DNA of 20,000 nucleotides from an uncultured virus (IMG/VR IMGVR_UViG_3300005758_000005) (taxonomy: Duplodnaviria; Heunggongvirae; Uroviricota; Caudoviricetes), in the IMG/VR virus record IMGVR_UViG_3300005758_000005, positions 109,430-129,429 of that record. One strand, written 5' to 3'. Both the position numbers and the translations under genes were made by a program. This document shows, piece by piece, positions 1-20,000 of this stretch. Every line of letters begins with the position of its first letter. Position 1 is the first letter of the stretch. A model generated the notes under the pieces. The model was not told the DNA's origin. It saw nothing but the letters and a program-made list of their open reading frames with translations, and made no database searches.

Positions 1-169
1 TTTGACCTGCCAACGAATTGAACTCTGCTGTCAATTGTGTCTCAGTCTTATAATCAAAAAGGCGAGTGTTTGTTTTAAAATAACGAGCCACTTCCTTAGC
101 GGTTTTTGGCTCACCACATTCATTAAGATATGCAATGAGTTGTTCGAGACGAGTTTTTCCACTATACAT
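1..169 (-). CDS. Partial ORF running off the window start; possible winged-helix/HTH protein (MYSGKTRLEQLIAYLNECGEPKTAKEVARYF...)
   Basis: Translated by hand and open to position 1. Its ATG overlaps the upstream stop (TAATG). The pattern L..YL...G.P.T..EV resembles a wHTH N-terminus. Confidence 0.55.
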   Translation of the reverse strand, partial: MYSGKTRLEQLIAYLNECGEPKTAKEVARYFKTNTRLFDYKTETQLTAEFNSLAGQ

Positions 170-852
170 TAATTTATTTCCTTTACTGGAGTGAGACTAA
201 CGCTCTCCCCTGCGACCAAACCCCTGTAGTATCCGTTGTCAGAATTCAAGTTTACCTTAAGATTGGATGTTCTCAAACTACCAAAGCGATTGTTCAAGAA
301 ATTTAAATTCTCATTCTCACAACTATCATAAACTTTCACCAATGCATTAGATTCGCTTTGGATAATCTTTTGTGATTCCAATAGTCTAGATGATATTCTT
401 TGCGACATACCAATCTTAAAGGAATTACAAAATTTCTTTCCATGCTCGTTTGTTTTATATTTCAAAAGAGCATTCAAAGATTCTCGTTCAATGACATGGC
501 AGAGATAACGATATGACATTACCACTGCATCTCTATTAATAGACTTTCCAATAACACCGTATTTACCAGTGCTAGAGAATGCGATAACTTTACAAAAATG
601 ACTCTTGCAAATACTATTAAAAAGAATGCTCCGCCATGTGATAAAGTTCTTACCCTCTTGAACGAAACTAATGCCAATCTCATCTTCAGCCTTTTTAAGA
701 TTATTGAATTGAGATTGGGAGAGATTATGCTGAGCCAGAAGAGACATAGCCTTTTTCATTGCTACATTTGCTTCATTCTCATTCGACGATTCTGACAGAC
801 GAAAGAGTTTCTCAATCGTTTGCAGGGTTTTTTGGTCTATGTTGGGTTCCAT
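169..852 (-). CDS. DUF2786-family protein
   Basis: N-terminal IEKLFRLSESSNENEANVAMKKAMSLLAQHNL and C-terminal SFKIG...I..RL and GYYRG...G match this family's typical architecture. Confidence 0.8.
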   Translation of the reverse strand: MEPNIDQKTLQTIEKLFRLSESSNENEANVAMKKAMSLLAQHNLSQSQFNNLKKAEDEIGISFVQEGKNFITWRSILFNSICKSHFCKVIAFSSTGKYGVIGKSINRDAVVMSYRYLCHVIERESLNALLKYKTNEHGKKFCNSFKIGMSQRISSRLLESQKIIQSESNALVKVYDSCENENLNFLNNRFGSLRTSNLKVNLNSDNGYYRGLVAGESVSLTPVKEIN

Positions 853-886
853 GACTCTTTATATCATCCCGTAAATATTAATGCAA
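853..886 (-). promoter_or_regulatory. sigma70-type promoter, leaderless
   Basis: Minus strand: TTGCAT-17 nt-TATAAA (with TGn extension), then 5 nt, then ATG. Confidence 0.7.
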
Positions 887-921
887 GAAAAATCCCCAAG
901 AATTTTTAAAGACTCTTGGGG
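887..921 (-). terminator. Intrinsic terminator
   Basis: CCCCAAGA/TCTTGGGG stem followed by a T-run on the minus strand. Confidence 0.7.
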
Positions 922-1048
922 TTGAATTATCCTGTTCTACTTTAACCTACCCCATAGGCACATCAGGATAAAATTAAAAAAGTCCCACCCCATGAGCAAA
1001 AGAATGGGACTATATACAAGAGACATGAGCAAAATCTCTTGTAAATTA

Positions 1049-1372
1049 TTAAAGTTTCTTCTGGTCGTCGATGTAAACAGAATCAACCTTGTCTTCGATT
1101 TCAAAAAGGACTGTTGTAGTGCTATCGTCATCAGCCACTACTTCGTCAACAGTAACAGTGCTATAATCGTGAACATTATGATATTCAATTTCGTATTCAT
1201 TATCAATAACTAATTGCTTCATATGTTGACGAATCTTAATCCAATCCTCTTCAGAGAAATTTTTATAATCTTCTGAATTGAGATTTGAACAATTGCAAGC
1301 CTCATCAAATTGTTCTTTAGTAACTTCAAATTGGTATGTAGCAGTTACAGTACCGTTTACAAAGATTTGCAT
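1049..1372 (-). CDS. Hypothetical acidic phage protein
   Basis: 107-aa ORF, co-oriented and tightly packed with its neighbours. Confidence 0.75.
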   Translation of the reverse strand: MQIFVNGTVTATYQFEVTKEQFDEACNCSNLNSEDYKNFSEEDWIKIRQHMKQLVIDNEYEIEYHNVHDYSTVTVDEVVADDDSTTTVLFEIEDKVDSVYIDDQKKL

Positions 1373-1375
1373 TTT

Positions 1376-1726
1376 TTAATACCATGCAACCAAGTAATGA
1401 CCAGCCTCAGCATGAAGTTTGAACATTCTGACCAAGTCTTTGAATTCTTCTTCTTCAATATCATAGTTTTCGATGTAAGAATCACGCCATTCTGTTGCTT
1501 CCAAACCTTCTGCCATATCCCGGACAACTTCGTTTGAAATCTCATTAGTATCGGGAGTATATCCATACAAAGAAATGCCAGTGACATCTTCTACAAAACG
1601 ATTATAAACTTTGCCACGGAATGAATCGTTGCCATTGCCAGAAAACACGCCACCACAAATCTTAAACTCGCCTTCAATGACACCCTGCTCGTCTTTGTTC
1701 TTCATCCAAATGTTATCAAGTCCCAT
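1376..1726 (-). CDS. Hypothetical phage protein
   Basis: 116-aa ORF with an AGGAG SD. The MGLD start and final W are typical of a small phage protein family. Confidence 0.8.
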   Translation of the reverse strand: MGLDNIWMKNKDEQGVIEGEFKICGGVFSGNGNDSFRGKVYNRFVEDVTGISLYGYTPDTNEISNEVVRDMAEGLEATEWRDSYIENYDIEEEEFKDLVRMFKLHAEAGHYLVAWY

Positions 1727-1735
1727 GTCAATCTC

Positions 1736-2215
1736 CTAAAGGTAAAATTCTCTATTCTTGTCTTCTTCGGTTACTGGATTCTCGGTGACAAAATAAAATT
1801 CTCTATCAACCCACCGCATACCAGAAACAAGGTAAGACATATCAGCACCGTTCGTAATAATAGTCCAAATATTCTCTGGATTATGCTCACGAACGAAATC
1901 CAATTCTTCTCCATAGGTCTCAAAAGCATAACCTTCGTAAGTAGAGGATTCTTCAATCTCATTCTTGATAGGATTATATTTCTCAACCCATTCATCAAAA
2001 GTGTAAATACGCTCTGACTCGATTTTTATATTCTCGACTTTGCAGATTCCAACAGTATAACGAGGAATAATATTTTTAGAGACATACTGCTCAATATAAT
2101 CCTTGGAATCATTGCTGAGAAAAAAAGACTTCTCGATTTTCTTCATTGGCTTACTAGGATAATACCAATCAAAAGAAAGCGAGATTTTAAAGGTTTGTGG
2201 AATAGTTGGGTTCAT
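1736..2215 (-). CDS. Hypothetical conserved phage protein
   Basis: 159-aa ORF with FETYGEELDFV...IWT...SG.RWVDR motif and a leaderless promoter upstream. Confidence 0.8.
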   Translation of the reverse strand: MNPTIPQTFKISLSFDWYYPSKPMKKIEKSFFLSNDSKDYIEQYVSKNIIPRYTVGICKVENIKIESERIYTFDEWVEKYNPIKNEIEESSTYEGYAFETYGEELDFVREHNPENIWTIITNGADMSYLVSGMRWVDREFYFVTENPVTEEDKNREFYL

Positions 2216-2249
2216 GGCGTTAGTATATCAGGTCTCTAGGGGAATGCAA
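2216..2249 (-). promoter_or_regulatory. sigma70-type promoter, leaderless
   Basis: TTGCAT-16 nt-TATACT (TGn), then 6 nt, then ATG. The spacer shares CCCCTAGAGACCTGATA with the promoter at 2807-2840. Confidence 0.7.
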
Positions 2250-2255
2250 GAAATA

Positions 2256-2603
2256 TTACAAGATGCAGAGAGTATTTTCTTGGTACTCGAATTTTGGAGC
2301 ATCTTCTTTTTTTAATATTCCTAAACGATGAAAAAATTCTTCAGGTACAATTGGCTCCCTATCTTCAAAATTAAAAGAATAAGGTAAGACAGGATGATTA
2401 GGAGATAGTTTCACCAATGCTGTTCTTCCATCTCGACAATGTACTTTTAAAATAAATGTACCTGATTGATGTCTAAGAACTTTTGGAGAATGAAATAGAA
2501 AACCATTCCATTCAATTTTATAAGATGGTGTACTTCTCTCATAAACATATCTCCAAGGATTATATTCAACAGGAGAAGATTCCCAAAGTTCTTTAAGAGT
2601 CAT
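2256..2603 (-). CDS. Hypothetical protein
   Basis: 115-aa ORF in the minus-strand run. Confidence 0.7.
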   Translation of the reverse strand: MTLKELWESSPVEYNPWRYVYERSTPSYKIEWNGFLFHSPKVLRHQSGTFILKVHCRDGRTALVKLSPNHPVLPYSFNFEDREPIVPEEFFHRLGILKKEDAPKFEYQENTLCIL

Positions 2604-2605
2604 TT

Positions 2606-2806
2606 TTAAATTCCTATATAAAGCACTAGTTCTTCTTGGTTTACATTAATAAGGTCAGCAGTCTTTTCATATTTCTTTTCTATAGCATCCAAGAGTTCAG
2701 CGATAGAGTTAGAATTAGAAAAGAAAGACACAGGGTAAGAATTGAAAAAGCAAGTGCCATTATCAATAATCACCGAGAATTTCTGAAGGTCAATTGTTTC
2801 GTTCAC
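2606..2806 (-). CDS. Hypothetical protein (GTG start)
   Basis: 66-aa ORF directly after a leaderless promoter. Confidence 0.65.
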   Translation of the reverse strand: MNETIDLQKFSVIIDNGTCFFNSYPVSFFSNSNSIAELLDAIEKKYEKTADLINVNQEELVLYIGI

Positions 2807-2840
2807 AGGGTATTGTATCAGGTCTCTAGGGGGTATGCAA
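2807..2840 (-). promoter_or_regulatory. sigma70-type promoter, leaderless
   Basis: TTGCAT-17 nt-TACAAT (TGn), then 5 nt, then GTG. Confidence 0.75.
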
Positions 2841-2842
2841 AT

Positions 2843-2875
2843 AAAAAACCCCTATCTCTTGGCGGTGGATAGGGG
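2843..2875 (-). terminator. Intrinsic terminator
   Basis: CCCCTATC/GATAGGGG stem plus a T6 tail on the minus strand. Confidence 0.75.
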
Positions 2876-2924
2876 CTTGGTTCACTTGTGGAAAGTTGGT
2901 AAAGGACAAGTGAAAAGTGGGATA

Positions 2925-3221
2925 TTATTTTACTTCTTTAAGCCATACTGTAGGATAGGCATCGAATTCATCTGTCCTAGTAACCTCAAAGACTTTACCA
3001 AAATAAGAGTTGGCTCCATTAGCAAGTTGATTAGGATTGACTCTTCCAGAAGCAAAGTCAGAACCTTGATGCTTTACAATTGACTTGCGATACATATCAA
3101 CATATACTTTAATATCTTCGGCATTATACAAGCCATCTGATTTATGAAGACGTTCCGCTTCTTCCATCTTTGGCTTCAATTCTACGCTCAACTCTTCCAA
3201 CGTACTAAACGACAATTCCAT
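2925..3221 (-). CDS. Hypothetical protein
   Basis: 98-aa ORF with an AGGAG SD, downstream of the tRNAs. Confidence 0.75.
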   Translation of the reverse strand: MELSFSTLEELSVELKPKMEEAERLHKSDGLYNAEDIKVYVDMYRKSIVKHQGSDFASGRVNPNQLANGANSYFGKVFEVTRTDEFDAYPTVWLKEVK

Positions 3222-3252
3222 TTTAATCTCCTAGAGAAATTTAATCAAACAG

Positions 3253-3325
3253 TGGGACGGGAGGGATTTAAACCCTCGACTCCCCGGTTAAAAGCCGGGT
3301 ACTCTAGTCGCTGAGTTACCGTCCC
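3253..3325 (-). tRNA. trnK: tRNA-Lys(UUU), CCA not encoded
   Basis: Cloverleaf: GGGACGG/CCGTCCC acceptor, ACTC/GAGT D-stem, CCCGG-CTTTTAA-CCGGG anticodon arm, GAGGG-TTTAAAT-CCCTC T-arm. Confidence 0.93.
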
Positions 3326-3331
3326 AAACAA

Positions 3332-3623
3332 TAGCACCTGAGAGGCTCGAACTCTCACGGGTTGCCCCAATAGATTTTCTTACCACTATAATTTTCATTA
3401 CCAGAATAAATCTGTTTGTGGTCTGGACTTTACCTTCATCATAGTATTACTACCTTAGATGTCCTGTGTCAAGTCTCTACACGTTCCTAATTTCTTAGGC
3501 TTCGCTCGGTATTCCCATTTAAAAGGGTTCACCGAATTTACAGGATTCTACATTAGAAATTTCTCTCTAAGCACTCATATTTAACTCAAAGTCTATCGCA
3601 TCTGCCAATTACGCCAAGGTGCC
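3332..3623 (-). tRNA. trnL: tRNA-Leu(UAA) interrupted by a group I intron (exons 3589-3623 and 3332-3378)
   Basis: The joined exons give a GGCACCT/AGGTGCT acceptor, ATAGA-CTT^AAAA-TCTAT anticodon arm, GGG-GCAA-CCC variable arm and GAGAG-TTCGAGC-CTCTC T-arm. Confidence 0.92.
3379..3588 (-). ncRNA. Self-splicing group I intron (trnL/IC3-like), 210 nt, no internal ORF
   Basis: Core elements P AAATTCGGTGAA, Q AATACCGAGC, R GTGTAGAGACTT and S AAGGTAAAGTCC. P1 ACTT/GAGT with a U-G splice pair, P3 TCCTGT/ACAGGA, P7 GACTT/AAGTC and a terminal G. Confidence 0.92.
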
Positions 3624-3642
3624 TCATAACTCTTACAAACAT

Positions 3643-3671
3643 ATCTTACCTTGTTTCATCTCTCTTGTCAA
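3643..3671 (-). promoter_or_regulatory. sigma70 promoter for the tRNA operon
   Basis: TTGACA-17 nt-TAAGAT, about 20 nt upstream of tRNA-Leu. Confidence 0.8.
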
Positions 3672-3772
3672 CTCCCTTTCCTAGCATTATCACAAATTTC
3701 TCTGCGATAATGCTAGTTTTGAAAGGAGACCGAAATGAACAACATCAAGTGAATATCGCTTTAACTTGACAC
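3672..3772 (-). ncRNA. Candidate structured small RNA of about 100 nt
   Basis: Own TTGACA-17-TAATAT promoter and no minus-strand ORF of note. 5' hairpin TCAAGT/ACTTGA, an anti-SD tract, and a 3' hairpin CTAGCATTATC/GATAATGCTAG. Confidence 0.5.
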
Positions 3773-3776
3773 ACCT

Positions 3777-3805
3777 ATATTACCTAATCCTCAGAGCCAT
3801 GTCAA
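3777..3805 (-). promoter_or_regulatory. sigma70 promoter
   Basis: TTGACA-17 nt-TAATAT, immediately downstream of a terminator. Confidence 0.75.
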
Positions 3806-3814
3806 GCAAAGCAC

Positions 3815-3845
3815 AAAAAAAGGGAGAGAAATTAATCTCTCCCTT
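3815..3845 (-). terminator. Intrinsic terminator of the 342-aa gene
   Basis: AAGGGAGAGA/TCTCTCCCTT stem plus a T tail. Confidence 0.85.
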
Positions 3846-3862
3846 AAGAATTAAATAAAATC

Positions 3863-4891
3863 TTACTTAACCCAGAATTCAACCTTATTACCAGCAGACC
3901 CACCAGAAGCCACCGAAACAGATGAGATTCCGATGTATTTATTAGTGGAGAATGTGATTTGTGCATTTGCGGCAGAGTTGACTGGAATGGTAACAACGAT
4001 TGTGGCATCATTTGTTCCATCTGCTTTAATAGGAACCACATTAAGAACGATAGGAGTGACGCTAGAGACCTGTGTAGAGTCCGATGCAAGTCTTACTTCT
4101 AACAATGTAGCAATCATCCCAGAAACGCTCGAAACGCTTGTAAGGCTTCCCCATGTTCCTCCAGTGTTAGTTAAGGAATATAATTTTACGATCAATTCCT
4201 CATTTTTAATATTTCTGTGGAATCTTCTGTAATTTTCGCTCCAAGTAACATTAAGAACAGCAGGGGATAAACCATTAGAATCAAGACCTGTAAAATAATT
4301 TCTTAAAGTCTTGGTAGTGATGGATGTGAAGTAAGTGTCTAGTGCTGTTTGATATGCTGTTAATGCGGACGAAAGAGCAGATGTTAATGTACCTTCATTT
4401 GTTCTAAAAGATTTTAATAAAGTAGAAGTAGCATCTGTATCAGTATCGGTTATATCATTTTCAGCAAGAACATCACCAAGCAACAATCTATTAAAAAAAT
4501 TAAATTCGTATGTATTAGAATAAATTGTATCTACTGCTGTTGGTTTGGAAGCCATTTGAATTACATATGGTTGAAGAGTTGAGTTGGAGCCATATGTTGT
4601 AGAGATTGTAATGCTTGTGTCAGACCCTACAGCAGAGATAGTGTACCATGTTGTGATAAGTGATGGGTCGTTGCTTCCGATTCCAATTCTTGCTGGAGCG
4701 GTGGAAGCATTAAAATTTAAACTTGTCCATACGGTGCTGGTTCCTGTGATTGTTGGAGAACCAGAAGAAGTTGCAACAGTTCCAGTAATATAATAATTTG
4801 GTTTTGCTGATTGGTCTCTTAACAATCTATCAGCGTTTCCAAGGTTTGTAGTTAATGTCGAGATTGTAGACGGGGCGATTACTTTAGCCAT
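3863..4891 (-). CDS. Thr/Ser-rich putative virion structural protein
   Basis: 342 aa. GTVATSSGSPTITGTSTVWT resembles tail-fibre/spike N-terminal beta motifs. MAK start, AAGGA SD and flanking terminators. Confidence 0.6.
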   Translation of the reverse strand: MAKVIAPSTISTLTTNLGNADRLLRDQSAKPNYYITGTVATSSGSPTITGTSTVWTSLNFNASTAPARIGIGSNDPSLITTWYTISAVGSDTSITISTTYGSNSTLQPYVIQMASKPTAVDTIYSNTYEFNFFNRLLLGDVLAENDITDTDTDATSTLLKSFRTNEGTLTSALSSALTAYQTALDTYFTSITTKTLRNYFTGLDSNGLSPAVLNVTWSENYRRFHRNIKNEELIVKLYSLTNTGGTWGSLTSVSSVSGMIATLLEVRLASDSTQVSSVTPIVLNVVPIKADGTNDATIVVTIPVNSAANAQITFSTNKYIGISSVSVASGGSAGNKVEFWVK

Positions 4892-4967
4892 TTAGAACCA
4901 TCCTTAAAAAGATAATAATATTTTTTCTTTAATGTATCTTTTGTGACTAACCGTAATGAGAACCTTT

Positions 4968-5002
4968 AAAAAAATCCCCCTCGAATTTCTAAGAGGGGGA
5001 TT
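4968..5002 (-). terminator. Intrinsic terminator after rIIB
   Basis: AATCCCCCTC/GAGGGGGATT stem plus a T-run. Confidence 0.8.
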
Positions 5003-5010
5003 GATTGGGT

Positions 5011-6222
5011 TTAGAGTTTGCTGTATTCCTGATAGATTTTAAATACATCATCCTCAGAAGTGAATTGAAGAAGAATCACAAACTCTGGATTAATCTTATG
5101 CTGGTCATCAATATCCTTATAGAAGTTCTTAAGGGCATTGGCTACCGCAGTACGTTGGTGACCATAGAGGAATGCAAGCATATTAATATAATTGAATCTC
5201 TTAGTCTTCCAATCATCCAAGATAGTTCCGTCAAGGTCGAGAGTAAGTTGAACCTCAGTCTTGCTTTCACAATCTTCACAGAGAATATTATCAGAAAGAT
5301 TCATGTCTACGCAAGCACATTCATTACATCGTGGACATTCGCAATCATCAATGATACATTCACAATCATCACATCGCTCTGCATCAAGATAATATTCTTC
5401 ATCATCAACAGTGAGGATTTCATATGTTCTTGGTTGCCATTTACCTTCGACATATGCATCATTCTCTGTCTCGAAATTTGAAGTGTATCTACCTTCTACG
5501 AGAGGCTTTTCATATTCTGCCACAACCTTATATCGACAGGTGCGGAGTTTTTGAAAATTACAATCTGTAGGAATCGAAACAACATCTGCCGGGTCGATTT
5601 CAACAAGAACAAGTTTATCAGATTCAGAAGCAAAGTCAGAGGCATATTCCAAAGTACCAGCATGGAAACCGTAGGAACAACCAACCTCTTTATTGTCATC
5701 TACCTTGTTGCGAGGCATTTCCAAAACGCTACCAACAGTATTGAAGAATGTTCCAGAATACTTATCGGAGAAGTCTGAACGAACAGCCTTATAAGCAAGG
5801 AATGTTCCAGAATCTGTGATAGGAAGATGCTTATGCTCAAGGAAGGTATAGAGTTCATCCACTGCACGTTTTGATGGATTGAGTTGAAGTCGAGTCATAA
5901 ATTTAAAAATATGAACTGCATCAACATCACCAGCAAGGGCATTGAGAACCCGCTCTGCTACAATAGACGTTACTGCATCACCGTCGATATAAACATTGCC
6001 ATCCTTCACCTCGATATTCTCATACTGGAAATAGAGACGTTGGAGTTTATTAGCAGGATTGATGTAGTCTACCAATCCCTGCCAATCAGAATCCTTATAA
6101 GCCTTGAGAGCGTTAGGGAATGCAGGGTTGGAAGCATTAATGGTGTACTGTTTTCCATCAATGAATACGGTGATGAAACCAGAGATTGGGTCATCATTAA
6201 GAAGTTTTGCTGTTGGGTTCAT
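5011..6222 (-). CDS. rIIB: rIIB-like lysis-inhibition/membrane-integrity protein with an acidic Cys-rich C-terminal extension
   Basis: NPSKRAVDELYTFLE...LPITDSGTFLAYKAV...MPRNKVDD...CSYGFH...VEIDPADVVSIP.DC..K.RTCRY are rIIB hallmarks. Lies downstream of rIIA. Confidence 0.9.
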   Translation of the reverse strand: MNPTAKLLNDDPISGFITVFIDGKQYTINASNPAFPNALKAYKDSDWQGLVDYINPANKLQRLYFQYENIEVKDGNVYIDGDAVTSIVAERVLNALAGDVDAVHIFKFMTRLQLNPSKRAVDELYTFLEHKHLPITDSGTFLAYKAVRSDFSDKYSGTFFNTVGSVLEMPRNKVDDNKEVGCSYGFHAGTLEYASDFASESDKLVLVEIDPADVVSIPTDCNFQKLRTCRYKVVAEYEKPLVEGRYTSNFETENDAYVEGKWQPRTYEILTVDDEEYYLDAERCDDCECIIDDCECPRCNECACVDMNLSDNILCEDCESKTEVQLTLDLDGTILDDWKTKRFNYINMLAFLYGHQRTAVANALKNFYKDIDDQHKINPEFVILLQFTSEDDVFKIYQEYSKL

Positions 6223-6290
6223 TCTTTTTTCCTTTAAGAGAGATAAGGCATCGGGGCTTGTCTTTCGTCCTTATCACCGATTGACATAGC

Positions 6291-6319
6291 ATATTACCAA
6301 ACTATTTCTGAGACCGCAA
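6291..6319 (-). promoter_or_regulatory. Putative promoter for rIIB
   Basis: TTGCGG-17 nt-TAATAT in the rIIA-rIIB intergenic region. Confidence 0.55.
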
Positions 6320-6326
6320 GGGGATA

Positions 6327-8351
6327 TTAAAGTTCTTTTCCAATAATATCTGCCATCAGACTAATATTACCATTGATAGCCGGGACAAGCAATGGGAACT
6401 TTTTAATATATTCTTCCTTGATATCAAAAGGCTTCTCGGAAATATCAAATCTCAAGGCATACCAGAGCGATGTAAATTTCTCAAGATTATTAAAGTCTTC
6501 GTGAATCTTTTGGAGTTGATTTTTAATATCTTCTGGAAACGAATCCTTATTGGCAAAGAACAGAGCCTTCCATCGACCTTCAAGATTATAATAAGTATTC
6601 CAGTTATTATATTCTTCAGCGTATCTTGTCATCACCAAACTTTTAAATTCTTCCACATAGTCATCAAAAGATTGCATCGTATCAGGAACATTCTTGATAT
6701 TTGCCTTCTTGACTCCGTAGAATGACACAGGCTCTTCTCCACGCTCAGTCAAGAATTTATTAATAATGTTTGTATAGTCCCTGATATACATTGGGTCTTG
6801 AACATAATAGGAAGTAGATTTAAAATATTCCAATGGCAAGTATACAGCATTGTCTTCCACTTCATCAACAGGAGTCCAACAATCAGAATTTGTTTTTCCC
6901 ATATAAGGATTAATTTTATAAAACTGAGCGTTGATACTCTTCTTGCCTGATATTGTCTTAGGTTTAGGTGCTGGAGTGTATGGAATATCTTTTAAATATA
7001 CAATCGTGGCTCCATCAAAGTCAGGCTGGTCTTTAAATTCTTCTGCCTTCTGGGTGCTTTCAAAAGACAAGATGAACTTTCTTGCATTCTTAAAAGGATT
7101 AAAACCATTGATATTATTCTGGAGACAATAAGATTGAATTCTTGGCTTGATTGAATTCCTCTTAAGATTAGCATTGTCAATAAAGAGAATGTGACCTTCT
7201 TGTGGAGCAATATCTGAATTCTTTTTATAAGATTTGTCACTGGTCTCCATCATTACATAATTGATTCCATATTCTCTCAATCTCTTCTCATTAAAGGTCG
7301 TAGGGATGGATTGGGTAAGATTGGAGACATTGACAATATGCATGAACTGAGCATCAATATGTCGCTTATGGATTGACTTTTTCCAGAGTGAATTCTTCTC
7401 TTCCAAAGATTCTGTAATTGTATTAATAATATCTGCTTGAATATTAGAGATAGACTTCATAATAAAATCTTTTGTCTTATTATCCATCTCAAGGTTTTCA
7501 CGGGATGCAGATGGTTTCACTTCTCCAATATTTGCGGTAAGAACAATATGGCTTCTCGAATTTTGGATATACTTGCGTGTTTCATAATCCAAAGAATCCA
7601 AGGAAGCAGGATAGAGAACATTGCCCATCAAGACCGACAAATCACCTTCACCATAATACTCCCGGCGATACATCTTCCAATTGCCACCTTCAAGGATTGG
7701 ATTGATTAAACGGGCAGACTCGATTAGATTAGCAATACTAGTATCACCCATGAACTTAGGAATTGGATTAAAATTCTTAAAGAAGGATACAGAGTTATTT
7801 CTAAAGTTGGAAAAGTCTACAGCGGAATTAATATTAATATGAACGCTAAGACCTGTCTCATCTGTTGGTTTGGTGGAAAGAAGAGCGACCTTGCCTACAT
7901 TTGTTTCGTCGATGTATGCTTGGTAGGTGTATTCTGTTCCATTATGCCGGGAAATAATCATAAAGGAATTAACATAACAGAATGCGGATTTGCTACCAAG
8001 ACCAAGCATTCCCACCTGTTCATTTGTATTACGCTTGGTTGATGCACCGTAGGAAGCAAAGATATTCTGAACATCATCTGGGGAAAGACCAAAACCAAAG
8101 TCTCTTACAATAAAGGTAGGAGAGAAGGATGTTGGCAAGGTGATTTCAATTGGACGCTCTACATTCGCTTCAATATGTGCATCGTAAGCGTTGGTGGAAT
8201 ATTCCCGAATAACTGCAAGAACTTTATTAGAATAGAGTTGATTGCGAAGAATAGAAAAGATATGAGCAACATTCTCTTGACGAATATTGAAAGCAACCTC
8301 GTTCTCAATGCCTTCCCGCTCTACCTTAAACGCAACCTCATTAACAATCAT
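6327..8351 (-). CDS. rIIA: rIIA-like protein (N-terminal GHKL/HATPase domain); start moved to the ATG at 8351
   Basis: LYSNK...VIREYSTNAYDAH, VRDFGFGLS, YGASTKR, GMLGLGSKS and PSASRENL motifs. GGAGAG SD precedes MIVNE. Confidence 0.9.
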   Translation of the reverse strand: MIVNEVAFKVEREGIENEVAFNIRQENVAHIFSILRNQLYSNKVLAVIREYSTNAYDAHIEANVERPIEITLPTSFSPTFIVRDFGFGLSPDDVQNIFASYGASTKRNTNEQVGMLGLGSKSAFCYVNSFMIISRHNGTEYTYQAYIDETNVGKVALLSTKPTDETGLSVHININSAVDFSNFRNNSVSFFKNFNPIPKFMGDTSIANLIESARLINPILEGGNWKMYRREYYGEGDLSVLMGNVLYPASLDSLDYETRKYIQNSRSHIVLTANIGEVKPSASRENLEMDNKTKDFIMKSISNIQADIINTITESLEEKNSLWKKSIHKRHIDAQFMHIVNVSNLTQSIPTTFNEKRLREYGINYVMMETSDKSYKKNSDIAPQEGHILFIDNANLKRNSIKPRIQSYCLQNNINGFNPFKNARKFILSFESTQKAEEFKDQPDFDGATIVYLKDIPYTPAPKPKTISGKKSINAQFYKINPYMGKTNSDCWTPVDEVEDNAVYLPLEYFKSTSYYVQDPMYIRDYTNIINKFLTERGEEPVSFYGVKKANIKNVPDTMQSFDDYVEEFKSLVMTRYAEEYNNWNTYYNLEGRWKALFFANKDSFPEDIKNQLQKIHEDFNNLEKFTSLWYALRFDISEKPFDIKEEYIKKFPLLVPAINGNISLMADIIGKEL

Positions 8352-8452
8352 AACGGCTCTCCAAACTTGTGATGCCTTATAATACAGCAATAATTCTTGG
8401 AGAGCCAATAGATTTTCAGATATTTTTCATTATTTGAATCATTCCGTAGGGG

Positions 8453-9007
8453 TTATTTTCCTAGGGCAAAATTACGTGGTAAAATCCTTCCATAGGCAAT
8501 ATCAAAAGAATCGTTGGTGTATTTTTCAAAATTTATCATGTCTTTAAAACTCTTGATATCTTTAATCTTTATTTTATTAATCCAATGTCTATTAACCATT
8601 TCAATTCTAGAGAACAACATTGGATAATTTTCACCCATTTCATTCCTATAATATGATGTTCCAAGAATACAACATCCGTCAGCACTTTCTTTAAATGCCA
8701 TCTCTTGTAATATTTTAATTGTTTCTAAAGTACTCTCATGCGAAGACAAATCAAGATTATTTAAAACTGAATAATGATAATCACGATCTGTATCTAATCC
8801 AAAAGGGTCGTTAAATGGCATCTTATAATAGAATGCAATTGTGTTGAATAAACTGTCAGAATCTATTAAATATTTAGCATAAAACAAGAATGGTGCAGCC
8901 CAACTCCAAGGTTCATTTGCTGCATCTTCTAAATCTAAATCATTAATAAAATTCCTAAGGGTCTTATCATTCTTTATTAGTTTAGCAAATTTTGAGAAAT
9001 CATCCAT
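8453..9007 (-). CDS. Hypothetical protein (likely start MDDFSK, overlapping the uvsE stop)
   Basis: ORF track. The ATG at 9007 overlaps the end of uvsE. Confidence 0.7.
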   Translation of the reverse strand: MDDFSKFAKLIKNDKTLRNFINDLDLEDAANEPWSWAAPFLFYAKYLIDSDSLFNTIAFYYKMPFNDPFGLDTDRDYHYSVLNNLDLSSHESTLETIKILQEMAFKESADGCCILGTSYYRNEMGENYPMLFSRIEMVNRHWINKIKIKDIKSFKDMINFEKYTNDSFDIAYGRILPRNFALGK

Positions 9008-9902
9008 CTTTAATCCTCTCCAAGATATCCAATATGGCATAATCTTTATTCTTTAATTCTACATCAAACATCACATCTTTATTATAATTTTGTGGAAGAT
9101 TCTCAGCCATATCTCTGTGTGCTTTAGTATTTTCTTTACCTTCTGAATAATGAAAGATTGGCTGACAGTTCCAAGTAGAATAAGCAAGATGGAATGCTTC
9201 TTCATCTGTCATATCGTTGTGTAGAATTTTATGATGGAGATTATCAAATGTTACTGGTATTCCTCTCGTTTGATGGAAATACGTATGGAGATTCTTGATA
9301 GACCATACACCGTTTGCATTATCATTATTTTCAAGGACAAGTCGTTTGCGTACTGAATCAGAGAGTCTATCGAAGTTGGCAAAGAATCTATTGGAAATGT
9401 CAATCGGGTCACCATCTTTCCTGACATGAATATTTAAAGGAGAATAATAAGATTGTGGTAAATCTAATCGGTCAAAGATATCTGCATGAGCCTCTAAGTC
9501 AATTATAGAATTTTGTAATGCCTTAGGGTCTTCAGAAGTTAAAGTAATATATTCTGATGGATGGGCGGAAACACGAATGCCAGTTTCTTTAATTGCCCTC
9601 TTAACCTTATCTATCTCATACTTTATAAAACCGTACTCTGGCAAATCTTCTATATCTAACATAACATCTGGATGCTTAATTACTGGGCATAAATCAGAAG
9701 ACAATCTATAACCCATAATCCCTGCAGCCTTACAATGACGAATAATCTTTTCAGTGACAGAGAAATTATTCCTAACAATCTCTGAAAGCTTTTGTAATGA
9801 TTCTTCCCTGGGCTTTGAGGAAAAAGATTTGTATGTCATTGTGCGAAACTTGATACCTTGTTCCGCCAATACATTAGAAATACAACATAAGGAAAGATTC
9901 AT
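9000..9902 (-). CDS. uvsE: UV DNA damage endonuclease (UvsE/UVDE)
   Basis: YRLSSDL.P, RVSAHPSEY, NIH, RLVLEND-like, PVTFDNLHH, FHYSE, AHRD and DVELKNKD motifs. Confidence 0.93.
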   Translation of the reverse strand: MNLSLCCISNVLAEQGIKFRTMTYKSFSSKPREESLQKLSEIVRNNFSVTEKIIRHCKAAGIMGYRLSSDLCPVIKHPDVMLDIEDLPEYGFIKYEIDKVKRAIKETGIRVSAHPSEYITLTSEDPKALQNSIIDLEAHADIFDRLDLPQSYYSPLNIHVRKDGDPIDISNRFFANFDRLSDSVRKRLVLENNDNANGVWSIKNLHTYFHQTRGIPVTFDNLHHKILHNDMTDEEAFHLAYSTWNCQPIFHYSEGKENTKAHRDMAENLPQNYNKDVMFDVELKNKDYAILDILERIKDG

Positions 9903-9936
9903 GTTCTACTGTATCATAAAACAACCCCGCTAGCAA
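9903..9936 (-). promoter_or_regulatory. sigma70-type promoter, leaderless (uvsE)
   Basis: TTGCTA-17 nt-TACAGT (TGn), then 5 nt, then ATG. Confidence 0.6.
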
Positions 9937-10354
9937 GTCTCCATTTAAGATTCTTTAAGTCTTCCTCTAAAAGATCCTGGAACGTTTTATCAGAGCTGCC
10001 AAAATGTATTAAAACAGAACAAAAAAGAGCATTAATAGATATAGAATAAAATAATCCACTTAAGTCCTTAAATTTTTCATTTTTTTCAATATAATGTAAG
10101 ATATTTAAACTAATAGAGAATAATATTTTAAAATCGCTCTTGTATGTTATTAATTTGTATAGTAGAATAGATAATGGTTCAATATTCCATTCCTTATACC
10201 TTACTAAATCTGGATAAAAAAGATTATTTGTTTCTTGTTGTAGGATTTTAATTGCATATGATTTGATTACATTATAATTAACTCCAGGGACTAGGTAATA
10301 AAAATCCCAGTCCCTGTTTAAGAGTTCTAATATATTCTTTTTAATTTTAGACAT
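9914..10354 (-). CDS. Hypothetical protein (likely start MSKIKK)
   Basis: ORF track. The start overlaps the upstream stop. Confidence 0.65.
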   Translation of the reverse strand: MSKIKKNILELLNRDWDFYYLVPGVNYNVIKSYAIKILQQETNNLFYPDLVRYKEWNIEPLSILLYKLITYKSDFKILFSISLNILHYIEKNEKFKDLSGLFYSISINALFCSVLIHFGSSDKTFQDLLEEDLKNLKWRLASGVVL

Positions 10355-10766
10355 TGTTACAGAAATTATTAATAATCTCTCTGCCCTTCTTATAGTTTCC
10401 TGAGTTCTTTTCAAAATATACTGTGACTAAAAAATAATCTTCATCACTGTATCCAAAATGAATTTCAAGCTCTGGTCCAAGAAGGGGGAATTTTTTATTA
10501 TTAATCATATTGTAGCTATTATGTAAATGTTGAAAGAATCTTCCTTTACATTTAGCATCGACCAAGAATACAACATATGGTACACTAAAATCGCCATTCT
10601 TATATTTATGGCCTTGGCAACAAAACAATGTCCAGATCCATTCACTCTTATTAATGTTTAAGATAGAACTTTTAATTAATCGATCTAGCTTTACATCTTT
10701 TAAATTTCTTGGATCGTTATAATTGAATTTTTCTAGGAAGGAATCAAGAGTTCTCATAGATTTCAC
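10347..10766 (-). CDS. Hypothetical protein with WTLFCCQGH motif (TYW3-like T..CC.GH phage family)
   Basis: D..I...I..IN....I.T.FCC.GH....PYV.F pattern. The family assignment is from memory. Confidence 0.6.
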   Translation of the reverse strand: MKSMRTLDSFLEKFNYNDPRNLKDVKLDRLIKSSILNINKSEWIWTLFCCQGHKYKNGDFSVPYVVFLVDAKCKGRFFQHLHNSYNMINNKKFPLLGPELEIHFGYSDEDYFLVTVYFEKNSGNYKKGREIINNFCNNV

Positions 10767-10974
10767 AGATCAGCATGTTATCATCTTCTCGAATGATTTT
10801 GCCAGCAGCTGTTACAAGATGTTCGTCGATAGAGAGATTCCAATTGTTCTCATTATAAAGATCACGGAATTCTTCTAGAGTGTAAACCTTATCATCTTCG
10901 AAAAATCTAACTGTGGCTTCTTCTGAATAAAAATCTATAAGTCGGTCAATAGCGGTGAGGTCTAATAGTTTCAT
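10744..10974 (-). CDS. Hypothetical acidic protein
   Basis: 76-aa ORF. Confidence 0.65.
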   Translation of the reverse strand: MKLLDLTAIDRLIDFYSEEATVRFFEDDKVYTLEEFRDLYNENNWNLSIDEHLVTAAGKIIREDDNMLICEIYENS

Positions 10975-10995
10975 GCCTTATTATTCCCTCGATTT

Positions 10996-11310
10996 TTAGC
11001 TTTTGAGGCGCTTGAGTAAAAAAGGTATGAAAAAAGGAGCAATTAATAACATGCCTCCGTACCTCACATATATACTACCCTCGAAAAACCCAATAATATA
11101 AAAAATAATGCTCGAAAAAATAGGATATAAAATAATAAAGAGAATTAACCTTAAGATAAAAAGGATCTGGACCCTTTTAAAAGCTTTGGGGAAATTTTTA
11201 CATTTACGACATTCATATTTAATAACGTCGCTGTAGAAATTATCACCACAAACCTCACACTTAAGTTTAATTCTCTTTAATGTGCAACTTGATAAAACAC
11301 TATTTTTCAT
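10996..11310 (-). CDS. Zn-ribbon membrane protein
   Basis: CEVC...CRKC followed by two hydrophobic segments. Confidence 0.65.
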   Translation of the reverse strand: MKNSVLSSCTLKRIKLKCEVCGDNFYSDVIKYECRKCKNFPKAFKRVQILFILRLILFIILYPIFSSIIFYIIGFFEGSIYVRYGGMLLIAPFFIPFLLKRLKS

Positions 11311-11331
11311 TACAGTGTTTTATTCTATTTT

Positions 11332-11808
11332 TTAGAACTTGAATCCCAACATCTTAGTAAAGTCATCGATCTTTACAGAAGCGGTGACAAGAGCCCGGAC
11401 CTTATCTGTGCTCGAAAAACGATTAGCAAGATCCACACCCTCTACATAAGCGCCAGCCGAAAGACTTACACCATTGATAACCTTACCGAATGGAACAAGA
11501 ACTCCAACACCTACTGCAGCCTTATCACCATACTTATCTGTGCTTAAGACTCCAACGGTTGAAACAGTCTTTCCAAGTACAGTATAATTGCCTAGAGTAG
11601 AAAGGGCCAATGCATTACTATTTCGGCCATCAATTCCAACTCCTGCAGTAAAACCATTAAAGCGACCATCACTGAACTGAGGCTTAACAAAAAAGCTCTT
11701 AGCACCAACTTCCGCCTTCTTTCCCCCAACTTGAGAGAATGATCCGCTGCAAACTAAACAGGAAATAACAACTGGAATTACACTCTTAAATACTAAATTC
11801 TTAATCAT
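11332..11808 (-). CDS. Exported beta-strand-rich protein, outer-membrane-protein-like (likely start MIKNLV)
   Basis: Signal-peptide-like N-terminus, Gly/Val alternating strands, C-terminal LGFKF, and an AAGGA SD before the ATG at 11808. Confidence 0.55.
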   Translation of the reverse strand: MIKNLVFKSVIPVVISCLVCSGSFSQVGGKKAEVGAKSFFVKPQFSDGRFNGFTAGVGIDGRNSNALALSTLGNYTVLGKTVSTVGVLSTDKYGDKAAVGVGVLVPFGKVINGVSLSAGAYVEGVDLANRFSSTDKVRALVTASVKIDDFTKMLGFKF

Positions 11809-11854
11809 ATAAAAATTCCTTCTAGACTTTAACGTCATATTTTATTATTCCCCT

Positions 11855-12301
11855 TTACTCGAAATATGCAATCACCCTAAGATCTTTTTTTAACCTATCC
11901 TTTATTCGTTGTATCTTCTTTCTTAAAGCCACAACAGATAAACCATATTTTTCTGACAAACTATTATAATCTTCCCCTAGAGAATAAAATTTAAAAAGCT
12001 CGAAATCTTTTCCCAATATTTCAAAGACAAGCTCCTCTAATTCGTTTGTCTCGAAATTTTCCCTATAAATCGGCTCATCTATAAAATCTAAACTCTCGAA
12101 TTTCTTTTTCCTTGAACGATCTATTAATGCGTTTAAAGCTATACCAATTAAATAACTTTTCTCAGTCTCTTCTCTAATGTTATAATTTCGAATTAAAAGA
12201 TTATAATAAACATCACTAGTTAATTCCTCTGATAAATTATAATCTTTTGTTTTACTATATAGATAATTAAATATTACCTTACGATATTTCAAAAGCTTCA
12301 T
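11855..12301 (-). CDS. ECF-like RNA polymerase sigma factor (regions 2 and 4 only)
   Basis: SEELTSDVYY, SYLIGIALNALIDRSRK (region 2) and G.DY..LSEKYGLSVVALRKKIQRIKDRLK (region 4 HTH). Confidence 0.8.
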   Translation of the reverse strand: MKLLKYRKVIFNYLYSKTKDYNLSEELTSDVYYNLLIRNYNIREETEKSYLIGIALNALIDRSRKKKFESLDFIDEPIYRENFETNELEELVFEILGKDFELFKFYSLGEDYNSLSEKYGLSVVALRKKIQRIKDRLKKDLRVIAYFE

Positions 12302-12307
12302 AAAAAT

Positions 12308-12339
12308 AAAAAAGAGGAAAAGAATATTCCTTTCCTCTT
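12308..12339 (-). terminator. Intrinsic terminator
   Basis: AAGAGGAAA/TTTCCTCTT stem plus a T-run on the minus strand. Confidence 0.65.
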
Positions 12340-12360
12340 CTCCCTTAAAAAATAAAAATC

Positions 12361-12858
12361 TTAATCACATAACAAGAAAGAATAACGGAACTTATGCACA
12401 GCTACAATAACTTCTTCGTCACTATAATCTAACTCATTAATTGCCACCCTATAATATTGTATCATGTTCTTAATAGGTGGGTCAAGAGGTGCTAAACCAT
12501 TCTGCACTCTATACTGTGTCCAACTCCTATAATGCTGCCCAAGAGAACCAAGATTATAAAGGAGCAAATCAAAATCGTTAAAAGGAACACTCCAATCAAC
12601 TTTAAGCTTCTCTAACTCTTTTAAATTCTCACCCTGAAAATCCTTAAGCTTCTTATCACTCTCGAAAAATTCACCAATCTCTTCACCATACTCGAAAACC
12701 TTATACTTGTCTTCTTTCTTTTGAACTTTTACTGGCTCCTTAACAACTTCTTTAACAACAGGCTTAACTTCAACAACTTCAACGGTTTCTACAATTTCTT
12801 CTTTAGTCTCAACAGTTTCTTCCACTGCCTTAACTTCCTCGATTTTCTTCCTTGCCAT
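12361..12858 (-). CDS. Hypothetical protein with E/V/K low-complexity N-terminus
   Basis: 165-aa ORF with an AAGGA SD. Confidence 0.75.
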   Translation of the reverse strand: MARKKIEEVKAVEETVETKEEIVETVEVVEVKPVVKEVVKEPVKVQKKEDKYKVFEYGEEIGEFFESDKKLKDFQGENLKELEKLKVDWSVPFNDFDLLLYNLGSLGQHYRSWTQYRVQNGLAPLDPPIKNMIQYYRVAINELDYSDEEVIVAVHKFRYSFLLCD

Positions 12859-12950
12859 ATTTTTTCCTTTCGGCTGTGGATTCTTAAACGATATCCTTAC
12901 AAAATAATAGAGAAAAATCCTCTATATCCTCTTTTACAATAAAAATATCC

Positions 12951-13502
12951 TTAAGACCTCGAAAAACTAATTCCAAGCTCCTTTAACCGCTTATTTATGA
13001 CCGGAAAACCTGTAACAACCCCACCATTAATTTCTATCTCTTGTTCACCTATATCAGATAATTTTATTTTTCCACTACCATTAAAATAATATCCCTGATT
13101 ACTCGAACCCCTTAAGCCACCCCAAATTCTCTTACCCCTATCATATCGCCCATAAACCAATAAGTCAATATAATCCAAACATTTTTTCTTATCAAAATCT
13201 TCTAAAATTTCCCCTATATCAAAACCACTAAAAACAACAACTCCCCCAGGTAAATCCAACTCCACTAAAAGACTATATAATTCATCTGCTTGTAAGAAAG
13301 GTTCACCCCCAGATATTGTTAATCCCGGAGACTTTATAAAATCTAATACATCTCTTACACTATAATATTCTCCACCCTCGAAATTCCATGTCTCAGGATT
13401 AAAACAGCCGAGACATCCTAAATTACATCCCTGAAACCAAATAATATCCCTCTCTCCAGGACCGTTAACAAAAGTACTCGAAAGCTTACCAAATAGTTGC
13501 AT
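12951..13502 (-). CDS. nrdG: NrdG-like radical SAM activating enzyme
   Basis: VNGPG.R..IWFQGCNLGCLGCFNPETW (CxxxCxxC), TISGGEPFLQ, IDLLV.GRY and LRGSSNQ. Confidence 0.85.
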   Translation of the reverse strand: MQLFGKLSSTFVNGPGERDIIWFQGCNLGCLGCFNPETWNFEGGEYYSVRDVLDFIKSPGLTISGGEPFLQADELYSLLVELDLPGGVVVFSGFDIGEILEDFDKKKCLDYIDLLVYGRYDRGKRIWGGLRGSSNQGYYFNGSGKIKLSDIGEQEIEINGGVVTGFPVINKRLKELGISFSRS

Positions 13503-13531
13503 CCCTTAAATCCATCCTGTATAATAAACGC
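13497..13531 (+). promoter_or_regulatory. sigma70-type promoter, leaderless
   Basis: TTGCAT-17 nt-TATAAT, then 6 nt, then ATG. Confidence 0.75.
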
Positions 13532-13966
13532 ATGAGTAAGGTTTTTAATAACGTATATCTAAAACTTAAAGAAGAATACGAACAAAGTGAGCCAGTAGAA
13601 TATAACTCGAAAAATCTACTGAAGAATATTAGCACGACATTAGACAATCTTTATAAAAATCTTCTCAACATTGAACTTATACTTAAAGAGATTACATTAT
13701 TCGATACCAAAACATCTGAGGAATTTTTAAATCTCTCTTATAAAAATATCGAAGAAATACATAAGAGTTTTCCTAAGATCTTTTTCGACACACCAATAGA
13801 AGAAAATTATCCAGAAACATACTTAGATGCAATAGAAGAATTAATAGCATCTGTAATCACCTTAAGATTCTATTTAGTAAGACTCGAAAATCAAGATAAT
13901 AAAAATATCCTATCACTCTTAGATTCTTATATTCTTAACATTAAACTATATACCAAAAATTATTAG
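13532..13966 (+). CDS. Hypothetical helical protein, transcribed toward the putative origin
   Basis: 144-aa ORF with a canonical promoter. Confidence 0.7.
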   Translation: MSKVFNNVYLKLKEEYEQSEPVEYNSKNLLKNISTTLDNLYKNLLNIELILKEITLFDTKTSEEFLNLSYKNIEEIHKSFPKIFFDTPIEENYPETYLDAIEELIASVITLRFYLVRLENQDNKNILSLLDSYILNIKLYTKNY

Positions 13967-15129
13967 GCTCGAAAAATACACCTTAAGATATTTTAAAAAG
14001 TTGAACCTAAATCTTAAAGTACTATAGGGGAAGAACAAAAGAATCTCAACTCCAAAAATAGGCTCGAATTTTAAAGTGTGATATAATGTAATACTGTGAA
14101 CCTAAAATACTCGAAAAACTCTAGGGGATATTTTTAATTCTATAGTGGGTATTGTGCTCGATTTTTGGAATTTTTTAGGATTCTTGATATATACTAAAAA
14201 ATTTGCAGGAAAGTCTTTTGTAAATACAGAATGATATTTATTCACACTAGGATTTTAAAATAGACCTCCGAACAGAAAAAGCCCCGATAAAATTCTTCTT
14301 GTTGTTAAATAAAACTCTTCTGGTCTAATTCAAAAATCTAGGAGTTGTTTAGAAAAATTCCTGTGGTCTGATTCAAAATTTCTAAGGTCTGTTTACAAGA
14401 ATCTTATTTAAATTCTTCCTGTAGTTAAGTAAAAGTCCTAGGGTTTGATTTAAAAGATTCTGTGCTATTCAATTAATTCTCTTATGGTATTAAATCTAGA
14501 GTGTTATTTTAAATTCCCTTATTATTATTCTTTTATTCTCTGGGGTTTTTTATTTTAATTATCCCTATTGTATTATTTTTTCTTCTAGGGTATAATATTT
14601 AATCTATTTATTTCTCTATAGGCTAAATTTTGTTTTTTTTCTTATTCTACCCTATCTTTTATCATTATCTATCAGTATTGTTTTTTATGTAAGTTATTTG
14701 GCATTAGGGTTTTTAATTAGTAGTGAATGGGAATAGGATTTTTTTTGTATGGTAAGATTTGTTTTTAAATGGGAATAGAATTTTGTTTTATGGTGTATTA
14801 TTTTATTAGTTTGGGTTGTAGTCTCCATTGTGTTTTTAAATTTGTTTTTGTTGGGTATTTTTAGAAGGAATATTAGAAAGCTTTGCAGAATATATTAATT
14901 AGTCTTATTGTCTGTATTGATAATTTGGCTTTTTTTATATTTAGTATTAATGTGGTATGAATCTATCTTTTTTAATGGTTGTTTTAGCTTAGGAATCTTT
15001 TGTTTTTAGAATTTTGATTGATTTGTTTATATATTTTCTGTGTTATATTTTTTTGGGTTTTTTGGGCTTATTTTTTACATTAATTTTACGTTGTTATTTT
15101 TTTGTATATATTATGTGAGGTATATTATT
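13967..15129. other. Putative bidirectional replication origin region
   Basis: Longest non-coding tract in the window. The + strand flips from C/A-rich to G/T-rich, overall gene polarity diverges, and the tract holds phased repeats and a T-rich stretch. Confidence 0.65.
14288..14470 (+). repeat. Degenerate tandem units of about 21-22 nt (iteron-like)
   Basis: Units such as aaaactcttctggtctaattc / aaaaattcctgtggtctgattc / aaaatttctaaggtctgtttac / aaaagtcctagggtttgattt. Positions 14290-14335 are imperfectly repeated at 14410-14455. Confidence 0.6.
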
Positions 15130-15657
15130 ATGACAGTTTTAGAGAAGTATAATTTGGCGGTAGATTTGATAGAGGGTGATGATTCTTTGTATGTTGGTTA
15201 TGTATCTGATGTTGAAGGTCATGTTCCTGTAGTTGTTGATTTATTGTCTTGTTATGGTGGTATTGTTTCTCTTTTATCTGGTATTGGAAAGAAGCGTATT
15301 AATCTTTATTATTTCAATGGTGAGTTAATTTCTAATGTTGATGTTTTAGGAATTTTGTTACGTGAGGTTGATGTAAATAGGGAATCTTGTTTAACTTTAT
15401 TGGATGAGATTTATTCTTATTGTTTTCCTGCTTTACGTTTTGAGGTTAAGATTCTAAGTAATGATGTTGATGCTTTTGTATCTATTATGAAGAGTCTGCG
15501 TGATTTGCGTTTTAGTGTAGAGTCTGGTTCTGTTGTTGTCGAGCCAGTTGTTGAGGAGCCTGTTATTGCTTCTGTTGGTGTTGTTGATGGTGAGGAGATT
15601 GAGGTTGTAGATTTTGAGAGTGAGATTGATTTTGTAGAGGTTAAGAAAAAGAAGTAG
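15130..15657 (+). CDS. Hypothetical protein (likely start MTVLEK)
   Basis: GAGG SD before the ATG at 15130. The upstream in-frame extension is low-complexity T-rich sequence. Confidence 0.75.
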   Translation: MTVLEKYNLAVDLIEGDDSLYVGYVSDVEGHVPVVVDLLSCYGGIVSLLSGIGKKRINLYYFNGELISNVDVLGILLREVDVNRESCLTLLDEIYSYCFPALRFEVKILSNDVDAFVSIMKSLRDLRFSVESGSVVVEPVVEEPVIASVGVVDGEEIEVVDFESEIDFVEVKKKK

Positions 15658-15678
15658 TATTGTGGTTTTGTTTTTTTG

Positions 15679-15710
15679 ATCTGCTCTTTTTATAGGGCAG
15701 ATTTTTTTTT
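15679..15710 (+). terminator. Intrinsic terminator between convergent genes
   Basis: ATCTGCTCT/AGGGCAGAT stem plus a long T-run. Confidence 0.8.
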
Positions 15711-15711
15711 G

Positions 15712-16134
15712 TTATAATCTTAAGATGTCTTTTTCTTTATGTATTTCGATATGGTCAATATTTGAATTTATTGCTAATCTAAAGAATAGTTCAAGGTCTT
15801 CTATTTCTGGGTTATCTACAGGGTTGATTTTTATAATTTTATTGTAGATTGTTTTAAAATCTTTGTTATATAGGAAGAAGAACATGCTATCTTGATTTAT
15901 CATTTCTTTAATTTCTTTTTTGGATAAATTTAAGAGAGCTAAAGTTTTTGATTTGATTGTTATTTGTCCGTTGTATGGGTTATCTGTTACATGTATAGAA
16001 TTTAGTTTTTCACTATATTTTTTAATTTTATCTTCATCATAAGTTTCTAGTTTGTCGATAAAATTCATTAAGAGATTCCAAGTCAAGTGTTGTTTTTGCA
16101 TCATAATATTAGGGTTGTTAAATTGTATATTCAT
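15712..16134 (-). CDS. Hypothetical protein, transcribed toward the putative origin
   Basis: 140-aa ORF preceded by TGA-TACAAT, then 6 nt, then ATG. Confidence 0.7.
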   Translation of the reverse strand: MNIQFNNPNIMMQKQHLTWNLLMNFIDKLETYDEDKIKKYSEKLNSIHVTDNPYNGQITIKSKTLALLNLSKKEIKEMINQDSMFFFLYNKDFKTIYNKIIKINPVDNPEIEDLELFFRLAINSNIDHIEIHKEKDILRL

Positions 16135-16191
16135 GTGTTTATTGTATCATAGGTTTAGGATTGTGTGTGTTGTTTCTAGAATGTTTTATTT

Positions 16192-16410
16192 ATGTGGTAT
16201 AGATATTCTGGTGTAACAATATTATATAAATTTAATAATCAAAAGAAATCTTTAAGGGAGCATTTGGAGGATTTATTTCCAGATGTTAATTCTGTGGATA
16301 TTTTTTATTTAATGAATAGAGTGCGATCAAGAGCTAAGAAATTGGGTGTGTCTGTTGAGGATGTGCTTTATGACATTGCTTTCGATGGTTTATTTAGGGA
16401 TGGCAGATAA
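16192..16410 (+). CDS. Small hypothetical protein (MWYRYS...), possibly DNA-binding
   Basis: 72-aa ORF coupled by TAATG to the next gene. Confidence 0.65.
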   Translation: MWYRYSGVTILYKFNNQKKSLREHLEDLFPDVNSVDIFYLMNRVRSRAKKLGVSVEDVLYDIAFDGLFRDGR

Positions 16411-18626
16411 TGTGGTATAAATTTGCGGCTTTTGCTAAGTTAATTAAAAATCTTTATCCTTATGAGTTTTGGGTTGAAGTAGAAGAGAAAAATGAATTAA
16501 GAGAAATTGTTCCATCATTTAAAAAAATTGTACCTGGGCAAGAAATGGGAATTGTGGCTTGGGGTAAATTATTAAAAACAAGCACCCTCAACACTAAAAA
16601 TGAAAATACATTATTAAATTTTTTATCATCAAGAATTACAGAAGATGCTGAAGGGAAAAAAGTCTATACAAGTGTTTATAAGGGTGATATTTTTTTGGCT
16701 AATCCTATAATTGGTGGATTTTGGATTGAAGAGGAAAACAAAAATGAATTAGGGCAGATTGTAAAAGTCTCTAAAGAAATTGGGTATGGAGATTCATTCA
16801 ATCTTACAGAATGGAAGAAAATATTAAGAACAAATCAAATTAATGCTAAAGATAAAGATAGTTTGAAAAAATTTCTAACTGATGATAAATTCAAAATGAT
16901 CGGTGATAAGAAGTTTTATGTACCTATTCCTTTAGGTAAACCAACATTATTAAAAAATCCTATAGTTGGTGGTTTTTGGATTGAAGAAGAAAAAAAGAAT
17001 GAATTTGGAGAGATTGTAAAAGTCCCTAAAGAAATTGGGTATGAAGAACCTAAAGGTATTAAAGAGTGGAGAAAATTATTAAAAACACACAAAATAAATG
17101 CTGAAGACCTTGATAGTTTGAAAAAATTTCTAACTGATGATAAATTCAAAATGATCGGTGATAAGAAGTTTTATGTGCCTTCATGGCAGGGTGAGGAAGT
17201 TTTAATAAAAAATCCTATTACTGAAGGGTTTTATATAGATGGAGAATTTATTGGTCCAGAGACAACAATGAATATTGCTGATTGGACCAATAAATTGAAA
17301 ACTTTTGCTATAAGATCACGTAAACAAAGTTTACAAGAATTTTTGAGTGATAAATTGACCCGAAACAAGGAAGGTAAATTAGAATATTTCTATGATCCTC
17401 GAGAAATGTATAGAAAATTCTATTTTAAGAATCCTATATCTGAAGGATTTTACTTAGATGGAGACCTTATTGGTCCTGAAACTTTTTTATCAACCTCTGA
17501 TTGGAGAAGATTATTAAGTACTGAAAAAATTGATAAAAACAATCCAAACAGTTTAAGAGATTTCTTAAATCAACCTGGAATTCTGACAGAAATTGATGGA
17601 AAAAAATATTATAATTATACAGGTCAAAAAAGATATATTAAAAATCCATTAAATGAAGTTTTTTGGGTTGAAAAAACACCTATAGAGCCAAATGAAGAAT
17701 TTACGGTTTCAGGATGGGCAAAATTATTAAATACCAGTTGGTTAAACACTACTAATGATGAAGTGCTAAAAGATTTTTTAAGTGATAAAAGAAGATTCAG
17801 GACTCGTAACAACAAAAAAACTTATATACCTGTAAAAAGATCTTCAAGAGAGGGATTATTTTCAGAAAAATTTTATAACTATAATCATGATGACATAACT
17901 GTTAAGGCTGGTAAATATATAATTGTCATGACTAACAAAACTAATATTTTGTATTTAGATTTTGCTTTCATGAAAAATGATAAAATATTGCTTGCTGTCG
18001 AGATCAATGGATATCAACATTATGGTTTTGTAACATTTGGTAAAAAATTATCTTATCAGGATTGGCAAGATGGTTTACTAAGAGATATCTTGAAAATCAA
18101 TTATTGTTATGAAAATAAAATTCCTTTATTAATTTTCAATCATATGTTATCATTGAGCGAATTCAAAAGTATATTGGATAATTTGCATAAAAACCCTCAT
18201 GCTTATGAAAATTTTATCCCCCAACCTGTAATTGACAATAATCCTAAAAACACATCTTTAGAATTTATTAAAAGACAGATTTATTCTCATTTATATCCTG
18301 TTTTTAATGACACAATTACTTTTGAAGATGATGAAGCTAAAAAAAGATATATTAAAGATACCTTGATCTTAATTTCAAAACTTATGGGTGTTTATGAGAA
18401 CGGGATTGATAAAACAGACTATATTAGAGCATTTGATACTAATGTAGATTTAACTTCAAATTACAACATATGTTTAGCAATATATAATTCATTACATCCT
18501 GATTATCCATTAGATAAAGATGAAAAAATCACCTATTCAGATTTATCTAAAAAACCAAGAATTTTTAAAGAAAAACCACTTGAAAAACAGAAACCTAAAG
18601 AAAACTTAATCCCCTCAGAAGAATAG
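16410..18626 (+). CDS. Tandem-repeat protein with a Vsr/DUF559-like PD-(D/E)xK endonuclease domain
   Basis: About six repeats of 70-85 aa (KNP...GF.I....IG.......W.K.L.T..I......L..FL), followed by LYLDF...LAVEINGYQHY...D.LK..YC.ENKIPLLIF. Confidence 0.75.
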   Translation: MWYKFAAFAKLIKNLYPYEFWVEVEEKNELREIVPSFKKIVPGQEMGIVAWGKLLKTSTLNTKNENTLLNFLSSRITEDAEGKKVYTSVYKGDIFLANPIIGGFWIEEENKNELGQIVKVSKEIGYGDSFNLTEWKKILRTNQINAKDKDSLKKFLTDDKFKMIGDKKFYVPIPLGKPTLLKNPIVGGFWIEEEKKNEFGEIVKVPKEIGYEEPKGIKEWRKLLKTHKINAEDLDSLKKFLTDDKFKMIGDKKFYVPSWQGEEVLIKNPITEGFYIDGEFIGPETTMNIADWTNKLKTFAIRSRKQSLQEFLSDKLTRNKEGKLEYFYDPREMYRKFYFKNPISEGFYLDGDLIGPETFLSTSDWRRLLSTEKIDKNNPNSLRDFLNQPGILTEIDGKKYYNYTGQKRYIKNPLNEVFWVEKTPIEPNEEFTVSGWAKLLNTSWLNTTNDEVLKDFLSDKRRFRTRNNKKTYIPVKRSSREGLFSEKFYNYNHDDITVKAGKYIIVMTNKTNILYLDFAFMKNDKILLAVEINGYQHYGFVTFGKKLSYQDWQDGLLRDILKINYCYENKIPLLIFNHMLSLSEFKSILDNLHKNPHAYENFIPQPVIDNNPKNTSLEFIKRQIYSHLYPVFNDTITFEDDEAKKRYIKDTLILISKLMGVYENGIDKTDYIRAFDTNVDLTSNYNICLAIYNSLHPDYPLDKDEKITYSDLSKKPRIFKEKPLEKQKPKENLIPSEE
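16857..17176 (+). repeat. Perfect 65-bp direct repeat (16857-16921 and 17112-17176)
   Basis: Identical gatagtttgaaaaaatttctaactgatgataaattcaaaatgatcggtgataagaagttttatgt copies 255 nt (85 codons) apart. Confidence 0.9.
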
Positions 18627-18636
18627 GGGATTATTT
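18607..18636 (+). terminator. Hairpin overlapping the stop codon, probable terminator
   Basis: TAATCCCCT/AGGGGATTA stem followed by T-rich sequence. Confidence 0.55.
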
Positions 18637-18724
18637 GTTATTCAATATAAGTTGTATGTAATTTTGATAACGGTGACGAATTATAAGAGAAAGATTTATA
18701 AGATTTCTGTTAGGGATTATTATT

Positions 18725-20000
18725 ATGAAAAGATACAGCATTGGTAGTAGGGTTGCTCAGAGTTGGTTAGTGGGTCAGAGTAAATTCTTTTTGGATTTAT
18801 CTGATCGTTTGGATGTTGATGGTTTATATAGAGATTCTGAGAGCTTTTTAAATTACGGTGTTGATTTATCTGGTTTATTGCGTTATTCTGCTGTTGATGA
18901 TGTTAAGGATTTGGGAGATGCTGATGCTGATTCTCCTATTGATGATTTTCCTGATGTTGATTCTTTAGTTGTGGAAGATGTTAATCCTGAAAAAGTTTTG
19001 CGTAATGATGAGTATTGGCATAAAGATGAGAATGATTATGATCTTCCTAATTATGATTCTCCTGGTTTGATTCATAGGGGTGAGATTGATTTTAGTGAGC
19101 AGCCTGATCTTGAGTCTGTTATTGAAGCGATGAGGGCTATGTCTTCTGGTGGTGGTAATGTTTTTAATTGTTTAGTATCTCTATCAAATTATATGTCCGA
19201 GATTAAGGAGGTATTAAGAAGAAATAATATAACTTATGTTCTTGATAAATTTGAGGATATTCATGGGAGGATAGTTAGAAAAGCTCTTTACAGTTATTTC
19301 AAGAATCCATTATTTTTGGAGAATCTTTTAGAGGTTAATAATATTGTCAGGGATATTTTTGAAAGTAATGTAAATCGTGACACTGTGGCTTTATTTAGTA
19401 AGGTTGTTGATTTATATAATGGTCGTGCTAAGAAGTTTAGTGATCGTAGGGAATACATTAAAAAATTTATAGAGGATCGTGTACCTGAATTAAGTTTTTA
19501 TTCTCGTTTGGTAAGTAATTTATTGGATTCTAAAAAAGTTAACATTGAGGTTTATTTAGAACCAATTGAAGATTTTGTCAAGATTCTTCGTTCATTGGGT
19601 GCGGAATCACATGAAATTCTTAATCTTATTTGGGAGATTAGTTATGATAAGGTTCAAACTCTAACTGATAAAAATGAAATTAAAAAAATATTATTTTATT
19701 ATAGATATTTTGGCAGACCTGATTTAAATCCATTCAAAAGTGCTATGTTGGATAATGTTCCTGAGGATTTGTGGCCTGATTTTTTAAGATTAGATTCCAT
19801 AAATTTTATGAAATTTATGTTATCTTATAAGACTTTAATGCCTGATTTGTTCAGTTATATGTTAAAAAATATTGATGGCAATAATATAAAGTTTGGTGAC
19901 AATGTTTATGATATTTATAAAACCTATCATATTTATAAGTTGTGTGGCAAAGAGGCATTATTTGATGAGAATTATTTAGAGGAAAAAATAAATTCTGATC
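18725..20000 (+). CDS. Large hypothetical protein, partial (at least 425 codons, missing from the ORF track)
   Basis: Translated by hand: MKRYSIGSRVAQSWLVGQSKFFLDLSDRLDVDGLYRDSESF..., with no stop codon before the window end. Confidence 0.85.
   Translation, partial: MKRYSIGSRVAQSWLVGQSKFFLDLSDRLDVDGLYRDSESFLNYGVDLSGLLRYSAVDDVKDLGDADADSPIDDFPDVDSLVVEDVNPEKVLRNDEYWHKDENDYDLPNYDSPGLIHRGEIDFSEQPDLESVIEAMRAMSSGGGNVFNCLVSLSNYMSEIKEVLRRNNITYVLDKFEDIHGRIVRKALYSYFKNPLFLENLLEVNNIVRDIFESNVNRDTVALFSKVVDLYNGRAKKFSDRREYIKKFIEDRVPELSFYSRLVSNLLDSKKVNIEVYLEPIEDFVKILRSLGAESHEILNLIWEISYDKVQTLTDKNEIKKILFYYRYFGRPDLNPFKSAMLDNVPEDLWPDFLRLDSINFMKFMLSYKTLMPDLFSYMLKNIDGNNIKFGDNVYDIYKTYHIYKLCGKEALFDENYLEEKINSD

Follow-up and report, generated by a model that had tools for sequence, protein, structure and literature searches.

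The genome of an uncultured phage carries a short, asymmetric word that is repeated in one direction throughout a single 22-kb block. We regard this array as a strand-polar signal acting at the level of a DNA domain, and its one-way repetition suggests a directional cue for a machine travelling along the DNA. We favour as reader, with a probability of roughly one in three, a Chi-like-responsive helicase-nuclease that would enter at a DNA end or origin located at a switch in GC skew, and a signal read by transcription of an early gene block is nearly as likely.

A polar word confined to one block

A phage contig of 129 kb ends with the 20-kb window analysed here, and positions refer to this window unless marked as genome positions. 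Its dense array consists of 22 copies of CTCGA(A/T)n on the + strand at 10788..14161, in which a strand-specific motif count found no copy on the − strand. A sequence-only reading had located these copies and reported the lack of reverse ones, and we recovered both exactly; its estimate of 1–2 copies by chance was of the right order. The background outside the block is about 0.17 per kb per strand. The array stops abruptly at 14161 and is not mirrored to the right, also as first described. Thirteen sparser co-oriented copies lie on the + strand at 2018..7723; those already picked out (2018, 2132, 2286, 4980, 5470 and 7555) are joined by seven more (2033, 2432, 3275, 3346, 4128, 6010 and 7719). 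The copy at 3275 sits inside the T-arm of tRNA-Lys and that at 3346 in an apparent tRNA T-arm, both coincidentally. Over the whole 20-kb window there are 43 CTCGA matches (36 on the + strand, 7 on the −), compared with a mean of 17.9 (s.d. 4.6, maximum 31) in 200 dinucleotide-preserving shuffles.

The array extends past the window, and the density is not genome-wide: 60 of the 75 + strand copies in the genome fall in one 22-kb block at genome 101.37–123.59 kb. Between genome positions 100 and 124 kb, 60 forward copies face 5 reverse ones, compared with 15 and 24 in the remaining 105 kb. The longer word CTCGAAA occurs 33 times forward and never in reverse in the block, and 3 and 4 times, respectively, in the remaining 105 kb. 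Reverse CTCGA copies in the block are at background level, with no depletion. The full word is about 10 nt long, CTCGAAAWWY on the + strand of the window and thus RWWTTTCGAG on the − strand. No informative alignment column lay outside positions −6 to +5, in either 60 or 311 sites. Copies occur at 2.7 per kb over the domain, about 15 times background, and reach 6.5 per kb in the dense part; their median spacing is 143 nt, spread over 22 kb. A second dense block of 25 copies (genome 101374–107514) carries the array to 8 kb left of the window start.

The word is selected at the nucleotide level

Genes of either strand are crossed by the array without a change in its direction, which is therefore set by the DNA domain. 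Copies of the dense array sit in − strand genes, in the + strand ORF at 13532..13966 and in non-coding DNA at 13968–14161, and all three reading frames are used. The + strand ORF runs opposite to its neighbours, and both of its copies follow the array rather than the gene. Across the opposite-strand ORFs of the block (7.7 kb), 15 forward copies were found versus 2 reverse, in line with the constant orientation first noted by eye.

The view that codon use does not explain the array also held up. We observed 44 CTCGA copies in 43 genes, whereas 300 synonymous-codon shuffles averaged 17.6 and never exceeded 28, and 300 codon-order shuffles never exceeded 26. Intergenic DNA contains 16 copies in 3,801 nt, against 1.9 expected, and is denser in the word (5.25 per kb) than genes are (2.77 per kb). 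The word also imposes codon pairs that are otherwise rare: TTCGAG encodes 16 of the 30 Phe-Glu pairs within the array but 3 of the 65 outside it. Because the shuffles, the codon-pair choice, the constant direction and the conservation in diverged relatives all agree, codon use is ruled out as the cause. An origin of the array as a side effect of local base composition, codon bias or protein make-up, for which one could cite the extreme GC skew of the region and the single frame shared by 23 of 37 in-gene copies ((F/I)-E coded xTC GAG), is refuted for practical purposes: the excess survives every codon-preserving null and the opposite-strand test, it peaks between genes, the word contains C although the strand carrying it is C-poor, and the same word persists in relatives whose synonymous sites are saturated.

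The block holds early-type genes, small ORFs and tRNA genes. Its first conserved gene encodes an NrdG-like anaerobic ribonucleotide reductase activase (12951..13502, − strand) and contains four copies. Four more lie in a small sigma-factor-like gene (11855..12301, − strand; Sigma70_r2 score 25.7 bits, cut-off 24), every one coded as Phe-Glu by TTC GAG. A terminator-like hairpin with a T run (12308..12343, − strand) also lies within the array, and the array runs on past it.

The array begins at a skew switch

The dense end of the array adjoins a boundary at which GC skew changes sign, from −0.27 to −0.52 over 11–14 kb of the window to +0.21 to +0.51 over 14–16.5 kb. The array start and this sign change coincide with a low-GC region (0.26–0.28) at 14162..15039 that has no ORF of at least 80 amino acids. 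Inside it, at 14290..14455, are iteron-like direct repeats with three to four copies of a 20–46-nt unit (families D1 and D2). Read in the direction of the array, they sit just upstream of the first copy of the word, and they are candidate origin or early-promoter repeats. In another strain, the repeat stretch is substituted, with 135 other letters between joints at 14295 and 14453. Right of the switch, we found no mirrored or comparable polar word in this phage, nor on the other side in a relative. The 129-kb contig yielded no terminal repeat, and related IMG/VR records are classed as linear fragments. The far end of the array lies at a convergent gene junction, beyond a tRNA-Arg that is followed by a T-run hairpin; five copies fall past that hairpin.

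The array is conserved without fixed sites

An equivalent array is present in relatives. All seven loci with a UvdE-like gene of at least 67% identity carry it, compared with none of 42 at 58% or below, and protein identity among carriers is just 47–76%. Every relative within this clade of uncultured giant freshwater phages carries the array. The seven loci together contain 311 forward-strand sites, with reverse counts of 0–7 per locus, and the array begins at the skew switch in every locus that includes the upstream flank (L049, L052 and L095). Domains across the clade measure 22–30 kb, in genomes of about 400 kb. On a 358-kb contig (89% completeness), 38 of the 39 reverse-strand TTTCGAG copies fall within 168.6–197.4 kb, a 29-kb block that makes up about 7–8% of the estimated genome. 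In orthologous genes, the positions of the word are partly conserved and copy numbers are kept; the NrdG-like gene of a 47%-identical relative also has four copies, at only partly matching positions. The word is a distributed signal without fixed sites.

Several known element classes do not account for the word

Several familiar elements were rejected. A sigma-70-type or extended −10 promoter has no −10/−35 partner at a fixed distance in the 311 sites, where TATAAT-like hexamers at offsets 0 to 15 from the word occur at the background rate only (10 versus 9.6 expected at offsets 0–1). Pairing of the word's flanks equalled the shuffled control in all 30 stem geometries tried, and an intrinsic terminator or structured RNA element was rejected because there is no excess pairing. 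The copies keep no set distance from start or stop codons. Sites within 20 nt of a downstream start codon number 20 of 295 against about 10 expected, with no peak, and a ribosome-site word of the RegB/RegA type was discarded because the distance to start codons is not fixed. Origin iterons are 17–22-bp repeats packed into less than 1 kb, whereas this word is about 10 nt with copies over 22 kb. A word of the KOPS/SRS type also fits poorly, because the array is not mirrored about a switch and is confined to 22–30 kb. The first interpretation thus stands in part: a directional code is written over coding and non-coding DNA, but a KOPS-like or origin-symmetric version fits poorly with this one-sidedness and confinement. 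The functions it put forward (translocase or helicase loading, segregation, packaging and methylation) are candidates.

A Chi-like signal is the most likely reading

Taken together, the polarity, confinement and nucleotide-level selection of the word, its domain-level direction, its conservation, its phage precedent and its geometry support a Chi-like reading. As for Chi, copies share one orientation (60 forward versus 5 reverse in the domain), and the 3′ end of the word strand points toward the boundary, the active Chi geometry described in PMC12315714. We propose that the reader, either a RecBCD/AddAB-type enzyme of the host or resection machinery encoded by the phage, would enter at the skew-switch boundary and track leftward along the DNA. 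It would load on a double-strand end there, which might be a genome terminus, the edge of a terminal repeat, a pac cut or a rolling-circle tail. The repeated co-oriented words would then halt degradation and promote recombination of the block.

Some observations count against this proposal, including the absence of a terminal repeat from the contig and the classing of related records as linear fragments. CTCGAAAWWY is not G-rich, unlike known Chi sequences. Stopping one nuclease would take a much shorter and sparser array than this one, which spans 22–30 kb at densities that reach 6.5 copies per kb. A Chi word should also be over-represented in the host chromosome. In 61 Flavobacteriaceae and 41 same-genus genomes, a set that may not include the host, ratios of the word to its reversed control ranged from 0.13 to 17, and the high ratios arise because AGCT is avoided in the reversed control. 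Over an order-3 Markov model, the word was in 1.6-fold excess in one genome (G107) and 1.4-fold in another (G097). In the candidate genomes of the genus Flavobacterium, which were picked solely by NrdA similarity and may not be those of the host, it ranked 121st of 14,158 heptamers, which is not Chi-like. The phage also encodes UvsX-, RecJ- and SbcD-like recombination proteins, whereas the Chi-rich lambdoid phages of PMC12315714 are without such genes. A Chi-like function would identify the Chi word used by an environmental host lineage, or else the first Chi system owned by a phage, and would explain how one end of a giant phage genome is protected or recombined.

Signals read in transcription, translocation or replication

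Almost as likely, the word acts during transcription of a single long early unit that runs leftward, and is recognised either on the non-template strand or within the nascent RNA as RWWUUUCGAG. Such a signal might repeatedly reload an antitermination or anti-Rho factor, or might mark early RNA for a phage endoribonuclease that resembles T4 RegB but uses another word. With promoter-like repeats at its start and a convergent junction at its far end, the block fits a transcription unit equally well. The first copies come 100–300 nt downstream of the tandem promoter-like repeats, and the end lies past the tRNA-Arg and its T-run hairpin. Nearly all local genes run in the array direction, and the coding strand is C-poor on both flanks of the switch, as is typical of divergent heavy transcription. 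Parts of the block are covered by RNA contigs from three metatranscriptome runs in two studies, in which neither ends nor strand are shown. Against this, the word is antisense to mRNA in opposite-strand genes (15 versus 2), and there it would be usable by read-through antisense RNA only. The array also passes the strong terminator-like hairpin at 12308–12343 and places five copies beyond the hairpin after tRNA-Arg, and it has neither a preferred distance to start or stop codons nor a local RNA hairpin. We know of no elongation signal repeated every 150 nt, and action in transcription would make the word a distributed elongation signal of a new kind. Under either a Chi-like or a transcriptional function, the word is a simple, searchable tag for the early block, and for the boundary of that block, across the clade.

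A more doubtful proposal concerns the whole clade of freshwater jumbo phages, whose genomes are about 400 kb long: a machine encoded by the phage, and not by the host, would read the polar 10-nt word as a code for the 22–30-kb block of early and tRNA genes, in a self-encoded Chi-like or domain-identity system. The code would tell a resection complex, a polymerase-associated factor or a translocase which block it is in and in which direction it is moving. If true, this would add a new class to the cis-acting architectures of viral genomes.

Use of the word as a −10-like or extended −10 box, giving many internal promoters for one of three phage sigma-like factors, seems improbable. One of the three sigma-like genes lies within the array, and four tRNA-proximal copies read TTTCGAG(N0-1)TATAAT (the fourth at genome 104258). 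Three such copies lie 10–12 nt before a mature tRNA 5′ end (tRNA-Met and tRNA-Gln in L095, tRNA-Glu in this phage). However, the spacing between word and TATAAT is inconstant (0, 1, 4 and 8), the 311 sites offer no −35/−10 partner at any fixed offset and no TATAAT excess, copies are unplaced relative to gene starts, and a promoter inside genes every 150 nt would have no evident use.

We also consider it quite unlikely that the word gives direction to a DNA translocase, as KOPS and SRS do, or paces ejection or packaging by marking a first-in or first-out block. The word is polar, domain-wide and gene-independent, with a fixed starting boundary, and the 29-kb block on the 358-kb contig (7–8% of the estimated genome) resembles in size the first-step-transfer fraction of phage T5. 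The array nevertheless has no mirror image, and a scan of 167 ORFs revealed no FtsK/SpoIIIE-like gene; phage translocases or ejection systems that respond to sequence polarity are not known to us. It is very unlikely that the word serves replication, for instance as a site for priming or helicase loading on the strand that a fork moving left from an origin at the switch would displace. The iteron-like repeats, low GC content and symmetric local skew inversion do resemble an origin, and the word would lie on the lagging-strand template of that fork. Known primases, however, read 3-nt sites rather than 10-nt words, the fork would pass 22–30 kb and yet the far boundary of the array is sharp, and nothing comparable lies on the other side of the switch.

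Comparison with known polar words

Few cases are known in which a genome overlays its coding sequence with directional information for a tracking machine; Chi, KOPS and similar polar words are among them. Here, such a word occurs at very high density, is sharply bounded and is kept at 47–76% protein identity. The T4 RegB GGAG sites and MotA boxes of early and middle transcription units, which are placed at ribosome sites or a set number of nucleotides from a −10 box, are similarly short words tied to one temporal gene class in a large phage that encodes rII, but the word here has no fixed partner or position. In phage T7, the EcoP15I sites share a single orientation, and type III restriction needs inversely oriented sites. 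That asymmetric, one-way phage word is comparable, but such an explanation accounts for missing inverse copies and not for a 15-fold direct excess. The octamers that orient FtsK (KOPS) and SpoIIIE (SRS) belong with other skewed, architecture-imparting words of bacterial chromosomes; like the present one, they are short, polar and independent of gene orientation, and the reading by a tracking motor that is established there is proposed here. They are chromosome-wide and mirrored on two replichores, whereas this array is local and one-sided. Phage P1 shows a Chi bias near pac.

The closest parallel is with the Chi arrays of lambdoid phages. The word here matches no known Chi, forms, within a genome of about 400 kb, a sharply bounded 22–30-kb domain whose boundary is a putative end, and belongs to a phage with its own recombination genes; its density is about 4–10 times higher than in the lambdoid arrays of PMC12315714. 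Of the 23 Chi sites in Escherichia coli phage LLS, that paper places 20 in the active orientation, gathered at the end that RecBCD can enter, and Chi sites of Pseudomonas aeruginosa phage MD8 number 32 versus 0 by orientation. The arrays are alike in consisting of a short, asymmetric one-way word (LLS 20 versus 3, MD8 32 versus 0, here 60 versus 5) that is clustered at one DNA boundary, is written over genes and has the 3′ end of its strand toward that boundary.

A bounded, single-orientation array of CTCGA words

All 22 CTCGA copies that the sequence-only reading had listed between window positions 10788 and 14161 lie on the + strand, with no reverse copy in that interval. On the whole contig (genome coordinates below) the word occurs 75 times on the + strand and 29 times on the − strand, and 60 of the 75 fall within genome positions 101,374–123,586, a block that runs leftward from the GC-skew switch (window ~14.2–15.0 kb). 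A similar density in both orientations genome-wide would have refuted the same reading, and the counts show otherwise: CTCGAAA is found 33 times forward and never in reverse in a 24-kb slice, as against 3 and 4 copies elsewhere (105 kb), and no other word of 5 to 8 letters comes near it in enrichment. Aligning the 60 sites gave the + strand consensus CTCGAAAWWY (− strand, RWWTTTCGAG), with no further informative position within 40 nt on either side; three or four of the sites coincide by chance with tRNA features (T-arms or a 5′ end). Spacing between copies is broad (median 143 nt). The far end is sharp: where two genes converge, five copies sit inside 140 nt (genome 101,374–101,514), and the next 10 kb has none. 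Right of the switch there is nothing comparable, as expected from the claim that the array is not mirrored. We found no second polar word common to the clade (CCTTAAG is enriched in this phage alone), and our literature search returned no description of the word or of any polar array in jumbo phages.

Selection acts on nucleotides rather than codons

The word had been said to fall in different reading frames, and it does: 37 of the 60 copies lie in − strand genes, split 23, 10 and 4 over the three frames, and the remainder are intergenic (16) or in + strand ORFs (7). Enrichment also withstood the codon-preserving control proposed with that claim. The 43 genes of the block hold 44 forward copies (and 5 reverse), compared with a mean of 17.6 (sd 3.5, maximum 28) when synonymous codons were swapped within each gene and 15.5 (maximum 26) when codon order was shuffled (300 shuffles of each kind). 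Array genes write Phe-Glu as TTCGAG in 16 of 30 cases (8 of 10 in the dense part), where single-codon use predicts 12–16%; the remaining genome does so in 3 of 65. The shuffles and this codon-pair test rule out a codon or composition artefact. Intergenic DNA of the block carries 16 copies in 3,801 nt (1.9 expected). Nor does the rest of the genome avoid the word: the 35 copies observed there are neither depleted nor enriched relative to an order-3 Markov expectation of 38. Reverse copies within the block are at background level, and positive selection falls only on the forward orientation and only within the block. Density within arrays is 5.25 per kb in intergenic DNA, 2.77 per kb in same-strand ORFs and 1.96 per kb in opposite-strand ORFs (15 forward and 2 reverse copies in 7.7 kb). 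Because opposite-strand ORFs keep the array direction, polarity is a property of the domain and not of each gene's mRNA.

The array is conserved within one clade

The sequence-only reading had suggested looking for an equivalent motif in related phages, and one was found: a search with the NrdG-like gene returned a 47%-identity relative in which 28 copies run forward and 3 in reverse, the direction relative to NrdG being identical to that seen here. The UvdE-like gene, used as query, matched 49 loci. The array is present at all seven with a UvdE-like identity of at least 67% (one self match, L050, the pair L051/L052, L053, L054, L055 and L095), for example with 53 forward versus 0 reverse copies in 16 kb of L095, 49 versus 2 in L055 and 38 versus 0 in L053, and at none of the 42 with an identity of 58% or less. 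The polar k-mers that top the lists in those 42 loci proved to be tandem coding repeats. Of the 41 forward WTTCGAG copies in a 166-kb record, 40 fall within 122.3–163.2 kb, and of the 39 reverse-strand TTTCGAG copies in a 358-kb record, 38 fall within 168.6–197.4 kb, indicating a single domain of ~22–40 kb per genome. At every locus that has upstream flank, the array starts at a low-GC region with a GC-skew sign change. Orthologous proteins are 33–53% identical (UvdE, at 70%, is the exception). Orthologous genes keep their number of motifs (4 and 4 for NrdG, 3 and 3 for the gene that follows) but share the positions only in part, which argues for selection on density and direction rather than on particular sites.

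The phage and candidate host genomes

The source contig is 129,429 bp long with a GC content of 33%, and the window is its final 20 kb (109430–129429). PHROG and Pfam searches of 167 ORFs identified a portal, large terminase, DNA polymerase, DnaB/DnaC-like helicase and loader, a split primase, UvsX-, RecJ- and SbcD-like proteins, class I and anaerobic ribonucleotide reductases, rIIA/rIIB and three sigma-like proteins; tRNA searches found six genes. A DNA search of isolated phages gave no close match, and the best rIIA identity was at most 34%. From the sizes and CheckV completeness of IMG/VR relatives, which include contigs of 166 kb (46%) and 358 kb (89%), the contig is part of a jumbo phage genome of roughly 400 kb. 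Aquatic 'moraphages' (PMC12619734) may be related to these phages. Near-identical DNA was found in contigs from estuary, freshwater, wastewater and aquaculture runs, and parts of the window are present as contigs in 20 public runs from 11 studies. Four runs were compared at contig level, which shows presence rather than termini, coverage steps, RNA ends or strand; RNA-run contigs spanning window 11283–11953 indicate that this part occurs in RNA libraries and nothing further. The best RNA-library contig coverage of the window, in all three RNA runs compared, falls on 11332–11838 (−), which encodes a 168-aa protein that, with its signal-peptide-like start and C-terminal Phe, looks like an outer-membrane beta-barrel protein.

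The nearest cellular homologues of the phage NrdA are mostly from Bacteroidota, and Flavobacterium-genus genomes served as candidate hosts. An apparent 17-fold excess of the word in these genomes is an artefact, because the reversed control contains AGCT, which they avoid; the real excess in the candidate genomes is only 1.6 times expectation. An apparent all-plus run in one genome (G057) is an artefact of how places are listed. The phage's TCGA/AGCT usage is opposite to that of the candidates and it uses TATAAT boxes, so these genomes may not be hosts. Over genome 1–100500, GCAGGC/GCCTGC is missing (0 observed, 17.8 expected), as is CTCGAG (0 observed, 5–17 expected), and TCGA, unlike AGCT, is depleted ~2-fold, which looks like avoidance of restriction sites. 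At genome ~23.6–24.6 kb (L044:5587–6585, −), a gene encodes a short protein of the adenylosuccinate-synthetase family (332 aa; PF00709, E 6e-87) that matches phrog_1211, a PHROG family named '2-aminooxy adenylosuccinate synthetase'. We presume that the product may be PurZ-like, which would hint at 2-aminoadenine DNA.

The boundary and neighbouring elements

At the switch, the array boundary combines low GC, a symmetric local skew inversion and iteron-like repeats (window 14290–14455), and could be an origin, an early-promoter cluster, a genome terminus or some combination of them. No solid conserved block emerged when this non-coding region was aligned among three members of the clade. A contig from DNA run X13 has 135 other letters in place of the iteron-like stretch at 14295–14453, so the repeat region varies between strains. 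To the right of the switch, a strain-variable block, which has poor coverage in another strain and is missing from the relative, encodes a 738-aa protein (16410–18626, +) with 5–6 internal repeats of ~65 aa and no significant family match.

Just past the far end of the array, seven copies of an intergenic repeat of 110–150 nt occupy genome 92.8–100.9 kb (L048 2760–10935). Each has an invariant hairpin, GGGGGGTTAACCCCCC, and a second G/C hairpin, with a TTGACA-like box in some; we take them to resemble the promoter/stem-loop cassettes of T4-type phages. A group I intron (window 3404–3598, −; Rfam 54.4 bits, gathering score 50) adjoins tRNA-Lys (3252–3325). Because tRNA-Lys has an intact tRNA-Leu(UAA) next to it in L050 and L052, the intron probably splits a tRNA-Leu(UAA) that ARAGORN did not call.

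Possible readers of the array

A co-oriented, same-strand and position-free word that fills a bounded domain points to a reader that starts from the boundary and follows either the DNA or one long transcript. The transcript version, in which a long leftward early unit carries the word as a co-transcriptional signal, is nearly as likely as the Chi-like function considered below: it accounts for the start of the array downstream of promoter-like repeats and for its end at a convergent junction, but must assume read-through across opposite-strand genes and past a strong terminator-like hairpin. Three sigma-factor-like genes in one phage fragment (window 11855–12301, L044:2904–3455 and L044:6659–7450) suggest a sigma cascade on host core polymerase, and four tRNA-proximal copies of TTTCGAG(N0-1)TATAAT suggest that the word is a sigma-specific promoter element, although that combination is overall at chance rate. 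Among 311 sites at seven loci, no −35/−10 partner appeared at any offset, on which grounds a promoter was rejected; TATAAT-like hexamers lie directly downstream of the word 10 times (9.6 expected), and a general promoter scan gave 34 matches (29.4 expected). T-arm-like or other hairpins at the word were excluded (no covariation, with flank pairing at or below control in 30 stem geometries), as was linkage to start or stop codons (no preferred distance). A word that orients a translocase or primes replication is possible, with less support.

We rank first a Chi-like signal for a helicase-nuclease, at a probability of about 0.35. The reader would enter at an end formed at the switch and respond to the word as it tracks. 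Against this, the word is only 1.6-fold over expectation in the candidate host-like genomes, and the array is far denser and longer than stopping a nuclease requires. What places the Chi-like reading first is its best precedent, in lambdoid phages, for which a recent report describes terminally clustered, single-orientation Chi arrays: 20 of 23 sites are in the active orientation in phage LLS and 32 versus 0 in MD8, clustered at the RecBCD-open end on the strand with its 3′ end there (PMC12315714). The present array would have the same geometry, provided that a DNA end forms at the switch.
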